Shown here: positions 1-53,484 of the stretch, in pieces
How the letters are laid out: every line of letters starts with the position of its first letter
How positions within the stretch are numbered: the stretch's first letter is position 1
Source of the DNA: an uncultured Nitrososphaerota archaeon
Lineage (GTDB): Archaea > Thermoproteota > EX4484-205 > JAAOZP01
Direction of reading: 5' to 3'
NCBI GenBank assembly: GCA_964616835.1
Contig: CAZTSG010000004.1
Location: 1-53,484 of the forward strand
DNA length: 53,484 bases
Translations under genes and position numbers: made by a program
Notes under the pieces: generated by a model
Told to the model about the DNA's origin: nothing
Databases searched by the model: none
What the model saw: the letters and a program-made list of their open reading frames with translations, nothing else

Positions 1-2
1 AG

Positions 3-293
3 ACGTGGTTTAACAATACGAGAATCCCCGTAGGCTGGTCGCTTTTCAACGCAACAGTTTACTTGACGAACGGCAGGGTCGACTATCAGCCCTATTCCTT
101 CGGCATATTTGTAACAGGAATAAATAGTGTGAGTTCTCATGACTCTTATTATTGGATTTGGTATAAGTGGGATCCCATGAATAATGATTGGATGCTTGGT
201 GAGACTGGATGCGATTCTTACTTTTTAAGGGATGGGGACATACTGGCATGGTATCTTGTCGATACTAGTAGCTGGCCGCCGGAGAAGCCTTAA
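3..293 (+). CDS. DUF4430/transcobalamin-like domain protein, 5'-truncated by the window edge
   Basis: The frame is open from base 3 (TWFNNTRIPVGWSLFNAT...). It contains the pattern FGIFVTGIN...YYWIWY...GCDSYFLRDGDILAW typical of DUF4430. Confidence 0.65.
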   Translation, partial: TWFNNTRIPVGWSLFNATVYLTNGRVDYQPYSFGIFVTGINSVSSHDSYYWIWYKWDPMNNDWMLGETGCDSYFLRDGDILAWYLVDTSSWPPEKP

Positions 294-325
294 AGCTTTT
301 TAGAAAGACCAAGTTATAATCAAGC

Positions 326-931
326 GTGGAGCCGGTTTTAAGAAAGATGGCGAAGGAATTTGAGAAGCATCCTAAGGATTTCAACATTGGCCATATTCTC
401 CTAACTATGTTTTATGCCGAGGAGGGTTTATCCCGGGCTAGGCTTCAGGAGATTCTTGGTTTAGGAGAAGGCTCTGTTAGAAGCATAATCAAGTATATGA
501 AGAAGCATGAGTTAGTATCTACTTCTAGAGCGGGTAGCAGTTTGACGAGGAAAGGCATGAATATTATTAGGAAAATAAGAGTTTTAGTACCGAAAATCTG
601 TAGGATCAGCCCAGAATACTTGTCTGTAGGAAAAGTAAATTATGTAGCCCTGCTGAGAGGCGTGAAAATATCTGAAATATTGAAGATGAGGGACAGGGTT
701 GTCAGGTTCGGCGGAACGGGCGCAGTCCTCCTCTTCTACAAGGAGGGTCGTGTTGAAATACCCTACGTGGCTGAAGACCTTAAGTCAGTCTCTAACAGCG
801 ATTATGCTAAGATATGCGAAATCAATCCTCAGGAGGGGGATTCGATAATAATTGTGGGCGGGGACAGTAAGAGCTCAGCCTTAAAAGCCCTGGGTTCTCT
901 TCTTCTAGAGCTGCTTACGCATCAAGTTTAA
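326..931 (+). CDS. winged-helix transcriptional regulator (DUF4443-like C-terminal domain)
   Basis: N-terminal wHTH (LSRARLQEILGLGEGSVRSII). First gene of the 326-3165 run. Confidence 0.6.
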   Translation: MEPVLRKMAKEFEKHPKDFNIGHILLTMFYAEEGLSRARLQEILGLGEGSVRSIIKYMKKHELVSTSRAGSSLTRKGMNIIRKIRVLVPKICRISPEYLSVGKVNYVALLRGVKISEILKMRDRVVRFGGTGAVLLFYKEGRVEIPYVAEDLKSVSNSDYAKICEINPQEGDSIIIVGGDSKSSALKALGSLLLELLTHQV

Positions 932-959
932 ATCTAGGTGTAAAGTTTCTGAAGCAGGG

Positions 960-1799
960 TTGAAAATAGCAGTTTTAACGCATAAACCATATTCATACTT
1001 CTCAACACGCTTATTAGAAGAAGCAAGTAAACAAGGAATCTCTTGTCAAATAGTCGATTTCAAGGATACTGCACTCGTGATGAAAAGAGGGGAAACATCT
1101 TTGAGAGCGTTAGACAAGGATGTTAAAGTAGTTTTTTCAAGACCTAAGATGTCGCTAAGCCCATTAATGCTTTACGCCGTGTTTCTCACCAAAATCCTTG
1201 AGGAAGAAGGCTTATACGTAATCAACTCCTTCGAAGGCTATTTGAACACCCTTGACAAAGTTGTCACCTACAGAAATCTTTTACTGAACAATCTTCCACT
1301 GCCGGATTCCATTATCTCGCCTTCTAAAAAAAGGCTTAGCGAGATGTCTCCCCCCTTCTTCCTGAAGCCTACATACGGCTCTCGGGGGAGAGGGGTCAGT
1401 CTTATCGAAAACGTTAAAGACCTGGGTTCTACTAGCAACCATGATGCTTGGATAGCGCAGTCGTACGCTAGAGAGGGTGATTGGGACCTTAGGATACTAG
1501 TGTTGGGTGGACGCGTAATAGCGGCGATGAAGAGGAGCTCTGGAAAACCCATTACAAATATTTCGCAGGGAGGAGTGGGAAGCTTTTTTGAAACTAGTGA
1601 AGAAATCGAGGAGCTTTCTCTTAAAGCCTCTACCGTCTTAAAATGTTCTTTCACCGGCGTCGACATATCTATTAAGGAGGACAACGCCTTTATACTGGAT
1701 GTTAACCCACAACCCGATTTCAAGGGTGTTGAGAGCTTGGGTATCAACGTCGCGCGCGAGTTAGTAAGGTATGTTTCGCTGGAGGCTGGAGGAAAATGA
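960..1799 (+). CDS. RimK-family ATP-grasp alpha-L-glutamate ligase (CofF/MptN/LysX-like)
   Basis: Motifs KPTYGSRGRGV, DLRILVLGG, TNISQGG, GVDI, LDVNPQPDF. Confidence 0.8.
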   Translation: MKIAVLTHKPYSYFSTRLLEEASKQGISCQIVDFKDTALVMKRGETSLRALDKDVKVVFSRPKMSLSPLMLYAVFLTKILEEEGLYVINSFEGYLNTLDKVVTYRNLLLNNLPLPDSIISPSKKRLSEMSPPFFLKPTYGSRGRGVSLIENVKDLGSTSNHDAWIAQSYAREGDWDLRILVLGGRVIAAMKRSSGKPITNISQGGVGSFFETSEEIEELSLKASTVLKCSFTGVDISIKEDNAFILDVNPQPDFKGVESLGINVARELVRYVSLEAGGK

Positions 1800-2416
1800 A
1801 GACAAGCGGCCTAGTTATTGCATTGGGTTACGGTGGTGAGAGCCTCGTCGAGCTTAATAAGCTAGGGGAATACCCTGTTTTCCTACACGTTGTTAGGAAC
1901 GTCGGGGAAGTTGCGGAGGAGGTTATCGTAGCAGTATCGAGAGGGTTGTTAGGAGTTTATGATAAAGCTGTTTCCGAATACGGTTTTGATGAATGCAGGC
2001 TTGTTGAAATCGGTGACTCTGGAGATGAGCTAAGCATTCTGAAAGAAGGGTTGGGCACGGCTGGCGGAGACATAGTTATTACTGCTCCTGCAAACGCTCC
2101 CCTTATACCGGTTGACATACTTACGCTATTAACTGAGCTTTGTGAGAGGAGGGATGCTGTCCTCACTAGAAACATGAAGGGGGATGTCGACTGGTTCCTA
2201 TCCGCCTACAATAGGAAGAGCCTTATCGAGGCTATTGGACTTGGAGAAGGTGGAGGAATGGGTAATGTTGTAGAAAAGCTTAGAAGAGTAATGTACATAG
2301 CTTACTCCACGATAAAAGACCTCGACCCCATGCTACTCTCAAGCGTAAGGATCATGCGTGCATCAGACATACAGTTAGTGGAGAAGATTATAGGGAGGAC
2401 GCGGGGAGTACGTTGA
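1796..2416 (+). CDS. MobA/CofC-like nucleotidyltransferase-fold protein, divergent
   Basis: Pattern ITAPANAPLI...DLDPMLLSSVRI resembles the MobA D-x-P and C-terminal segments. The N-terminal Gly-rich motif is degenerate. ATGA overlap with the upstream gene. Confidence 0.55.
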   Translation: MKTSGLVIALGYGGESLVELNKLGEYPVFLHVVRNVGEVAEEVIVAVSRGLLGVYDKAVSEYGFDECRLVEIGDSGDELSILKEGLGTAGGDIVITAPANAPLIPVDILTLLTELCERRDAVLTRNMKGDVDWFLSAYNRKSLIEAIGLGEGGGMGNVVEKLRRVMYIAYSTIKDLDPMLLSSVRIMRASDIQLVEKIIGRTRGVR

Positions 2417-3165
2417 GGGAAATCAGGATTTTCGGTATAAAGTACGACGGGAACATAAAGAAAGGAGATAACCTAGCTAGGATAACGATAGAATCCCTAG
2501 GAAAGGAGGGTATTAAGGTAGAAGAGGGGGACATAGTTACTCTGACGCATGTTGCGGTGTCGAAATCCATCGGTTGCACGATAGGTTTCAAGCAGGTTAA
2601 GCCCAGCCCATTGGCTGTGGCGCTGGCTGACAGAGTGCGTAAGCCACCTGAGGAGGTTGAAATCATTCTCAGGAAGAGTAGGGAGGTTGTCAGGCTTGTT
2701 GGAAGCCGTATCATAACGAGGACGAAGAGCGGAATAGTATGTGCCAACTCAGGCGTCGACGTTTCCAATGTAGACGGAGGATTGAGCATGGCTTTTCATC
2801 CGAGGAATCCCGATAGGGTTGCCAAGAAGATAAGAAGGCAGTTTCTTAACGAAGGCGTTAACGTTGGGGTGATAATAACGGATTCCTTCGACAGGCCTTT
2901 TAGAATGGGGCAGGTTAACATGGCAATAGGGTGCTCCGGGATAGCTCCAATAAGAGACCTGAGGGGAAGTAGGGATCTCTACGGGTATGTTTTAAGGTTT
3001 AAACGCATAGCGGTTGTCGACGAGCTGGCTGCTGCGAGCGAGCTTGTGACTGGAAGCTCTTCAGAAGGAATCATAGGGTCCTTGATAAAGGGCTATAAGT
3101 ACGATTTTTCAGAAACAGGGGTTAAGAGTATTCTGAGGCCTAGGAAAAAAGACCTCTTTCTTTAG
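2413..3165 (+). CDS. cofE: coenzyme F420-0:L-glutamate ligase
   Basis: Motifs CANSGVDVSN, GVIITDSFDRPFRMG, DLYGYVL, DELAAA and C-terminal DLF. Confidence 0.88.
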   Translation: MREIRIFGIKYDGNIKKGDNLARITIESLGKEGIKVEEGDIVTLTHVAVSKSIGCTIGFKQVKPSPLAVALADRVRKPPEEVEIILRKSREVVRLVGSRIITRTKSGIVCANSGVDVSNVDGGLSMAFHPRNPDRVAKKIRRQFLNEGVNVGVIITDSFDRPFRMGQVNMAIGCSGIAPIRDLRGSRDLYGYVLRFKRIAVVDELAAASELVTGSSSEGIIGSLIKGYKYDFSETGVKSILRPRKKDLFL

Positions 3166-3237
3166 ACCTCTTGTTATTAATTATTTTCTGCGATTAAAAG
3201 AAAACTGTTAATAATCTTTGATTAGCCGTGTGAAAAC

Positions 3238-3936
3238 ATGGTTGAAGGATCTCCAGTCATGCACAGAGGTGAACTAATGGGCTTCGTCAAGAAGGAATAC
3301 CAATCCGCAAGGTTGGCAGAACTCATGCTGCTCTACGAGCCGAGTGAGCAAGTAGACCTTAAGATTCTCCAAGACTCTCTTAACACTCTGCTTGGACTGA
3401 GAAAGGGGCCTCCTCCGGAAGCCACCGAGCTTCTAGACGATGATTCTGTAATAGTTAGCAGGGCAATAGCCAACTCTATTACGCTACCCTTCACCAAACC
3501 CGTCATTAAAACCCTAGTCCCCATGGAGCTGTTTAAACCAATCCCTGGAACAGAGTATATTCTGGAGATAGATATACCTAGTAGGGAGCTGACACTGGCC
3601 GTTGAGGACAGGTTGGCGGGAATCCCCGGGCTGGCTGGTGAATGGTTCGTGGGAAAGGTAGAGGGGATAATAATTAGGAGCAGGAAGAGCCTTTCCGTAG
3701 AGATCCCTGTTAAGACGGGCATGATGGGTAAATACGACAGGGAGGCTGGAGAATGCCTTACAATATTCGATTTTAACAATGGTTTTAGGACGTTCAAGAC
3801 TATGGTTGATGCAAACATACCGATAATTCACGGCGACATCTTGCTTGCAGACGGCTCCTTCGACGAGAATAAGCTAATGCTGAAGGTAAAGCTCCTGTTT
3901 CTACCGAGATCAAGGGAGATGTGGGTACTAGGATAA
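3238..3936 (+). CDS. hypothetical protein
   Basis: 232-aa ORF with ATG start and an AT-rich upstream region. No recognisable motif. Confidence 0.6.
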   Translation: MVEGSPVMHRGELMGFVKKEYQSARLAELMLLYEPSEQVDLKILQDSLNTLLGLRKGPPPEATELLDDDSVIVSRAIANSITLPFTKPVIKTLVPMELFKPIPGTEYILEIDIPSRELTLAVEDRLAGIPGLAGEWFVGKVEGIIIRSRKSLSVEIPVKTGMMGKYDREAGECLTIFDFNNGFRTFKTMVDANIPIIHGDILLADGSFDENKLMLKVKLLFLPRSREMWVLG

Positions 3937-4569
3937 AGAAACAGGCTTGCCAATTGCCCTAAGTACCTCCGGAGCCTCAGCTAATTCTCCTATTTTCCAT
4001 ACCGGTACGACTAGACAGCCATTCAAAATCTCGGGTTTAGAATCTAAGAAAGTAATGACTAGGGGGTAGATTTCCTTCTCAACATTTTTCTCAGCAAAGT
4101 ATTTGGCTAATAGCAGAGACCTTTTAAACTGGAGCCTGCAGGCTGAGCGGAGATTATAATTTCTCCTAACCCACTGCTTACAGTCTATGGAGATTAAAAG
4201 CATGGGGATTTCAACTAAGAGGTCTATTTCCCTACGGCTATTTCCCACACAGAACCTGAAATGCTCTTGAACCTTAAAGCCGTGGAGCCTAAACACTTCC
4301 GCAATAATTCTTTCAAAACCCCTCCAGTTGACTGATTTAAAAACCGTTTCTAAACAGACACCTGATTCAACCAGGTTCCGGAGGAGGAGCAGACAGCATT
4401 CAGGAAGACCTTTAAAAAACTCTTTATACTCTACCATAACCCCTTTAACCAACAACAGTTTTAAATAATCCTGATATTCCTTGGCCTCATCCCTAGTTAT
4501 TGTGAAGCCTCTTTCCAAAAACCTCTTTAAAAGACTCAGACCCGTGTTTACGTCAGGCTTATTCAGCAT
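3928..4569 (-). CDS. PD-(D/E)XK restriction-endonuclease-like (Mrr_cat-type) protein
   Basis: Motif WRGFERIIAEVF...EIDLL...IDCKQW. Confidence 0.75.
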   Translation of the reverse strand: MLNKPDVNTGLSLLKRFLERGFTITRDEAKEYQDYLKLLLVKGVMVEYKEFFKGLPECCLLLLRNLVESGVCLETVFKSVNWRGFERIIAEVFRLHGFKVQEHFRFCVGNSRREIDLLVEIPMLLISIDCKQWVRRNYNLRSACRLQFKRSLLLAKYFAEKNVEKEIYPLVITFLDSKPEILNGCLVVPVWKIGELAEAPEVLRAIGKPVSLS

Positions 4570-4633
4570 TGCTTAACCTCATGGAGGAGGTTAAAAATAA
4601 GGATTATATGCAAGTCCGGATAATAGGGACGCG

Positions 4634-5080
4634 TTGAACATAGCCGGGATATTAATAGTCATAACGCTGTTAAGCTCCCCTAAGCCCGTGAACGAGGTTG
4701 AAACAGTTAATATTACTGTGATCCTTAAAGTATCGCCTTGGGACCCATTAGCAAGATCTTTCTTCTACGTATATGTCAACGGATCCCCGGTTATTCATGG
4801 GACAGAGCTAAAAGTAAACCCTTCTGGAAAGCTTGTTTTCAGTGTTCCCAAGGGCAGCTATTTATGGATAACTGGAGAACTGGAGGTTATCGGCGATTAC
4901 GGGTTCTGGTACAAGCTTGAAGGCGTTAACGGTAGCAGGCGTTCGCTAGAATTCAGGGCAGACCGTGAAACACTCGTATACTTAAACTACTCGGTGAATC
5001 ACGTACTCTTGTCACCGTACTTCATAGCCGTGTACTTACTAATAGCACTTTTAGCCATAAGGAAGCGTATTAGGAAATGA
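4634..5080 (+). CDS. membrane-anchored hypothetical protein
   Basis: Hydrophobic N-terminus, beta-rich middle, and a C-terminal TM helix followed by a basic tail (IRKRIRK). Confidence 0.6.
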   Translation: MNIAGILIVITLLSSPKPVNEVETVNITVILKVSPWDPLARSFFYVYVNGSPVIHGTELKVNPSGKLVFSVPKGSYLWITGELEVIGDYGFWYKLEGVNGSRRSLEFRADRETLVYLNYSVNHVLLSPYFIAVYLLIALLAIRKRIRK

Positions 5081-5086
5081 AAAGAA

Positions 5087-5668
5087 ATGTTTAAAAAAAA
5101 GCAATGGCTAACCCAAATGGAAATGGGAAGGGTTAAGCCAGTTATCTTGATCGCCGGTGAATTGGGAGCCGGATGCACGGAGGTCGGGGAACTTCTTTCT
5201 AAAAAACTCGGCTTAGAAGTCCATAATACTGAGAAGATTATAAGAAGCCTAGTGTCCTCGCCCACCCTCAGCTTCAAAGCCCTTGTTGAGAAATCTGTCT
5301 CTGGAGAAATAGAAATAGAGAAGGTTCTTTATAGCATGGTTTTAGACATAGTCAATAATGGTCCAGCCATAATAGAGGGGAGAAGCGCCTTAATGGCTTT
5401 AACCCATGAGGCCGATCTTAAAGTATTCTTGTACGGGGATATGAAGGATAGGGTAAAGCATCTTGCTGAAAGAAGGAAGACGGAAGACCTTAAGCAGCTT
5501 GAGGAGGATATTAAAGCTTCTGATATAGATAGGAACAGCCTGGTTGAAAAGCTTTTCCACAGGAACTGGAGAGACCCGTTGCTTTACGACCTGATGATAA
5601 ATACTTCTAAGATGTCGTATGAAGAAACAGCATCACTCATACTTGAAGCTCTTAAATCTAGAACGTGA
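5087..5668 (+). CDS. cmk: cytidylate-kinase-like protein (real start possibly ATG 5117)
   Basis: IIEGR, ADLKVFL and YDLMINTS are archaeal Cmk patterns. The P-loop reads GELGAGCT, without the lysine. Confidence 0.6.
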   Translation: MFKKKQWLTQMEMGRVKPVILIAGELGAGCTEVGELLSKKLGLEVHNTEKIIRSLVSSPTLSFKALVEKSVSGEIEIEKVLYSMVLDIVNNGPAIIEGRSALMALTHEADLKVFLYGDMKDRVKHLAERRKTEDLKQLEEDIKASDIDRNSLVEKLFHRNWRDPLLYDLMINTSKMSYEETASLILEALKSRT

Positions 5669-5690
5669 GCGAAGAGCCAAGAATTGTGTT

Positions 5691-5703
5691 AAAGATTTAT
5701 ATA
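5691..5703 (+). promoter_or_regulatory. BRE/TATA box of the lysine-rich small gene
   Basis: AAAGA-TTTATATA ends about 25 nt before ATG 5728, the spacing expected for a leaderless archaeal transcript. Confidence 0.6.
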
Positions 5704-5727
5704 TGACTGGAATAGAAAAATTTTATC

Positions 5728-5901
5728 ATGAGCGAAGCGTGTGGTGGTGGAGAAGCACCTGCAGCTCCCACACCTACTGAAGCACCTGCAGCTCCAGCGC
5801 CTGCGAAGCCGGAGAAGAAGGCTAAGGCAAGGCCTAAAGTCAAAAAGGCTAAGAAAGCTAAGGCTAAAAAGGCTAAAAGGGCTAAAAAGGCTAAAAAATA
5901 A
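5728..5901 (+). CDS. 57-aa Lys/Ala/Pro-rich basic protein, histone H1-tail-like; candidate chromatin protein
   Basis: Translated by hand: MSEACGGGEAPAAPTPTEAPAAPAPAKPEKKAKARPKVKKAKKAKAKKAKRAKKAKK*. TATA upstream and T-tract downstream. Absent from the ORF track (shorter than 60 aa). Confidence 0.8.
   Translation: MSEACGGGEAPAAPTPTEAPAAPAPAKPEKKAKARPKVKKAKKAKAKKAKRAKKAKK
5752..5898 (+). repeat. coding repeats: 17-bp direct repeat GAAGCACCTGCAGCTCC (5752, 5779) and imperfect 9-bp GCTAAAAAG tandem units
   Basis: Directly visible. They encode EAPAAP twice and (AKK)n. Confidence 0.8.
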
Positions 5902-5903
5902 GG

Positions 5904-6566
5904 CTATTTTACCCCCTTTTCTTTTTCGATAAAATCGATTAGGAGACGTGACGCTTCCTCCAGAGTGCTAACAACGTATCCTGCTCCATACGCCTCTAAC
6001 GGGATCTTATGCTTTACGCAGAGTATTGAAAGACCAGCGGCTTGAAACATGCTTTTGTCATAGATGGTGTCACCGATTGCAGCTGTTTCGCTCAGGGGAA
6101 TAGAATATTTCCTGCAAACGTTTTCTAGGACCCTTGCCTTCTTAGAGGGGTCCACATTGATTCTGACGGTCCCTGTGAAGAATCCTTTCTCGTCGAAAAC
6201 CATTTCATTGGAAATACACTCGTCTGCCCCCAATTCCCTACATACTCTTTCTGCTAAAACGTTAAGCCCGCTCGTAACTATGACTCTTAAAACACCTAGT
6301 TCCTTAAGCTGTTTGAATAGGCTTTTAGCCTCCTCTCTTATTCTAACTCTAGAAAAAACGTATTCGAAAAAGGACCTTAGAAGACCCTTGGGCCAAAGGC
6401 TCACGTCATGTTTGACAAACTCCTCGTAATCCATCTCCCCCCTTGAAAACCTTTCTAAAGCCTTTGAAGCAAGATGATCGACACCGAGGAACCTGTGCAA
6501 CACCCTCCAACTGCTATCCTCTTCGACAAGCGTCCCGTCGAGGTCTGAAAAGAGAACCCTTATCAT
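5904..6566 (-). CDS. HAD-IB hydrolase, phosphoserine phosphatase (SerB)-like
   Basis: Motif I DLDGTLV, motif II TSG, conserved K and GDTIYD. Confidence 0.8.
   Translation of the reverse strand: MIRVLFSDLDGTLVEEDSSWRVLHRFLGVDHLASKALERFSRGEMDYEEFVKHDVSLWPKGLLRSFFEYVFSRVRIREEAKSLFKQLKELGVLRVIVTSGLNVLAERVCRELGADECISNEMVFDEKGFFTGTVRINVDPSKKARVLENVCRKYSIPLSETAAIGDTIYDKSMFQAAGLSILCVKHKIPLEAYGAGYVVSTLEEASRLLIDFIEKEKGVK
5907..5926 (+). terminator. T-rich archaeal terminator-like tract
   Basis: TTTTACCCCCTTTTCTTTTT lies just after the TAA at 5901. It also overlaps the 3' end of the opposite-strand gene. Confidence 0.4.
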
Positions 6567-7141
6567 GAGGGGAACCCGGTTAACCTACTTGCTTCTAGGA
6601 AAGCCGCTACAAGTAGGAAGCCCATTACCATTATAATAGTTTCAAGGTATTCTTTAAGCTCTTTCCTAAACCTTTTCTCAACCATAGCGAAAAACCCCGC
6701 AAGCCCCTGCGCAGAAGCCAATCCATAAGCGATAATCTCGAATATGCCTTCTGGACTCGATATGCTACTGACTGCGAGGAGTAAGGGGTTTGAATTCTTC
6801 ATGATTGAGAATGCGGATATGGCCATGCCACTGAGAGAGGAGGAGAATATGCTGAATACGAAGCCGATTATCGGGATTATCATGACTAGGCTGAGCGTAA
6901 AGTTGTGTATGAAGATATCCAGTGGGTTGGAGCTTATGGATTCCTCCAGAGATCTGACTATATTCTCAGCCAAATCTCTTTCGACGGGAATCATGGATGA
7001 AATTATGAAAACCAGCGAGAAAACAAATACCGTAATAGGGAATAATCCCCATTTAGTGCATAAAAGTGATGACAATACTTTACCCTCCTGTCCTCCGTGA
7101 GCTCTGTCCCGCTTTTCAGCAATCGTCAAATCAGTGTGCAT
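6563..7141 (-). CDS. SpoIIM-like membrane protein
   Basis: Pattern IFIHN...PEGIFEI...LLVAAFLE with several TM segments. Confidence 0.7.
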   Translation of the reverse strand: MHTDLTIAEKRDRAHGGQEGKVLSSLLCTKWGLFPITVFVFSLVFIISSMIPVERDLAENIVRSLEESISSNPLDIFIHNFTLSLVMIIPIIGFVFSIFSSSLSGMAISAFSIMKNSNPLLLAVSSISSPEGIFEIIAYGLASAQGLAGFFAMVEKRFRKELKEYLETIIMVMGFLLVAAFLEASRLTGFPS

Positions 7142-7196
7142 TCAAGTTGTCAAGTAGATAAAGGTTTATCGCCTTCCAGCTAGTCATTGGAAGAAC

Positions 7197-7751
7197 ATGC
7201 TGGAGAAAATCCTGGGGGTGGAGAAAGCGTACGTGGGAAAACTGTTGTCCCTCGTTAAGTACCGTGTTTTAATTAGGGGTGTTGAAACGGTTAGGGAGGT
7301 TGTTACACATCCAGGCGCAGTTGCCATAGTCCCCTTTAGAGACGATGGGAGGATAGTCTTAGTCAGGCAGTATAGGCTCCCGGCGGGCGAGCCCCTCATA
7401 GAAGTGCCTGCCGGAACACTGGGCGAGGACGAAGACGAGGAGGAGTGCGCTAGGAGAGAGCTCTTGGAGGAAACTGGTTATGAAGCAGGCGCTCTAGAGA
7501 AGATTAGAAGCTTCTACTTGGCACCAGGTTATTCAACAGAAAAGATAACTCTTTTCATAGCCAGGGGGTTGAATAAGAAGAGTCAAAAACTCGAGTTGGA
7601 TGAGGAGATAGAGGTATTGGAGTTAACCCTTGAGGAAGCGTTGAAAATGGTTAGGGAAGGAGTCATTAAGGATGCTAAGACTATAATCAGTATCTACGAT
7701 GCTGTTAGAAAAACTAGCTCTGGGAATGAGCATAACTCAAAATTTATATGA
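7197..7751 (+). CDS. Nudix hydrolase, ADP-ribose pyrophosphatase (NudF-like)
   Basis: Nudix box PAGTL...ARRELLEETG, plus HPGAV, QYR and DAKT. Confidence 0.88.
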   Translation: MLEKILGVEKAYVGKLLSLVKYRVLIRGVETVREVVTHPGAVAIVPFRDDGRIVLVRQYRLPAGEPLIEVPAGTLGEDEDEEECARRELLEETGYEAGALEKIRSFYLAPGYSTEKITLFIARGLNKKSQKLELDEEIEVLELTLEEALKMVREGVIKDAKTIISIYDAVRKTSSGNEHNSKFI

Positions 7752-7772
7752 GAGCGTTTCACGTGAGGTGCG

Positions 7773-8612
7773 ATGAAAACATCCTCCGAGGTTCTGCCGA
7801 AGCTTGACTATAATAGGGTTATCGAATACTTGACGATAAGTCTGAGAAAATACTTTGAAAAAGCCCGTAGGGAAACGGGAATTGTAGGCTTATCCGGCGG
7901 ACTTGACAGTAGCGTAACCGCCCATCTAACCGTAAAAGCATTAGGAGCAGAAAGGACTAGGCTTTACATACTACCTTCGATCGTTACGCCCCAAGAAGAT
8001 ATTGAGGATGCGACGAGCATAATTAAACAACTAAACATACCTGCGGAAAACTGGAGGATAATCAGCATCGACCAAGTTGTTGAAGCGTTTGAAAAGTCGC
8101 TTGGGCCAATGGGGAGGGTTGAGAAGGGAAATGTGATGGCTAGGAGCAGGATGGTTATGCTCTACCATGAGGCGGCAGTCCACAGAGGCCTAGTCGTGGG
8201 CACGAGCGACAGGAGCGAGATACTTTTGGGGTACTTCACTAAGTATGGTGATGGCGGCGCAGACATTCTTCCAATAGGAGGTCTCTACAAGACCATGGTG
8301 AGACAATTGGCTGAATACCTAGGTGTTCCAGAGAAGATACGTAGTAAGCCAGCTTCGCCGGGTTTTTGGCCCGGTCACACCGCTAGGGACGAGATTGGGG
8401 TTGATTATGACGTTTTAGATGCAGTACTCTACTTGAGGTTTGATAAAGGCCTTGGAGAAAAGGGGATTCAGAAAACCCTGCAGATACCCATAGAGACTGT
8501 TAGAATGGTCTTGGAAAGAATCAGGCTGAACCAGCATAAGAGGCGTATGCCGAAGGCATTCCCCGTTGATTACAGTGAGATGAGGGTGAGAAAACATGTC
8601 AACAAGCTTTAA
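7773..8612 (+). CDS. nadE: NH3-dependent NAD+ synthetase
   Basis: Motifs GLSGGLDS, GNVMARSRM, GYFTKYGDG, HKR. Confidence 0.93.
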   Translation: MKTSSEVLPKLDYNRVIEYLTISLRKYFEKARRETGIVGLSGGLDSSVTAHLTVKALGAERTRLYILPSIVTPQEDIEDATSIIKQLNIPAENWRIISIDQVVEAFEKSLGPMGRVEKGNVMARSRMVMLYHEAAVHRGLVVGTSDRSEILLGYFTKYGDGGADILPIGGLYKTMVRQLAEYLGVPEKIRSKPASPGFWPGHTARDEIGVDYDVLDAVLYLRFDKGLGEKGIQKTLQIPIETVRMVLERIRLNQHKRRMPKAFPVDYSEMRVRKHVNKL

Positions 8613-8644
8613 GAGCGAGAAAAGCCCGCAGGGGTTGAAAGCAT

Positions 8645-9280
8645 TTGAATAGCCTAGTTGAGATACCTTTAACCTCCTTCATCGTGTCTCTCTCCGGAGC
8701 CCTTGCCCCGGGCCCCCTGATAGTTACAACCGTTAGAGAATCCTCTTACATGAGGAGCTTTAAGCCAGGAGTATTCCTGTCTCTTGGGCATGCGTTAGCG
8801 GAAGCACCTGTCACTTTAATGCTGACTTACGGGCTGCTTAATGTTAGCAAGGATTTTTACCCTATCGTAAGCATATTGGGCGGGATCTTTTTAATCGCGA
8901 TGAGCATTCTATCTTTTTTAAAAAAGGCTAATAGCGTTGAAGCCCAGGGAGCTGCGCAAGCCCACGGTCCACTGACCATGATTGCACTGGGAGCTACAAT
9001 ATCTGTTTCGAACCCCTACTGGATTACTTGGTGGCTCACTATAGGGGCAGCCTACGTTTCTAAATCACTACCTTGGGGTGCGCTGGGGATAGTTTTATTC
9101 TACATCAGCCATCAAATGGGAGATTTTGCTGTTCTAGGATCCGTCTCAAAGCTGATGGCTAGTGGTGCTAGGAGCCTTGGGGAGAAGGGTTTAAAAATTC
9201 TGGTTGCCGTGTGCAATATTGCAATAATAGCGATAGGCGTCTCGTTCATGTTGGAGGGGGCCCGTATCTTCGCGTCTTAA
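8645..9280 (+). CDS. LysE-family translocator
   Basis: Motifs SGALAPGP, GHALAE and NPYWITWW; hydrophobic. Confidence 0.82.
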   Translation: MNSLVEIPLTSFIVSLSGALAPGPLIVTTVRESSYMRSFKPGVFLSLGHALAEAPVTLMLTYGLLNVSKDFYPIVSILGGIFLIAMSILSFLKKANSVEAQGAAQAHGPLTMIALGATISVSNPYWITWWLTIGAAYVSKSLPWGALGIVLFYISHQMGDFAVLGSVSKLMASGARSLGEKGLKILVAVCNIAIIAIGVSFMLEGARIFAS

Positions 9281-9354
9281 ACCACGAAATAATGGAGAAA
9301 CTGTTTTACGGTTGGAAGAGAATGTTTTTCAACCTTTGACCATTCTCCCCTCCC

Positions 9355-12201
9355 GTGGAGGAACCGTCTAGCAGGGAAGTCGTCTCAATGCTTGCCGAGC
9401 CCGTTGCCAAGCTCGTTTTAGAGAGGGGTCTTATACCGTTAACCGAGCCGCAGCTTAAAGCAATACCTGAAATAATTAATGGGAACAACGTTCTAATAGT
9501 AGCCCCCACCGGAATAGGGAAGACGGAAGCAGCCCTGCTCCCGATTTTAAGCATGATGGTTAGAGAGAGGATTAATGTTAAGAGCGGAGTGTTTCTGCTC
9601 TACGTAACCCCGCTCAGGGCTCTAAACAGAGACCTGGTGGAGAGGATAAGCTGGTGGGCTAGCAGGCTCGACTTGAAGCTCTCAGTAAGGCATGGGGATA
9701 CTCCGTCTTCCCAGAGAAGAGCCCAGTCATTAAGCCCTCCTCACATCCTCGTCACAACGCCGGAGACTTTTCAAATCCTGCTGATAGGCGCCAGGCTCAG
9801 GAGCCATTTGAAAACCGTGAGATGGGTCGTGGTCGACGAGCTTCACGAACTGGCTTCAGACAAAAGGGGGAGCCAGCTCTCCCTCGGCCTGGAGAGGCTT
9901 AAGAAGCTCGTGGGGGGGAAGATACAGATCATAGGGCTCTCCGCAACCATAGGCGAGCCGGAGCAGCTTGCGCGCTTCCTCGTAGGGTCGGATGGCGATT
10001 TTAAGGTTGTTGCAACTCCAGTGCCCAAGGGCGTTGAAATAAGCCTTGTGCTCCCAGACGTTGCCGATGAGGATTATTTACTTGCGGAAAGGCTTTTGAC
10101 AACCCCCGAGGTAGCGGCAAGGCTCAGAGTTATTAGGGAAGCGCTTGGCAGGAGCAACGCTTTACTGCTCTTCACCAACACTAGAGCAACGGCTGAGGCG
10201 CTCTCCAACAGGCTGCTGGTAATGAGCCTCCCCACTCCTGTTTCAATCCACCACGGGTCTCTCGGCGTGGAGGCGAGGGTTAGGGCGGAGGAGGGTTTGA
10301 AGGAGGGGGAGTTGAGGGGGGTAGTATGCACCTCCAGCCTTGAATTAGGCATAGACGTCGGCTCTATAGATTTCGTAATACAATACGGCTCGCCGAGGCA
10401 GGCTTCGAGGCTCATTCAGAGAATCGGGAGGAGCGGGCACAGGATAGGCTTAACATCTAGAGGAATGGTTTTATGCATGGATGAGGACGACGCCATTGAA
10501 TCTACTGTTATAAGGAGGAGGGCTTTAAACAGCATTTACGAACCTGTTTCGCCTCCAGAAGCTCCCTACGATGTTCTTGCGCATCAAATAGTAGGAATGC
10601 TCTTGGAAAAGAACAGGTGGAGTGTGGAAGAAATGTTGAAGCTTATTCAGGGCAGTACACCGTATTCAAGAATTTCGAGAGGGGAGTTGGAGAGGATCCT
10701 GGAGTTTCTCTCAACGCAGTATCCGAGGCTGCTGTTTTTCGAAAAATACAGTGACATGGTCAGACCTGGGAGGAGAAGAGAGCTCATAAGGTTCTTCTTC
10801 GAACATATTTCAAGCATACCTGAGGTCAAGCAGTACCCTGTTTTCAACGAGGAAGAAAACCTTGTCGTCGGAAACTTGGATGAGGAGTTCGTTGCAGAGA
10901 AAGGCCTTCCGGGGACGAAATTCGTAATGGGGGGACTAGTATGGTCGATAATTCAGGTTTTTAACGGTAAGGTCATAGTTAAGAGGGCGGAGGACTCTTT
11001 AGGAGCAGTACCCTTCTGGACCGGTGAGGAAATACCTGTTACTTACGAAGCAGCGATAGAAGTAGGGGGCTTCAGAAGGATGGTTGAAGAAGAGTATCGT
11101 AGGGGAAGCAGACCAGAGGAAATAGTTGAAAAAGTATCTGAAAAATACGGTGTTGAAGGGGATTTCGCTCTCAAGATCGTTAAGCCTACTTTAGAGTGTC
11201 TTGAGAAAGGCATACCAATCGGCACTGATAGGAGAATCGTGTTTGAGAAGTGGGGCGACTATACCATCATACACGCTTGCTTGGGAGACCTTGGAAACAG
11301 GGCTTTGTCAAAGATCGTTGGGTCAATAGTGCTTTCTGAAGTAGGGTTAACGGTTCCCGTGAGCAGAGACCCCTATAGAGTGATGGTTGAAAGAGTAGTC
11401 TCGTCGTCGGTGATACTGGATAGGATTAGAAGCCTCGATGAGAAGGAAGTTATGAGGATGCTCTTAGAGAATATTGAAAACGTTGGGCTTTTCAAAAGAA
11501 GGTTCCTACACGTCGCTAGGAGAATGGGGATAATAGAGAAAGACGCTGACCTCACATCCATAAGGTTGGAATCCCTCATAAGAAGCAGTAAGGGAACAGT
11601 GGCCTATGATGAGGCAGTTAAGGAATTGCTGTCGAAAGACTATGATGTAAAACCACTGATGGAGATGGTTAGGAAAATTGCCTCGGGGGAGCTTGAAACA
11701 ATTGTGTATGAGAACGAAAATGAGCCATCCCCCTTGGCAAAACCCATACTTAGACAGGCTGAGAGACACCTCGACATATATCCTCCGGAGAAGGTTGACA
11801 AGATAGTTTTAATGTATGCCTCAGCAAGGCTTAGGAATACTCCCCTAGAACTTGTTTGTAGCGAATGCGGCTTGCTCCATGGCACTATTAAACCGGAGGA
11901 ATATTCTCCGGGTGCAAGGTGCAGCAGGTGCGGTGGTAAACTGGGCGTGAACCCTATGCCGGGCGTTAGAATTAGGCGCGGGAAATCGAGGAGGATGAAA
12001 ATGGTTTTCAGAAAGATCGCTAAAACGGCGGAGTTGCTTGAAAAATACGGTGGAGATGCTGCTCTAGCCCTTGCCGGGAGAGGATTAAGCCTGAAGACTG
12101 TTGAGAAAATACTGTTGAGAAAAAGCGCGACGGGGGAGGATATTGTGAAGCTGATAGTCGACGCTGAGAGAAAGCGTTTTCAAAGAGCTTTAGAAGCTTA
12201 G
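9355..12201 (+). CDS. lhr: Lhr-like SF2 DEAD/H helicase with C-terminal Zn ribbon
   Basis: Motifs APTGIGKT, DELH, SAT, SSLELGIDVG, QRIGRSGH; C-terminal CSEC and CSRC. Confidence 0.88.
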   Translation: MEEPSSREVVSMLAEPVAKLVLERGLIPLTEPQLKAIPEIINGNNVLIVAPTGIGKTEAALLPILSMMVRERINVKSGVFLLYVTPLRALNRDLVERISWWASRLDLKLSVRHGDTPSSQRRAQSLSPPHILVTTPETFQILLIGARLRSHLKTVRWVVVDELHELASDKRGSQLSLGLERLKKLVGGKIQIIGLSATIGEPEQLARFLVGSDGDFKVVATPVPKGVEISLVLPDVADEDYLLAERLLTTPEVAARLRVIREALGRSNALLLFTNTRATAEALSNRLLVMSLPTPVSIHHGSLGVEARVRAEEGLKEGELRGVVCTSSLELGIDVGSIDFVIQYGSPRQASRLIQRIGRSGHRIGLTSRGMVLCMDEDDAIESTVIRRRALNSIYEPVSPPEAPYDVLAHQIVGMLLEKNRWSVEEMLKLIQGSTPYSRISRGELERILEFLSTQYPRLLFFEKYSDMVRPGRRRELIRFFFEHISSIPEVKQYPVFNEEENLVVGNLDEEFVAEKGLPGTKFVMGGLVWSIIQVFNGKVIVKRAEDSLGAVPFWTGEEIPVTYEAAIEVGGFRRMVEEEYRRGSRPEEIVEKVSEKYGVEGDFALKIVKPTLECLEKGIPIGTDRRIVFEKWGDYTIIHACLGDLGNRALSKIVGSIVLSEVGLTVPVSRDPYRVMVERVVSSSVILDRIRSLDEKEVMRMLLENIENVGLFKRRFLHVARRMGIIEKDADLTSIRLESLIRSSKGTVAYDEAVKELLSKDYDVKPLMEMVRKIASGELETIVYENENEPSPLAKPILRQAERHLDIYPPEKVDKIVLMYASARLRNTPLELVCSECGLLHGTIKPEEYSPGARCSRCGGKLGVNPMPGVRIRRGKSRRMKMVFRKIAKTAELLEKYGGDAALALAGRGLSLKTVEKILLRKSATGEDIVKLIVDAERKRFQRALEA

Positions 12202-12296
12202 AATATTTAACCCTTCAACGCATTGTATAAATAGCGAGCGTAACCTTACTCAGCGATTCTAGAAAAGCAAGATTGTTTCAAATCCTTGCCTACGGG

Positions 12297-12848
12297 TCAA
12301 GCGCTTAAAACATAGTGTATGAATTTCTCCACATCGAGTTCAGCGAAAGTCCTCCATCCTAGCACAAGATTATTCCCGTCTTCAGCAATGTATCCCCTAC
12401 GTATGTACCTGGCGAGGTTAAGCTTGACTTTCCACTCGGGAAATTTCTTTTTCAGTATTTCCTCAACCTCTTTAACCGGGGCCGACCCCTTATGAGAGAT
12501 TATCGTTGATATGACGACAGCCAACCCAGCGATCTCGTCTATAGACCATCCTAGTGTTTTCGCAGCGGTAATGCTCAATTCATCCTTGAGCGTAACGTAG
12601 AACCTTGCAGTAGAGAGTTTGCTTTCGTCATCGCTGATATTAAGCTCGCTCCCGTCGTCCGAGACTATTTTTATCGTTAACCCAAGTTCTTGAAAACGCG
12701 TGTTGAGAAACTTGATTATAGAAAGATAGCCTGGCCCAAGGTTCTTCTTAAGCTCCCACCCCTTAACCCCTGGAACTCTGTGACTTTTAAACAATAAGAG
12801 TTGAACTGCCCGCGCGACCTTGCTCCTTATTCTTTCCTCCCGCTCCAA
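12297..12848 (-). CDS. tandem winged-helix KITE-like protein (Nse1/Nse3-MAGE-like)
   Basis: The C-terminal RGYI...LVLGWRTFAEL echoes the Nse1/MAGE G-x-R-x-x-x-E end. It lies directly downstream of a kleisin-like gene. Confidence 0.6.
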   Translation of the reverse strand: MEREERIRSKVARAVQLLLFKSHRVPGVKGWELKKNLGPGYLSIIKFLNTRFQELGLTIKIVSDDGSELNISDDESKLSTARFYVTLKDELSITAAKTLGWSIDEIAGLAVVISTIISHKGSAPVKEVEEILKKKFPEWKVKLNLARYIRRGYIAEDGNNLVLGWRTFAELDVEKFIHYVLSA

Positions 12849-12860
12849 TTCACTATCCTC

Positions 12861-13571
12861 CTAAATGGGTAATGCTACTGAATGCTTGCCAACATCCTTC
12901 GGGCTCGTCTTGAAAACCCAGACCTTGTTTTTCAAAGGGTCCTGCACAATCCCCACAAGCCCCCTTGTCATGAGGAAGCTTAAAGCTAATGCTCTCAACA
13001 CCTTCTTCTCCTCCCCCTCCCTATTTATCAAGTCGTAATAGTCAACAGGTTCAGAACCGATTTCCCCCATGATCTTCTCCATCTCGGCTTCAAAATCAGC
13101 CTCCTCCATCTCCAAGAGCTCGCTAAGCATGCTCGGAGTACCTGTTAAGGCTTCCTCAGCCCCAGGCAAGTAGTATTCCCTCAGGTTAGCCCAGTAGCCG
13201 TAGGCTGTCCGCATTATGCTCATAGTAGCTTGCTCGTTTTCAGCAATAGGCCTGAAGGCTTTAAGGAAGGCTTCTGCAAGCCTCTCCCTGTCAAGCCCCA
13301 TGAGCCTGATCTCCATGAGAAAGGGGTCGAGGTAGAGCCTGCTAGCCCTCTTCTTAACATCCTCTTGTTGGAGCAGTATCACATAGATTATCTTTAGCAG
13401 AGCAGCCATGTTCATAACTAGGGTTTTCTCATCCATTTCAGATAGTCCTTCTCTAAGTTTCCTAATGTTCTCTTTAACGTCTACTACGAAAGGATCAAGA
13501 TTCTTCTCAATAACCTCATCGCAAAGACGGATTATTCTCTCAATCAGCTCGACGTATTTGCTAGATGGCAT
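12861..13571 (-). CDS. kleisin-like protein (ScpA/Nse4-like)
   Basis: N-terminal LDPFVVDV (compare INPWDIKI in ScpA of this window). C-terminal kleisin WH pattern ALALSFLMTRGLVGIVQDP. Confidence 0.65.
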   Translation of the reverse strand: MPSSKYVELIERIIRLCDEVIEKNLDPFVVDVKENIRKLREGLSEMDEKTLVMNMAALLKIIYVILLQQEDVKKRASRLYLDPFLMEIRLMGLDRERLAEAFLKAFRPIAENEQATMSIMRTAYGYWANLREYYLPGAEEALTGTPSMLSELLEMEEADFEAEMEKIMGEIGSEPVDYYDLINREGEEKKVLRALALSFLMTRGLVGIVQDPLKNKVWVFKTSPKDVGKHSVALPI

Positions 13572-13679
13572 TTAGTTCAACTCCTCATCCATGCGACTCA
13601 GAACCAACTGATAGAATAAGGATATTAAACTTTATATGGGTTAGTAAAAATCAATAAAATCGAACCAAAAACGAGTACT

Positions 13680-14242
13680 TTACGAAAATTTATTTTTACA
13701 ATGCTTAACCTTGTATTTTGCGGCGAGTATTGTTAAAAATCCGATAATCACCATTATAACTCCCCCGCCAACAATATTATAGTCAGGCTCGTCTCGAAAT
13801 TTAGCTACCCATACATGCACCTCCTTTGGATACAGGTCATCGTTAAGGAAGATGAAGTATTTTACGTGAAACGAACCTAGTGCACCTGGAAATTCCGGCG
13901 GGGATGCGTTAAACAAATATTCTGCGTGATTAGTTTCAACCCAATGAGGCTCGTACTCTCCCCTCCGCCATTTCCAGAAATATTCATCTGATAACGGGTA
14001 ACACGTTTTAATAGTATCGTTAGAGACGAAGGAAGCAATATAGTTAGATAGAGAGTAAATCGCAAAGTCAATCCAATCAGAACTGTTTCCCGGAATAATG
14101 AGTACGTTATCCCTCTCTACATAATAGAAAACCCTTACTCTCCCGAACAAAGGGTTTATCAGGAAGATAGTAAGGATGATGATGCTAAAGCAATCAGCAT
14201 CGAGCCAAGTCCCATTGCTACGAGGAAAAAATCTTTTCCCAT
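13680..14242 (-). pseudogene. frameshifted membrane protein gene
   Basis: SD (GGTG) and ATG 14242 give MGKDFFLVAMGLGSMLIAL, which soon stops. The hydrophobic helix continues in another frame (SIIILTIFLINPLFGRV) into the 13680-14150 ORF. Confidence 0.5.
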
Positions 14243-14277
14243 ATTCGCACCTTTAATTACTTATGCAACAAATTCTT

Positions 14278-15179
14278 TTAAGGAATTGCAGGCACCGTTT
14301 GAAGGAAACCAGTAGCAACTCCGTCATTAGTGTATACTTTTCCCTTAATGACATAAGCTGGAGTTATTTTTGTGAATTCTGCTTCTAATGAGGGGGCAAA
14401 ATACACTAGTTCAACCGATTCAACGACAGCTTTGATAATTCTTTCCCTAGGCACATCTACCCCGTAGCCCAGCTCTCTGAGCTTTTCAACAGCCTGTCTA
14501 GGCTTCAGTATGCGAACTTTTTGAGAAGCATTAACCTCCCAGAAGCTGCCGATGAAACCTATTATCTCTCCGCCCTTACCTATGTAAACCCGGACTTTAG
14601 CGCCAGGACCCCACAATGGCAAACCATCATAGTAAAGCATAAAATTTTTACATGAATATTGTTCAACATCGTTTTCTCAGAACCATTCACAGTATAATAT
14701 ATCGTAATAGTATCGTTGGCAACATCCGAAAACGATATTTGTAGGCTTCTTGACGTAATACCTTCGGCCTTAAGCCTCCTAAGAAATTGTTCTGCAATAG
14801 CTATACAGTTTTCGGTCAATGGAAGTTCTTGCCAAGTATAGGCAGCACAACACATTTTATCATTATCGAAGTATTTTATTCCTCCAGAAGCATATACGGA
14901 GAGTTCACGGGAACCCTCTACAATCTTCCAAGCATTATCCGTAAATTGAGGCTCGCTCCTCATATTAAACAGTTCCAATGCCATCTTCAAGACCTGCTCT
15001 CTAGTTATCTTTCTAGGCATCGTCTCTAGAACATAAACTTCATCTGCCACTTCCAGCAAATTGGTTTCAATAATGATTTCTTCACCACTCGCAGGCACTA
15101 ACCAACCGACTATATACAGCACCATAAGAAATAATACAGATGCTGGAAAAACTATTTTAAACATGGTTTTCATACTCAA
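14278..15179 (-). pseudogene. frameshifted secreted/surface protein gene
   Basis: A signal-peptide ORF (14580-15179) and the 14278-14640 ORF overlap. They join at an A5T4 tract near 14641-14649 (NIHV...FMLYYDGLP). Confidence 0.6.
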
Positions 15180-15397
15180 TACTGTCGATCTCTTTTTTTA
15201 AATACCATCATCCTTTACTTCCTGAAACAATCGTATATTAAACAAAGATTTAAAAAGCTATCTTTCAAAAATGTTTCTGAAATATTCTAAAAAGTTGCTA
15301 TAACAAGCCCACTTACCTGTTGACTAAGATTCTTCTCTGCTAATCTCATTACGTTCAGTTACTGTTTTTTTATTTCTCCTCAACTACTTCATCATTT

Positions 15398-17188
15398 TTA
15401 CTGTTCAACGCTCGGCTCAACCTCTAGTATCCTCGACTCATCCTGAACCTTCTGAACCACTATTATGTGCGCGTCTTTAATTGGAGGAGGGGTTCCGGGG
15501 GTTATGCAGAGGTAAGCTACCCCCGGGTTCTCCTTAACAACCTCCGAGAGTATTTGGAAAAACCTCTTTCTCATGAGCGGGTCCATGTGAACATCCAGCT
15601 CGTCTATTCCACGTATGCTCGATTTTACCAATGATTGAAGAGCCATGAGGAAGGAAACTACTGTAGCACTTCTTTCCCCGCCGCTCTGAGTATAGACGTT
15701 GAACTCCGTCAAGGGGCCGCCGCCGAAGCCGACGAATATTACGAGTCCAGCGTTATCAATATCTTCCATGTTCATTAGGCGCAGGTCTCCGGTTCCCCCC
15801 ATGGTCTCCATGTTCTTCTTAAAATTCTCGTTTATCTTCTCAACTACCTCAACGATCTTCCTTCTCCATATTTCCATTCTCTCCTTAAGCTCGGCTTCAG
15901 CAGCCATCCTGTTTTCGACAACCATCTTAACCTTCTGCTCAAGGTCACTGTACACTTTAAGATAATTGTTGTAGAATTCCTCAGCGTTCTCTGAAACCGT
16001 GCCGAGGGAAGCTATTTGGATAACGCAGTCGTTAATCCTCTTCTCTATAACGTCGGGTGGCTCAACCTCCCTGGGGGCTTCGCCCTCTAATTGACTCTTA
16101 ACTTCATTAATCTTAGTGTCGATTGATTTCAGCTTCTCCTCTAGGCGGCGGCGCTCAGCCTCAAGCTCTCTCAATCTGTATTTCACTACCTCAGCCCTAA
16201 CGTTCAGCTTAACGTACTTCCTTATCAGCCTAGTTATCTCCTCGTCGAGCCTACTATACTCGTCGATGAGGCTTTCAACATCAGCCTTGCCCTCCGAGGC
16301 CTTGAAGAAAATGCCTTTCAGCTTCATCCTAGCCTTGTTCAGACTGTTCCAAACCTTCTCACTCTTCTCCAAGTTCCTCGATGCAATCTGATTGCCTCTG
16401 CTAATCCTCTCCCCGATCTTAGAAATCTTCTCCTGAATCCTCAGCCTCTCACCATTAAGCTGGTTGAAAACACTCCATTTGAAGAGCCTGTTCAACTCCG
16501 CGTGAAGCGCTTGAAGCTCCCTTCTCTTAACGAGCTTCTCATACTCTGTTCTCCACATTTCCAGCGTCTCCCGGGCCTCGTTCAAGAGGGTTTCAACAGC
16601 CTTCTCCTCGCTAACTATCTTGCTCAACTTCTCCTGGGAGGCCTTTATGTTGTCCCTTAAGCCGGAGAGGCCGACAGCACCCTCTACAAGCCTAAGCTTC
16701 TCGGAAGGATCTAGAGATGCGAATTCCTCAATCATGTACTGATGCATTATTATGAGCATGTTCGAAGGATCTATGCCGAAGAGTGAAAGAATCTCGTCAA
16801 CCTCCATTTTAGTAGCAGGGTTATAGTTTATCTGGCTCCAGTACTCACCGTCCCTCCTCAAGTACCTGGTTATGACGAGCTCGTCAGACCTTACGAAGGG
16901 CACAGGTCTCTTTCCATCATTGCCCGGGGAATTGTCGAAAATCAGTGTTACTCTAGCAATGTCCTCCCCAATCCTTATTAAATCGCTCAGTTTCTCAGCC
17001 CTGCCGCTACGCGACAGGCCGAGGCCGACTGAAATACCCCATAGAATCGAAGACTTGCCGGAACCGTTCGGGCCCAGAATCAGATTAAGTCCAGGGCGAA
17101 TAGCTATGTTACTGTAGCGATAGCTCATGAAATTCTCTAGTATGACGGCTTTCAAACGAATGCTTTTCTCCTGCTCCGCTGCCTCCAC
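15398..17188 (-). CDS. short SMC5/6-like (coalescin/ClsN-type) ATPase
   Basis: LENFMSY, Walker A GPNGSGKS, Q-loop MHQ, signature QSGGERS, Walker B/D-loop IDELDVHMDP; short coiled coils, 596 aa. Confidence 0.85.
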   Translation of the reverse strand: MEAAEQEKSIRLKAVILENFMSYRYSNIAIRPGLNLILGPNGSGKSSILWGISVGLGLSRSGRAEKLSDLIRIGEDIARVTLIFDNSPGNDGKRPVPFVRSDELVITRYLRRDGEYWSQINYNPATKMEVDEILSLFGIDPSNMLIIMHQYMIEEFASLDPSEKLRLVEGAVGLSGLRDNIKASQEKLSKIVSEEKAVETLLNEARETLEMWRTEYEKLVKRRELQALHAELNRLFKWSVFNQLNGERLRIQEKISKIGERISRGNQIASRNLEKSEKVWNSLNKARMKLKGIFFKASEGKADVESLIDEYSRLDEEITRLIRKYVKLNVRAEVVKYRLRELEAERRRLEEKLKSIDTKINEVKSQLEGEAPREVEPPDVIEKRINDCVIQIASLGTVSENAEEFYNNYLKVYSDLEQKVKMVVENRMAAEAELKERMEIWRRKIVEVVEKINENFKKNMETMGGTGDLRLMNMEDIDNAGLVIFVGFGGGPLTEFNVYTQSGGERSATVVSFLMALQSLVKSSIRGIDELDVHMDPLMRKRFFQILSEVVKENPGVAYLCITPGTPPPIKDAHIIVVQKVQDESRILEVEPSVEQ

Positions 17189-17327
17189 CAGTGCTTAGGG
17201 TCTTCGAAGGCTTAGATAAGAGTTTTTCAGCATCGCATCTAAATGTTGGAAGCCTATCCCACGCTTCAACGCATAATCATCCATCGGAAAAAACGGTTAA
17301 AAGCCGATTATTGTTTTTTAGTGGAAG

Positions 17328-18026
17328 ATGGTTACTGCGGGCAAGATATTCAGGCTCGACGAATACTTGGCTCAAAGCGAGATTGCTCAGAGGCTTAAGG
17401 GGTATAGGGTAGAGACCCCCCTCGAAGGCTCTGACCTCGCGCTCGTTACCGAGGTGGTTGAGCTTAAGGCTTCTCAAAACATGCTGGAGGGAGTTTTGAG
17501 CAGGGATGTCCCCATCACGCTGAGGAGAAGAGATAAGACTGAAATCGCCATCAAGACTGTTGACTCCGTGTTCAGCTTCGTATTCCGCAAGAAGAGGGTT
17601 TTCCTCATAGTTTTGGAGAAGAAGCCTGTTGCCAACATGGTTGCCAACATGTTCAGCCAAATAATATTTCTTAAAAGCGGGAAGATAGTTGAAGCAAGGA
17701 TCTCCCCGAAAGTCATGCTAGAATATCATAATGCTAATAGCGACGCTGCTAAAGTTGTTTTCTTCGACAATGTCGACATACCTAACATTGAGAAACTATC
17801 CTTATACGGGCCTTCGCTGGCCAACACCAGTCTTTTCTCAGAGTATTTGAAGCACGGGGACATATGGTATGTAGTGATTTCCCACCGTAAATCGGGCTAC
17901 GTTGCCGGCATTACTAGGGATAGCGTAGTAACTATTTTCAGCAGGATCGACCCAGTTACATTCATAAGGTTCTCCGTCGAGGAAATTATTCCACTAATTG
18001 AAGAATCCGAGTCCTCTAAGACGTAG
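17328..18026 (+). CDS. hypothetical protein, divergent from the SMC5/6-like gene
   Basis: 232-aa ATG ORF with natural composition. It fills the gap between convergent and divergent neighbours. Confidence 0.7.
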   Translation: MVTAGKIFRLDEYLAQSEIAQRLKGYRVETPLEGSDLALVTEVVELKASQNMLEGVLSRDVPITLRRRDKTEIAIKTVDSVFSFVFRKKRVFLIVLEKKPVANMVANMFSQIIFLKSGKIVEARISPKVMLEYHNANSDAAKVVFFDNVDIPNIEKLSLYGPSLANTSLFSEYLKHGDIWYVVISHRKSGYVAGITRDSVVTIFSRIDPVTFIRFSVEEIIPLIEESESSKT

Positions 18027-18606
18027 ATATGAGGGCTTCGTATTCGCTTTCCGTCAGAGCATCAAGCTTCCTCAAGCTCTCAACAAGTTTTCTAAACTCG
18101 AAAACATAGTGGAGCTCCACTCCTTTCTTCCTAAGCTTTTCAGCAGCTTTCTTACTCTGGCACACTATTACTACCGCGTCCTCGACAACTCCCCCCTCCG
18201 ATACGATCTTGTCAACAGCCTTCGAAACCTGCCTGCCCGTTGAAACGAAGTCGTCTATGATAAGCACTTTATCACCTATCTTGAACAACCCCTCTACAGA
18301 CTTTGCTTTCCCCTCCCTTAGGAGTAGCATCGGCTTACCGGTCTTGATGGAGACGTAGGAGGCATAGGGTATTCCAGCCAACGGGACCCCTAGGACAGAA
18401 TTAAACTTCTCAACCCCCACCTCTTTCCTAACCACCTCAACAATTCTCCTCGCAACCCTACTGAAAACCCTAGGGTTGCTGAGGATGACTGTTAAATCGA
18501 GTACGTAAGGCTGTAGAATACCCTCGTCCGTTTTTTCAGGCCATATGAGGAACCCTCCTGCTTGAACAAGGCTTTTAGCAACCAGGTCAACTAAGCTTGT
18601 AGACAA
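18016..18606 (-). CDS. pyrE: orotate phosphoribosyltransferase
   Basis: PRPP motif VLIIDDFVSTG; also GVPLAGIP and PYVLDL. Confidence 0.72.
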   Translation of the reverse strand: MSTSLVDLVAKSLVQAGGFLIWPEKTDEGILQPYVLDLTVILSNPRVFSRVARRIVEVVRKEVGVEKFNSVLGVPLAGIPYASYVSIKTGKPMLLLREGKAKSVEGLFKIGDKVLIIDDFVSTGRQVSKAVDKIVSEGGVVEDAVVIVCQSKKAAEKLRKKGVELHYVFEFRKLVESLRKLDALTESEYEALISTS

Positions 18607-19267
18607 AGGGCTTCCCTACTTCGAGTATTGCAAGCTCCGTCTTTAAGCCTTTCTTCTTAGCAATCCGCTGAATATCCTTCACACTCCCCCCATGGCAGGG
18701 GATTATCAGCTTAGATTCAGCATTGCTCGCAGACTCTAAGAATGATGCGATACTAGCCTTGGGGTTGAAACCTATTGGTAGGAAAGTGATATCAGGCTTC
18801 TCCTCCTTAGTTATCTTGCTCAAAGTCTTCGATATCAAGGATTGGCCCGTCTGGAAAAGCTTACAGCCGTTTTCAAGAGTTATCATGTATGTTACTGGTG
18901 TCGATGCCTCACGGTTTTCACTGGGGTATGATTTTATAATTAGGCCCTCACTAACTAGGAGCTTATTGGGTGTCGCTGGAAGAAGCATTTCTTTAGGTAG
19001 CTGGGACCGGAGTATTCTGTAGCTCGTCTCGTCCGCGATTATTTTCCCTATCTTCTTAAGGCAGTGTAGCTCCATTATCACGTTCTCATCGAAACTCTCC
19101 GGCTGCTCATCTGTTATCAGAACATAATCCAGCGGTTCAACGCTGTTAACATCTATCTCTGAAGGGTTTGTGAGAAGCCTCTGGGTTTGCGTAACGATGT
19201 AAACGCAGGAATACTTGTTTAACCTGGTCAACACGACTTCAGATTTGCTTGGTTTTATAATGCTCAA
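18587..19267 (-). CDS. metallo-beta-lactamase-fold protein with degenerate metal ligands
   Basis: DYVLITDEQPESFD aligns by eye with the ITHxHxDH motif. It also has PDITFLPIG and IIPCH. Confidence 0.6.
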   Translation of the reverse strand: MSIIKPSKSEVVLTRLNKYSCVYIVTQTQRLLTNPSEIDVNSVEPLDYVLITDEQPESFDENVIMELHCLKKIGKIIADETSYRILRSQLPKEMLLPATPNKLLVSEGLIIKSYPSENREASTPVTYMITLENGCKLFQTGQSLISKTLSKITKEEKPDITFLPIGFNPKASIASFLESASNAESKLIIPCHGGSVKDIQRIAKKKGLKTELAILEVGKPFVYKLS

Positions 19268-19341
19268 ACCCTTGCTGGTCTATCGAGTTCTTTTTAAAAG
19301 GGCTAATAAGCGTTTCTAATTTTTATGGCTGTGAAAGCCTT

Positions 19342-20682
19342 TTAAACTCTGCCAATCTCCCTGTGCAGCCTCTCGTGAAACACCCTTACTCTACTCCTCC
19401 ACTCCCTAAACCCTTCAACGGAGGGGTAGTTGACGTAAAGCTGCCTGAAATCCTCCATGAGCTGAGCAGTCTTGTTAAGCCTCGCTAAGAACCATGGCTT
19501 ACCGATGCCGGCGAAGAACCTCGAGGCTTTCTCAGTAATGTTAAGCCTCAGCTTCTCTCCCATGCTTGTCTTCAAAAGGTCTTCGCTCTTAATAAGACCC
19601 TGTGCCAGACCGTAGTTTATCAGCTCGTTGTTCAGACTCTGCAGGAATATTCTGAAGACGTCTAAGGCCGCCTGCTTAGCACCGTATTTATTCATGTATT
19701 GAGCGTTGAAGCCCCATAGCGCAGCCTCGTCTTCACGACCATTCTCCAAGGCCTCGGCGATAACCTTGGCTGCAAGGAAGCCCCCAGTCATGGAGGAGCC
19801 TATGCCGCCACCGTGCACAGGGTTAATCATGAAGGCAGCATCACCCACGGCAATGAAGCCGTTCCACACCGCTGAGTCTATTGGCCTCCTCGCAGGAACT
19901 ATTCCGCCCCCTCTGTGTATGACCCTTCTGATTTTCCCTTTCAAGCATGGCAGTTTCTCAACCCATTTCTCGAAAAGAAGCTTGGGGTTAGCGGCGTTTC
20001 TAACAACGCCCAGACCAGCGTTTACTCTGTTCTCACCCTCTGGGAAAATCCAGAAATAACCACCCGGAGCATCCTCCATGTCTAAGTATATCGTTGGCAA
20101 CGGGGGCGTTGTTTCTGTTTCCAGTATCTCTCTGTAGCAAACAAGCGTCTCGTCGTCGTTAAGCTCTTGGTCGAAGCCGAGGGCCGCAAGGTTTTTAGAG
20201 AGAACCCTAGAGCTCCCTGTAGCGTCCACAGTCACCCTAGCATAAACCTCATCCTTGGAACCGTCCTTGAGGTTGAGGAGCCTAACCCCTTTCACAAACC
20301 CGTCTTGCATGATCAGACCGGTAGCATGCATCTCCGACTTAAACTCGCACCCCGAGTCCAGTGCAAGCTTGAGGAGGAATTGGCCAAATTCAACTCTGTT
20401 CAAGGCGTATGCACTTAACCCCTCTGCCACTATGCTGAGACGACTCTTCATGTCTGGAGAGTATATCTCTATCCCAGGGTATGTGGCGAAATAAGATTCC
20501 TTAGGCAGGCTTAGACCAAGCCTCTCCACATGGTGGGATCCCAAGGCGTCTCCGCAAACCTTGTCGCCAACTCTATTCGCCGGTAACCTATCCACCAACA
20601 GTACTTTAAGCCCTTTTTTCGCAGCCTCCCTAGCCAGTGTTGCACCAGCCACGCCGGAGCCTGCTACACACACGTCGTACAA
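19342..20682 (-). CDS. digeranylgeranylglycerophospholipid reductase (GGR family)
   Basis: Motifs GSGVAG, KVCGD, APGGYFWIFP, VGDAA, PVHGGGI. Confidence 0.88.
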   Translation of the reverse strand: MYDVCVAGSGVAGATLAREAAKKGLKVLLVDRLPANRVGDKVCGDALGSHHVERLGLSLPKESYFATYPGIEIYSPDMKSRLSIVAEGLSAYALNRVEFGQFLLKLALDSGCEFKSEMHATGLIMQDGFVKGVRLLNLKDGSKDEVYARVTVDATGSSRVLSKNLAALGFDQELNDDETLVCYREILETETTPPLPTIYLDMEDAPGGYFWIFPEGENRVNAGLGVVRNAANPKLLFEKWVEKLPCLKGKIRRVIHRGGGIVPARRPIDSAVWNGFIAVGDAAFMINPVHGGGIGSSMTGGFLAAKVIAEALENGREDEAALWGFNAQYMNKYGAKQAALDVFRIFLQSLNNELINYGLAQGLIKSEDLLKTSMGEKLRLNITEKASRFFAGIGKPWFLARLNKTAQLMEDFRQLYVNYPSVEGFREWRSRVRVFHERLHREIGRV

Positions 20683-20766
20683 CCCGAGCTTCAGACTACC
20701 TGGCAGAATAAAAAAGTTTCCTAACAGTTTTAAGGCAGCTCAATTAATAAAGGGCAGGAAAAGAGT

Positions 20767-21945
20767 TTGAGGAAACTGGATTTTGAAACAGTTACGGTTA
20801 GAGAGGGGAAAGCAGAGATAATCGTACCGAAGCCGGATTACTACAGGGTTTCCCCGAATGAATATGTGCCGTCGAAAGCACCAGTATTCTACAATCCCTT
20901 GATGAAGGAGAACAGAGATTTGACTATTGCTGTCGCAAGCATAATGAGGAAGGAAATCGGTCGCAAGCTTGTTTTCGGCGACTCTATGGCGGGAGTGGGC
21001 GTCAGGTCGATAAGAGTACTTTTAGAAGCGGGTTGGGATGAGGCCTATTTGAACGATAATAGTGAAAGAGCTTTTGCAAGCATGGTTTTAAATCTAGAGA
21101 AAAACAGTCTGGTTGGAAAGGCGCATCCATCTAAAATCGATGCGAATCTTTTTCACGCGGAGCACTCTTCCACTGGCACTAGGTTCGACATGCTTGACAT
21201 AGATCCCTTCGGAACACCCATTAGATTCCTAGATACTGGTGTCCGAGCAGTTAAACACGGTGCTCTCATAAGTATTACTGCCACAGACACGGCTAACCTC
21301 TTCGGAGTCCAGAGGAGGGCCGCTAAGATACTTTACGGAGTTAATGTTTTAAAAACAGGGTTCATGAGGGAAGTAGGGATCAGGGTTCTGCTCAAGGCTC
21401 TTGGAGAGGCCGCTGCTAGAAGCGAAAGGGGAATAGAGCCCATAATATCCGTTGCCAGCAGGCATTATGTGAAGATAATCGCAAGAGTTTTAAAAGGCAG
21501 GAAGCACGCTTTCCAAACAGCCTCGAAGATCAACTTTCTCAAATTAAGAAAGGCGAATGGCATCTATGAACCGATGGGCCCAATAGATCCTTCGGAGGCG
21601 CGAGTGGATGATTCCTGTATTCTAATAGGCCCCCTGTATGTCGGCAAGGTTTTTTCCAAGAATTGGGTTGAGAAAATAGCTGTGGAAAGGGTTGAGAAAA
21701 ACTGGCTGGATGAAAAGATTTCTAAGATCACTAACAGTCTCCTCTCAGACGATCAGGAGACAATAGGAGGTTTTGACTTGGTAGGCTTGGCATCTAGCCT
21801 CCGTATAGCTCCTCCGAGCATCAGGATCATCATCGACAAACTTTTAGAAAAAGGGTTCCAAGCCTGCAGAAGCGGTTTTGATGCAAATTGCATTAAGACG
21901 GATGCGAAACTAGATGATTTGATAAAAGTTGTTAAGAGCCTTTGA
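20767..21945 (+). CDS. trm1: tRNA (guanine26-N2)-dimethyltransferase
   Basis: Motifs VFYNPLMKENRD, GVRSIR, DIDPFGTP, TATD. Confidence 0.92.
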   Translation: MRKLDFETVTVREGKAEIIVPKPDYYRVSPNEYVPSKAPVFYNPLMKENRDLTIAVASIMRKEIGRKLVFGDSMAGVGVRSIRVLLEAGWDEAYLNDNSERAFASMVLNLEKNSLVGKAHPSKIDANLFHAEHSSTGTRFDMLDIDPFGTPIRFLDTGVRAVKHGALISITATDTANLFGVQRRAAKILYGVNVLKTGFMREVGIRVLLKALGEAAARSERGIEPIISVASRHYVKIIARVLKGRKHAFQTASKINFLKLRKANGIYEPMGPIDPSEARVDDSCILIGPLYVGKVFSKNWVEKIAVERVEKNWLDEKISKITNSLLSDDQETIGGFDLVGLASSLRIAPPSIRIIIDKLLEKGFQACRSGFDANCIKTDAKLDDLIKVVKSL

Positions 21946-22549
21946 AAAACCTTGCAACAAGATAATATTCAGAACTTCCCTTTCGAGAAGCCTTTGGCTT
22001 AAATCTCTTCACAAACTTAAACATTTTGAACACCTTTCTGTCGACTCTGCGAGCATACTGTCCTTCGAAAACCTTTATGACTAAACAACCGCCTTTTCTC
22101 AAAAGATCCTTCAAAAGGGCAATAACCCTCTCCACCATTTCTATCTGTCTCGCGTGATCGATTTCATAAACGCCTGACATATTTGGAGAAAGGTCTGAGA
22201 GGATAACGTCAAATTTACCCCCGGATATTCTCATCACCCTATTTGTGAAATCCTCGTCGAAAACATTGAGAACAAGTGTCTTAACATTCTCCAACTCCAA
22301 ATCTTTAACAGGCTTCAAGTCCACGCCTAGAACCATACCCGAGTCCCCGACGTGTTGAGAAGCCACTTGAAGCCACCCCCCAGGGGCGCAACCTATGTCC
22401 AGTACATTATCGCCTGGTCTTATAATCCTATACTTGTCGATTATTTGCTTAAGCTTGAAGGATGCTCTACTGCGATAGCCCTCTTTCTTAGAGAGGAGAA
22501 AATACGGGTCATTCCTCCTCTCGTGCAACCAACGCCTCTTTGACTTCAA
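21932..22549 (-). CDS. rlmE: 23S rRNA Um2552 2'-O-methyltransferase (FtsJ/RrmJ)
   Basis: Motifs GYRSRASFKL, DIGCAPGGW, SDLSPN, KPKASRKGSSEYY. Confidence 0.92.
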   Translation of the reverse strand: MKSKRRWLHERRNDPYFLLSKKEGYRSRASFKLKQIIDKYRIIRPGDNVLDIGCAPGGWLQVASQHVGDSGMVLGVDLKPVKDLELENVKTLVLNVFDEDFTNRVMRISGGKFDVILSDLSPNMSGVYEIDHARQIEMVERVIALLKDLLRKGGCLVIKVFEGQYARRVDRKVFKMFKFVKRFKPKASRKGSSEYYLVARFFKGS

Positions 22550-22937
22550 CCTCAGTGCCTCCGGGCTCTATCGTGAGCACCCATTTATCCAGCAGTTCGC
22601 AACGCTCCGGGCTTACGACGGAGCCCGAGGCGCAGCCCCTGTTAAAGTACTGGCAGGAGAAGCAAGGCGAGCCTTTCAGAGAATCTATCTTGGGTATTTT
22701 CCGGGTCGAGTAAAGCTTGTAAGTCCACCTCTCCTTGTGTAAAACTTTCTCCCTTTTTATAAGGCCCCATGATTCTAATTTCAAACATATTCTGGAGCCT
22801 TCTCTACTCGATATATTGAGCATCTTGTACAGGTCTGTCTGAACAATACCGTCCTTAGACCGCATTATTATGTTAAGGACCTTACCCTCCAACCTATATC
22901 TTCTCGAGGCTTTTCTGACCACCGGAGTTTTCACCAC
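22509..22937 (-). CDS. TFE beta / RPC34-like transcription factor (wHTH plus Fe-S Cys motif)
   Basis: wHTH (GIVQTDLYK...SSREGSR) and C-terminal PCFSC...C...SPERC...W. Confidence 0.75.
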   Translation of the reverse strand: MVKTPVVRKASRRYRLEGKVLNIIMRSKDGIVQTDLYKMLNISSREGSRICLKLESWGLIKREKVLHKERWTYKLYSTRKIPKIDSLKGSPCFSCQYFNRGCASGSVVSPERCELLDKWVLTIEPGGTEVEVKEALVAREEE

Positions 22938-22987
22938 TTAGTAAAAGCGTTCAAAAGCTATAAAGGTTTCTAAGGCTTTATTACATT

Positions 22988-23221
22988 TCACCTTTTACTC
23001 GGCTTAAAAAACAAGACATCTCCTCTCTTAAGACCCTTAACCCCCTTTCTTAAAACGATTACTGCGTAAGGCTCCTTGACGGGGCCTATCACGTCAGCAA
23101 CGTTTCCCACAGGCTTCCTCGAACCGTCTAAGACGGTAGAGCCGAGGCTAACCAAGCCTTCCAGCTTTACTACAGCGATTCTCCCGTTAACAATATTTTC
23201 AACAATCCCTTTACGCTTCAA
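22988..23221 (-). CDS. gar1: H/ACA RNP protein Gar1
   Basis: Motif VGNVADVIGPVKEPY; next to srp19. Confidence 0.85.
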   Translation of the reverse strand: MKRKGIVENIVNGRIAVVKLEGLVSLGSTVLDGSRKPVGNVADVIGPVKEPYAVIVLRKGVKGLKRGDVLFFKPSKR

Positions 23222-23514
23222 CTTCCTGCACCCTTAAGGATTTTACTGATTTCTTGGATGAGACTTCTCTTACTCAAACCGTTACAGAATACGATTACCC
23301 TACCTGATTTAATGTTGCTCATCCTAGGATAGGCTTTCTCCGCTTCTATCATCGTCCTGAAACCAAGCTTGTCGCAAGCCTCTTTAATCCTGATTAAACT
23401 TGGAGAGCTTACTGAAAGGCTTTTCGGGACACGTCTTCCATCTTTACGCGAGAGTTTCAAATCAAAATATTGAGGGTAAATCGCTACGTAGCGATCTTTT
23501 GAAATCTTTTTCAT
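23218..23514 (-). CDS. srp19: signal recognition particle 19 kDa protein
   Basis: Motifs IYPQYFD, SRKDGRRVPK, KAYPR. Confidence 0.92.
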   Translation of the reverse strand: MKKISKDRYVAIYPQYFDLKLSRKDGRRVPKSLSVSSPSLIRIKEACDKLGFRTMIEAEKAYPRMSNIKSGRVIVFCNGLSKRSLIQEISKILKGAGS

Positions 23515-23900
23515 CCCGCGGAGACCAGCCTAGCGTTGACGACCCCATCCGCTCCCGGTTTCGAAGTTACCACCGCGTTACCCACCTCTGTCTTTATCAC
23601 AGCACCCTTGGTTATTACTTTCATCCTACTGAATTCTCTATTAGCAGGGTTTTCAACAACATCCAGAATCCTAGCTCTGACAACTCTGTCTTTTTCAATC
23701 GCAACATTAGCATAAGTAGCCTGGAGGACCCTGATTTTTACACCTCCGCCCTTGACCCTGATCTTCTTAGTCTCATCTTCCTCGCCTATCTTCGTGAGAG
23801 TTGGAGGTCGGCCCATCTCATACTTACGCTTACTCCTGTAGGGATTCTTCTTACCGCCAGTGCTCTTCCTCTTGAACAGATCTCCATGATATACGGACAA
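23511..23900 (-). CDS. rps8e: 30S ribosomal protein S8e
   Basis: Motifs KRKSTGGK, RKYEMGR, ITKGAVI, TSKPGADGVVNA. Confidence 0.95.
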   Translation of the reverse strand: MSVYHGDLFKRKSTGGKKNPYRSKRKYEMGRPPTLTKIGEEDETKKIRVKGGGVKIRVLQATYANVAIEKDRVVRARILDVVENPANREFSRMKVITKGAVIKTEVGNAVVTSKPGADGVVNARLVSAG

Positions 23901-24078
23901 TTCCGCCTTAGTGTTTTGAAATAACCCTTAAAAACTTATTCCTACACGGTCTTATGGGTCTTATGGAGCCAGGGAAGGGCCCTGGGGCATCTGTACGCAG
24001 AAGCACTGCGTGTTTGAAGAGCATGCTGGAAAGGTCAGGGCCTCAGGGATTGGGGAAGTTAGCGGAGATGGTTTAGGG

Positions 24079-27000
24079 TTGCACCTCACCAGGATTGAAA
24101 TCAGGAATTTCAAATCTATAGGGGACCGGCAGGTAATAAACCTAAGCAAGGGGCTGACAGTGCTGACAGGTAGAAACGGCTCCGGCAAGTGTGTTGCGCC
24201 ATGGATGCCCGTGGCCCAGCCCTGGGGGGAGGAACCAATAGAATCCCTTTTCCATGATGCTTGCTATAACGGCATCAGGATTAATGAAAATGCTTCCGAG
24301 TACGTGATTCCCTCCCGGAGAGTGATGCTACTAAGCTACCATGGACACCTAAAAAAGTGTTTAGAAACCAGTGTGAGTACTGTTTTCAGAAAGCCTTACG
24401 ACGGTTGGCTGTTGAAACTGGTAACGTTATCAGGGAGAATCATCGAAGTTACTCCAGAGCACAGAATAGCAGTAGCTTCTAGCACTGGTTTCAAATGGGT
24501 TGAAGCATCTCTTCTAACACTTGGTAGTAAAATAATGGTTTTTGAAAACGGGAAGATTGGGATCGATGTCCTGGATAAGGTTGTGAGGAGACGATGGACA
24601 GGCGTGGTTTACGACCTCTATGTAAGAAACGCTGGATCATACATTATTGGGGGCGGAGTAATAGTTCATAATAGTAATCTGGTTGACGCGATACGTTTCG
24701 CATTAGGAGAGAACAATCCGAGGCTACTAAGGACAGATAGGCTTTCCTCCTTAGTCAACGATAATGCTGGAAAAGATGCGGAAGCATATGTAAAAGTAAC
24801 AATAGACAACAGTGACTCAGTTATTCCCGGCCAGGATAAGATTGTTACGATAGCGAGGAGAATGGGACGTGACGGAGAGAGCACATACTATATTAATGGT
24901 AGGAGGGCCCCTAGGAATATTATTGAAGACATAATTTCTACAGCGGGTCTTTCAGCAAGAGGGTACAATATAATTCTTCAAGGAGAAATATCAAGGCTCG
25001 CGGACAAGAATCCAGTGGAGAGGAGAAGAGAGATCGAACAGGCGCTTGGCCTAGCTCAGTACGATGAGAAAAAGATGGAGGCTCTTAACAATCTGCAGCA
25101 GGCAGATAATAACCTTAGGGTTGTACAGGCTAGGCTCCAAGAAATAGATAGGAGGATGCTTCAGTTAGAGAAGGAGAGGAACCTCCTTTTGAGAAGACGA
25201 ATGCTTGAGAAAGAGATTGAAAAAGTACAGCTTATAATAGATTCTCTCGAGTACTGGGGGCTCATAAACAAGCTTAACGATGTTTCTAAAAGAATTGAAG
25301 AGAACAATGCTTTAAAAAACAAGCTTGAAGCTGAACTCGCTACAATACAATCTGAAAGGAATAAGCTTATGGAAAGAACTGAAGAGTTACTAAAGGCGGC
25401 TCCGGCAATCGGTGACTCTGAGAAGATTAGACTCGAGTACGAGCTTAAAGATTGCGAAAGACGGCTCAATGAGTGTTTGAAAAAGACAGAAGAAGAAAAT
25501 CTGGAATTAAATACTATTAAGAAGGAACTAGGAAAAGTTAAGAAGAAAAGAAGCATGATGCAGAGAAAGATTAGACGATTATTAAAAGTTTCAAACAGGA
25601 TGTCAATAAAAAAGTCTCTCCTCGAAAACCTACTTTCTAGGCTCTTAGAAGAAAAGAAGAGAATGCAGGAAATCGAGAGGCGGAGGATGGAAGAAGCGTA
25701 TCAGACCAAGAGTCAGTTAACTATGGTTGAGAAAGAGTTGGAAAATAAGCTTTTAGAGGAGAAGAATGCTGAAAGAATGCTGAAAGATATTCTCATCCAT
25801 TATAATAGTGTTAGGAGGAGGATGAATAGCTTGAACAGGGTGAAAAACAGAGAGAGCGCTAGGAGAAGCAGATTAATAGAAAAACTGGATAACGTTGAAA
25901 AATATTTGACGGAGAGAAGAAAGACTCTTGATAATACTATTGAAACGCTTAGAGTTCTTATCGAAAGTATGGATGTGTTTAGAATATTCTTCGCTAAGGC
26001 CTCTGGTGCTTTAAGCTACAGAAACAGGAAAGATAAGAAGAGGATTCTAGAGCTTATGAGAAAAGCCTTAGAAGAGAAGGGTTTAAGAGTTTATGGAATT
26101 TTAAGGGAGAATCTCTGGTTCCCAGAGGATGTTAAAAAGGCTGTTGAAAGCCTAGCTGGAGAATGGATGGACGCCATTCTGGTTGAGAATTCGCTAGACA
26201 TGCTTGTATTAACGAGACTGTTCAGCGGAGAAACTTCTGGCGTGAGAGTGTTAACGCCTGAAGGAGAAGTCTCTAAAAAGGAAGTGCCTCCCAAGCTTAA
26301 CGGACGTGGTAAGCACCTAATGGATTTGCTTAATTATCCTAAGATTATTGAGAAGCATGTTTTAAAAATATTCTGGAATAGCGTCTTGGCAAACAGTGTT
26401 GAAGACGCTTTAGCTTTTATGAAGAATGGTTTTAAAGCAGTAACTCGAGACGGGCAGGTTTTCACAAACGAAGGCGCGTTAATACCGGAGGATATTGATA
26501 AGGAATTTGAGAACATTCTGAAATTTATGAAAGCCTTTACTGTGAAGGCTGGAGAATTATCTAAGATGATTGAAACAGTAGAGACACGTATAAAACATTC
26601 TTTAAGCAGGAAGATAGTGGAGACAACAGAGTTTCGAAATAAGCTTGAAGGCGAGCTGAATGTCATCGATTCATATATGAGTAGGCTGGAGGAACAATTG
26701 AATATTCTGGCTAGCGAATACTTATCGGCCTCTAGAAGGCTCAGCCAGGTTTTTAGAGAACGAAATACTGGAAAAAAGCGTTTGCTTGAAAAAGAGTTGC
26801 AAAGACTAAGGTTTTCGATAATTTTGAAAGAAAAAGAGTTGGGGAACATCCGTAAGAAGATAAAACTGCTTGAAAAAAAGATGGAGAAACTGAGTGAGGA
26901 AAAAACGCGAGTTAGGAGAAACCTAATAGAGATTGAGAACATTATCAATACATTGCATAGGAGAGTTGAGGAATGTAGGAACGTTGAGGGAGCATTAGCC

Positions 27001-27987
27001 AGTAGGATTTTTGCGATTAGGAATGAAATAAGAAGCACCATGGTTTTAGCAAATGATCTTAGGAATAAAATCGAATCCTTAAGGGAGAAGATGGGTGAGG
27101 AAGCTGGAACAGAGTACGGAGAGAGTAGGGATAGGAGGAGTGAGCTTGTTGAAGCAATAAGGAAACTGGATGAGGAAGTTGAGAGACTGAATTCAGAGAT
27201 TAATAGGGTTAAAGACGTTGAGAGGAGGCTTCTAGTAGAGAAAGAAGTTAATGAAAGGAGAGTGGAAGAATTGAGAAACAGAATTCTAGGTCAACCACTA
27301 CAAGTGCCGGAGGAAACCAGAGGCTCTGCGGAGAGGTACCTAAGCATTCTTAAGAGCGAGCTTGAAAAAGTCCAAGAGGTAAACATGCTCGCCATCAAGC
27401 AGTATGAACAGGAGATTGATTTCTATAAGAATGCTTTAGAAAGGATTAACGAGCTTGAGGAAGAGAGGAGAAGCATTCAAGAGTTTATGGAGGAGATCGA
27501 AAGAAAGAAAAGAGAGGCTTTTCTAGAGGGTTTGAGCAAAATAAACAATTATTTCTCAACGTTTTTCAACAAGATGGCTGGTGGAGAAGGATGGCTTCAA
27601 CCCGAGGATCCTGATAACCCTTTTGAAACAGGCTTGAACGTCTATGTCAAGTTCCCGGGAAAGGAGGCTAGGGTAATAAGTGGAGTAAGCGGGGGGGAGA
27701 AGTCGGTTGCAGCACTCTGCTTAATCTTTGCAATGCAGAAACTTTTCCCAGCAGCATTCTACATTTTCGACGAGCCCGATGCGCATTTGGATTACGTTAA
27801 TATTGATAAGATGACCGACCTCCTTAAAGAAGTATCCAGGGAGAGTCAGATCATAGTAATATCGCTCAGAGACGTTGTCGTCAGCAAGGCTGATAAGGTT
27901 ATAGGAGTATACGTTAAGAAAGGGTCGTCAAGATTCATGGAGATGCCGGGCGAGAAGGCTTTGGAGGAGATAGCTGTTGCTGGATGA
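24079..27987 (+). CDS. smc: chromosome segregation protein Smc (condensin-type) containing a mini-intein
   Basis: Likely TTG start at 24079 (LHLTRIEIRNFKS). Walker A GRNGSGK/SN split by the intein; LQG Q-loop, hinge-like region, SGGEKS, FYIFDEPDAHLD. Followed by scpA and scpB. Confidence 0.92.
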   Translation: MHLTRIEIRNFKSIGDRQVINLSKGLTVLTGRNGSGKCVAPWMPVAQPWGEEPIESLFHDACYNGIRINENASEYVIPSRRVMLLSYHGHLKKCLETSVSTVFRKPYDGWLLKLVTLSGRIIEVTPEHRIAVASSTGFKWVEASLLTLGSKIMVFENGKIGIDVLDKVVRRRWTGVVYDLYVRNAGSYIIGGGVIVHNSNLVDAIRFALGENNPRLLRTDRLSSLVNDNAGKDAEAYVKVTIDNSDSVIPGQDKIVTIARRMGRDGESTYYINGRRAPRNIIEDIISTAGLSARGYNIILQGEISRLADKNPVERRREIEQALGLAQYDEKKMEALNNLQQADNNLRVVQARLQEIDRRMLQLEKERNLLLRRRMLEKEIEKVQLIIDSLEYWGLINKLNDVSKRIEENNALKNKLEAELATIQSERNKLMERTEELLKAAPAIGDSEKIRLEYELKDCERRLNECLKKTEEENLELNTIKKELGKVKKKRSMMQRKIRRLLKVSNRMSIKKSLLENLLSRLLEEKKRMQEIERRRMEEAYQTKSQLTMVEKELENKLLEEKNAERMLKDILIHYNSVRRRMNSLNRVKNRESARRSRLIEKLDNVEKYLTERRKTLDNTIETLRVLIESMDVFRIFFAKASGALSYRNRKDKKRILELMRKALEEKGLRVYGILRENLWFPEDVKKAVESLAGEWMDAILVENSLDMLVLTRLFSGETSGVRVLTPEGEVSKKEVPPKLNGRGKHLMDLLNYPKIIEKHVLKIFWNSVLANSVEDALAFMKNGFKAVTRDGQVFTNEGALIPEDIDKEFENILKFMKAFTVKAGELSKMIETVETRIKHSLSRKIVETTEFRNKLEGELNVIDSYMSRLEEQLNILASEYLSASRRLSQVFRERNTGKKRLLEKELQRLRFSIILKEKELGNIRKKIKLLEKKMEKLSEEKTRVRRNLIEIENIINTLHRRVEECRNVEGALASRIFAIRNEIRSTMVLANDLRNKIESLREKMGEEAGTEYGESRDRRSELVEAIRKLDEEVERLNSEINRVKDVERRLLVEKEVNERRVEELRNRILGQPLQVPEETRGSAERYLSILKSELEKVQEVNMLAIKQYEQEIDFYKNALERINELEEERRSIQEFMEEIERKKREAFLEGLSKINNYFSTFFNKMAGGEGWLQPEDPDNPFETGLNVYVKFPGKEARVISGVSGGEKSVAALCLIFAMQKLFPAAFYIFDEPDAHLDYVNIDKMTDLLKEVSRESQIIVISLRDVVVSKADKVIGVYVKKGSSRFMEMPGEKALEEIAVAG
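24190..24672 (+). mobile_element. 161-aa mini-intein in the Smc Walker A motif
   Basis: K|CVAP start, block B VTPEHRI, block F VYDL, end VHN|S. No LAGLIDADG motifs. Confidence 0.92.
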
Positions 27988-28651
27988 GGCTCAGGAAGCC
28001 TCTGAAGCAATATTTGACTTAATAAGGCTAAGGAGGATTAATCCCTGGGATATTAAAATATCTAGTGTCTTGAAGCAACTATCCAAGGAGCTTCGCGAAA
28101 AAGGCTATATGCAATTCACTCTTTCAGGACTCTTGTTATTAGCGTCTTCCATAGTATACTTGAGGAAGACGGAAACCCTTCTAAATATCGAGCCCAAGGA
28201 AGATGAAGATACTGATGGAATCGAGGAGATTACAGACATTCCTTTAGAAGCACTTGATAAGATAAGCCCTTCGAACATCCCCCTTAGACCTTCGCAACCC
28301 GTTATAGATCTTGAGCAACTGGTTAAAGCACTTCTTCGCATACTGGAGAAAGAGTATTCGAAGAAGCCTGTTGAAGAAGAACTTTTGCCACCGATGGTTC
28401 TTCAACAGGATGAATTTATGAGGAATATTGAGAAAATGGTTGAAGAGTTTAAGAAAAGCCTTTTCGAGCAGGTAGTCAGCCGAGGCAGGGTTCCTTTGAG
28501 AATCCTGCTTGAAGGAAAGCAGCCCCTTGAAGTAGCCAGAACATTCATACTAATACTCTTCGTACTGTCTGAGCCTGGTTTTGACATTGTTTTCGAGGGT
28601 GATGAATGCTACATAGTGGCGGAGGATGGTTTTGAAGGAATCGGAGTATAA
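27977..28651 (+). CDS. scpA: kleisin ScpA
   Basis: INPWDIKI, SGLLLLASS and C-terminal ARTFILILF; directly follows smc. Confidence 0.85.
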   Translation: MLDEAQEASEAIFDLIRLRRINPWDIKISSVLKQLSKELREKGYMQFTLSGLLLLASSIVYLRKTETLLNIEPKEDEDTDGIEEITDIPLEALDKISPSNIPLRPSQPVIDLEQLVKALLRILEKEYSKKPVEEELLPPMVLQQDEFMRNIEKMVEEFKKSLFEQVVSRGRVPLRILLEGKQPLEVARTFILILFVLSEPGFDIVFEGDECYIVAEDGFEGIGV

Positions 28652-29186
28652 AAAGAGGATTGAGGCAGCACTGTTCGCGTCAGGTAGGCCATTAAGCATT
28701 TTACAACTCAAGTCTGCAGCAGGGGTTAGGAAGGTTGATAAGGTTGAGAACGCGTTGAGAGAGTTGATTGAAGAATATAGGTCGAGAGATACAAGCCTTG
28801 AAATAGTTGAAATAGGCCATGAAAACTACATGCTCAGAGTAAAACCTGAGTATGCTAACTGCGTTAAAAAACTGGGAGTAAAGCCGATGATTAGCCGAGC
28901 TAGTTTGAAGACCCTGACCCTGATAGGTTTAAAACAACCTATTGCTCAATCCAAGATTGTTGCCTTAAGGGGGACGCATGCTTACAAGCAGGTCCAGAAG
29001 CTGGTTGAAATGGGGCTTGTTGAAGCAAGCAGGAGCGGGAGAAGCAGGCTACTAAGTCTTACTCCTACTGGCTTAAGCATTTTCGGCGCGCGTAACGATG
29101 AGGAGCTCAGACAAGCCTTAAGAAGCCGCTTGCAGCCAATGCCTTCTCATGAGCAGAATAGGGAGGATACAGGACAGGCTGAGTAG
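28626..29186 (+). CDS. scpB: KITE protein ScpB
   Basis: Motifs IEAALFASGRPL, TLTLIGLKQPI, RG...AY. Confidence 0.9.
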   Translation: MVLKESEYKKRIEAALFASGRPLSILQLKSAAGVRKVDKVENALRELIEEYRSRDTSLEIVEIGHENYMLRVKPEYANCVKKLGVKPMISRASLKTLTLIGLKQPIAQSKIVALRGTHAYKQVQKLVEMGLVEASRSGRSRLLSLTPTGLSIFGARNDEELRQALRSRLQPMPSHEQNREDTGQAE

Positions 29187-30195
29187 AACAGGCATAGACC
29201 TTCTGGCCTTAAGAGAGCAGGGGAACATAATATATGCTGTTGATTGGGATAAGCCTATTTCCGGGATTCTCCTAATACCGAGAAGCGGTGAAGCTAAGCT
29301 TCTGACCAGCCCGCTTGAAAGCGTTAACCTTCCTCCTTCACTCAATGGTGTTAAAGTGGTTAAAGTGGAGAGGGGTGAGAGGCTTCTTAAAGGATTCTTG
29401 AGAGAAGTGGGAAAGGGCCTCAAATACATTGAGTTCGACTCCATAGATATGAGTGACGCTCTGAGGCTGGAGGAGGAGCTCGGCGTCCTAGTAAAGACCC
29501 GGAGCAAGATTGTAAGCGAAATGCGCATGATTAAGGATAAACATGAAATTGAAAAGCTGAAGAGGGCTGCTGAGATTGCGAGCTCAACCGCTAGAGAGGT
29601 GCTTGAAGACTTAAGGGAGGGGGTTTCTGAAGTGGAGGTAGCGTGCCATTATAATCGTACTATTGTGTTGAAGGAAGCTCTAAAACCGGCTTTCGAAACC
29701 ATAGTGGCTTTTGGAGAAGACTCGTCTAACCCCCATTTCACTCCATCCTCCAGAAGACTACGGAGAGGAGATGTTGTGCTACTGGACGCTGGAGCAGACT
29801 ATTTGAACTACAAGAGTGATTTGACGAGGACAATAGTGTTTAGAGGGGAGGCGGGGAAGAGCATGATTAGAGAAATGATTGAAGCAGTCGAGGAGGCTAA
29901 GAAGGCTGCTGAAGAAAAAGTATTCCCAGGAGCCAAGGCTTGTGAGATAGATAAGCGTGCGTGCGAAGTGCTTTCCGAATACGGTTTCGATAAGCATTTT
30001 GCACACGGGCTTGGGCACGGTGTTGGAATCGATATTCATGAGCCGCCTAGTATTGCTCCTTCAAGCAATGAGGAGCTTAAGACAGGCAACGTTATAACTA
30101 TAGAGCCGGGGGTCTACGTACCGGGCGTTGGCGGAGTTAGGATTGAAGACACTTATCTCGTAACCGACTCGGGGCCAGTAAAGCTCACTTTTTAA
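29149..30195 (+). CDS. pepQ: Xaa-Pro aminopeptidase/prolidase (M24)
   Basis: Motifs DAG...SDLTRT, HGLGHGVGIDIHE, TIEPG, RIED. Confidence 0.88.
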   Translation: MSRIGRIQDRLSRTGIDLLALREQGNIIYAVDWDKPISGILLIPRSGEAKLLTSPLESVNLPPSLNGVKVVKVERGERLLKGFLREVGKGLKYIEFDSIDMSDALRLEEELGVLVKTRSKIVSEMRMIKDKHEIEKLKRAAEIASSTAREVLEDLREGVSEVEVACHYNRTIVLKEALKPAFETIVAFGEDSSNPHFTPSSRRLRRGDVVLLDAGADYLNYKSDLTRTIVFRGEAGKSMIREMIEAVEEAKKAAEEKVFPGAKACEIDKRACEVLSEYGFDKHFAHGLGHGVGIDIHEPPSIAPSSNEELKTGNVITIEPGVYVPGVGGVRIEDTYLVTDSGPVKLTF

Positions 30196-30995
30196 AGGCC
30201 GAATTTCCTCTTCCTCTTTTGGTACGTTCTTATAGCTCTTAGAAGATCTATCTTCCTGAACTCGGGCCAGTACACATCTATGAAAACAAGCTCGCTGTAA
30301 GCCGACTGCCAGAGGAGAAAATTGCTAAGCCTTTCCTCTCCGGATGTTCTAATTATAAGATCGGGGTCCGGTTCTGGAAGATGAGCAGTATAGAGCCTGC
30401 TTGAAATGGTCTCCTCATTTATTTCTTCAGGATCCAACAGTTTTTTTGAAACATCGTAGGCAATGCTCTTAACCGCGTCTACTATTTCAGCCCTGCCCCC
30501 ATAGGCGAAGGCGATGTTCAAGAAGTGTGACGAATACTTCTCAGTGTCTTTCTCAATTTTCTCCACGTATTGCATTATGTCGGAGGGAATAAGGTCTCTT
30601 CTGCCAATCACCTTAAAGCGAGTCTGGTTCTCATGAAGAACCCCGTTATCCATTATTTCTAAGAGCTTATTCTTGAATAATTTTAGTAATAATTGAATTT
30701 CCTCGGACGACCTATTGAGATTCTCTGTAGATAAAACATAAAGTGTGAGAATCTTTATCCCAAGTTCATGACACCATTTAACAACCTCGTCAACCTTCTT
30801 GGCACCAAAAACATGTCCAAGCGATTTGTCCAAGCCCTTTAGCTCAGCCCACCTTCTGTTACCATCCATGATTATGCCTATGTGGTTAGGCATAGGCAGC
30901 TGGCTGACTTGCTTAAGCAGGCTTTTCTCATACAGCCAGATTGAGAACCTGCTTCTCGAAATCCTTAATGCAATGCTCCCTAGGAGTTTCCGCAT
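30192..30995 (-). CDS. uppS: cis-prenyltransferase (polyprenyl diphosphate synthase)
   Basis: Motifs IIMDGNRRWA, STEN, YGGRAEI, IRTSGEERLSNFLLWQ. Confidence 0.93.
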   Translation of the reverse strand: MRKLLGSIALRISRSRFSIWLYEKSLLKQVSQLPMPNHIGIIMDGNRRWAELKGLDKSLGHVFGAKKVDEVVKWCHELGIKILTLYVLSTENLNRSSEEIQLLLKLFKNKLLEIMDNGVLHENQTRFKVIGRRDLIPSDIMQYVEKIEKDTEKYSSHFLNIAFAYGGRAEIVDAVKSIAYDVSKKLLDPEEINEETISSRLYTAHLPEPDPDLIIRTSGEERLSNFLLWQSAYSELVFIDVYWPEFRKIDLLRAIRTYQKRKRKFGL

Positions 30996-31001
30996 CCACC
31001 A

Positions 31002-32114
31002 TCATTCTTCAACGAAGGCTATTTTAAACGTTTTTGAAATAAACAGGAGGAATCTTGTGACTAGGAATACAAGAATGTTAGCGGCATACATTAAAACCAG
31101 TGTGAGTATGCTTATGTTTAGCAGAAGCCTGAGGTCGAAAGAGGGGACGGATGCAGCTATCCCCAGGGTTCTGACCAATGGAACTAGGGACATAAAGTTT
31201 ACCAGTATAGATAGAGAATCCCGGATACTTGGGATTTTAAGAGGATACTTCAGTGAGCCGCTAATCAGTATTAGCGCAACCCCGAGAAGAAAGACATCAA
31301 CTACTTGCGCGATAAACCTTCCTAGAAGAACTAGGAACGCTTCATTCCTCTCCATATTGTAGCCAGTATAAAAAGTAAAGAAGATAAGCGCGAGCCCTGT
31401 GAATAAAAACAGCGTCTTAAAAACAAGCATCATTGGCGGCAGGTTTTCACCGTATATTTGCTTCAGAGCCGAAGAAACCCATTTATCTATGTCCAGACCC
31501 TTTATCAGTATTGCTATTCCAACCATGCTCCAAAAGATTGTGTTAACTTCTTCATACGGTTTGAAATAGCTTAGAACGGCTAAAGACGTTATTAATAAGC
31601 CTCCAAGCCCGAGAACCCACTTCTTGAACCTCGGGTCGGTGAAAAGCATTTTCAAATATCTTCCGAAAACTATGTATGATTCTTCGATAGCACGGCTCTG
31701 CTTAACAACAACCCTTCTCACTCCCGCCAGGGGAAGCCTAGCCTTTAAAACTGGCTCTATGTCCTCCTCTCCGAAGCCGTCAGTAACAACATAGACTTCC
31801 GAAGGGGGGAACGATTTTGCGATACGCATTATCTCTTCAACCGCTTTCCTAGATGCTTCCAGCCCCCCGTTCTTTAAGCCACTAACGACACAGACCTCGG
31901 TTAAACAGCCCGATCTTGAGAAATCGTCTGTGAGCCTTACGGAGGCGAACATAGCGTTTAAATCAGCTTCCTCAGGATCGGAGAGAGCAAGCTTTTCAGC
32001 TGCTTTCAAGACGTTTTCCCTGCCTATTATAGGAGTCTCTAAGCCGGTTTTTCTACCGACGTCGTCATCCAGGTCTACGCATAGGATTAGGATCCTCTTC
32101 ACACCTTCCTCCAA
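31002..32114 (-). CDS. DUF373-family archaeal membrane protein
   Basis: Motifs LCVDLDDDVG, DPEEADLN, VVTDG, VVKQS; TM-rich C-terminal half. Confidence 0.82.
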   Translation of the reverse strand: MEEGVKRILILCVDLDDDVGRKTGLETPIIGRENVLKAAEKLALSDPEEADLNAMFASVRLTDDFSRSGCLTEVCVVSGLKNGGLEASRKAVEEIMRIAKSFPPSEVYVVTDGFGEEDIEPVLKARLPLAGVRRVVVKQSRAIEESYIVFGRYLKMLFTDPRFKKWVLGLGGLLITSLAVLSYFKPYEEVNTIFWSMVGIAILIKGLDIDKWVSSALKQIYGENLPPMMLVFKTLFLFTGLALIFFTFYTGYNMERNEAFLVLLGRFIAQVVDVFLLGVALILISGSLKYPLKIPSIRDSLSILVNFMSLVPLVRTLGIAASVPSFDLRLLLNISILTLVLMYAANILVFLVTRFLLFISKTFKIAFVEE

Positions 32115-32187
32115 TAGGCTCCTTAAAATCTAGTAATAGCCTCATTATTAAAAATTTTCGTATGTATGAAAAGTCTAAAACTCCGAG

Positions 32188-33069
32188 TTATCTTCCCGGA
32201 AGCTGACTTCCCTGCGTTTCTATCAGAGCCTTAAACTCTTCCCAGTCCAAGGTTTCGCCACGCTTAAGCTTCTCCTGAGCGTCCAGAGCAAGCTTACTCT
32301 TTACCGCCTCTTCTATTTTTAGACGCTTAGCTTGCTCTTCTTGAAGCATCAGTATGCGCCTCATCTTAGCGAGGTAGGATTTGGCGTCTATCTCAACCAT
32401 CTTCATGAAGAGCTCGTCCTTCTTTTTCCTTGCCTCATCTATTTCGGCGTCGAGCCTTGACAACTCTTCTCTTTTAATCCTCCTCTCCTCCAGTAGCTCC
32501 TTAATCTTGGTATGATAAAGATTTGACGTTTCAACAAGCTTTGCTTTCTCATTATTCTTCTGGATAATCATCGACTTTATTTCTTCAATCTTATTCTCAA
32601 AATCTTCCATGTTCTTCCTCATGCTGATAATTGACTCCACTTCTCGCAGCAACATTCTTGCTCTCTCGATTTCCCTAACCAGCTCAGCCTCCTCCTTAGG
32701 ATCTAAATGTTCTGTCGCCAGCCTCCACTCAAGCCTCGACAGCTGCGCCCTAGCCTCCCTCTCGCTTATCCTTATCTTCCTAGAGCGGCTTTTAACAACA
32801 ACCCTCTTGCGTTCAATCTCGTCCCTAAGGTTTTTCTCAGAACCCCTTAACTGAGCTATCTCCTCCTTAATCTTCTCAATTTGCTGGTTAACCTCGTTCC
32901 TCTTAGCCATGTTCTCATCTATTTGCTTAGTTATTTCAATTATCTCCTCCCTAAGCCGTTTTCTCCTGTCAATAAGCTCCTTAAGCTTCTCCTTCTGCCT
33001 CCTGAGCTCTTCCTCAATCTGCTTAGCGTAATCGCCCGCTAAGCTCTCAGCCTCTTGGTATGCTGGCAA
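32188..33069 (-). CDS. archaeal coiled-coil protein (COG1340-like)
   Basis: Heptad-rich. Contains LEWRLATEHL...EEAELV and C-terminal EKLKRGETLDWEEF. Confidence 0.75.
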   Translation of the reverse strand: MPAYQEAESLAGDYAKQIEEELRRQKEKLKELIDRRKRLREEIIEITKQIDENMAKRNEVNQQIEKIKEEIAQLRGSEKNLRDEIERKRVVVKSRSRKIRISEREARAQLSRLEWRLATEHLDPKEEAELVREIERARMLLREVESIISMRKNMEDFENKIEEIKSMIIQKNNEKAKLVETSNLYHTKIKELLEERRIKREELSRLDAEIDEARKKKDELFMKMVEIDAKSYLAKMRRILMLQEEQAKRLKIEEAVKSKLALDAQEKLKRGETLDWEEFKALIETQGSQLPGR

Positions 33070-33126
33070 ATCATTGAGGGTTTTACATAATGGTTTAATA
33101 AATTTTCCGGTAGTCGGAAACCGGCT

Positions 33127-33900
33127 TTAAATTGCCTGTTCTTGCGCAAACTCTTCACCAGTTCCGAGGATTCTAGTGACCTGCGAATACACTTCTACGA
33201 AGCCCTCCATCGTCACTGCTGAAACAGGTATCGGCTTGTTCAAGCTGCTTAAAATAGGGAGTGTTTTCGAAAGCTCCTGCCCTAGTTTCAGCTTCTCACT
33301 CCTATAGGATTTGCTAATGGCTTCGTACAGCGTTAGTGGGTTGGAGTACCATTCGCTAATTCTCTTAACCAGACGGGGCTCTGCAAGGTCTACTTTGTTA
33401 ATTACGTTGAGCTGAGGGATAGTGAGGGAGGCGTAGACAGATATGCTCAAGTATAGTGAAGCAAGAAAGCTAAGCGGCTCAAGCATGAATGCATAGTCGA
33501 AGAGGTATATAACCATCCGGGGGCCTTCTAAAAAGTACTCTGAGAAAACTCTTCCAACGGGTCTGAAGGCGAACAATTCTATCTGGCCTGGAGTATCTAC
33601 AATAGCGATCTCATAACCCATTGCTTCAATCTCTTCGCTGATCTCATGCACTTTTACTGCTATCAGGTCTGAAGCAACTGTGAGTGCACTATTCGGCCCT
33701 AGTCCAAGGTCTCTCATAAGCTTCTCAGTGTTAACGTAAGTTCTAACGTCGAAGTCAGCAGTATAAGGCAGGTTTACAACACCAGGGTCCAAGTTAATTC
33801 TCGCAACGTCAACGCCTTTACTTTCAATCCACTCGGAAAAGTTTTTTACGAAGGTTGTTTTACCGCTTCCCGCGGTACCTATTAAGAAGATAGCCTTCAT
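33127..33900 (-). CDS. GPN-loop GTPase
   Basis: Motifs GTAGSGKT, NLDPG, LGPN, DTPGQIE, NKVD, SA. Confidence 0.9.
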   Translation of the reverse strand: MKAIFLIGTAGSGKTTFVKNFSEWIESKGVDVARINLDPGVVNLPYTADFDVRTYVNTEKLMRDLGLGPNSALTVASDLIAVKVHEISEEIEAMGYEIAIVDTPGQIELFAFRPVGRVFSEYFLEGPRMVIYLFDYAFMLEPLSFLASLYLSISVYASLTIPQLNVINKVDLAEPRLVKRISEWYSNPLTLYEAISKSYRSEKLKLGQELSKTLPILSSLNKPIPVSAVTMEGFVEVYSQVTRILGTGEEFAQEQAI

Positions 33901-35180
33901 AGAACTATCTTCCTCTTAATCCTATGCTCAACGCTCACTCCGTGCAGAGGAAGACCCTCTGCTCTACTTAACGTTTCAAGATGTTTAGCAGTCTTCCTTA
34001 AGTATTTTAGGGAGAAATGCTGGTATGAAACTATTCTAAGATAATCCAGTATTGTTACACCGCCTCTGACCCTTGCATACCCGCCCGTAGGAAGAATATG
34101 GTTACTTCCTGACATATAGTCTCCAACCGCTGGCGGCGAGGATCCTCCGAGGAAAACGGTGCCAGCTGTCGTGATCTTCTTGAACAACTTGGCCGGATTC
34201 TTGACATGTAGAGAAACATGTTCAGGAGCTAAAAAGTTGCACTTCTCCAAGCCTTCTTCAATAGATTCAACCAAGTATATGTTTATCTTGGTTTTTAAGC
34301 CATATTTCTTCGAAATCTCCCCGAATATTTTCCCAACTAGCTCAGTTAGATCTTTTGAATCAGTTATTAAGGCTATGAAAGAATCGGGAGAGTGCTCAGC
34401 CTGAGCAGCTAAGTCTAAAGCTACGAATTTTGGGTCTGCATTAGAATCCGCTAGGACAACGAGTTCGGATGGTCCTGCTGGAACGTCTATCGAAACACCG
34501 TAGCTGTTTGCAACCATCTTCGCCAAGGTAACGAACCTATTTCCTGGGCCAATTATTTTCTCGACCCTCGGAATAGTTTCAGTGCCAAAGGTTAAGGCAC
34601 CGACGCCAGCAACCATGTTACACCTGTAAACTCTTCTTAAGCCCATTAGCTTAGCAGCATACAGAATCGCCGGGTTCACAGAACCATCCTCTTGCGGAGG
34701 AGTCAAAACATGGATTTCCTTAACGCCAGCCAAAACAGCCGGATAAGCAGCCATAACTATTGTCGAAACATACACGGCCCTACCTCCGGGGACGAGTATT
34801 CCAATTTTCTCAAGCGGATAGAAACGCATGAAGTATTTTAACCCTTCCTCACTGAGCTTTTTTGGAGAAAGCATTCTCATCTGTAAACCAACTACCTTCC
34901 TAATCCTGCTCATCATGAAGAGTATCGCTTTTTTAACATCTTTCGACAAATATTTTTCAGAAGCTTCCAACTCTTCTTGTCTAACCATAAGCCTGTCTTT
35001 TGAAAGCTTAACGTTATCGAAAGGTTTCGGACGAGAAGTATAGTCTAAGAGTGCTTCGTCGCCTCTCTTTTTAACATCAAGCATTATCTGCTCTACGTAG
35101 CGCCTCTCATCATCACTCATATTGAAAGGACTAAAACGGCTAGTTGAATCACTCATTTGACAATAGGCTTTGCAAAGCAC
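33897..35180 (-). CDS. hisD: histidinol dehydrogenase
   Basis: Motifs VPGG, GPGNRFV, PAGPSE, AQAEH, APEH, GDYMSGSNHILPT. Confidence 0.92.
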   Translation of the reverse strand: MLCKAYCQMSDSTSRFSPFNMSDDERRYVEQIMLDVKKRGDEALLDYTSRPKPFDNVKLSKDRLMVRQEELEASEKYLSKDVKKAILFMMSRIRKVVGLQMRMLSPKKLSEEGLKYFMRFYPLEKIGILVPGGRAVYVSTIVMAAYPAVLAGVKEIHVLTPPQEDGSVNPAILYAAKLMGLRRVYRCNMVAGVGALTFGTETIPRVEKIIGPGNRFVTLAKMVANSYGVSIDVPAGPSELVVLADSNADPKFVALDLAAQAEHSPDSFIALITDSKDLTELVGKIFGEISKKYGLKTKINIYLVESIEEGLEKCNFLAPEHVSLHVKNPAKLFKKITTAGTVFLGGSSPPAVGDYMSGSNHILPTGGYARVRGGVTILDYLRIVSYQHFSLKYLRKTAKHLETLSRAEGLPLHGVSVEHRIKRKIVL

Positions 35181-35266
35181 TTGTCTTTTAAAAGTTACTG
35201 AACGAATAATATCATTGCAGTAAATAAACTATTCAGGAATAGGGAAAAGGCAATATTTAACGAGGA

Positions 35267-35515
35267 TTATTCTCCTTCAGACTTCTTATCAAGCCACCAC
35301 TTTACGACTTCTCTTCTCTGCTTCTTCCTCTTCTCTTCATCGCTCTCCATTACTGATTTAAGAAATCTTTCTCTTGTAGTCTTAAGTTCTTCAAATTCGT
35401 AGACTCTTCCACAAGCTTTACAAACGTAAAGCTTGGTGTTCAATTCATACTTGAGTTCTCCACCGCAATCTGGACAATAGTAGACGGGCAACCTGTTATT
35501 GTCAAGTAGCATCAT
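35267..35515 (-). CDS. small Zn-ribbon protein (start may be the internal TTG, giving MPVYYCPDCGG)
   Basis: CPDC and CKAC pairs followed by a charged helix ending in WWL. Confidence 0.7.
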   Translation of the reverse strand: MMLLDNNRLPVYYCPDCGGELKYELNTKLYVCKACGRVYEFEELKTTRERFLKSVMESDEEKRKKQRREVVKWWLDKKSEGE

Positions 35516-35586
35516 GTATAAACTTTTCGTGTCAACCTACGGGTTGGAAAAAGATGCTAAATACCTATTTAATAGTGAAAAACTTA

Positions 35587-35694
35587 TGGGGTCGCCGGGA
35601 TTTGAACCCAGGTCGCCAGCGCCCTTAGCCAGCTATTGCTTCAGGCTGGTATCCTAGACCAAGATGCCCGGTTCAACCCCTAGACGACGACCCC
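35587..35694 (-). tRNA. tRNA-Pro(GGG) with two introns (35664-35679 at 15/16; 35625-35641 at 34/35); CCA not encoded
   Basis: Acceptor stem GGGGTCG/CGACCCC-A, T-loop GTTCAAATC, anticodon stem CCAGC/GCTGG. Removing the BHB/BHL-bounded inserts restores the D-loop AG-CTTGGTCTA and the 7-nt loop CT-GGG-GC. Confidence 0.9.
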
Positions 35695-35717
35695 TTGTTT
35701 TCCTGGTCGCTCAGGCT

Positions 35718-35730
35718 GTTTAAAAACTTT
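35718..35730 (-). promoter_or_regulatory. BRE/TATA box for tRNA-Pro
   Basis: Minus-strand AAAGTTTTTAAA lies about 25-35 nt upstream of the tRNA 5' end. Confidence 0.55.
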
Positions 35731-35837
35731 GTTCCAATACTTATCATCCATTGATCGTTGTTTGGTATTACAGACGCTTGGACTATTAATTTATTTGACG
35801 CTGATTGATTACGCGTTGAGCATCGACACATTAAGAT

Positions 35838-36174
35838 GGAAACGGTGAGGGTGGGGGGAATGCCCTCAGAGACTAGAATCAAACCTTATAGAGGGCGCCC
35901 TCACCGTTTCCTCCAGACCAAAGGAAGACTATTTATATAAATCTTACTCTGCGACGATTTGTTTGACTACATTTTTCGAGCGAGATTTTTTTAAGACTCT
36001 GAACCCGCAGTAAGGACATCTAACGCCTCCTCTAAACTCTAACAAATCCTTCTCGCTAAGAACTCTGCTGCAAGCTAAGCATTGAAACTCCGGCATCGCT
36101 CTTTCACCTTTAAGCGGTGCTTAAAAACATTACTCATTCACCCAACTCTCCCCCTCAACGTTTTACAACCGGAA
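35838..36174. repeat. three ORB-like repeats (core AAACG(G/T)TGAGGG), two forming a perfect 14-bp inverted repeat; candidate oriC
   Basis: GGAAACGGTGAGGG at 35838-35851 (+) and 35898-35911 (-); TTCCGGTTGTAAAACGTTGAGGGGG at 36150-36174 (-). All lie upstream of cdc6. Confidence 0.5.
35944..36096 (-). CDS. rpoP: DNA-directed RNA polymerase subunit P (Rpo12)
   Basis: Translated by hand: MPEFQCLACSRVLSEKDLLEFRGGVRCPYCGFRVLKKSRSKNVVKQIVAE* (50 aa), with SD GGTGA. Absent from the ORF track. Confidence 0.9.
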   Translation of the reverse strand: MPEFQCLACSRVLSEKDLLEFRGGVRCPYCGFRVLKKSRSKNVVKQIVAE

Positions 36175-36208
36175 TTTAAAATAAGCGTTAACCCCCCTTT
36201 TCAGAGAC

Positions 36209-37219
36209 ATGCTGGAAAACACTGTAAACTTAGAAAAGCTATTGTTGAGGAAGGATGAGTATAACAGAATATGGGTACTCTTAGAAATGTTCATGGAAAG
36301 CATTATCCCCGTATCCATGCTAGTAATTGCATCCGGTGAGACGGGTAGTGGTAAGACGACGCTTGCTAAAAAGATTATGCTGGATGCAACGTCTACGTGG
36401 AAAAATCTTAGAACGATTTATTTAGATACCGAATCTGACAATCGCCGCGGTCTTTTTGCAGTATTACAGAAAGCTTGGAACCTAAACGGATACTCGGCTG
36501 TAGAGATTTTACATACCTTGGAAGATAGTAAGAACAAGTTTTTAATAGTAATAGATAATGCTGAAAGCATTGCGGATAAAGGATTTGCCCGAGATCTCTC
36601 AAAGATTAGCGAAGGATTTCCTAACGGAGGATTTTTCCTGCTAGTTATTTTCGGTTCGAAAACTATTCCATTTGATGTTTTAAACGTGTCTCCACCCTCA
36701 TACTTCGTTTATTTCAGCTCTTATGGTCCTAGTGAAATTCGGATGATACTTGATAGTTTTCTTAGTGGAATCGAAAGCAGTCCCTTGGATGATGAAGCTT
36801 TAAATGTGATAAGCGTGGCATCTGGAGGCGATGCAAGCCTAGCATTGTCAATTCTCAAGCTGGCTTCAAGCATCTCAGGTGGCAGACCTATTTGTAAAAA
36901 ACACGTGTTAGAAGCCTTAAGAAAAATATCTGAAAACCCTTTCATTTGCAATATTAACAGAATTAACGATCTTCACGCTAAAGTTATTCTTAAAGTGCTT
37001 TCACAATATCCTCAAGGTATACGTTTAAGAAAGCTTTTCGAGGAGTACAGTAGAACATGCATAGATAGTGGAATAAAACCACTTAAGTATACGCAATTGT
37101 GGAAGAGGATCAGAATTTTAGAAAAGAAAACGCTCCTAGATTTTCGAGTGGTTAATCTTGGAAGAGGAAGAGCAGGCATAGTGAGGACAAGTTGTCTGAA
37201 TGGAGAGACAGCCTCATAA
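36209..37219 (+). CDS. cdc6: Orc1/Cdc6-family initiator, divergent
   Basis: Walker A GETGSGKT, Walker B variant IVIDNAE, FSSY, GDASLAL, and WH end YTQLWKRI...GRGRAG. Confidence 0.75.
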   Translation: MLENTVNLEKLLLRKDEYNRIWVLLEMFMESIIPVSMLVIASGETGSGKTTLAKKIMLDATSTWKNLRTIYLDTESDNRRGLFAVLQKAWNLNGYSAVEILHTLEDSKNKFLIVIDNAESIADKGFARDLSKISEGFPNGGFFLLVIFGSKTIPFDVLNVSPPSYFVYFSSYGPSEIRMILDSFLSGIESSPLDDEALNVISVASGGDASLALSILKLASSISGGRPICKKHVLEALRKISENPFICNINRINDLHAKVILKVLSQYPQGIRLRKLFEEYSRTCIDSGIKPLKYTQLWKRIRILEKKTLLDFRVVNLGRGRAGIVRTSCLNGETAS

Positions 37220-37584
37220 GACTGTTTGAAGAATTATCAAATTCAGTAAGCACTTCCAGAATATTTTGGAAACTGTTTAAGAATGGAGAGATGAGTATTT
37301 CCCAGATAATAAGGCAGACTGGTTTAAACCATAAGATAGTGAGAAAAAGCCTAGAAGAAATGATCGCTAAAGGATTTATAAGAAGGAAATCCTTTGGAAG
37401 AATGAAGATTTATTTTTTGAACAGAGATAATTACAGTATTAGAGTATTGCTTAGCCTTTTAAGCGGGCCTCCTCCGGACCTCTTCTCTAAGGATAATCGA
37501 GTTGTAAAGCTCTCTCAAACGAGCATCGCTCAGCCTGTTGAGGACTCTGCTTCTGAAGGCATCGTCTTCCGAAAGGAACCTTAA
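37192..37584 (+). CDS. ArsR-like winged-helix DNA-binding protein
   Basis: Pattern MSISQIIRQTGLNHKIVRKSL...FGRMKIY. Coupled to cdc6; its 3' end overlaps rfcL. Confidence 0.7.
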   Translation: MSEWRDSLIRLFEELSNSVSTSRIFWKLFKNGEMSISQIIRQTGLNHKIVRKSLEEMIAKGFIRRKSFGRMKIYFLNRDNYSIRVLLSLLSGPPPDLFSKDNRVVKLSQTSIAQPVEDSASEGIVFRKEP

Positions 37585-38694
37585 AAGGGGGACGATTTCC
37601 CTCCTGAAAACAGACCTACCTATGTGCAGCTCTTTTAAGAAGAAGGATTCTAACTCTCTGAGGCTTTTCAGATGTTGAATCCTCTTAAACCTCTCCCTAA
37701 TCCTGCTCGGGAAGACAAAGCTGACCTTGTTCTTCTGAGACATTGCAAAGAAAGCGCTGGACAATTTGTGATAAAAATTCGGCATGAGCCTCCAGACAGA
37801 GTTTTTAGATATTTGTTTGAGAAGCATGTCTGCCTCAGCCACATATCTTAATGCTGGGAACAACCATTGTTTCGGTGAGAGATGGAGGATGTTTTCGAAA
37901 ACCCATTCAAGCAGGTCCTCAGGTTTTTCTTCGGAGGAAGATAATGCTAAGGAGGCTCTCTCCAGAGTTGATGCATAAGTCGCTTCTCTCAGTATTTCGA
38001 ATATGTTTTTCTCAACGTTCCTATAAGACAAGATTTTCTCCGCATCCTCGATGCTAACATCTTCTTGTGCAGAGTAAAGAAGCTCCAAGTCCTCTATGGC
38101 AGCTCTCATATCTCCCTCCGAATGCTCTGCAATCATCAATAGCACTTCCTGCCTGCATCTAATACCCTCTGCTCTACAAATGTCCCTAAGTCTCTTAACT
38201 ATGCTCTGAGACCTTATCCGGTGCAACGGAATCATGTAAACCTTATCCCTTATCCTGTAGAGATGGGGCGCCCACGGATCGTTAGCAGCCATCACAATTG
38301 GCACTCTTGACGATTCTATCAGCTCCAGCAGAAAGTTAATTGCATTGGATTCCTCGGCTGAGAGACCGTCGATCTCATCGAAGAAAATCAGCACCTTGCT
38401 GCTGAAAAGACTTCTGTTGAAAGCCGCTGGTTTAATGACGTTCTCTAAGAAATCTATTTTTCTAGTCTCGCTCGCATTAGTCTCTATAAGCCTGTAGTTA
38501 AACGTTGAAGCAACTACTTCTACAAGTATAGTCTTTCCCACACCCGGTGGGCCATGGAGCAGTGCTGCTTTTCCACGCTCATCCCATTTCTCAAGCCAAT
38601 CGATAAAGTCTTTCTTGGCAGCATCATTTCCAACTATCTCCTCTAGTGTCTTAGGCTTATACTTCTCAACCCAACTGAGTTGAGACATGCTCAT
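37459..38694 (-). CDS. rfcL: replication factor C large subunit
   Basis: Motifs WVEKYKP, GPPGVGKT, NASE, DEIDG, GDMRAAI. Confidence 0.9.
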   Translation of the reverse strand: MSMSQLSWVEKYKPKTLEEIVGNDAAKKDFIDWLEKWDERGKAALLHGPPGVGKTILVEVVASTFNYRLIETNASETRKIDFLENVIKPAAFNRSLFSSKVLIFFDEIDGLSAEESNAINFLLELIESSRVPIVMAANDPWAPHLYRIRDKVYMIPLHRIRSQSIVKRLRDICRAEGIRCRQEVLLMIAEHSEGDMRAAIEDLELLYSAQEDVSIEDAEKILSYRNVEKNIFEILREATYASTLERASLALSSSEEKPEDLLEWVFENILHLSPKQWLFPALRYVAEADMLLKQISKNSVWRLMPNFYHKLSSAFFAMSQKNKVSFVFPSRIRERFKRIQHLKSLRELESFFLKELHIGRSVFRREIVPLLRFLSEDDAFRSRVLNRLSDARLRELYNSIILREEVRRRPA

Positions 38695-39653
38695 TTCTGA
38701 ACATCTGCAGCCAATGCGGCCAGAACAGTACTTATCTGGATCTCGGCATCAGCACCCATTGCCACTCTAAAATTAGCCTCCCCGAGAGCATTAACAACCT
38801 GGAGCCTCTTTCTCTCATCCATCTCAATAGACATGAGTTCAGAATTCATCTCTCTCAGTATATCGTTTGCCGACAAGCCGTCGTCATACAAGAGTTTTGC
38901 AAGCCTTTTCCTAGCTGAGGTGAAATTACCCTTTAATGCTTCGCTTATCATCTCCTCGACCTCTCTGGGATGGAGGACCCCCACTACCTGTTTCACGCTC
39001 TCTCCCGTGATTTTCTTTAAACCCCCGGCGGCGGACTGCGCTATGTTTATCGCCTTCCTCATATCACCCCTAGCGGCCTTAACTATCTCGTCTATAGCCT
39101 CCTCAGTCCAAGATACTCCTTCCTTTTCCAATACTCTTATAACGCCCTCTCTTATGTGCGTCGGACTAAGAGGGGGGAACCTGAATACTGCGCATCGAGA
39201 TTGAATGGGCTCGATTATCCCCCATTGATAATTCGCAAGAAGTATGAATCTAGTGACTGAAGCATATCTCTCCATTATTCTCCTGAGGGCCTGTTGAGCA
39301 TCCTGAGTCATGTTATCACTCTCATCCAGTATGAGTATCTTGAAGGGGATTTCAGTAGACGGTCTACTCCTAGCGAAGTCCTTCACTATCTCCCTTATGG
39401 TGTTTATACCTCTCTCGTCTGAAGCGTTGAGCTCCATGAACCTGCCTGTGGTAGAGCCTTGGTAAAGGTCGTTTACGAGGGCTAGCGCAGCAGTAGTCTT
39501 CCCAGTACCCGGGGGGCCGACGAAAAGCATGTTTGGAACGTTCCCAGACTTTACGAATGCTTTAAGCCTAGTTACGATCTCCTCCCGGTCTATTATCTCA
39601 TCAAGCGTTTTCGGCCTATACTTCTCGACCCATAGAAGGTCTGATATGCTCAT
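38691..39653 (-). CDS. rfcS: replication factor C small subunit
   Basis: Motifs WVEKYRP, GPPGTGKT, ELNASDERG, AQQALRR, SRC. Confidence 0.95.
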   Translation of the reverse strand: MSISDLLWVEKYRPKTLDEIIDREEIVTRLKAFVKSGNVPNMLFVGPPGTGKTTAALALVNDLYQGSTTGRFMELNASDERGINTIREIVKDFARSRPSTEIPFKILILDESDNMTQDAQQALRRIMERYASVTRFILLANYQWGIIEPIQSRCAVFRFPPLSPTHIREGVIRVLEKEGVSWTEEAIDEIVKAARGDMRKAINIAQSAAGGLKKITGESVKQVVGVLHPREVEEMISEALKGNFTSARKRLAKLLYDDGLSANDILREMNSELMSIEMDERKRLQVVNALGEANFRVAMGADAEIQISTVLAALAADVQK

Positions 39654-39712
39654 CGCTACGGAAATGGTGGTTGTTTAAAGTTAAATGTTTCGCTTAACAG
39701 GCTAATTGGGAA

Positions 39713-40261
39713 TTGGATAGTATAACTAAAGAACTGCTCAACTGGATTCTTAAGAGAGAGTTGAAAAGAATAAGATTGAGATACGAGCTTGAGGAGACCC
39801 TGGTAATCCCACAGGTTGATTCGAAAAGCATCCGGCTACCTGGGCTGGGCGAGGTGGTTATGGAGAAGGGGAAGGCGATAAGGGTTTACAGAGGGGTGGC
39901 GAACCAGCTGGCTAATTCTGGATGGGCTAAAGTGAGCGAGGAGCATTTAACTGCGAAAGACGTCACTTCCATGAGATGGCTTGAATCTTCTGAAGAAGGG
40001 CTCATTAAACTCCCGGATTTCTTCTACCTTAAGGCTGTGAAACTGATGGAGAACAAGGGGGCGAAGAACATTGGGATCCAGAACGACCTGCAGGAAATAA
40101 TAGATATAAGGCTTAGAAAACTAATTAAACTAGTGTTTTTGAAGGAGGCTCCCACAAGTATTCTGGAGAGACTCCAGCCGGAGGAGCTACTCCTGTACAA
40201 CCTTCTGAAGGAAACTTTAAACATGTGGCAGAGGGAGTTGATGTATTCGGATGGAGGATAG
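39713..40261 (+). CDS. GINS subunit (Gins23-type)
   Basis: Beta-rich N-terminal part, then LPDFFY, IRLRKL and LQPEELLLY; immediately upstream of mcm. Confidence 0.8.
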   Translation: MDSITKELLNWILKRELKRIRLRYELEETLVIPQVDSKSIRLPGLGEVVMEKGKAIRVYRGVANQLANSGWAKVSEEHLTAKDVTSMRWLESSEEGLIKLPDFFYLKAVKLMENKGAKNIGIQNDLQEIIDIRLRKLIKLVFLKEAPTSILERLQPEELLLYNLLKETLNMWQRELMYSDGG

Positions 40262-43200
40262 CAGAGTCAAAGCTAAGACCCCGGTTCAAAGCCTGTTCCT
40301 AGATTTCCTACGGAATTTTAGAGACGAGAATAATGAGAGGAAGTATTACGAACAGATAGCGGCCCTCTCATCTCTCGGAGCATCATCCATCGTTATAGAC
40401 TTCCAAGACATGCTTTCCTACAGCCGGGAGATGGTTGAGGAGATTGTTGAAAACCCTTCCGTCTTGGAGGATTTGGGAAACATTGCCATGTCTATCCTGA
40501 GCAGCCTAGACAAAGACTATGCTTCAAAAATACAAAGGGTTGCTGTAAGGATAAGGGGTCTTGGAAAAAAGATATCGATTAGAGACATAAAGTCAAGCCT
40601 ACTCGGGAAGCTAGTATGTTTCGAAGGGGTTGTAGTAAGGGCTTCTGAAATAAAAAGCATACTTGTGAAGGGGGTCTTCCAATGCAAGACTTGCGGCGGC
40701 ATATATGAGGAGCCTCAGACAGGCCTTGTTTTAAAACCGCCGCGTTGCAACGTCTGTGGAACAAGCAAGCTCTCGAATTTCGAATTACTGCAGGACCGCT
40801 CTGAATTCATGGATTACCAAGAGATAAGGGTTCAGGAGAAGCCTGAGGACCTGCCGGCGGGGGTGATGCCCCACAGCATAAACCTTAGGCTTACTGGAGA
40901 CTTGACTGATCGAGTCAGGCCCGGGGACAGGGTTCAGATAACGGGGGTAGTAGTCGCCACTCCAGACAGACATCCTATGAAGAACCTCCAGTATACGACT
41001 TTCTCGCTTAGCATTGAGGTGAACTATATAGAGGCCTTGATGCAGGAGCTTGGAGAAGTAACGTTAACACCTGAAGAGGAGAAGAAGATTATTGAAATGA
41101 GCAAGGACCCGTGGATATACCAGAAGCTGATAAAGTCTATAGCACCATCAATATACGGTCTTGAGGAGATTAAGGAAGCAATCCTCCTGCAGATGGTTGG
41201 AGGAGTGAGGAGAACCTATCCTGATGGCGTGACCGTCAGGGGGGACATAAACCTGCTTCTAATAGGCGACCCCGGCACGGCTAAGAGCCAGCTTCTTAAA
41301 TATGTTCAAAGAATAGCCCCGAGGGGGCTTTACACTTCCGGAAGAGGGGTTACGGCAGCAGGCTTAACGGCAGCGGTTGTCAGAGACAAGACCGGAAGCT
41401 TCACGCTAGAGGCTGGCGCGGTTGTCCTCGCCGACAAGGGGATTGCTGCAATAGACGAGTTTGAGAAGATGAAGGCGGAGGACAGGGTTGCTATACACGA
41501 GGCGATGGAGCAACAATCTTATCATCCATCAACCGAGATATTGCTAGCAAATGGAAAGAAAGTTAAGATAGGTGAATATGTTGACGATTTATTTAGAAGA
41601 TTTGAATCTGAAAAGGTTCAGGGCATAAACTGTGAAATTCTCCCTCTACGGATTAAAGAGGAAATCTATTCGATGGATTTAGAATCAGGCCTCGTAAAAA
41701 GGCTCCGCATAGATAGAGTGAGTAGGCATGTTGCACCAGATTTCTTCGTAAGCATAACTTATTCTAATGGAAGACGAATCCTGGTTACACCCGAGCATCC
41801 TGTCTATGTTTTCAGAGAGAAAGGCCTAACGGTTGTTAATGCTATAGACGTGAAAGAAGGGGACTTCGTTCCAGCTCCTAGAGTCGTTGAAGACGAGTAT
41901 ATTTCACCTCCATCGCTTGCGTTATCCCCGGAGGACCCTCGGGAAAAGGAGGTAACTCTTCCAACTCAGCTTACCCCTGAAGTCGCCAAGATATTGGGTT
42001 ACCTGATAACTGAAGGTTGCTTTTATCAGGGTTCAAGTTATGAAATTGTTTTCGCAAACAAGAATCCACTAATCCTGGATGAAGTAAAGACCCTTATGAG
42101 CTCCGTTTTTGGGATAATCCCTATATGTAGTAATAACTCGTACGGCGTACCCTCCCTGCGATATGTATCCTCCAAGTTGTTTAAGTGGTTCAAGCTTAAT
42201 TTTCCAGAAATCGTTCAGAAGGCTAGATGGAAACGTGTACCATCCAAGATTTTTTCAGCTCCACTCGATTCCATCAGAGAATTTCTAAGGGCAGCATTCC
42301 TTGGAGACGGGAGTGTTGAGACTGAGGCTATTTGCTACAGGACTGCTTCAAGAGGCTTAGCGGAAGACTACCAAGATCTTCTTCTTAGACTTGGAATAGC
42401 TTCTCGAATAATAAGAGATGCAAGTAACGACAGTTTCAAGGTTTATATCGCTGGCGAATCTCTCTTGCGTTTCAAGGACCAGGTAATCGATCCAAGTGAC
42501 AGCAGGATTAGCACTATATCTAGGATGGTAGACAAGAGTCAGAAGGTTAATCGTCATCACGATGTCATTCCGACAGGCTTTGCCTACCTTATCAATGAAA
42601 CAAACAGAATGCTGGGATTAAGAAACGAGGGATACTTTTACGAGCATGCAAAGGGAGGATATGGTATAACGGTCGATGTCACCAGTCGCTTTCTTAATAA
42701 GCTTAAGAAACGTGTTAAGGAAATAGAAGAAAACCTAATGTTTGCTTCTTCAATTCGCGAACTAAGGTCGATAACCAATTGGTCTCAAAAACAGCTTGCA
42801 GGTGCAATTCTTGTAAACCGCAGCATGATAGATTATCATGAAAGAGGAGGGTATAGTGAAGAAATGAGACTGAAACTTGTTCAAAAAGCAAAAGACGCAG
42901 TAGCTTTGAATCTAGCAGAAGCCAAACAGAACATCATTAAGCTTGATAGAATTCTTAAACAGAACATTAGGTTCCTAAGAATAAAGGAAGTAAGATTGGT
43001 TCCGAATAAGGGCAAATACAGGACTAAATGGGTTTACGATGTTACTGTTGAACCAACGCACAATTTCATAAGTCACGGCGTTGTATTACATAACACTGTG
43101 AGCGTGGCGAAGGGAGGAATAGTGGCAACGCTAAACGCTAGGACAGCCATACTGGCTGCGGCAAACCCTGTTTACGGCAGGTATGACGACAGCCTTAATT

Positions 43201-43892
43201 TCAGCGAGAACGTTGACCTGCCCCCGACTCTGCTTTCTAGGTTCGACCTATACTTCATAATAAAGGATAGGCCTGATAAGGAGGCTGACGCCAAGCTCTC
43301 AGACCATATCTTACAGTTGCACATGGAGGCCTATAACTATGGTGATGAAATCATCCCCCCGGATATCCTAAGGAAGTACTTAGCTTATTGTAAGAGAATA
43401 GTGCCTAGGCTCACGCCTGAAGCAACTGAAAGGATCAAGAGCTTCTTCCTCCAGCTTAGGGGCAGCAGCCAAGAGGCGAATGCTCCAATACCCATAACGC
43501 CGAGGCATTTAGAGTCTCTGATAAGGCTGAGCGTAGCCAGGGCCAGGGTGATGCTAAGGGACGAGGTTACTGTCGAGGACGCGGAGGCAGCTATAAGACT
43601 AATGGACTACAGCCTGCGTACGGCTGGCCTAGATGTTTCAACCGGGAAGATTGACGTCGACATCTTGATGACGGGAAGGTCCAGGAGTAAATGGGAGAAG
43701 ATGCGGATAATATTGAAGGAAATAGAGAACCTTGAGGCTGAAACCGGCAAAGCCTTGTTGAGCGAGTTGAGGAAGAGATGCGAGGAGAAGAAGATTGAAC
43801 CAGACGAGTTCTATAAGCTCATAGAGCAGATGAGGGAACAGGGAGTAATAATGTTCCCCGACGAGGAGACTGTTAGAAGAATAAGGCGTTGA
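40251..43892 (+). CDS. mcm: replicative helicase MCM containing one intein (687 aa after splicing)
   Basis: Zn finger CKTC/CNVC, GDPGTAKSQ, IDEFEKM, HEAMEQQ|TVSVAK, SRFD, TPRHLES. Confidence 0.96.
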   Translation: MEDSRVKAKTPVQSLFLDFLRNFRDENNERKYYEQIAALSSLGASSIVIDFQDMLSYSREMVEEIVENPSVLEDLGNIAMSILSSLDKDYASKIQRVAVRIRGLGKKISIRDIKSSLLGKLVCFEGVVVRASEIKSILVKGVFQCKTCGGIYEEPQTGLVLKPPRCNVCGTSKLSNFELLQDRSEFMDYQEIRVQEKPEDLPAGVMPHSINLRLTGDLTDRVRPGDRVQITGVVVATPDRHPMKNLQYTTFSLSIEVNYIEALMQELGEVTLTPEEEKKIIEMSKDPWIYQKLIKSIAPSIYGLEEIKEAILLQMVGGVRRTYPDGVTVRGDINLLLIGDPGTAKSQLLKYVQRIAPRGLYTSGRGVTAAGLTAAVVRDKTGSFTLEAGAVVLADKGIAAIDEFEKMKAEDRVAIHEAMEQQSYHPSTEILLANGKKVKIGEYVDDLFRRFESEKVQGINCEILPLRIKEEIYSMDLESGLVKRLRIDRVSRHVAPDFFVSITYSNGRRILVTPEHPVYVFREKGLTVVNAIDVKEGDFVPAPRVVEDEYISPPSLALSPEDPREKEVTLPTQLTPEVAKILGYLITEGCFYQGSSYEIVFANKNPLILDEVKTLMSSVFGIIPICSNNSYGVPSLRYVSSKLFKWFKLNFPEIVQKARWKRVPSKIFSAPLDSIREFLRAAFLGDGSVETEAICYRTASRGLAEDYQDLLLRLGIASRIIRDASNDSFKVYIAGESLLRFKDQVIDPSDSRISTISRMVDKSQKVNRHHDVIPTGFAYLINETNRMLGLRNEGYFYEHAKGGYGITVDVTSRFLNKLKKRVKEIEENLMFASSIRELRSITNWSQKQLAGAILVNRSMIDYHERGGYSEEMRLKLVQKAKDAVALNLAEAKQNIIKLDRILKQNIRFLRIKEVRLVPNKGKYRTKWVYDVTVEPTHNFISHGVVLHNTVSVAKGGIVATLNARTAILAAANPVYGRYDDSLNFSENVDLPPTLLSRFDLYFIIKDRPDKEADAKLSDHILQLHMEAYNYGDEIIPPDILRKYLAYCKRIVPRLTPEATERIKSFFLQLRGSSQEANAPIPITPRHLESLIRLSVARARVMLRDEVTVEDAEAAIRLMDYSLRTAGLDVSTGKIDVDILMTGRSRSKWEKMRIILKEIENLEAETGKALLSELRKRCEEKKIEPDEFYKLIEQMREQGVIMFPDEETVRRIRR
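41517..43094 (+). mobile_element. 526-aa intein with LAGLIDADG homing endonuclease and internal XRE-type HTH
   Basis: QQ|SYHP start, VTPEHP, LGYLITEG, FLRAAFLGDG, IRELR...SQKQLA...YHERG, VYDV, end LHN|T. Confidence 0.93.
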
Positions 43893-43893
43893 A

Positions 43894-46107
43894 ATGGATT
43901 TAGAAGAACTGCCAATAGGAGAAGATGCTAAGAGGGAGCTTGAGAAGGCAGGTTTTAAAACGCTCTACCCGCCTCAGGGGCAGGCAGTTAAGGCAGGGTT
44001 ATTCCAAGGGGAAAACCTGCTCTTAGCAGTGCCCACAGCCTCCGGTAAAACCCTAGTTGCGCAACTGGCGGCGATATACAAGCTTAAGAAGGAAGGAGGT
44101 AAAACCGTTTACCTAGTCCCGCTTAGGGCAATAGCTTGGGAGAAATACGTTGATTTTAGCATCCTGAGGGAGATCGAGGGTTTTAAAGGGAGGAGGATTA
44201 GGATAGCCCTAGCAACCGGTGACTATGATTCTAAGGCTGAGGAGCTTGCCGATTACGACGTAATAGTCGCAACCTACGAGAAGTTCGACTCGATAATTAG
44301 GCACAGGCCGAAGTGGATAAGCGAAGTCAATCTTGTTATCTTCGACGAGATACACTACGTGGATTCTGAAGACCGCGGCCCCGGCATAGAGACGCTAGTA
44401 TCCTTCACCAAGGCAATCCTGCCTAGGGCCCAGTTGATAGCTTTAAGCGCCACAGTCTCCAACGCCGACGAGGTTGCGAAATGGCTTGGCGCGAAATGCA
44501 TAGTTTCCGAATGGAGGCCCGTCAGCCTTAGGGAAGGGGTTCTCCACGGCTCCAGAATATTCTTCAAAGACGGGGAGACCGTTGAGCTGAAGGATGATTT
44601 TGAAGAACCCTTGCATTCGCTGCTCGCATACTCGCTTAAGGACGGCGGCCAAGCTCTTTTCTTCGTCGAAACTAGGAGGAAGACAGTATACTTAGCAAGA
44701 AAGCTCTCCTCAGTATCCTACTTATACCTCTCCGAGTCTGAAAGGAGGAGACTGAAGGAGCTTGCGGGGGAAATAAGGGAGAACAGCGAGTCGACGATAA
44801 TTGGAGAAGATCTTGCGAGCGTTATTGAAAAAGGCGTTGCCTTCCACCACGCAGGGTTAACGAGCTTCCAGCGCAGGATTATTGAAGAGGCGTTTAGAGA
44901 GAGGGTTTTAAAAGTAATAACGGCAACCCCGACCCTAGCAGCAGGGGTAAACCTTCCCGCAAGAGTTGTCTGCGTAACCTCGGTTAGTAGATTCGACCCC
45001 GAAACACACACCAGTAGTATGATACCCATCATGGAGTATAAGCAGATGGCTGGGAGAGCTGGCAGACCCAGGTACGACAGGTTTGGGGAAGCAGTCATAT
45101 ACGCTAGGAGCGAGAGGGACATAGACTACTTGATGGCCAGGTATATCGAGTCTATTGCTGAACCAATAGAGTCTAAGCTTGGTCTAGGAACATATTTTTC
45201 AACAGCCGTACTCGCTTCAATCGCCAGCGGGATAGCGGTTGACATTGAAAGCATTCTCGAAGTATTTAGAAACACGCTCTACCACGTTCAGAAAGGGAAG
45301 GGGGTTTCAAGCAGGGTTAAGAGAGTTTTGAAAATACTTATGGACGATGGGCTCATAATCAGGAGGAACAGTTTCCTCGAGGCAACGCCCCTAGGGAGAA
45401 GAATATCCGAACTATATATTTCACCGTCGACCGGAGTATTGTTTCTAAACGGTCTGAAGAACAAGCCGCAGTCCTTCACCGAGGTAAGCGGCCTAAACCT
45501 GATATGCGCATCCCCAGACATGAAGCCTAAGTTCAGCGTAACAGGCTCGACTGAAAGCTTCGTAATCGATTTCGTCGGAAAACATGAGCCGGAGCTATAT
45601 CTCGACATTGAGGACATTAGCCCGATGGAGACCTATAAGACGATGACAGTGCTCTGGATGTGGATAAACGAGTATAGCGAGGACGATATCTATCTTAAGC
45701 TGGGCGTAGAACCCGGAGACCTTTACGCCTGCAAGGAGACGGCACAGTGGTTAGCATACTCAGCTAAGGAGATAGCTAGACTTCTCAAAGACCATGATGC
45801 TTTAAAGAAGCTTGAGGAGCTTGAGGCCAGAATAGAGTACGGCGTTAAGCCGGAGCTAATTGAGCTAGTGTCTTCGCTCGAGGGGGTCGGCAGAGTAAGA
45901 GCTAGACGCCTCTTTAACCATGGTTTCAAAAGGCTTTCCGATATTGCTTCCGCCAGCGTGAGCGAGCTTTCAAGAATACCGGGAATAGGGCAGAAGCTTG
46001 CGTTAAGCATAAAGAAAGAAGCAGGAGGAATAATACACAAAGAGGAGTGGGAGAAGAGAAAGATGGGGGAAAAGGTTCAAACAAGCCTCGCCGAATTCAA
46101 CGATTAA
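43894..46107 (+). CDS. hel308: Ski2-like DNA helicase Hel308/Hjm
   Basis: Motifs PTASGKT, DEIH, SAT, FHHAGL, QMAGRAGRP, GVGRVRARRL and HhH. Confidence 0.93.
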   Translation: MDLEELPIGEDAKRELEKAGFKTLYPPQGQAVKAGLFQGENLLLAVPTASGKTLVAQLAAIYKLKKEGGKTVYLVPLRAIAWEKYVDFSILREIEGFKGRRIRIALATGDYDSKAEELADYDVIVATYEKFDSIIRHRPKWISEVNLVIFDEIHYVDSEDRGPGIETLVSFTKAILPRAQLIALSATVSNADEVAKWLGAKCIVSEWRPVSLREGVLHGSRIFFKDGETVELKDDFEEPLHSLLAYSLKDGGQALFFVETRRKTVYLARKLSSVSYLYLSESERRRLKELAGEIRENSESTIIGEDLASVIEKGVAFHHAGLTSFQRRIIEEAFRERVLKVITATPTLAAGVNLPARVVCVTSVSRFDPETHTSSMIPIMEYKQMAGRAGRPRYDRFGEAVIYARSERDIDYLMARYIESIAEPIESKLGLGTYFSTAVLASIASGIAVDIESILEVFRNTLYHVQKGKGVSSRVKRVLKILMDDGLIIRRNSFLEATPLGRRISELYISPSTGVLFLNGLKNKPQSFTEVSGLNLICASPDMKPKFSVTGSTESFVIDFVGKHEPELYLDIEDISPMETYKTMTVLWMWINEYSEDDIYLKLGVEPGDLYACKETAQWLAYSAKEIARLLKDHDALKKLEELEARIEYGVKPELIELVSSLEGVGRVRARRLFNHGFKRLSDIASASVSELSRIPGIGQKLALSIKKEAGGIIHKEEWEKRKMGEKVQTSLAEFND

Positions 46108-46191
46108 AAATTTATAATTATTAAGATTTAAAAAGGGTCAAAAATATTGTGGCGAATTATCAACACTTTTTACGATTAGATTAAATAGCCC

Positions 46192-46205
46192 GTTCCAGTA
46201 GAAAT
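46192..46205 (+). promoter_or_regulatory. ORB-like box GTTCCAGTAGAAAT upstream of cdvA
   Basis: One mismatch to the ORB core GTTCCAGTGGAAAT (recalled consensus). It lies between a TATA-like TTAAATA and the ATG. Confidence 0.35.
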
Positions 46206-46212
46206 CCAGGTA

Positions 46213-46935
46213 ATGGATTGCAGCAAGATATTGGGTCTGCCAGTTAAAGACATTTATGAGAGAGAAGTTGGAACCCTCGTTGGCTTTGAAATCGATTCAA
46301 GGGGGATGCCCTCCAGCTTCTTCATAATGATGCCCAGCGGTAGCTTCCTAAAGGTTGACGGGGAGGCTGTTGAGGCTGGGAAAGAATACGTGGTTTTGAA
46401 AAACTTCTGGAAGATAAAGGCTGAGAGCTTGATAAGGGGGATTGAGATAACTAAGAGGAGAATAGAGGCTCTTGAAAAGCTTAGGCAGGATCATCAGATA
46501 CCTACTAACGTATACGATGAGCTTAAGAACGTGTATACGAAAGACATGGTTGAGCTAAACAACAGGGTTGTTGAACTGGTTTCAGAGCTGAGTAAGGTTC
46601 AGGAGGAGCTTAAGAACAGGCTTGACATGCTAACCAGAATAAGGTCTATAAACAGGGTTCAGCTCTCCACGGGGGAAGTCGATGAAATAGGCTATAAGGC
46701 TGCGGAAACCATGATAGAATCTAATCTAGACATAACGCTTTTAGAGATAAAGGAGACAGAATCGCTGCTAGCCAGGTTGAAAAACCTGAAGCAGAGAGTT
46801 TCCCACGAGGCAACGGTATCGCAGAGAAGCAGTTTCATAGAGCTTTTAAGAGCCATCAACAGCAATAAGCAGCAGAACCCGGATAGCCCGCTTGTCGTTA
46901 GGCTTCAAAGCGTTATGCAGAGCCAGCAGCAGTAG
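46213..46935 (+). CDS. cdvA: CdvA-like cell division protein
   Basis: N-terminal PRC-barrel pattern (LGLPVKDIYEREVG), a long coiled coil with GEVDE..Y, and C-terminal PLVVRL peptide. Confidence 0.8.
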   Translation: MDCSKILGLPVKDIYEREVGTLVGFEIDSRGMPSSFFIMMPSGSFLKVDGEAVEAGKEYVVLKNFWKIKAESLIRGIEITKRRIEALEKLRQDHQIPTNVYDELKNVYTKDMVELNNRVVELVSELSKVQEELKNRLDMLTRIRSINRVQLSTGEVDEIGYKAAETMIESNLDITLLEIKETESLLARLKNLKQRVSHEATVSQRSSFIELLRAINSNKQQNPDSPLVVRLQSVMQSQQQ

Positions 46936-46947
46936 AAATCCTCAACA

Positions 46948-47975
46948 TCATAATCCCTCGGGGCCCACGTATACGGTGTCCTCAGCCTCAGGACCCGTGC
47001 CCACTATAGCGACCGGCACCCCAGTCTCGTCCTGAACCTTCTTTAGAAACTCTATGCATCTCTGGGATAGAGACTCTTTTCTCCTGACTTGGAAGCATTC
47101 TGGAAAAAGCACGTCCACCTTGGTTACTGCTATCTGAGTAGCCCCGTTGACCCTGGCTGCACGCTTAGCCATCTGGAAGTTGAATGGCGCAGCCCTCCTA
47201 AGCCTGCCGGTTACAGTACCCCTCTCCACAAAGCCTTTTTTCTCAGCCTCCTCCGGAGAAAGCTCGTTCTCAAGAGGACCCTTGCCGACTCTCGTCACAA
47301 AGCTTTTTAGAACAAGTATGACTTCGTCAACCCTTTTCGGACCTACTCCAACTTCGCTGCAGACTGCTGCGGCAGTAGTGTCCCTCCCGGTTACGTAAGG
47401 ATAAGTACCGTGGTAGAGGCTCAGATAGAAGCCTTGCGTGCCCTCTAGGTGAATCGTCTCACCCCTGTCCAGCGCGGAGTTAACTTCTTCAGACACATCC
47501 GTAACGTACTTTCTTAACTCGGGCAGGTCCCTGACTAGCTTCGCCTTCCTAGCAACCCTGTCTACGAGAGCAGGGGAAACACCTGTGCCTGTGGTTCCTA
47601 TGAACTCCCTGAAAAAGTCGCTACCCCTGTCGGCATCGATATGCTTCTGCTCGATCACGGAAGCCTTCTCGTCGATGAATATTCTCTCCTCGACGCCGAG
47701 CGTTTCAACCTCGCTCATAAACACCTTGGGGTCTATGTTAGCCCCGGCGCCTATGAGCAGCCTTGTCTCAGGAACCAAGAATGCGCTCGGCACAATTCTA
47801 AGCCTGTACGTATTGCCCCTGTAAACTACGGTGTGGCCAGCGTTTACAGAGCCGACTCTCACAGCTATCTTCGGACGCTCCCTAAGTGCCAGGAACGCGG
47901 CGACTTTTCCCTCTAGGGACCTTTGAAAGGTTTTCCCTCGTCGCCGAAGAATCCTGACACTATTACTTTAAGCAT
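46948..47975 (-). CDS. purA: adenylosuccinate synthetase, interrupted by a 20-nt intron (335 aa after splicing)
   Basis: Exon 1 MLKVIVSGFFGDEG(K) from ATG 47975. Exon 2 GKVAAFLAL...NAGHT, GTTGTG, EGTQG, GTYPYVT, GTVTGRLRR. Confidence 0.9.
47913..47932 (-). other. putative BHB/BHL-type mRNA intron AACCTTTCAAAGGTCCCTAG
   Basis: Central helix AGGG/CCCT, bulges AA^A and AG^A, inner stem ACCTT/AAGGT, outer helix GGCGAC/GTCGCC. Excision restores GAC GAG GGA AAG GGA AAA (DEGKGK). Confidence 0.8.
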
Positions 47976-48063
47976 GCTAGCTCACACACGTGCTCCGAAA
48001 CGAGGAGTATAAAGCCTTTTCCATATTGTTTTTAAGCCTGATTCAACCATTTTATTAATAGGT

Positions 48064-48789
48064 TTGAAGATCAAGTACGGATGCTGCGGGTTCCCCCTTT
48101 CAATGAGCAGGTATTTTTCAGAATTCGGCCTCGTAGAACTTCAGTCGACTTTCTACAAGCTCCCCATGGTCAAGACCGCTGAGAAATGGAGGAGCCAAGC
48201 CCCTGAAGGCTTCGAATTCACCTTGAAGGCTTGGCAGGGCATTACGCACCCGCCTGAAAGCCCGACTTGGAAGAGGAGCGGTTTGAGCAGGAGCGAGCTT
48301 AAAGACTATGGTAACTTCAACCCTTCTATAAAGGTTTTTGAAGCATGGGACAGGACTCTGGAGATTGCTAGGAGCCTGGGCGCGAGGATAATAGTTTTTC
48401 AAACTCCTCCTAGCTTCAACCCTTCTCCGAAGAACATCGATAACATGAAGAAGTTTTTCAAAGAGATAGATAGGGGAGGGCTGATCCTCGCCTGGGAGCC
48501 TCGTGGAGAATGGCTGGAGGAGAAGAGCGTTACGAGAAGCCTTTTGGAGAAGCTTGAGTTAATCCATGTGGTAGACCCGTTTTGGGATCAGCCTCTTACT
48601 ACTGGAATATATTATTTCAGGCTCCACGGTCTTGGAAAAAGGTACAACTACAGCTACGAATACACTCTTGAGGATTTGAAAAAGCTCAAGAGACTTATAG
48701 GAGGCTTAAGGAACACGGAGGAAGTATACGTCTTATTCAACAATAAGAAGATGCTTGATTCTGCGAAGCTATTCGCTAGCCTCCTCTAA
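48064..48789 (+). CDS. DUF72 (YecE-like) TIM-barrel protein
   Basis: Motifs VELQSTFY, FTLKAWQGITH, FQTPPSF, WEPRG, YFRLHG, LFNN. Confidence 0.88.
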   Translation: MKIKYGCCGFPLSMSRYFSEFGLVELQSTFYKLPMVKTAEKWRSQAPEGFEFTLKAWQGITHPPESPTWKRSGLSRSELKDYGNFNPSIKVFEAWDRTLEIARSLGARIIVFQTPPSFNPSPKNIDNMKKFFKEIDRGGLILAWEPRGEWLEEKSVTRSLLEKLELIHVVDPFWDQPLTTGIYYFRLHGLGKRYNYSYEYTLEDLKKLKRLIGGLRNTEEVYVLFNNKKMLDSAKLFASLL

Positions 48790-50188
48790 GCATCGTGGAG
48801 AAAGGATGCAAGCATCTTTCTAGGAAAGAGAGATAACCCTGGTTATTCACGGCTTCAACAACGTCTTCTCCAAACATCATCTTGCTTTCAGAAAGCGCTT
48901 TCACAATATTTTCTGGAAAACCCTTGAGGAACTCGCTTGAAGAAAATGCTTTCGAGACGACCTCGCTCACATCCCTAGCTTTAGGCCTTAGTATGGTCCA
49001 CCACCTCCCGTTCCTCGGAAAAGGTTGAACCAGCGTCCTCTCGTTGCCCAAATATGTTTCGACAAATATTGGAACATTACTGCTGAAGTACGGTGGGCCC
49101 ATGTGTAGGATGGCTGCCTTTTTCTCATACTCTTCGAGTATGAAGAGCAATACGACGTTCTTCTCCTCGTCGCTCCAAACCCTATCCATTAATACCCTGA
49201 ACTCATTATCCTCCAGGAGCATGCTGAGCCTTGAGAGCAGCCTGTATGCCTGTCCCCACAGGATGTCTGGAATATTCGTCCAAGCCGGTATCGTTATCGA
49301 AAACATGTTCAGACCCCTGCTCCTCACAGTCTCTCTAAGCTCTTCTTTAGAAGACCGGTAAGTCGGGTAGAAGAAGTTGACAGATGGTTTCTTAAGCATC
49401 AAGTGCGCAGCATACTGCGCTATGCTGAGGCTCTCCCCGCTCACAGCCGCAGCCACGTTCCTAAGCTCGTCGACAGGGTCTATCACGCATATCAGACTAT
49501 CCCTAGCCTTCCTGTGCAGCTCTTCTTCCCTGCCCTTGTACAGCTCTCCCGGGTCCAGTATTAATGGGGGCTTGAGTGAAGCGAGCCTCTCCAAGGTCTT
49601 TTCGAAGCCTCCTAGCGAGTAGACGAGCAGCTCAACCAGGAAGCCGCTGAAGCCCCTCGTCTTTATCTCGGCACCGTAGACCCCTATGCCTTTAAAGAAC
49701 TTCTTCAGGAGCCGTGCTTCATCCTTCATCTCTGGACTCAGCTTCTCCTTCACGAACTCGGTGTGGAAAACAGTCCTGTCAGTAGCGCTCCTATAAGTCC
49801 CTTTCTCAACCCTGTAGCACGGCACCACGTCTACATTAACCCCTTCAATCCTGACGGTTACGTAAGGATGCTCGGCAAACCTAAGCCTACATTTCTCGGG
49901 GCCGAAAGCCCTCTTAACACACTCTATCAGCGTCTTGCCCATTTCGTCCTTCTTCCACTTTACTGGAAACCTTACGAAGATATCGGCATCCGTCTCCCCG
50001 CTCAACCAAGTGTCCTTAGCTACAGAGCCTTGAACAAGAACGTCTGCCTCAGGCTCCATGTTCTTAAACTCCTCCTGGAGCGTTGAAACAACCCTGGAGA
50101 GAACATTGTTCATGTGCTCCCTTTCCTCGGGGCTCGGTTTAATCCTTCTTAAAACCTCTTGAACAACCTCCTTTAGGCTATCCGACAT
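48776..50188 (-). CDS. cca: CCA-adding enzyme (class I)
   Basis: Motifs GSVAKDTWLSGETDADIF, AEHPY, DVVPCY, YGAEIK, GFSG, DPVD..RN. Confidence 0.93.
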   Translation of the reverse strand: MSDSLKEVVQEVLRRIKPSPEEREHMNNVLSRVVSTLQEEFKNMEPEADVLVQGSVAKDTWLSGETDADIFVRFPVKWKKDEMGKTLIECVKRAFGPEKCRLRFAEHPYVTVRIEGVNVDVVPCYRVEKGTYRSATDRTVFHTEFVKEKLSPEMKDEARLLKKFFKGIGVYGAEIKTRGFSGFLVELLVYSLGGFEKTLERLASLKPPLILDPGELYKGREEELHRKARDSLICVIDPVDELRNVAAAVSGESLSIAQYAAHLMLKKPSVNFFYPTYRSSKEELRETVRSRGLNMFSITIPAWTNIPDILWGQAYRLLSRLSMLLEDNEFRVLMDRVWSDEEKNVVLLFILEEYEKKAAILHMGPPYFSSNVPIFVETYLGNERTLVQPFPRNGRWWTILRPKARDVSEVVSKAFSSSEFLKGFPENIVKALSESKMMFGEDVVEAVNNQGYLSFLERCLHPFSTMLRGG

Positions 50189-50210
50189 AGAATATGTTTA
50201 CCGATGCTTA

Positions 50211-50762
50211 TTAATCAATTTTTTCCCACAGGGTCTCATAGACAGGGCCCTTGGGGGTTAGGGTGCTCTTCTTAAGCCTAAGCCTGCTTGTTAAAGTCTC
50301 GCCAATCAGAATATCGCCGTTATCCTTGATGAAGAGTACGAGCTTGTCGATGTTCAAGCGACTCCTAACTCTTGCAAGAGTAATATGCGGAGAAAACTCC
50401 TCGCTTGCTTTAAACCCTATGCTGAACAAGGCTTCTGAAACCCTCTTAGCTCTTTCAACAACCTCCGCAGCCCCCTTGCCGACCTTTGCGAAAACGACCC
50501 TCGGCTGGGATACTGTTGGAAACGCTCCGAGCCCCCGGATCTCTATTTCCACCGGCTGCCCCTCAACCCTGGAGAGGGTTTCGCATATTCTGCTAACCAT
50601 GCTCTCATGAATCTCGCCTATGAAAAACAGGGTTATGTGGAGAATCTTAGCGTCTACAAGTTTCAAATCGGCTTTTGTCTCAACCATCCTCCTCTGTATT
50701 TCAGACGCTCTACGACTCACATCGTCGTTCTCAACGTCTAGGGAGACGAAGACCCTGACCAT
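50211..50762 (-). CDS. thpR: RNA 2',3'-cyclic phosphodiesterase (2H, LigT-like)
   Basis: Two HxT motifs (LHITL, PHITLAR) and STLTPKGPVY. Confidence 0.9.
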   Translation of the reverse strand: MVRVFVSLDVENDDVSRRASEIQRRMVETKADLKLVDAKILHITLFFIGEIHESMVSRICETLSRVEGQPVEIEIRGLGAFPTVSQPRVVFAKVGKGAAEVVERAKRVSEALFSIGFKASEEFSPHITLARVRSRLNIDKLVLFIKDNGDILIGETLTSRLRLKKSTLTPKGPVYETLWEKID

Positions 50763-50781
50763 TCTCGAGTAGACTGGGAAG

Positions 50782-51375
50782 ATGGTTTATATACCTTACC
50801 ACCGTCTTCAAGACTTGTTGAAGCACCTGATACTGATAACGGGGATGCCTGGCTCCGGGAAAACAACAGTTGCTAAAATAATGAGCGAAGAGGGTTTTCC
50901 AATCGTTTCCATGGGGGACGCTGTGAGAGAGGAGGCGGAGGCACGCGGCGTAGGTAAGAGCATATTTGAAATGAGCAGGTTCATGATTGAACTTAGGAGG
51001 GAGCTCGGCGAAAACGCTGTCGCAATGCTTGTCGAGAAGAAAATAGAGAAGATGGAGAACGATACCGTAATCGTGGACGGCGTTAGGTCTCTGAAGGAGG
51101 TTGAATACTTCAAGTCAAGAGGATACTCTGTGACTAAGGTAGGAGTATTATCGCCAACAGGATTAAGATACAAGAGGCTTTCAAACAGGAGTAGGCCGGA
51201 CGATTCTAAAATACTTAGGGAGCTAGAGGAGAGAGATATGGTTGAGATCTCAGTCGGGGTCGGGGGAGTAATCGCTCTAAGCGACGTCTACCTTTTGAAC
51301 GAGAGCAGTCTGGAGGAGCTTAGGAAGAACACTTTGCAGAAACTACGGGAAATAGTCTCTAGAAGATATCTATAG
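50782..51375 (+). CDS. P-loop kinase, archaeal dephospho-CoA-kinase-like family
   Basis: Motifs GMPGSGKT, SMGDAVRE, DGVRS, R..R.RPDD. Confidence 0.72.
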   Translation: MVYIPYHRLQDLLKHLILITGMPGSGKTTVAKIMSEEGFPIVSMGDAVREEAEARGVGKSIFEMSRFMIELRRELGENAVAMLVEKKIEKMENDTVIVDGVRSLKEVEYFKSRGYSVTKVGVLSPTGLRYKRLSNRSRPDDSKILRELEERDMVEISVGVGGVIALSDVYLLNESSLEELRKNTLQKLREIVSRRYL

Positions 51376-52285
51376 ACATGAAGTCTTCAGCAACCTGAAC
51401 ATTGTCGAAGAATCTCCTAGCCTGCTCCAGCAGGATGGAAGCATCGCCGTACCTAGAGCTTATGTGAGTTAACAAGAGCCTTTTAACACCCGCCTTAGCG
51501 GCGAGCTTAGCAGCCTCCACGCACGTTGAGTGCTGCAGCTCGCTGGCCTCGCTCCCCATGCTCTCGTCGAAAGTAGCCTCGTGAATCAAAATATCCGCGT
51601 TACTGCAGAACTCTTCGAAACCAGGAGTATCTCCCATGTCCCCGGTGTAAACTATCTTAACACCGGGCCTAGCAGGCCCCACAACTTCCTCAGGCCTAAT
51701 AACCCTGCCGTCTTCAAGCTTAACGGGCGCTCCCTCTATGAGCATTCTCCTCAACGGTCCCGGTTTAACACCAAGTTCCTCAGCCTTCTCCACGTTAAAC
51801 TTCCCAGGCCTATCATCCTCCTTGAAACAATAAGCGTAGGATTCCACAGAATGTTTTACACGATGAGAATAAACCTTGTATTTCTTACCAGTTGCGACCA
51901 AGCCGTTTCCCTCAAACTCTTGAATCTCCAAGGGGAAAGAAGGCTGGTAGAATATCATTGGCAAGCATGATTCTACGAATTTTTTAACCCCTTTGGGGCC
52001 GAAGACCCTGAGCGGGCTCCTCCTGTTTTGAAGAGTCATCGTCATCAATAGTCCGGGAAGCCCCAGCACATGGTCCCCATGCATATGGGTTACGAATATG
52101 CTTGAAACCTTCTCCATGCTGAGGCCGGCGATCATCAACTGTCTCTGAGCCCCCTCCCCGCAGTCGAACAATATTGTTTCGCCCTTCCACCATAGGGCTA
52201 TGCACGGGTGGCTCCTACTAACAGTAGGCACTGCCGCAGACGTGCCAAGCATGAAAAGCCTTCCGAAAGGCTGGCTCTTTCTCAA
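51359..52285 (-). CDS. rnz: ribonuclease Z
   Basis: Motifs LGTSAAVP, DCGEG, THMHGDH, flexible arm PGP, HEATF, HST, THISSRY. Confidence 0.95.
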   Translation of the reverse strand: MRKSQPFGRLFMLGTSAAVPTVSRSHPCIALWWKGETILFDCGEGAQRQLMIAGLSMEKVSSIFVTHMHGDHVLGLPGLLMTMTLQNRRSPLRVFGPKGVKKFVESCLPMIFYQPSFPLEIQEFEGNGLVATGKKYKVYSHRVKHSVESYAYCFKEDDRPGKFNVEKAEELGVKPGPLRRMLIEGAPVKLEDGRVIRPEEVVGPARPGVKIVYTGDMGDTPGFEEFCSNADILIHEATFDESMGSEASELQHSTCVEAAKLAAKAGVKRLLLTHISSRYGDASILLEQARRFFDNVQVAEDFMSIDIF

Positions 52286-53322
52286 CTCCTCGCCACCAAC
52301 AGTTTCCTAGTAAGACTCGTATGAACCTCTATAAAATATGTTTCCATAATCCTAAAGCCCCTCGACACCAAGAAATCTTCAACAGGCACCTCACGGGGAG
52401 CGAGAAAGACGATCCAACCCCCATCGCGGAGAACCCTAGAAGACTCGTCTATAAAGCCCTCGTAAACCCTTAATGATTCTAAACCGTGCGTTGAAGCCCT
52501 CCTACCATAAGGCGGGTCCGTAACGATAGCGTCAACACGCCTGAGAGGCATGTGCCTAGCGTCTCCGAGCACTTGGCAGACCTCGAATGCTCTGAACCAC
52601 CTGTAGTTCCTGAGGGAAGGGTATGCCATCGCAGGGTCTATCTCCAGCCCCACAGGTATTGTCCTAAGTTCATTAGCCTCGATCAGTATCGTCCCAGTGC
52701 CGGAGAAAGGGTCTAACACTACACTGCCCTCCCTAACCCTTGCGAGATTAAGCATCACTCGGGCGAGTTCAACCTTCAGGCTGGAAGGGTGGAAAAACGG
52801 CTTCGTACCTCCGCTTCTCGAAAACACTCTACGCCTATCGCTGAGGCAAATCTTCCTGCCGACTAAGAAAAACCCCTCTGAAGCAACCACCTCTATAGTG
52901 CTTCGAGGATTCTCCAAATCTACCAGCAGCCCAGCCTCCCTAGCCTTCGCATTCAACTCCCTCTCCAGGCTAGAAGCTTCCTGCGGAGAAATACTTCCCC
53001 TAACCCTCCTGACTCGGAAGGCAATGCTTTCCTTGAAGAGCCTTTCTTGAACCAAACCAATTATTTCACTACTAGAAGCACCCTTTTCCAGAATGCAGAA
53101 CTCTTCACATAGAAAGTGTGAGAAAGCAAGCCTCTTAAACACTTTCGAAACAGGCTCCAACGGTGCTTCAAACCTGCATACTTGGGCGAATGGTTTCAGA
53201 ATATTATTGGGAACATTCTCCGCTTCAAAAGCCCCCCGGATCTCTGCGTATGGAAGCTCATCGTGTTCTCCAGAAACCAGTGCGAAAAACCTAGTCCATT
53301 CTTGCTCGCAGTTCAGAGTCAG
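52282..53322 (-). CDS. trm11: tRNA (guanine10-N2)-methyltransferase with THUMP domain; probable CTG start
   Basis: PFFHPSSL, DPFSGTG, TDPPYGR. The frame stays open upstream of 53160 through SGEHDELPYAEI to CTG 53322, which overlaps the upstream stop (CTGA). Confidence 0.8.
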   Translation of the reverse strand: MTLNCEQEWTRFFALVSGEHDELPYAEIRGAFEAENVPNNILKPFAQVCRFEAPLEPVSKVFKRLAFSHFLCEEFCILEKGASSSEIIGLVQERLFKESIAFRVRRVRGSISPQEASSLERELNAKAREAGLLVDLENPRSTIEVVASEGFFLVGRKICLSDRRRVFSRSGGTKPFFHPSSLKVELARVMLNLARVREGSVVLDPFSGTGTILIEANELRTIPVGLEIDPAMAYPSLRNYRWFRAFEVCQVLGDARHMPLRRVDAIVTDPPYGRRASTHGLESLRVYEGFIDESSRVLRDGGWIVFLAPREVPVEDFLVSRGFRIMETYFIEVHTSLTRKLLVARS

Positions 53323-53483
53323 TTCTTACCCCTGAGCGTTCTAATTATGTCTTCAATTACAGAAATGCTTAAGAACCGATTTCTAACGATATTTGAGTCC
53401 GACGATAACAACACAGGTCTTTTCAAACCCTTTCTAAAACAATATTTTGCGAAAGAAGTATTCACATCTATTATAACCCTATT
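53319..53483 (-). CDS. C-terminal end of a gene cut by the window edge
   Basis: 55 codons including the stop (...VIEDIIRTLRGKN*); the stop overlaps the trm11 start. Confidence 0.5.
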   Translation of the reverse strand, partial: NRVIIDVNTSFAKYCFRKGLKRPVLLSSDSNIVRNRFLSISVIEDIIRTLRGKN

Positions 53484-53484
53484 C

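Follow-up and report, generated by a model that had tools for sequence, protein, structure and literature searches.

The reading frame at positions 5728-5901 of this archaeal DNA raises two connected questions: whether a sequence so short and so extreme in composition is a gene at all and, if it is, whether its product is a linker-histone-like protein, as a preliminary description of the locus had suggested. The frame lies on the plus strand of the 53,484-nucleotide stretch analysed here (the window), runs from ATG to TAA with the stop included, and specifies a Lys/Ala/Pro-rich protein of 57 aa. A script count gives 17 Ala, 17 Lys and 8 Pro, together 42 of 57 residues, along with 4 Glu, 2 Arg and a net charge of +15, reproducing the residue counts and the approximate charge given in the preliminary description. 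This composition is far above chance for the genome that contains it. The whole assembly (1.54 Mb, from a genome that is 91.7% complete) contains 5763 ATG-started ORFs of 30-150 aa; the Lys+Ala+Pro fraction is 0.74 for the 57-aa ORF and 0.44 for the next highest. The stop-free frame around the ORF spans only 61 codons and longer fused relatives were not found among the 8000 candidates taken in (weak evidence), indicating that the 57-aa protein stands alone. Two other ORFs overlap it, one of 63 aa in another plus-strand frame (5741-5932) and one of 48 aa in antisense orientation (5697-5843).

Evidence for a translated gene

The frame is kept intact in nearly all genomes of the genus. A six-frame search with a single query recovered it in 12 of 16 same-genus genomes. 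A profile built from 13 orthologs (alignment A1) added two more (G007 and G016) while missing four genomes caught by the single query or the pattern search, and a search with the promoter pattern added one (G009). Taken together, these searches place an intact ortholog in 15 of 16 genomes; the sole genome lacking a match (G013) is 70% complete and divided into 230 contigs. The orthologs are 45-57 aa long and every length difference is in frame. Codon positions 1, 2 and 3 differ 32, 22 and 107 times across six independent pairs (binomial p about 1e-17 against one third). In the sense frame, six pairs show 90 synonymous and 43 nonsynonymous codon changes, compared with 7-12 synonymous and 119-124 nonsynonymous changes in four other frames, and the closest pairs give synonymous to nonsynonymous counts of 10:0 (L002/L003) and 19:1 (L008/L011). 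Conservation of the frame in close relatives, on which the preliminary description had made its reading depend, is thus borne out both by the number of genomes and by the bias of substitutions towards third positions.

Sequence conservation of this kind could also arise if the ORF were not a functional protein gene and instead a by-product of conserved low-complexity or regulatory DNA, of an RNA element or of an antisense gene. Two antisense frames likewise lack stop codons throughout the region in almost every locus, owing to the composition, and the antisense frame that shares third positions with the sense frame yields 73 synonymous to 53 nonsynonymous changes. The third-position bias is partly compatible with this frame, and the substitution test alone leaves an antisense gene possible. 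Such a gene was rejected on the combined observations that a usable antisense ATG exists in only 3 of 13 loci, that its length is unconserved, that its ratio of 73:53 compares with 90:43 in the sense frame and that the BRE and TATA elements point rightward. A structured RNA was also considered and rejected, as no Rfam family matches anywhere in the window and the RNA folds no better than shuffled sequence (z -0.73). The absence of all six orthologs looked up by exact match in a collection of 15 billion proteins would fit a non-coding element. Set against it are the sense frame as the best fit to the substitutions, the in-frame indels, a near-constant distance between the ATG and an oriented BRE/TATA in 16 of 16 loci, and the recurrence of the same protein design on unrelated DNA in a genome of a different family (G019) and in a second genus of the order (g5). 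We consider the by-product explanation highly improbable and hold with strong confidence that the 57-codon ORF is a translated gene.

The gene is preceded by a conserved archaeal promoter motif. A consensus TATA box of eight bases occupies positions 5696-5703 on the plus strand, with its first base 32 nt before the ATG, and is adjoined upstream by a BRE-like, purine/A-rich heptamer (5689-5695, plus strand). The heptamer belongs to a string of about 20 bases that is identical or carries one or two changes in 16 of 16 orthologous loci, whereas the DNA farther upstream diverges. In these loci the TATA box begins 29-32 nt ahead of the ATG, and a 15-base core of the promoter is found once in the 1.54-Mb assembly, even when one mismatch is allowed. 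As judged from these motifs, the order of BRE and TATA sets transcription rightward. Archaeal TATA boxes are usually centred near -26/-27. Combined with the observed spacing, this placement predicts a transcript start 0-2 nt before the ATG and hence an mRNA that is probably leaderless. A TATA-to-ATG layout of the leaderless type is common in this genome, where an ATG follows 28-37 nt after 15 of the 50 copies of the TATA 8-mer. The genome's histone and Alba genes possess leaders with Shine-Dalgarno-like motifs, unlike the leaderless layout of the 57-aa gene, and promoter style therefore gives no link between this gene and the histone and Alba genes.

The small gene lies between two larger ones. 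The upstream neighbour on the same strand is a cytidylate-kinase-like (cmk-like) gene (5087-5668, plus strand; PF13189, E 2e-24), and the downstream neighbour is a convergent HAD-hydrolase gene on the minus strand (5904-6566; Pfam HAD, E 1e-20), whose stop at 5904-5906 leaves the two stops 2 nt apart. Runs of 4, 4 and 5 T follow the small gene on the plus strand at 5907-5910, 5917-5920 and 5922-5926 and, because of this close spacing of the stops, fall within the last HAD codons. Every ortholog has a run of at least five T within about 50 nt past the stop, and these runs could act as an archaeal oligo-T terminator. The TATA box and the T-tract named in the preliminary description can both be read in the sequence and, together with the conserved frame, support its claim of a hidden protein-coding gene with its own promoter. 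Operational criteria for archaeal nucleoid-associated proteins, as described in the literature, include a size under 290 aa, a single-gene operon, high abundance and known or predicted DNA binding (PMC7613761). The locus shows the first two features, with a product of 57 aa, its own BRE/TATA, T-runs past the stop and a convergent gene downstream.

Distribution in a Brockarchaeota-type order

The small gene is found in a fixed gene order in hot-spring archaea. In 15 of 15 loci the cmk-like gene (plus), the small gene (plus) and the HAD gene (minus) are followed by a SpoIIM-like gene (minus) and a NUDIX gene (plus); Pfam names were assigned to neighbours for the window proteins only, and the neighbours elsewhere were recognised by near-identical N-termini. 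A search for the 20-base promoter pattern in one genome per species returned 49 loci, 15 of which carry the small gene. The other 34 were dismissed as chance matches, mostly in AT-rich bacteria. The carrier records are deposited as Candidatus Brockarchaeota archaeon (4), Thermoproteota archaeon (6), Crenarchaeota archaeon (1), Thaumarchaeota archaeon (1), uncultured Nitrososphaerota archaeon (2) and uncultured archaeon (1). The host is a hot-spring archaeon of the Brockarchaeota type, a group reported from hot-spring and hydrothermal sediments (PMC8065059).

Beyond the genus, the family can be followed by position and design. The A1 profile found no match in nine genomes of other genera of the order and matched 0 of 384 phylum genomes outside the genus, in searches where it also missed four true members of its own genus and is therefore insensitive. 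Five weak out-of-genus matches (L014-L018) were discarded, as they lie in long open frames or contain stops and are not preceded by the promoter string. In G019, which belongs to a different family of the same order, a 66-aa ORF directly follows the cmk-like gene and encodes a protein with an acidic beginning, a central part rich in Pro, Thr and Ala and a final part rich in Lys, Arg and Ala. A small membrane protein precedes the cmk-like gene both in the window and in G019, and the two membrane proteins align over their full length (BLASTP E 9e-9). BLASTP gave no alignment between the small proteins of the window and of G019; the sole sequence link is a weak match of the G019 protein to a genus ortholog in a reciprocal search (E 0.013). 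On the basis of its position and design, the 66-aa ORF is a positional ortholog, and since the window and G019 proteins do not align, orthology across the order rests on position and design. All three genomes of genus g5 encode a protein of the same design (60-64 aa, 75-79% identity); its gene is equipped with a conserved TATA region and long T-tracts of its own and lies about 2 kb from a cmk-like gene. In the order's other genera (G017, G018, G020, G023 and G025) a search with a Lys-codon pattern revealed no analogue of 40-70 aa, only tails and ORFs of 12-15 aa. The profile result for the 384 phylum genomes indicates a narrow, lineage-specific gene and not a general component of archaeal chromatin. 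Overall, the family is specific to a Brockarchaeota-type order and is defined less by sequence than by design.

Other small proteins of related composition were encountered in the same phylum. A strict Lys-Lys-Ala codon pattern matched 21 of 401 phylum genomes, 13 of them in the genus and eight elsewhere, the latter including five in genus g15 and one in G344. Of 13 genomes of genus g15, nine proved in a follow-up search to contain a candidate ORF of 36-40 aa, and a candidate ORF of 48 aa is present in G344. These ORFs have the reversed arrangement, in which the Lys/Ala half precedes the Pro/Ala half, together with a charge of +10 to +13 on the N-terminal half and conserved flanks. As read from these sequences, they suggest that a broader unannotated class of Lys/Ala/Pro microproteins may exist in the phylum.

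Protein collections contain almost no trace of the family. Despite strong conservation and a textbook promoter, the gene is absent from the collection of 15 billion proteins and from 1.84 billion cluster representatives. The two profile matches among these representatives were spurious, both being tandem-repeat proteins (885 and 765 aa), and single-protein and profile searches at near lengths produced no scoring match. The ESM Atlas contains the exact 57-aa sequence, with neither a structure model nor usable neighbours, so at least one pipeline has called the gene. The absence of the gene from large collections, together with the similar microproteins that emerged once a codon pattern was searched, indicates that low-complexity microproteins are systematically under-annotated in archaeal MAGs.

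Protein design and the question of histone H1 ancestry

The protein is composed of two halves of opposite character. The N-terminal half (residues 1-28, positions 5728-5811, plus strand) begins with Met-Ser, continues with a Gly-Gly-Glu-Ala-type motif and ends in an Ala/Pro-rich, weakly acidic segment, and has a charge of -2 in the window protein. The C-terminal half (residues 29-57, positions 5812-5898, plus strand) consists of Ala-Lys-Lys-type repeats with a charge of +17 and represents the putative polyanion-binding part. Residues M1, S2, G8, A10, P20 and P25 are invariant among the 13 orthologs of alignment A1, and repeat number varies among the 45-57-aa orthologs. The 20 members examined in the order carry a net charge of +13 to +17, with -5 to +1 in the N-terminal and +13 to +20 in the C-terminal half. 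The shared design is a neutral or acidic half rich in Pro and Ala (and in some members Ser/Thr) followed by a Lys/Ala-rich half.

No globular domain is apparent in structure prediction. Using the 13-sequence alignment, AlphaFold2 returned a model with a mean pLDDT of 64.8 in which residues 1-35 form neither helix nor strand (pLDDT 52-67) and residues 36-56 form a single helix (pLDDT 75-79). The model predicts that the 57-aa protein is intrinsically disordered apart from this helix. Searches of Pfam and NCBIfam gave only chance low-complexity matches (E 0.013 or weaker) and no DNA-binding domain in the family. The 57-aa protein alone had no match among PDB sequences at E<=10.

The composition invites comparison with linker histones. 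The N-terminus of eukaryotic H1 is Ala/Pro-rich, and the window protein combines a segment of this kind with a basic C-terminal half; at 74% Lys+Ala+Pro and a C-half charge of +17 it has the Lys/Ala/Pro-rich basic tail typical of H1/H5, within a basic part of only about 29 residues. The H1-tail-like composition noted in the preliminary description is thus confirmed. A true evolutionary relationship to eukaryotic H1, with the protein as an archaeal remnant, or else the precursor, of the H1 tails, gains some plausibility from this likeness, from the presence of a histone in the host genome, and from published views that the H1 tails and winged helix are of separate origin and that kinetoplastids, alveolates and dinoflagellates have tail-only H1 proteins (PMC8015243, PMC9769792). 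Like those proteins, the window protein is small, stands alone, is rich in Lys, Ala and Pro and lacks a globular domain. The sequence comparisons speak against such a relationship. With the cutoff relaxed to E<=10, the Pfam models Linker_histone, Hc1 and HC2 still matched none of the 13 orthologs, and searches of PDB sequences at E<=10 brought up no H1 chain. The globular winged-helix domain of H1/H5 (PF00538) is missing both by Pfam (0 of 13 at E<=10) and in the AlphaFold2 model, which has one helix only. The minor-groove motif Ser/Thr-Pro-Lys-Lys, read by eye, is absent in 16 of 16 genus members and in all three members of genus g5, and is present in the single G019 protein. The family is furthermore confined to one order, with 0 of 384 other phylum genomes matching the profile, and low-complexity sequence cannot carry a homology signal. 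Bacterial H1-like proteins are no closer by these measures, as the 13 members show no Hc1/HC2 match at E<=10 and no tandem Lys-Pro-Ala-Ala, the repeat unit in A1 being Ala-Lys-Lys-like.

The history proposed for H1 also leads away from archaea. Reviews, in which Kasinsky et al. 2001 is cited, describe H1 tails as resembling bacterial lysine-rich proteins, with a history of H1 outside the archaea (PMC8015243, PMC10919886, PMC9239181), and the origin of the tails is placed in bacteria, not archaea (PMC9239181, PMC8015243). Taken together, these observations make H1 ancestry extremely improbable. The proposal of an archaeal linker-histone-like protein consequently stands in respect of its tail-like composition and fails in respect of H1 family membership, given the lack of Pfam and PDB matches and of a globular domain. 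The caveat that had accompanied the proposal, convergence of low-complexity sequence, is the better reading in view of the absent H1 matches. The term H1-like suits the composition of the protein and the way in which it probably acts, but not its ancestry.

Proposed nucleic-acid coating and comparison with known systems

The reality of the gene, its conservation, its architecture and the lack of a fold are established; we infer from them that the protein binds nucleic acid and that DNA rather than RNA is the target. Our best explanation, to which we assign an even chance, is an abundant disordered polycation whose Lys/Ala half binds the nucleic-acid backbone non-specifically and compacts, bridges or heat-stabilises DNA, with the other half as a spacer or solubiliser. 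The gene would be monocistronic, probably leaderless and strongly transcribed. The Lys/Ala repeats would bind the phosphate backbone irrespective of sequence, probably folding into a helix on binding, and neutralisation of backbone charge would then compact, bridge or heat-stabilise the DNA. The Pro-rich, uncharged or acidic half may stay off the DNA as a solubilising or spacing arm, or may temper self-association. The polycation would act beside the single histone-fold protein (contig C11, 28342-28527) and the two Alba proteins that the genome encodes; Cren7 was not found in this genome. The mode of action would be similar to that of the H1 C-terminal tail, of tail-only H1-like proteins of kinetoplastids and Toxoplasma, or of bacterial Lys/Ala/Pro repeat tails. 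Published precedents are consistent with such a role. Archaeal nucleoid proteins are described as typically small, basic and abundant products of what are usually single-gene operons, and diverse DNA binders are thought to keep DNA from denaturing in hot environments (PMC7613761). Lys/Ala/Pro repeat peptides of AlgP are reported to bind DNA in vitro (PMC9239181), and tail-only H1-like proteins to organise chromatin in Toxoplasma and trypanosomatids (PMC9769792).

The same polycation could serve RNA. Very small Lys/Arg-rich helical proteins are typical of ribosomes, and the family might represent a lineage-specific small ribosomal or RNA-chaperone protein whose Lys/Ala helix neutralises RNA rather than chromosomal DNA. 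The predicted helix at residues 36-56 would suit an rRNA groove, and in Toxoplasma the tail-only H1-like protein builds up in the nucleolus as well, together with ribosomal proteins (PMC9769792). The only resemblances that the searches found are to the Gly/Ala/Pro hinge of the ribosomal stalk protein P1, seen in the best PDB matches of the profile (E 1.6-2.6) and in matches of NCBIfam ribo_P1_arch to 2 of 13 members (E 4.1); they would point away from any chromatin protein, but they are low-complexity matches that do not reach significance. The neighbourhood of cmk-like, HAD, SpoIIM-like and NUDIX genes contains no ribosomal protein operon, and close relatives (45-57 aa) vary freely in both repeat number and sequence, a freedom unusual in proteins that have to fit into the ribosome. 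We regard a ribosomal or RNA-associated role as possible and, on balance, unlikely.

A polyanion other than nucleic acid could likewise be the partner, with the protein acting as a tether for polyphosphate or storage granules, as a binder of acidic envelope polymers or as a disordered, heat-protective solubiliser. AlgP, whose Lys/Pro/Ala repeat tail is of H1-like composition, is reported to localise to polyphosphate granules and to space them (PMC9239181), and a charge-block design that joins an acidic or neutral half to a basic half favours coacervation with any polyanion. The window protein, however, is without the N-terminal granule-binding domain of AlgP and PhaF, and no polyphosphate kinase 1 domain was detected in the 91.7%-complete genome (the search covered PPK1). 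No signal peptide or hydrophobic segment is visible by eye, making an envelope role unlikely. Functions of this type appear quite improbable.

A more specific form of the DNA-coating explanation would have the tail-only, H1-tail-like polycation cooperate with histone-DNA complexes, binding the DNA between or around them and condensing or heat-stabilising the chromatin. This would amount to an independent archaeal invention of the linker-histone principle, with the reversed-polarity microproteins of g15 and G344 as part of the same overlooked class of archaeal microproteins of chromatin. We consider this extension doubtful. If DNA coating is correct, the locus offers a simple and testable system for studying disordered polycations together with histone chromatin outside eukaryotes.

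The protein is the archaeal counterpart of the tail-only polycations of prokaryotes and protists and, as far as our literature search showed, the first in archaea. This search turned up no protein from archaea that is both stand-alone and Lys/Ala/Pro-rich. In reviews, charge neutralisers of the linker-histone type are a matter of eukaryotes and bacteria (PMC8015243, PMC9239181), and a recent review of prokaryotic nucleoid proteins makes no mention of H1-like proteins or linker histones (PMC11894785). The closest likeness in overall form is to the tail-only H1-like proteins of kinetoplastids, Toxoplasma (TgH1-like, 91 aa) and dinoflagellates, which are small, stand-alone and Lys/Ala/Pro-rich, lack a winged helix, occur in hosts with histones and have been linked to chromatin compaction (PMC9769792, PMC8015243). 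In contrast to these, the present protein is archaeal, shorter (45-66 aa), possesses a non-basic Pro/Ala-rich N-terminal half and has no demonstrable sequence relationship to them. It resembles the C-terminal domain of eukaryotic H1 in its Lys/Ala/Pro composition, in being disordered with a tendency to form helix, and in the presumed binding of DNA by neutralisation of charge. Unlike H1, it has no winged helix, its basic part comprises about 29 residues instead of about 100, the genus members lack Ser/Thr-Pro-Lys-Lys (by eye) and the family is limited to one archaeal order.

Among prokaryotes, the bacterial AlgP and PhaF tails, chlamydial Hc1/Hc2 and the C-terminal tails of actinobacterial HU are comparable low-complexity polycationic repeats, and bacterial H1-like Lys/Ala/Pro repeats are described as binding DNA without sequence specificity and as varying in repeat number between strains (PMC9239181). 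These repeats are mostly appended to folded domains and built from a Lys-Pro-Ala-Ala unit, whereas the window protein stands alone, uses an Ala-Lys-Lys-like unit and has an archaeal host. Alba, Cren7, Sul7d, MC1 and a 74-aa lysine-rich candidate from Methanomassiliicoccales resemble it in being small, basic products of single-gene units in lineages rich in thermophiles (PMC7613761). Those proteins are folded, while the window protein has no match to any of their families and, according to prediction, is disordered except for one helix; if it does coat DNA, the nucleoid proteins of archaea, otherwise folded, would gain a disordered class.

Convergent 3′ ends and upstream synteny

The small gene encoding the 57-residue Lys/Ala/Pro-rich protein (window 5728-5901, forward strand) and the convergent HAD hydrolase gene (window 5904-6566, reverse strand) are separated by only 2 nt at their ends (window 5899-5906). 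Consequently, the T-runs presumed to terminate the small gene fall within the coding region of the HAD gene, so that the 3′ ends of both transcripts must overlap. Upstream, two genes are syntenic with the small gene across most members of the genus. The first encodes a 213-residue protein (window 3928-4569, reverse strand) with a weak match to Mrr-type restriction endonucleases (E 0.004) that falls below the Pfam cut-off. The second encodes a 148-residue single-pass membrane protein without an assigned family (window 4634-5080, forward strand) and its synteny extends to G019, a genome of the sister family.

Short basic ORFs in related genomes

Two genomes from the same genus as the window, G013 (L119:1531-1587, contig C77) and G007 (L121:1540-1596, contig C21), share a near-identical Lys-rich ORF of 18 codons with a Cys at its end. 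Its flanks are highly conserved between the two over ca. 70 nt upstream and ca. 45 nt downstream, the latter including a T-tract. A search for the conserved flank in the window's own assembly found none. The product may represent another basic microprotein, in addition to the 57-residue one, or a very small protein of ribosomal type. ORFs of 12-15 codons, consisting of a short start followed almost entirely by Lys, are found near position 1500 of L161 (G023, contig C1) and L162 (G025, contig C7) in other genera of the order, with a TATA-like box ca. 40 nt upstream of the G023 ORF.

In genus g15, representing another family of the phylum, 9 of 13 genomes contain small ORFs of 36-40 residues (L139:1465-1572 in G076; also L136-L138, L140 and L152-L159). 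Their order is opposite to that of the window protein, with a Lys/Ala-rich N-terminal half and a Pro/Ala-rich, slightly acidic C-terminal half. AT-rich flanks are conserved on both sides, and the neighboring genes encode a tRNA-binding-domain protein on one side and a membrane protein on the other. An ORF of similar design, encoding 48 residues, is present in G344 (L141), a genome of another lineage.

Related tails and resemblance to known proteins

In G296, from another family of the phylum, a 152-residue protein (L142:1132-1602) combines a folded-looking N-terminal part with a 50-residue C-terminal tail rich in Lys, Ala, Pro and Arg. This protein is a fused version of the kind of tail encoded by the small gene. 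The N-terminal half of the small protein (window 5728-5840) is Gly-rich and Ala/Pro-rich in the alignment of 13 same-genus orthologs. The only database entries it resembles are those of ribosomal stalk protein P1, in the flexible hinge, with non-significant matches to PDB chains (E 1.6-2.6) and of NCBIfam ribo_P1_arch to 2 of the 13 orthologs.

What the first reader, a model, noticed from the sequence alone, without database searches (positions are those of the whole stretch)
12297..17188. Second, SMC5/6-like complex (short SMC, kleisin, Nse1/3-like KITE) alongside canonical Smc-ScpAB
Seen: three co-oriented genes. The first is a 596-aa SMC ATPase with QSGGERS (SMC5-like signature) and DELDVHMD (SMC6-like Walker B/D-loop), short arms and no recognisable hinge. 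The second is kleisin-like and the third is a tandem-WH protein ending LGWRTFAEL. A separate smc-scpA-scpB operon lies at 24079-29186. Known: SMC5/6 uses the Nse4 kleisin and Nse1/Nse3 KITEs, Sulfolobus coalescin is a short SMC, and archaeal SMC5/6 relatives have been reported bioinformatically. Inference: a complete minimal proto-SMC5/6 holocomplex coexisting with a condensin-type complex.
Basis: partly seen in the sequence, partly recalled or inferred. Interest (0 to 1): 0.72.

Follow-up and report, generated by a model that had tools for sequence, protein, structure and literature searches.

The report
Archaeal short SMC5/6-like complex, split operon
This archaeal genome carries, beside its ordinary chromosome-condensing Smc-ScpAB genes, a second short-armed, hinge-less SMC with its own Nse4-like and Nse3-like partners, a kind of SMC5/6 relative that has already been described from sequence comparisons but has never been studied at the bench.

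Summary
The 596-aa ATPase (15398-17188, minus) is an SMC whose family profile scores SMC6 and SMC5 first among solved structures. Two of its homologues are on the published list of 80 'SMC5/6-related archaeal SMC'. The 236-aa protein (12861-13571) belongs to a family in which 24 of 79 members hit Pfam Nse4_C. Its model has a kleisin layout, and a complex prediction puts it on the SMC neck and cap (0.66 against 0.00 for the best control). The 183-aa protein (12297-12848) folds as a tandem winged helix whose best matches are Nse3 and Nse1. A canonical Smc-ScpA-ScpB operon lies at 24010-29186.

Two corrections to the observation: the three genes are not adjacent here, and a 1.8-kb strain-specific insertion with three extra ORFs separates the SMC gene from the other two. 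In 21 related loci the three genes abut.

The SMC has no hinge and no zinc hook. The tip of its arm is the least conserved part of the protein and the part most variable in length. That point was not in the main texts I read.

Verdict: a new member of a known kind, of moderate interest.

The parts
15398..17188 (-). Short (596 aa) SMC5/6-related SMC ATPase. N-head about residues 1-170; neck helices about 172-208 and 409-444; arm tip near 295; conserved break at 366-410; C-head about 445-596.
   Evidence: Pfam SMC_N 5.4e-28 with no hinge hit. The PDB profile ranks SMC6 and SMC5 first. Homologues are on the published SMC5/6-related list. Motifs. Neck residues come from the interface. The tip is placed by the indel hot spot and the conservation minimum.
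13587..15409 (.). Strain-specific insertion of about 1.8 kb between the SMC and kleisin genes. It carries three minus-strand ORFs of unknown function: 14580-15179 (199 aa), 14278-14640 (120 aa, overlapping the first by 61 nt) and 13680-14150 (156 aa).
   Evidence: Similarity to six same-genus loci stops at 13586 and resumes at about 15410. Those two points lie about 100 nt apart in the relatives. The insert DNA was not found in 24 of 25 relatives' genomes; one had a 74-nt match. It is single-copy in the window's own genome. GC is 0.408 for 14001-16000, against 0.444-0.475 on either side. No Pfam, NCBIfam or PHROGs hit at the curated cut-offs.
12861..13571 (-). Nse4-like kleisin (236 aa). N-terminal helical domain with a long helix at 48-80; flexible middle; C-terminal winged helix at about 157-221.
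   Evidence: 10 of 19 and 24 of 79 family members hit Pfam Nse4_C. hhalign against the window's own ScpA-like protein gives 84% probability, E 7.2e-6. AF2 model has mean pLDDT 85. Eight of the nine top Foldseek chains are kleisins (two of them chains of one entry), though none reaches E<=1e-3. The complex model scores 0.66 against 0.00. The window's own protein has no Pfam hit.
12297..12848 (-). Nse1/Nse3-like KITE (183 aa), tandem winged helix.
   Evidence: AF2 model has mean pLDDT 88.4. Foldseek top matches are 7dg2_C (Nse1-Nse3-Nse4 complex, E 2.9e-5, TMq 0.64) and 5hvq_C (MAGE-G1/NSE1), followed by JetB, ScpB and MukE. 3 of 23 family members hit Pfam MAGE, best 3.6e-4. The window's own protein has no Pfam hit.
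9355..12201 (+). Lhr-type DEAD/DEAH helicase, convergent on the KITE gene with 95 nt between the two stops. It is a recurrent neighbour of the operon.
   Evidence: Pfam DEAD, DEAD_assoc and WH_Lhr. An Lhr homologue lies convergently next to the KITE gene in 12 of 21 related loci.
17328..18026 (+). Conserved hypothetical protein (232 aa), divergent from the SMC gene by 139 nt. Whether it belongs to the system is unknown.
   Evidence: No hit in Pfam, NCBIfam, PHROGs or PADLOC. Homologues at 1e-56 to 1e-67 lie near the SMC gene in 6 of 13 phylum-level loci, divergent and adjacent in L016 and L021. The Atlas gives only unnamed clusters.
24010..27987 (+). Canonical Smc (1325-aa frame) with a hinge and a 161-residue intein-like insert in Walker A (nt 24190-24672).
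   Evidence: Pfam SMC_N 6.8e-53, SMC_hinge 7e-9, Intein_splicing 6.1e-8 (33.1 bits, below the 35.8 cut-off). The insert's boundaries read GRNGSGK|C...VHN|SN. PDB hits are Smc and SMC1-4 only.
27977..28651 (+). ScpA-like kleisin of the canonical complex (224 aa).
   Evidence: Sits between smc and scpB. No Pfam or NCBIfam hit. It is related to the Nse4-like family profile by hhalign, 84% probability.
28626..29186 (+). ScpB, the KITE of the canonical complex (186 aa).
   Evidence: Pfam SMC_ScpB 2.2e-36.

Best explanation
The three genes encode an archaeal SMC5/6-related complex: a short SMC ATPase, an Nse4-like kleisin and a single Nse1/Nse3-like KITE. It exists alongside the canonical Smc-ScpAB complex encoded 7 kb away.

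Most likely mechanism, inferred from homology: two copies of the SMC engage their heads around two ATP molecules. The kleisin's N-terminal helix joins the neck coiled coil of one SMC, and its C-terminal winged helix sits on the cap of the other. A KITE dimer binds the middle of the kleisin. Together they clamp double-stranded DNA on top of the heads, as the head module of eukaryotic Smc5/6 does.

The arms differ from eukaryotic SMC5/6 and from canonical Smc. By my estimate each arm is only about 120-150 residues long. The arms end in a poorly conserved hairpin of variable length, with no hinge and no zinc hook. Any closed compartment would therefore have to be formed by heads, kleisin and KITE rather than by a hinge.

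In this genome a 1.8-kb insertion has separated the SMC gene from the kleisin and KITE genes. All three reading frames and the ATPase motifs remain intact.
For: Shown by tools:
- SMC identity and SMC5/6 affinity, and homologues on the published list.
- The kleisin family hits Nse4_C: 10 of 19 and 24 of 79 members. Weak profile hits go to EID3, Nse4 and ScpA. hhalign links it to the window's own ScpA-like protein.
- The kleisin model has a kleisin layout and kleisins top the Foldseek list.
- The KITE fold's best matches are Nse3/Nse1 chains, and 3 of 23 members hit MAGE.
- Complex model of SMC with kleisin: score 0.66 in three runs against a best control of 0.00. That mark was reached by 116 of 157 solved complexes and 2 of 215 mismatched pairs. 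The runs agree in at least 69% of contacts, and the partner's pLDDT is at least 67. Contacts fall on the neck (SMC 172-208 and 409-444 with kleisin 28-80) and the cap (SMC 21-48 and 566-583 with kleisin 191-236). Similar complexes are solved, so this pass may reflect likeness to them.
- Gene order: the three genes abut in 10 of the 11 phylum-level loci that include the 3' end of the SMC gene, and in 11 of 20 genus- and order-level loci.
- The KITE is single-copy in 106 of 201 genomes sampled across the phylum, with families mostly all-or-none.
- No hinge hit. No Cys-x-x-Cys in any of 17 family members. The arm tip is the conservation minimum (0.32-0.34) and receives 435 of the 534 inserted residues.

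Inferred, not shown: stoichiometry, DNA clamping, ATP dependence and cellular role.
Against: - The window's own kleisin and KITE have no Pfam or NCBIfam hit by themselves.
- No Foldseek match of the kleisin model reaches E<=1e-3. In the second look its winged helix ties with unrelated winged helices at Z 8-9.
- The KITE profile finds nothing in the PDB by sequence and is not detectably related to the window's ScpB.
- I built no tree with eukaryotic SMCs, so 'SMC5/6-related' rests on score ranking and on the published list.
- The operon is broken here by the insertion. In 9 of 20 genus- and order-level loci the kleisin and KITE genes were not found downstream of the SMC gene; one of those loci holds only about 0.6 kb of downstream sequence. 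In three of five such genomes checked they lie 1.4-2.1 kb upstream on the other strand, and in two they are on another contig.
- How a hinge-less SMC would dimerise or entrap DNA is unknown.
Confidence: 0.85

Rival explanations
1. The genes are of the SMC5/6-related kind, but in this genome the complex is uncoupled or decaying. The insertion cut the kleisin and KITE genes off from the SMC promoter, so the three proteins are no longer made together.
For: There are 1826 nt with three foreign ORFs between the SMC and kleisin genes. The insertion was not found in 24 of 25 relatives. The operon is also rearranged in other members of the genus.
Against: All three frames are intact and 86-90% (SMC) and 94-95% (KITE) identical to the closest relatives that have an intact operon. 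The ATPase motifs are present. AT-rich TATA-like boxes and a GGAG stretch lie upstream of the kleisin ATG (my reading of the sequence, not a test).
Confidence: 0.08
2. It is a defence-type SMC system (Wadjet/JetABC-like or Lamassu-like) that restricts foreign DNA, and not a chromosome-maintenance complex.
For: PADLOC gives hits for the ATPase: mad3 at 89 bits, LmuB at 81 and JetC at 38. JetB is among the structural matches of the KITE. From recall, eukaryotic Smc5/6 also restricts extrachromosomal DNA.
Against: Those PADLOC scores are lower than SMC_prok_A at 185 bits and SMC6 at 209 bits for the profile. The kleisin and KITE have no PADLOC hit. No nuclease gene lies in the operon. The KITE gene is single-copy in 106 of 201 genomes and its presence follows taxonomic families, which looks like vertical inheritance rather than a mobile island.
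Confidence: 0.04
3. The ATPase is an archaea-specific SMC-related protein (coalescin/Sph type) or a Rad50-type repair ATPase that merely lies near two unrelated small genes.
For: Its length of 596 aa is typical of that family. There are weak NCBIfam hits to ASRP (45 bits) and Rad50 (67 bits).
Against: The ASRP score of 45 bits is far below the 300-bit cut-off, and SMC_prok_A scores 185 bits. No Cys-x-x-Cys zinc hook occurs in any of 17 members, whereas PMC9389158 (passages read) reports the hook in the vast majority of ASRPs. Rad50 scores only 46 bits against the profile. Linkage to the kleisin and KITE genes is tight and widespread. The genome has a separate Rad50/ASRP-like 663-aa gene on another contig.
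Confidence: 0.03

Closest known systems
SMC5/6-related archaeal SMC complexes: 'SMC5/6-related aSMC' of Yoshinaga & Inagaki 2021 (PMC8665677), and the SMC5/6-related SMC-kleisin-kite operons of van Hooff et al. (bioRxiv 10.1101/2024.01.07.573240)
   Same: It is the same protein family: two homologues at 44% and 38% identity are on their list. It has the same three-gene make-up, with an Nse4-related kleisin and an Nse1/3-like kite. It also coexists with a canonical Smc-ScpAB complex.
   Different: This copy's operon is split by a 1.8-kb insertion. The short arms and missing hinge were not mentioned in the main texts I searched.
Eukaryotic Smc5/6 core (Smc5-Smc6-Nse4-Nse1-Nse3)
   Same: Head sequence affinity, including QSGGERS and the ITP stretch shared with SMC5. 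An Nse4_C-type kleisin. A KITE that is Nse3/Nse1-like by fold. Predicted neck and cap interfaces.
   Different: One SMC gene instead of two and one KITE instead of two. The SMC is about half the length and has no hinge. The KITE has no RING domain: it is 183 aa and consists of the tandem winged helix only. No Nse2, Nse5 or Nse6 counterpart was identified, and I did not search for them.
Prokaryotic Smc-ScpAB, present in the same window at 24010-29186
   Same: The SMC-kleisin-KITE architecture and gene order. The two kleisins are detectably related.
   Different: The canonical Smc is 1325 aa with a hinge, and its solved relatives are Smc and SMC1-4. ScpB and the second KITE show no sequence similarity.
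Archaea-specific SMC-related proteins (ClsN/coalescin, Sph1/2)
   Same: A short, archaeal SMC-superfamily ATPase of about 600 aa.
   Different: No zinc hook, a score far below the NCBIfam ASRP cut-off, and dedicated kleisin and KITE partners.

Membership tests
SMC5/6-related archaeal SMC (Yoshinaga & Inagaki 2021) | SMC-type head with Walker A, signature motif and Walker B, split by a coiled-coil region | tested here: met
   GPNGSGKS at 39, QSGGE at 501 and IDELD at 528. Pfam SMC_N 5.4e-28.
SMC5/6-related archaeal SMC (Yoshinaga & Inagaki 2021) | Closer to SMC5/SMC6 than to canonical Smc or SMC1-4 | tested here: met
   Tested by score ranking only. Profile scores: SMC6 209 bits, SMC5 200, Smc 160, SMC2 133. 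In the control, the canonical Smc finds no SMC5/6 among 45 hits. Homologues NHV06955.1 and RLG91423.1 are in the authors' 80-row list.
SMC5/6-related archaeal SMC (Yoshinaga & Inagaki 2021) | Clusters with eukaryotic SMC5 and SMC6 in a phylogeny | not tested
   No eukaryotic SMC sequences could be obtained for a tree.
Kleisin (Nse4/ScpA superfamily) | N-terminal helical domain that joins the SMC neck, and a C-terminal winged helix that binds the SMC cap | tested here: met
   This rests on models, not measurement. Model layout. The predicted interface has kleisin 28-80 on SMC 172-208 and 409-444, and kleisin 191-236 on SMC 21-48 and 566-583, scoring 0.66 against 0.00.
Kleisin (Nse4/ScpA superfamily) | Sequence membership in Nse4_C (PF08743) | tested here: inconclusive
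   The window's protein has no hit. 24 of 79 homologues hit at E<=0.01, best 5.7e-6, and 10 of 19 in the smaller set, best 3.4e-7. I did not check which of these pass the gathering score.
KITE (Nse1/Nse3/ScpB/MukE/JetB) | Tandem winged-helix fold | tested here: met
   Model pLDDT 88.4. Foldseek matches: 7dg2_C at E 2.9e-5, 5hvq_C at 7.4e-5, then JetB, ScpB and MukE.
KITE (Nse1/Nse3/ScpB/MukE/JetB) | Binds the middle of its kleisin, as a dimer | not tested
Eukaryotic SMC5/6 holocomplex | Heterodimer of two distinct SMCs joined by hinges | tested here: not met
   There is one short-SMC match at full length in the window's own genome. It has no hinge hit, and its arm tip is variable.
Eukaryotic SMC5/6 holocomplex | Two KITEs (Nse1 with a RING domain, and Nse3), plus Nse2 and Nse5/6 | tested here: not met
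   There is one KITE gene per genome, 106 single matches in 201 genomes. At 183 aa it has only the tandem winged helix. I did not search for Nse2 or Nse5/6.
Archaea-specific SMC-related proteins (ASRP) | Zinc hook at the arm tip, and a score above the NCBIfam NF045487 cut-off | tested here: not met
   No C-x-x-C in any of 17 members. 45.3 bits against a cut-off of 300.
Rad50 | Zinc hook, and the best sequence match to Rad50 models | tested here: not met
   No C-x-x-C. Rad50 models score 40-67 bits against cut-offs of 700-1087. The profile scores 46 bits against solved Rad50.
Wadjet (JetABCD) | JetA, JetB and JetC matches, plus a JetD nuclease | tested here: not met
   JetC scores only 38 bits. 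The kleisin and KITE have no PADLOC hit. There is no fourth operon gene in the related loci.

The most novel reading that the evidence does not exclude
Across the phylum sampled here, the SMC5/6-related SMCs seen are 'mini-SMCs' of about 570-780 aa. Their arms are roughly a third of the usual length and they have no hinge or hook at all. If so, they cannot form the classical hinge-closed ring. They would instead work as an ATP-gated head clamp closed only by the kleisin and the KITE, possibly in DNA repair together with the Lhr helicase gene that so often lies next to them. This would be a natural minimal version of the DNA-clamping module of Smc5/6, and it would show which SMC activities need long arms.
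Probability: 0.3. Interest if true: 0.6.

Novelty: new member of a known kind. Interest (0 to 1): 0.35.

Why it matters
SMC5/6 is the least understood eukaryotic SMC complex, and its archaeal relatives are central to current ideas on how eukaryotic chromosome machinery arose. Those relatives are known only from sequence comparison. This locus adds nothing new in principle. It does offer a compact, thermophile-type three-protein set (596 + 236 + 183 aa) with a clear predicted neck and cap interface, which makes it a convenient object for reconstitution. If the short, hinge-less arms are real, the complex could test whether DNA clamping and ATPase control by kleisin and KITE work without arms and hinge.

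Tried and rejected
- Direct Pfam and NCBIfam scans of the two small proteins gave nothing, and so did single-sequence PDB searches.
- The KITE profile against PDB sequences gave only chance-level hits. hhalign of the KITE profile against the window's ScpB gave 0.2% probability.
- The VIA second look at the kleisin model was filled by the C-terminal winged helix. It tied ScpA's C-domain (Z 8.6) with unrelated winged helices (Z 8-9), so it does not discriminate.
- PHROGs found nothing for the three insert ORFs or the 232-aa neighbour.
- PADLOC gave one weak HamB hit (3.1e-4, 17.7 bits) on the 156-aa insert ORF, which I disregard.
- The Atlas search on the 232-aa neighbour returned only unnamed clusters. 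The Atlas search on the kleisin gave leads consistent with Nse4, including an archaeal cluster with Nse4_C in 18% of members at score 0.94. I use these only as a lead.
- The look-up of earlier findings returned nothing.
- Literature checks for a mention of short arms or a missing hinge: term searches inside PMC8665677, the preprint and PMC9389158 and two library searches found none. A search for inteins in SMC found nothing relevant in the listing.
- In locus L017 no kleisin or KITE was detected in the 10 kb after the SMC 3' end. I did not follow this up.
- A test of arm-tip dimerisation was considered but not run, because the single complex job went to the SMC-kleisin pair.

Full report
**What is there**

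On the minus strand the window holds a 596-aa ORF (15398-17188), three small ORFs (14580-15179, 14278-14640 and 13680-14150), a 236-aa ORF (12861-13571) and a 183-aa ORF (12297-12848).

The 596-aa protein hits Pfam SMC_N (5.4e-28) but not SMC_hinge. In NCBIfam it scores best on the SMC models (185 and 161 bits). That is well above Rad50 (up to 67 bits) and the archaea-specific SMC-related model (45 bits against a cut-off of 300). Walker A, the QSGGERS signature and the IDELDVHMD Walker B/D-loop are present.

The two small proteins at the 3' end have no Pfam or NCBIfam hit of their own.

- Smc at 24010-27987, with a hinge hit.
- A 224-aa gene at 27977-28651.
- ScpB at 28626-29186 (Pfam 2.2e-36).

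**The ATPase is SMC5/6-related**

Against the sequences of solved structures, the single protein finds Smc5 first (5e-27), then archaeal Smc (1.3e-21) and Smc6 (5.8e-18). Rad50 appears only at 6e-9.

A profile of 17 diverse family members (A1) sharpens this ranking:

| Solved family | Bits |
|---|---|
| SMC6 | 209 |
| SMC5 | 200 |
| archaeal Smc | 160 |
| SMC2 | 133 |
| Rad50 | 46 |

The C-terminal head aligns best with human SMC5 (70.9 bits). It shares QSGGERS and an ITP stretch with SMC5.

As a control, the window's canonical Smc gives 45 hits at E<=1e-10. All are Smc or SMC1-4, and none is SMC5 or SMC6.

This is a ranking of scores, not a phylogeny. I could not bring eukaryotic sequences into a tree.

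The link to the literature is direct, however. Two homologues of the window's protein are P0057 (44% identity, NHV06955.1) and P0067 (38%, RLG91423.1). Both stand in the second list of the supplementary table of Yoshinaga & Inagaki 2021 (PMC8665677). That list has 80 rows, which matches the '80 SMC5/6-related aSMC homologs' of their text.

**The 236-aa protein is an Nse4-like kleisin**

- The first search found only 28 relatives, nearly all close.
- Homologues extracted from related loci gave an alignment (A2) in which 10 of 19 members hit Pfam Nse4_C, best 3.4e-7.
- A search of 1.84 billion representatives with that profile found 293 proteins at E<=0.001.
- In the enlarged alignment (A4), 24 of 79 members hit Nse4_C at E<=0.01, and none hit ScpA.
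- Against solved structures the profile gives only marginal hits. The best is calmodulin (0.0027), which I take as chance. EID3 (0.0062), yeast Nse4 (0.012) and ScpA's N-domain (0.015) follow.
- hhalign relates the family to the window's own ScpA-like protein at 84% probability, E 7.2e-6, over 184 columns.
- The AlphaFold2 model (mean pLDDT 85) has an N-terminal helical domain with a long helix (48-80), a poorly defined middle and a C-terminal winged helix.
- Foldseek finds no match at E<=1e-3. Eight of its nine top chains are kleisins, two of them chains of one entry: Nse4, Brn1, ScpA's C-domain and RAD21.
- A second look with VIA-align shows that the C-terminal domain ties with many unrelated winged helices (Z 8-9). 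The fold alone therefore does not decide.

**The 183-aa protein is an Nse1/Nse3-like KITE**

- It has 517 homologues, none with a precomputed Pfam domain.
- 3 of 23 aligned members hit the MAGE homology domain, best 3.6e-4.
- The model (pLDDT 88.4) is a tandem winged helix.
- Its best Foldseek matches are a chain of the Nse1-Nse3-Nse4 complex (7dg2_C, E 2.9e-5, TMq 0.64) and of MAGE-G1/NSE1 (5hvq_C). Further Smc5/6 chains, JetB, ScpB and MukE follow. All the leading matches are KITEs, with the SMC5/6 type first.
- By sequence it is unrelated to the window's ScpB, and the profile finds nothing in the PDB.

**Do they belong together?**

Gene order says yes.
- Among 13 archaeal loci fetched from other species, 11 include the 3' end of the SMC gene. 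In 10 of these the kleisin and KITE genes follow at once, often overlapping. L017 is the exception.
- Among 20 loci from the same genus and order, 11 have the same tight order.
- In the other nine, the two genes were not found in the stretch fetched downstream. One of those loci holds only about 0.6 kb of downstream sequence.
- Of five such genomes checked, three have the pair 1.4-2.1 kb upstream on the other strand and two have it on another contig.

The complex prediction of SMC with kleisin scored 0.66 in all three runs, against 0.00 for the best of three controls. That mark was reached by 116 of 157 solved complexes and 2 of 215 mismatched pairs. The runs agree in at least 69% of contacts, and the partner's pLDDT is at least 67. 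The contacts are the two classical kleisin interfaces:
- Kleisin 28-80 lies on the neck helices (SMC 172-208 and 409-444).
- Kleisin 191-236 lies on the cap (SMC 21-48 and 566-583).

Similar complexes have been solved, so the pass shows likeness and not proof of binding.

**The insertion**

Similarity to six same-genus loci stops at 13586 and resumes near 15410. In those relatives the two points lie about 100 nt apart.

The 1.8 kb in between has these properties:
- It is single-copy in this genome.
- It was not found in 24 of 25 relatives' genomes.
- It lies in the lowest-GC stretch of the region, 0.408.
- Its three ORFs match nothing informative.

The 'three co-oriented genes' are therefore an operon split by a recent insertion.

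**Arms and hinge**

The neck residues leave about 200 residues (209-408) for the rest of the arm.

In the family alignment, conservation is lowest at residues 241-320 (0.32-0.34 against 0.8 in the heads). 435 of the 534 residues that other members have in excess are inserted after about residue 295. I read this as a plain hairpin tip of variable length.

A conserved proline- and glycine-containing stretch (about 366-410) interrupts the descending helix.

There is no hinge hit, and no Cys-x-x-Cys in any of the 17 members.

All strong matches in the relatives' genomes have open frames of 586-774 aa, against 1128-1360 aa for the canonical Smc in the same genomes. The 120 best database hits are 462-681 aa, though that search covered only lengths of 327-1043.

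I found no mention of this shortness in the main texts of the three papers.

**Distribution and rivals**

The KITE gene is present once in 106 of 201 genomes sampled across the phylum (52 of 97 genera). Most families are all-or-none. This fits a vertically inherited housekeeping complex better than a mobile defence island.

PADLOC gives only generic ATPase hits for the SMC (mad3 89 bits, LmuB 81, JetC 38) and nothing for the kleisin and KITE.

The ASRP and Rad50 readings fail on score and on the missing zinc hook. PMC9389158 (passages read) reports that hook in the vast majority of ASRPs.

**Comparison with the literature**

Yoshinaga & Inagaki (sections 10 and 14, and the supplement table, read) defined SMC5/6-related archaeal SMCs. 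They noted that 44 of 80 carriers also have a canonical SMC.

Van Hooff, Raas, Tromer and Eme (bioRxiv 10.1101/2024.01.07.573240; sections 8 and 14 read) report the following:
- Nse4 branches with kleisins of TACK and Asgard archaea.
- Archaea have Nse1/3-like kites.
- Many archaea carry two complete SMC complexes in separate operons.

This locus is a further member of that kind. No experimental work on such a complex came up in my searches.

**Mechanism**

The following is inferred from homology with Smc-ScpAB and Smc5/6, not shown here. Two SMC heads engage with ATP. The kleisin bridges neck and cap. A KITE dimer sits on the kleisin, and DNA is clamped on the heads. Without a hinge, any DNA compartment must be closed by heads, kleisin and KITE.

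The convergent Lhr helicase gene next to the KITE gene in 12 of 21 related loci is a lead towards a role in repair, nothing more. These loci are kin and not independent.

Noticed in passing
window 24190-24672 (within Smc, 24010-27987, plus strand): The canonical Smc carries a 161-residue intein-like insert inside Walker A. The boundaries read GRNGSGK|C...VHN|SN, and removing the insert would give GRNGSGKSNLVDAIRF. Pfam Intein_splicing scores 6.1e-8, but at 33.1 bits it is below the 35.8-bit cut-off. Same-genus genomes have canonical Smc frames of 1237-1306 aa, against 1169-1195 aa in many other genomes of the phylum. That suggests the insert is shared within the genus.
   Followed up: partly
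window 13587-15409: A strain-specific 1.8-kb insertion sits between the SMC and kleisin genes, with lower GC than its surroundings. The 199-aa and 120-aa ORFs overlap by 61 nt and may be one frameshifted gene. The first starts with a hydrophobic, signal-like stretch and the 156-aa ORF ends with one. No family was found.
   Followed up: partly
window 17328-18026 (plus strand): A 232-aa protein with no known family is strongly conserved (1e-56 to 1e-67 across classes). It recurs close to the short SMC gene, and is divergent and adjacent here and in L016 and L021. It could be an unrecognised partner or just conserved synteny.
   Followed up: partly
window 9355-12201 (plus strand): An Lhr-type helicase gene is convergent on the KITE gene. 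The same arrangement occurs in 12 of 21 related loci, including two from distant lineages, L010 and L012.
   Followed up: partly
window 15398-17188 and 24010-27987; relatives: The short-SMC gene and the canonical smc gene lie 7 kb apart here. In many relatives of the order they lie about 10-25 kb apart on the same contig, and the same holds in one genome of another family (G040). This proximity may be a trace of an old operon duplication or simply conserved synteny.
   Followed up: no
G000 contig C54, locus L077 2373-4364 (plus strand): There is a third SMC-superfamily ATPase, of 663 aa, with weak Rad50 (132 bits) and ASRP (110 bits) matches, both below their cut-offs. A 365-aa ORF without any NCBIfam hit precedes it and overlaps it by 4 nt.
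   Followed up: partly
relatives G002, G006, G009: In a subclade of the genus, the SMC gene lies on the opposite strand to the kleisin and KITE pair, 1.4-2.1 kb away. This looks like a local inversion of the SMC gene. So the operon has been broken more than once in this genus.
   Followed up: partly

Follow-up and report, generated by a model that had tools for sequence, protein, structure and literature searches.

A putative EndA-type mini-intron splits the P-loop codons of adenylosuccinate synthetase in an archaeal purA gene

Introns of 16–44 bp with an 'unconventional' bulge-helix-bulge (BHB) motif are described for crenarchaeal cbf5 in the sections of PMC2738675 available to us, which report that their splicing has been shown (citing Watanabe 2002 and Yoshinari 2006) and that cleavage occurs between the second and third bulge residues. 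A 2009 paper states that archaeal pre-mRNA splicing had been confirmed for no gene except cbf5. Haloferax volcanii HVO_1309 has also been reported to carry a BHB intron in its 5′ UTR (PMC7714728, 2020), and according to the accessible portion of that article cbf5 is the only other archaeal mRNA reported to contain one. As for the enzyme, the available parts of PMC3241643 and PMC12397907 attribute the cutting of relaxed motifs by two-subunit crenarchaeal EndA to a lysine in a Crenarchaea-specific loop (CSL), and the former describes cleavage of a bulge-helix-loop mini-helix by the CSL-bearing A. pernix enzyme. Our search of the openly accessible full-text literature found no paper on an intron in archaeal purA or dnaG.

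The window analysed here is a stretch of 53,484 nt from an uncultured Nitrososphaerota archaeon, which carries on its minus strand a purA gene with an ATG at 47975–47973. The unspliced frame halts after 20 codons: the ORF at 47975–47913 (−) reads MLKVIVSGFFGDEGKPFKGP-stop, with the stop codon at 47915–47913, and the remainder of adenylosuccinate synthetase is found in another frame as a 304-aa ORF (46948–47862) with a GTG start at 47862. Excision of the 20 nt at 47913–47932 (−), AACCTTTCAAAGGTCCCTAG, creates a frame of 336 codons including the stop (335 aa) with zero internal stops. GDEGKGK, the P-loop essential to the adenylosuccinate synthetase family, occupies residues 11–17 of this product and exists only after excision. 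Exon 1 (47933–47975, −) encodes MLKVIVSGFFGDEG and contributes the first base of the split Lys codon, and exon 2 (46948–47912, −), which matches the PF00709 profile (E 3.4e-65), provides 321 codons, the first of them split, and the stop codon at 46948–46950. The spliced product aligns without gaps to the 335-aa PurA of an intron-less congener from the same genus (274 of 335 residues identical). The predicted splice junction reads ...GAGGGAA joined to AGGGAAAAGTC..., and the intron borders can be shifted 1 nt 3′ward with the product unchanged because the third base of both bulges is A.

The insert and its flanks can be drawn on the minus strand as follows. The last exon bases AGGG (47935–47938) pair with CCCT (47915–47918) at the end of the intron to form a central helix, H, and the 5′ bulge AAA (47932–47934, predicted cut 47933/47932) separates H from an inner hairpin h′ (47919–47931) composed of ACCTT (47927–47931), the loop TCA (47924–47926) and AAGGT (47919–47923). 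The 3′ site AGA (47912–47914, predicted cut 47913/47912) lies in an internal loop with no closed 3-nt bulge. Farther out, a distal exon–exon helix pairs GGCGAC of exon 1 (47940–47945) with GTCGCC of exon 2 (47899–47904). The early stop, the helices and the bulges described in an earlier, sequence-only reading of this DNA are all present, and its claim that removing 20 nt restores GDEGKGK and a 335-aa enzyme is confirmed, the restored frame being collinear with the intron-less congener. A TTTATA string at 48008–48013 (−), ~35 nt upstream of the ATG, may be an archaeal TATA box; TATAC-like strings are also seen upstream of purA in loci L002–L006.

The same reading had counted an intact purA elsewhere, alongside decay of this copy, as evidence against itself. 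We found a single purA locus in the genome, although in an assembly of 125 contigs that is 91.7% complete a second purA may have been missed, and purB is intact in the same genome. We detected no tRNA genes in the window, no Rfam family at 47700–48100, and no further copies of the intron in the genome at ≤3 substitutions; three matches at 4 substitutions were taken as chance. Transposition of the purA intron from a tRNA intron in the same genome was set aside for want of a genomic copy at ≤3 substitutions.

The interruption is shared with many relatives. We retrieved 53 loci (44 distinct sequences), and found 2 more, in which the same codon is interrupted. The 30 purA loci of 41 related genomes divide into 14 in which the insert separates the Lys codon of GDEGK-GK from the Gly codon that follows it and 16 without an insert. 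With an intron-less query, 401 genomes of the phylum were surveyed and short-type purA was found in 286, at least 48 of which carry the insert; this number is a lower bound, as 139 weaker survey matches were checked by pattern only. Searches across whole families revealed the insert in 24 of the 26 f11 genomes that have purA and in all 10 of family f36, and the pattern search yielded two more genomes with the insert, from family f46. Six of the 16 species in the window's genus that have purA carry it, as do five of six in the sister family f4 and the one genome of family f2. In the five other insert-bearing species of the genus, each assembled independently, 20 nt are inserted at this position, with stem-keeping substitutions, and the intron-less congeners are continuous precisely where the junction is predicted. 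All 53 interrupted loci, which span four deep lineages, retain an intact and conserved frame downstream. Within the set of public relatives compared, no insert was seen in four Heimdallarchaeota, in Njord-, Freya- and Baldrarchaeum or in many Bathyarchaeia records. The pattern survey also matched a conserved GGGAAACTGGGG... string in 30 genomes, which we take to be 16S rRNA. Scattered single matches from this survey were rejected, being about as numerous as those of the reversed-pattern control; the two that were checked lie inside intact ORFs.

The inserts measure 15, 16, 17, 18, 20, 21, 22, 28 or 30 nt among the 44 distinct sequences, and their lengths modulo 3 are 0, 1 and 2 in 16, 13 and 15 sequences, respectively, with TAG or TGA contained in the in-frame ones. 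Common to all 44 is the 4-bp helix H formed by the last bases of exon 1 and the last bases of the intron, with all four pairs present in 41 sequences and a mismatch in three. The 5′ bulge, closed by H and the intron helix, is AAA in 44/44, and an inner hairpin is likewise always present (44/44), some inner stems being merely 2–3 bp long. H is directly followed by A-N-A, which is AGA in 32 sequences, AAA in 10, and ATA and ACA in one each. Two registers can be distinguished: in class A exonic AGGG, with the Gly codon GGA, faces intronic CCCT, and in class G exonic GGGG, with the Gly codon GGG, faces CCCC; these exact partners occur in 19 and 20 of the 44 sequences, respectively, the H partners of the other five being wobble or mismatched. 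Compared with class A, the whole motif and both cut sites of class G are shifted by one base in the 3′ direction.

We used class-wise alignments for the comparison of stems that the sequence-only reading had proposed, and covariation was indeed observed. H is paired in 96.6% of the cells in class A and in 100% in class G, and the inner stem has changed on both sides at five of five pairs in each class, with variants such as GGCG.../...CGCC, AACAGC/GCTGTT, GATGGT/ACCATC and ACC/GGT. The covariation score was matched by none of 500 shuffles in either class, and in a control in which the partners were slid by 1–3 columns, pairing went down to 35–67%. RNAalifold, given the alignments alone, arrived at the same H, 3-nt bulge and inner stem for each class. 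The second cut site lies 2 nt beyond H, and cutting after the second bulge nucleotide on each side leaves GD[ED]GKG[KR] in frame in all 44 sequences. In the nine codons before the insert, variable columns at codon positions 1, 2 and 3 stand at 1:2:8 across the 44 sequences, with 3327 synonymous versus 748 non-synonymous codon differences. Judged from these counts, exon 1 is evolving as coding sequence under purifying selection.

At the 5′ site the motif has the textbook helix-bulge-helix form. Overall it is to be regarded as a relaxed bulge-helix-loop and not as a canonical BHB, because the 3′ site does not sit in a closed 3-nt bulge. The bases after A-N-A are unpaired with those upstream of H, unlike in the strict hBHBh′ form, and the nearest exon–exon pairing, GGCGAC/GTCGCC, starts 7 nt beyond the 3′ site. 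This exonic closing helix, which the sequence-only reading had included in the motif, is present, but its specificity to the intron does not hold: intron-less congeners keep a helix of this type with 5–6 of 6 pairs, and its membership in the motif is unproven given that it is equally good there. Folding energies were also considered. In a single-sequence fold of 71 nt we obtained z = −1.81, with 12 of 200 shuffles folding equally well. For the window's purA sequence the minimum-energy fold is a structure other than the motif; adopting the motif would cost 1.8 kcal/mol at 37 °C and 0.6 kcal/mol at 70 °C, and among the 44 sequences the minimum-energy fold keeps at least three of the four H pairs in 20 at 37 °C and in 27 at 70 °C. 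As modelled, thermodynamic support for the short class is weak. The local fold alone is thus insignificant, and the case for a feature beyond chance rests on comparison.

Two further protein genes of the same genome are interrupted in a similar way. In cbf5, a 13-nt insert falls between GHAGTL and DPGVSG, within the codon for the catalytic Asp, the same position as the experimentally spliced crenarchaeal cbf5 intron in the sections of PMC2738675 available to us. Its motif consists of an exon helix GGGA/TCCC, an H of CCCT/GGGG, a 3′ bulge AGA and a 5′ site in the hairpin loop. The gene is interrupted there in 27 of 30 loci from relatives by inserts of 11–22 nt, lengths that were read from the sequences, as the pattern had misplaced the 5′ border in four loci. 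In dnaG, which enters the NCBIfam DnaG primase profile at position 16 (E 1.1e-107), the coding sequence is broken after ...VEGVVE by an insert of 29 nt that has the same geometry as in purA and would fold into an H of GTGG/CCAC, a bulge AAA, a 9-bp stem and a 3′ bulge AGA followed by a 3-bp exon–exon helix. An insert is found at this site in 23 of 30 relatives' loci, from all four families of the order, six of the 30 being continuous and one unplaceable; these inserts are 18–41 nt long, cover all three lengths modulo 3 and differ in their stems.

A generic genome-wide scan for the motif returned 2464 raw candidates versus 303 on the reversed sequence and is uninformative unfiltered. Filtered scans for fused reading frames gave 16 and 45 candidates, of which only purA and dnaG are convincing, and a scan for the mirrored motif gave eight, of which only cbf5 is. 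A candidate in the ThrRS gene was discarded, a TTG within the presumed intron being that gene's start; the candidates located at C5, C4:23988-24031, C1 and C31 were discarded because their frames are open far upstream, and those at C65, C21, C8, C23, C36 (RtcB) and C35 for junk-like upstream peptides. The suggestion of further hidden mRNA introns in the sequence-only reading is borne out by dnaG, and the comparisons point to purA, and with dnaG to a third protein gene, as probable hosts of cbf5-type splicing.

The genome encodes the enzymes that such splicing would need. It contains two EndA-fold genes (PF01974), with ORFs at L147 1474–2037 (−) and L148 1246–1806 (+). The alpha subunit (187 aa) finds its best PDB matches in crenarchaeal catalytic chains (E 3.9e-46), keeps the catalytic His, and aligns gaplessly at K42-P-K44 with K44-P-R46 of the chain from the CSL study. 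We identify the matched PDB chain with the alpha subunit of A. pernix EndA, and its numbering agrees with the CSL paper. The second subunit (186 aa) is 29% identical, has no loop region in the alignment and carries Lys in place of the catalytic His; its matches to NCBI beta-subunit models are weak. We infer that the two subunits assemble together. RtcB is encoded as well (match E 1.6e-174), and aragorn placed introns in 15 of 34 predicted tRNA genes, some of these calls being doubtful.

What is observed is how the DNA is built, that this build is conserved and covaries, that the excision rule is exact and that the enzyme genes are present; with one-codon inserts of every length class modulo 3, a cut rule that holds in 44 of 44 sequences and an interrupted cbf5 in the same genome, these observations support the tRNA-type excision proposed in the sequence-only reading over the other readings. 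We consider it highly probable that the purA insert is a relaxed bulge-helix-loop mRNA intron spliced by EndA and RtcB. According to this model, purA would be transcribed with the 20-nt intervening sequence, which would fold together with the end of exon 1 into a relaxed bulge-helix-loop, with H (AGGG/CCCT) flanked on its 5′ side by the AAA bulge and the inner hairpin and on its 3′ side by a loop starting with AGA. EndA, made up of the CSL-bearing alpha and the His-less second subunit, would cut after the second bulge base and two bases past H, and RtcB would then ligate the exons, giving the Lys codon and the GDEGKGK P-loop of the 335-aa adenylosuccinate synthetase; the unspliced message would yield only a 20-residue peptide. 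That EndA cleaves the message, that RtcB ligates it and that splicing serves any regulation are thus predictions of the model, and splicing control of AMP synthesis is speculation.

Several alternatives to this model were weighed. The one that survives best, and which we nevertheless hold to be very unlikely, is that the insert is removed by means other than EndA and RtcB, either by an unknown nuclease and ligase or by self-cleavage. It draws on the fact that the 3′ site is no canonical bulge and that EndA cleavage of purA is a prediction, but in its geometry the insert matches relaxed motifs that EndA is known to cut, as described in the accessible part of PMC3241643. For self-cleavage, moreover, 15–30 nt is too short for a ribozyme, and the locus matches no Rfam family.

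Programmed recoding, in which the RNA stays uncut and translation passes the insert by a frameshift or a hop, deserves marginally less credence. Phage T4 gene 60 is an example of translational bypass, its reading frame being interrupted by a short stretch that is not translated, and in purA the stop that comes soon after the interruption, the hairpin at the site and the GAGGGAAAA repeat flanking the insert in the window are what such a mechanism might leave. However, no single frameshift suffices, because inserts of 0, 1 and 2 modulo 3 occupy one codon. A hop between the matched GAG codons of the window would skip 26 nt and give GDEGKVA, with the GK of the P-loop lost, matched take-off and landing codons are missing in most relatives, and read-through would interrupt the P-loop with 5–10 extra residues and a stop. 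Moreover, a 4-bp helix, a 3-nt bulge and a 2-nt offset, all conserved, correspond to the ruler geometry of EndA and not to a bypass signal.

It is just as improbable that the insert stays in the message, with the gene dead or producing an N-terminally truncated protein from the GTG at 47862, and with AMP coming from salvage. A downstream 304-aa ORF with a GTG start does exist, and the assembly is incomplete. The truncated product would, however, be without the entire P-loop, and the purifying selection on exon 1 as coding sequence, the intact downstream frame conserved in all 53 interrupted loci of four deep lineages, the single purA locus beside an intact purB, and the covarying structure kept in the inserts all speak against a gene whose insert is never removed. 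Finally, an error introduced by assembly or sequencing, or a duplication of the site confined to some DNA molecules, can practically be dismissed: the short flanking repeat in the window, GAGGGAAAA, which had raised this worry in the sequence-only reading, is degenerate or absent in relatives and is accounted for by the AGA site together with the codons for GK-GK, and inserts recur in the independent assemblies of five other species of the genus, with stem-keeping substitutions, and in four further lineages.

Taking the purA insert as an EndA/RtcB-spliced intron, we considered its history on a quick, unrooted maximum-likelihood gene tree of 134 distinct PurA sequences (47 intron-bearing rows). 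The intron-bearing rows fall into four clades, namely f11, f1 with f4 (f2 nearby), f36 and f46, and intron-less rows are nested within three of the four. The fewest changes of intron state that the tree allows is eight, and well-supported branches require at least seven. On their positions in the tree, the nested intron-less genes L117, L125, L021, L007 and the L008–L014 clade are best read as precise losses. The four clades would fit one ancient intron as well as repeated gain at a single codon. Inner insert sequences share nothing across the clades beyond the motif, and the one-base register difference between the classes argues for sliding or separate origins. A broader scenario, which we put forward only as a rather unlikely one, is that EndA-type introns are recurrent in core genes of Thermoproteota; that the purA intron was gained independently at one P-loop codon in up to four deep lineages, its register sliding by one base between the two classes; and that the cbf5, dnaG and purA introns persist where an unspliced message means a dead product. 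This scenario would imply a site-directed mode of intron gain, for example a reversed EndA/RtcB reaction or transposition of a tRNA intron, as well as a splicing-dependent gate linking the output of active enzyme to the state of the tRNA-splicing machinery.

The splicing mechanism considered here is a known one; what would be new is purA and dnaG as its host genes. If the model is correct, tRNA-type mRNA splicing would reach into central metabolism and into replication or RNA-decay genes. It would also explain 'frameshifted' or N-terminally truncated calls of purA and dnaG in these lineages, and mini-introns should accordingly be taken into account in gene finding and in estimating completeness. 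At 15–30 nt, the purA inserts would be natural minimal substrates with which to study the recognition of relaxed motifs by EndA where no tRNA body is present, and their gains, losses and one-base slide, as a dated series, would provide material on intron origin in prokaryotes.

Among the described systems, T4 gene 60 resembles purA in having a short untranslated coding gap with a hairpin and a nearby stop, but it needs matched take-off and landing codons, which in the purA inserts are absent or give the wrong product. HVO_1309 would have in common with purA an EndA substrate in an mRNA; according to the accessible portion of PMC7714728, however, that intron lies in the untranslated leader of a euryarchaeon, whereas the purA intron is inside a coding motif. 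The relaxed (BHL, HBh′) tRNA introns of Crenarchaea, as far as they are described in the available parts of PMC3241643 and PMC12397907, are closer: they show one closed bulge between two helices with the second cut site in a loop, cover a similar size range and depend on the CSL lysine, which is present in the alpha subunit of this genome. They differ in that the purA substrate would be an mRNA without a tRNA body, in which half of H is dictated by the Glu-Gly-Lys codons.

Crenarchaeal cbf5, for which we refer to the sections of PMC2738675 available to us, offers the fullest comparison. The two differ in that cbf5 is an RNA modification gene and purA a purine synthesis gene, and in that cbf5 splicing is experimental, whereas that of purA is predicted. 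The purA intron also occurs in other lineages (Brockarchaeota-titled relatives, a Nezhaarchaeota record and two further families), and the well-formed half of its motif is H, bulge and inner helix with the 3′ site in a loop, of which the cbf5 motif of this genome (exon helix, bulge and H) is the mirror image. The likenesses are nonetheless extensive. Both introns are very short (16–44 bp in cbf5, 15–30 nt in purA) with an 'unconventional' BHB, the cut after the second bulge residue described for cbf5 is also the one predicted for purA, and both fall within the codon of a catalytic-site residue, such that removal would be needed for function. In both, intron lengths need not shift the frame, and both show a patchy distribution with lineage-specific losses, in hosts with a hetero-oligomeric EndA (as predicted for this genome).

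The purA intron, which in the window is 20 nt long and lies within the P-loop Lys codon, occurs across the window's genome and its relatives in two registers, offset from each other by a single base with respect to the codons. In the first register, the central 4-bp helix between the cut sites (H) is AGGG/CCCT and the Gly codon is GGA, whereas in the second H is GGGG/CCCC and the Gly codon is GGG; the loci L028/L029, L111-L136 and L151-L152 form one register group and L001-L022 and L137-L146 the other. Either a one-base slide of the intron or separate origins would account for the difference. In the window, purA (46948-47975, minus strand) is convergent with a CdvA-like gene (PF18822; 46213-46935, plus strand), the two stop codons being 12 nt apart. 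In G018 and G020, two genomes of family f3 that belong to the same taxonomic order as the window's genome, the purA matches were weak (E about 1e-31) and lay in open frames of 436-459 aa, so these genomes appear to carry the long form of purA in place of the short archaeal form.

Elsewhere in the window's genome, aragorn predicted introns at canonical positions in 15 of 34 tRNA genes, although several of its calls look doubtful, among them a tRNA-Pyl and introns as long as 300 and 685 nt. On contig 30 (11280-12066, minus strand), an ORF resembling a radical-SAM activase (…LIDYPGK…FGCNFRCPYCHN…) first offers an ATG, GTG or TTG start 43 codons beyond its conserved N-terminus. The motif scan placed a candidate 16-nt insert in its N-terminal part, but the peptide upstream looks junk-like; the missing start may reflect either a start codon of an unusual kind or an intron that has gone unrecognised.

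In the archaeal dnaG of this genome (L189 457-1634, corresponding to contig 28, 9756-10933, plus strand), a 29-nt insert (L189 532-560) follows ...VEGVVE with near-canonical bulge-helix-bulge geometry (GTT-GTGG-AAA-stem-CCAC-AGA-AAC). The same codon boundary holds an 18-41-nt insert in 23 of 30 relatives' loci, comprising all of f1-f4, and is uninterrupted in six. A literature search found no report of this insert.

The cbf5 gene of the window's genome (L150 1036-2032, from contig 6, minus strand) contains a 13-nt insert (about L150 1797-1809) that divides the catalytic Asp codon (GTL|DP) and forms an exon helix-bulge-H motif (GGGA-CCCT ... GGGG-AGA-TCCC). This codon is interrupted in 27 of the 30 relatives' loci (families f1, f3, f4, f7, f8, f12 and f13), the insert being absent there from L179 and L180 (f11) and L181 (f14). 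PMC2738675 gives the range of the cbf5 intron as Desulfurococcales and Sulfolobales and its size as 16-44 bp; the inserts found here extend beyond these two orders, and some of them fall below the size range.
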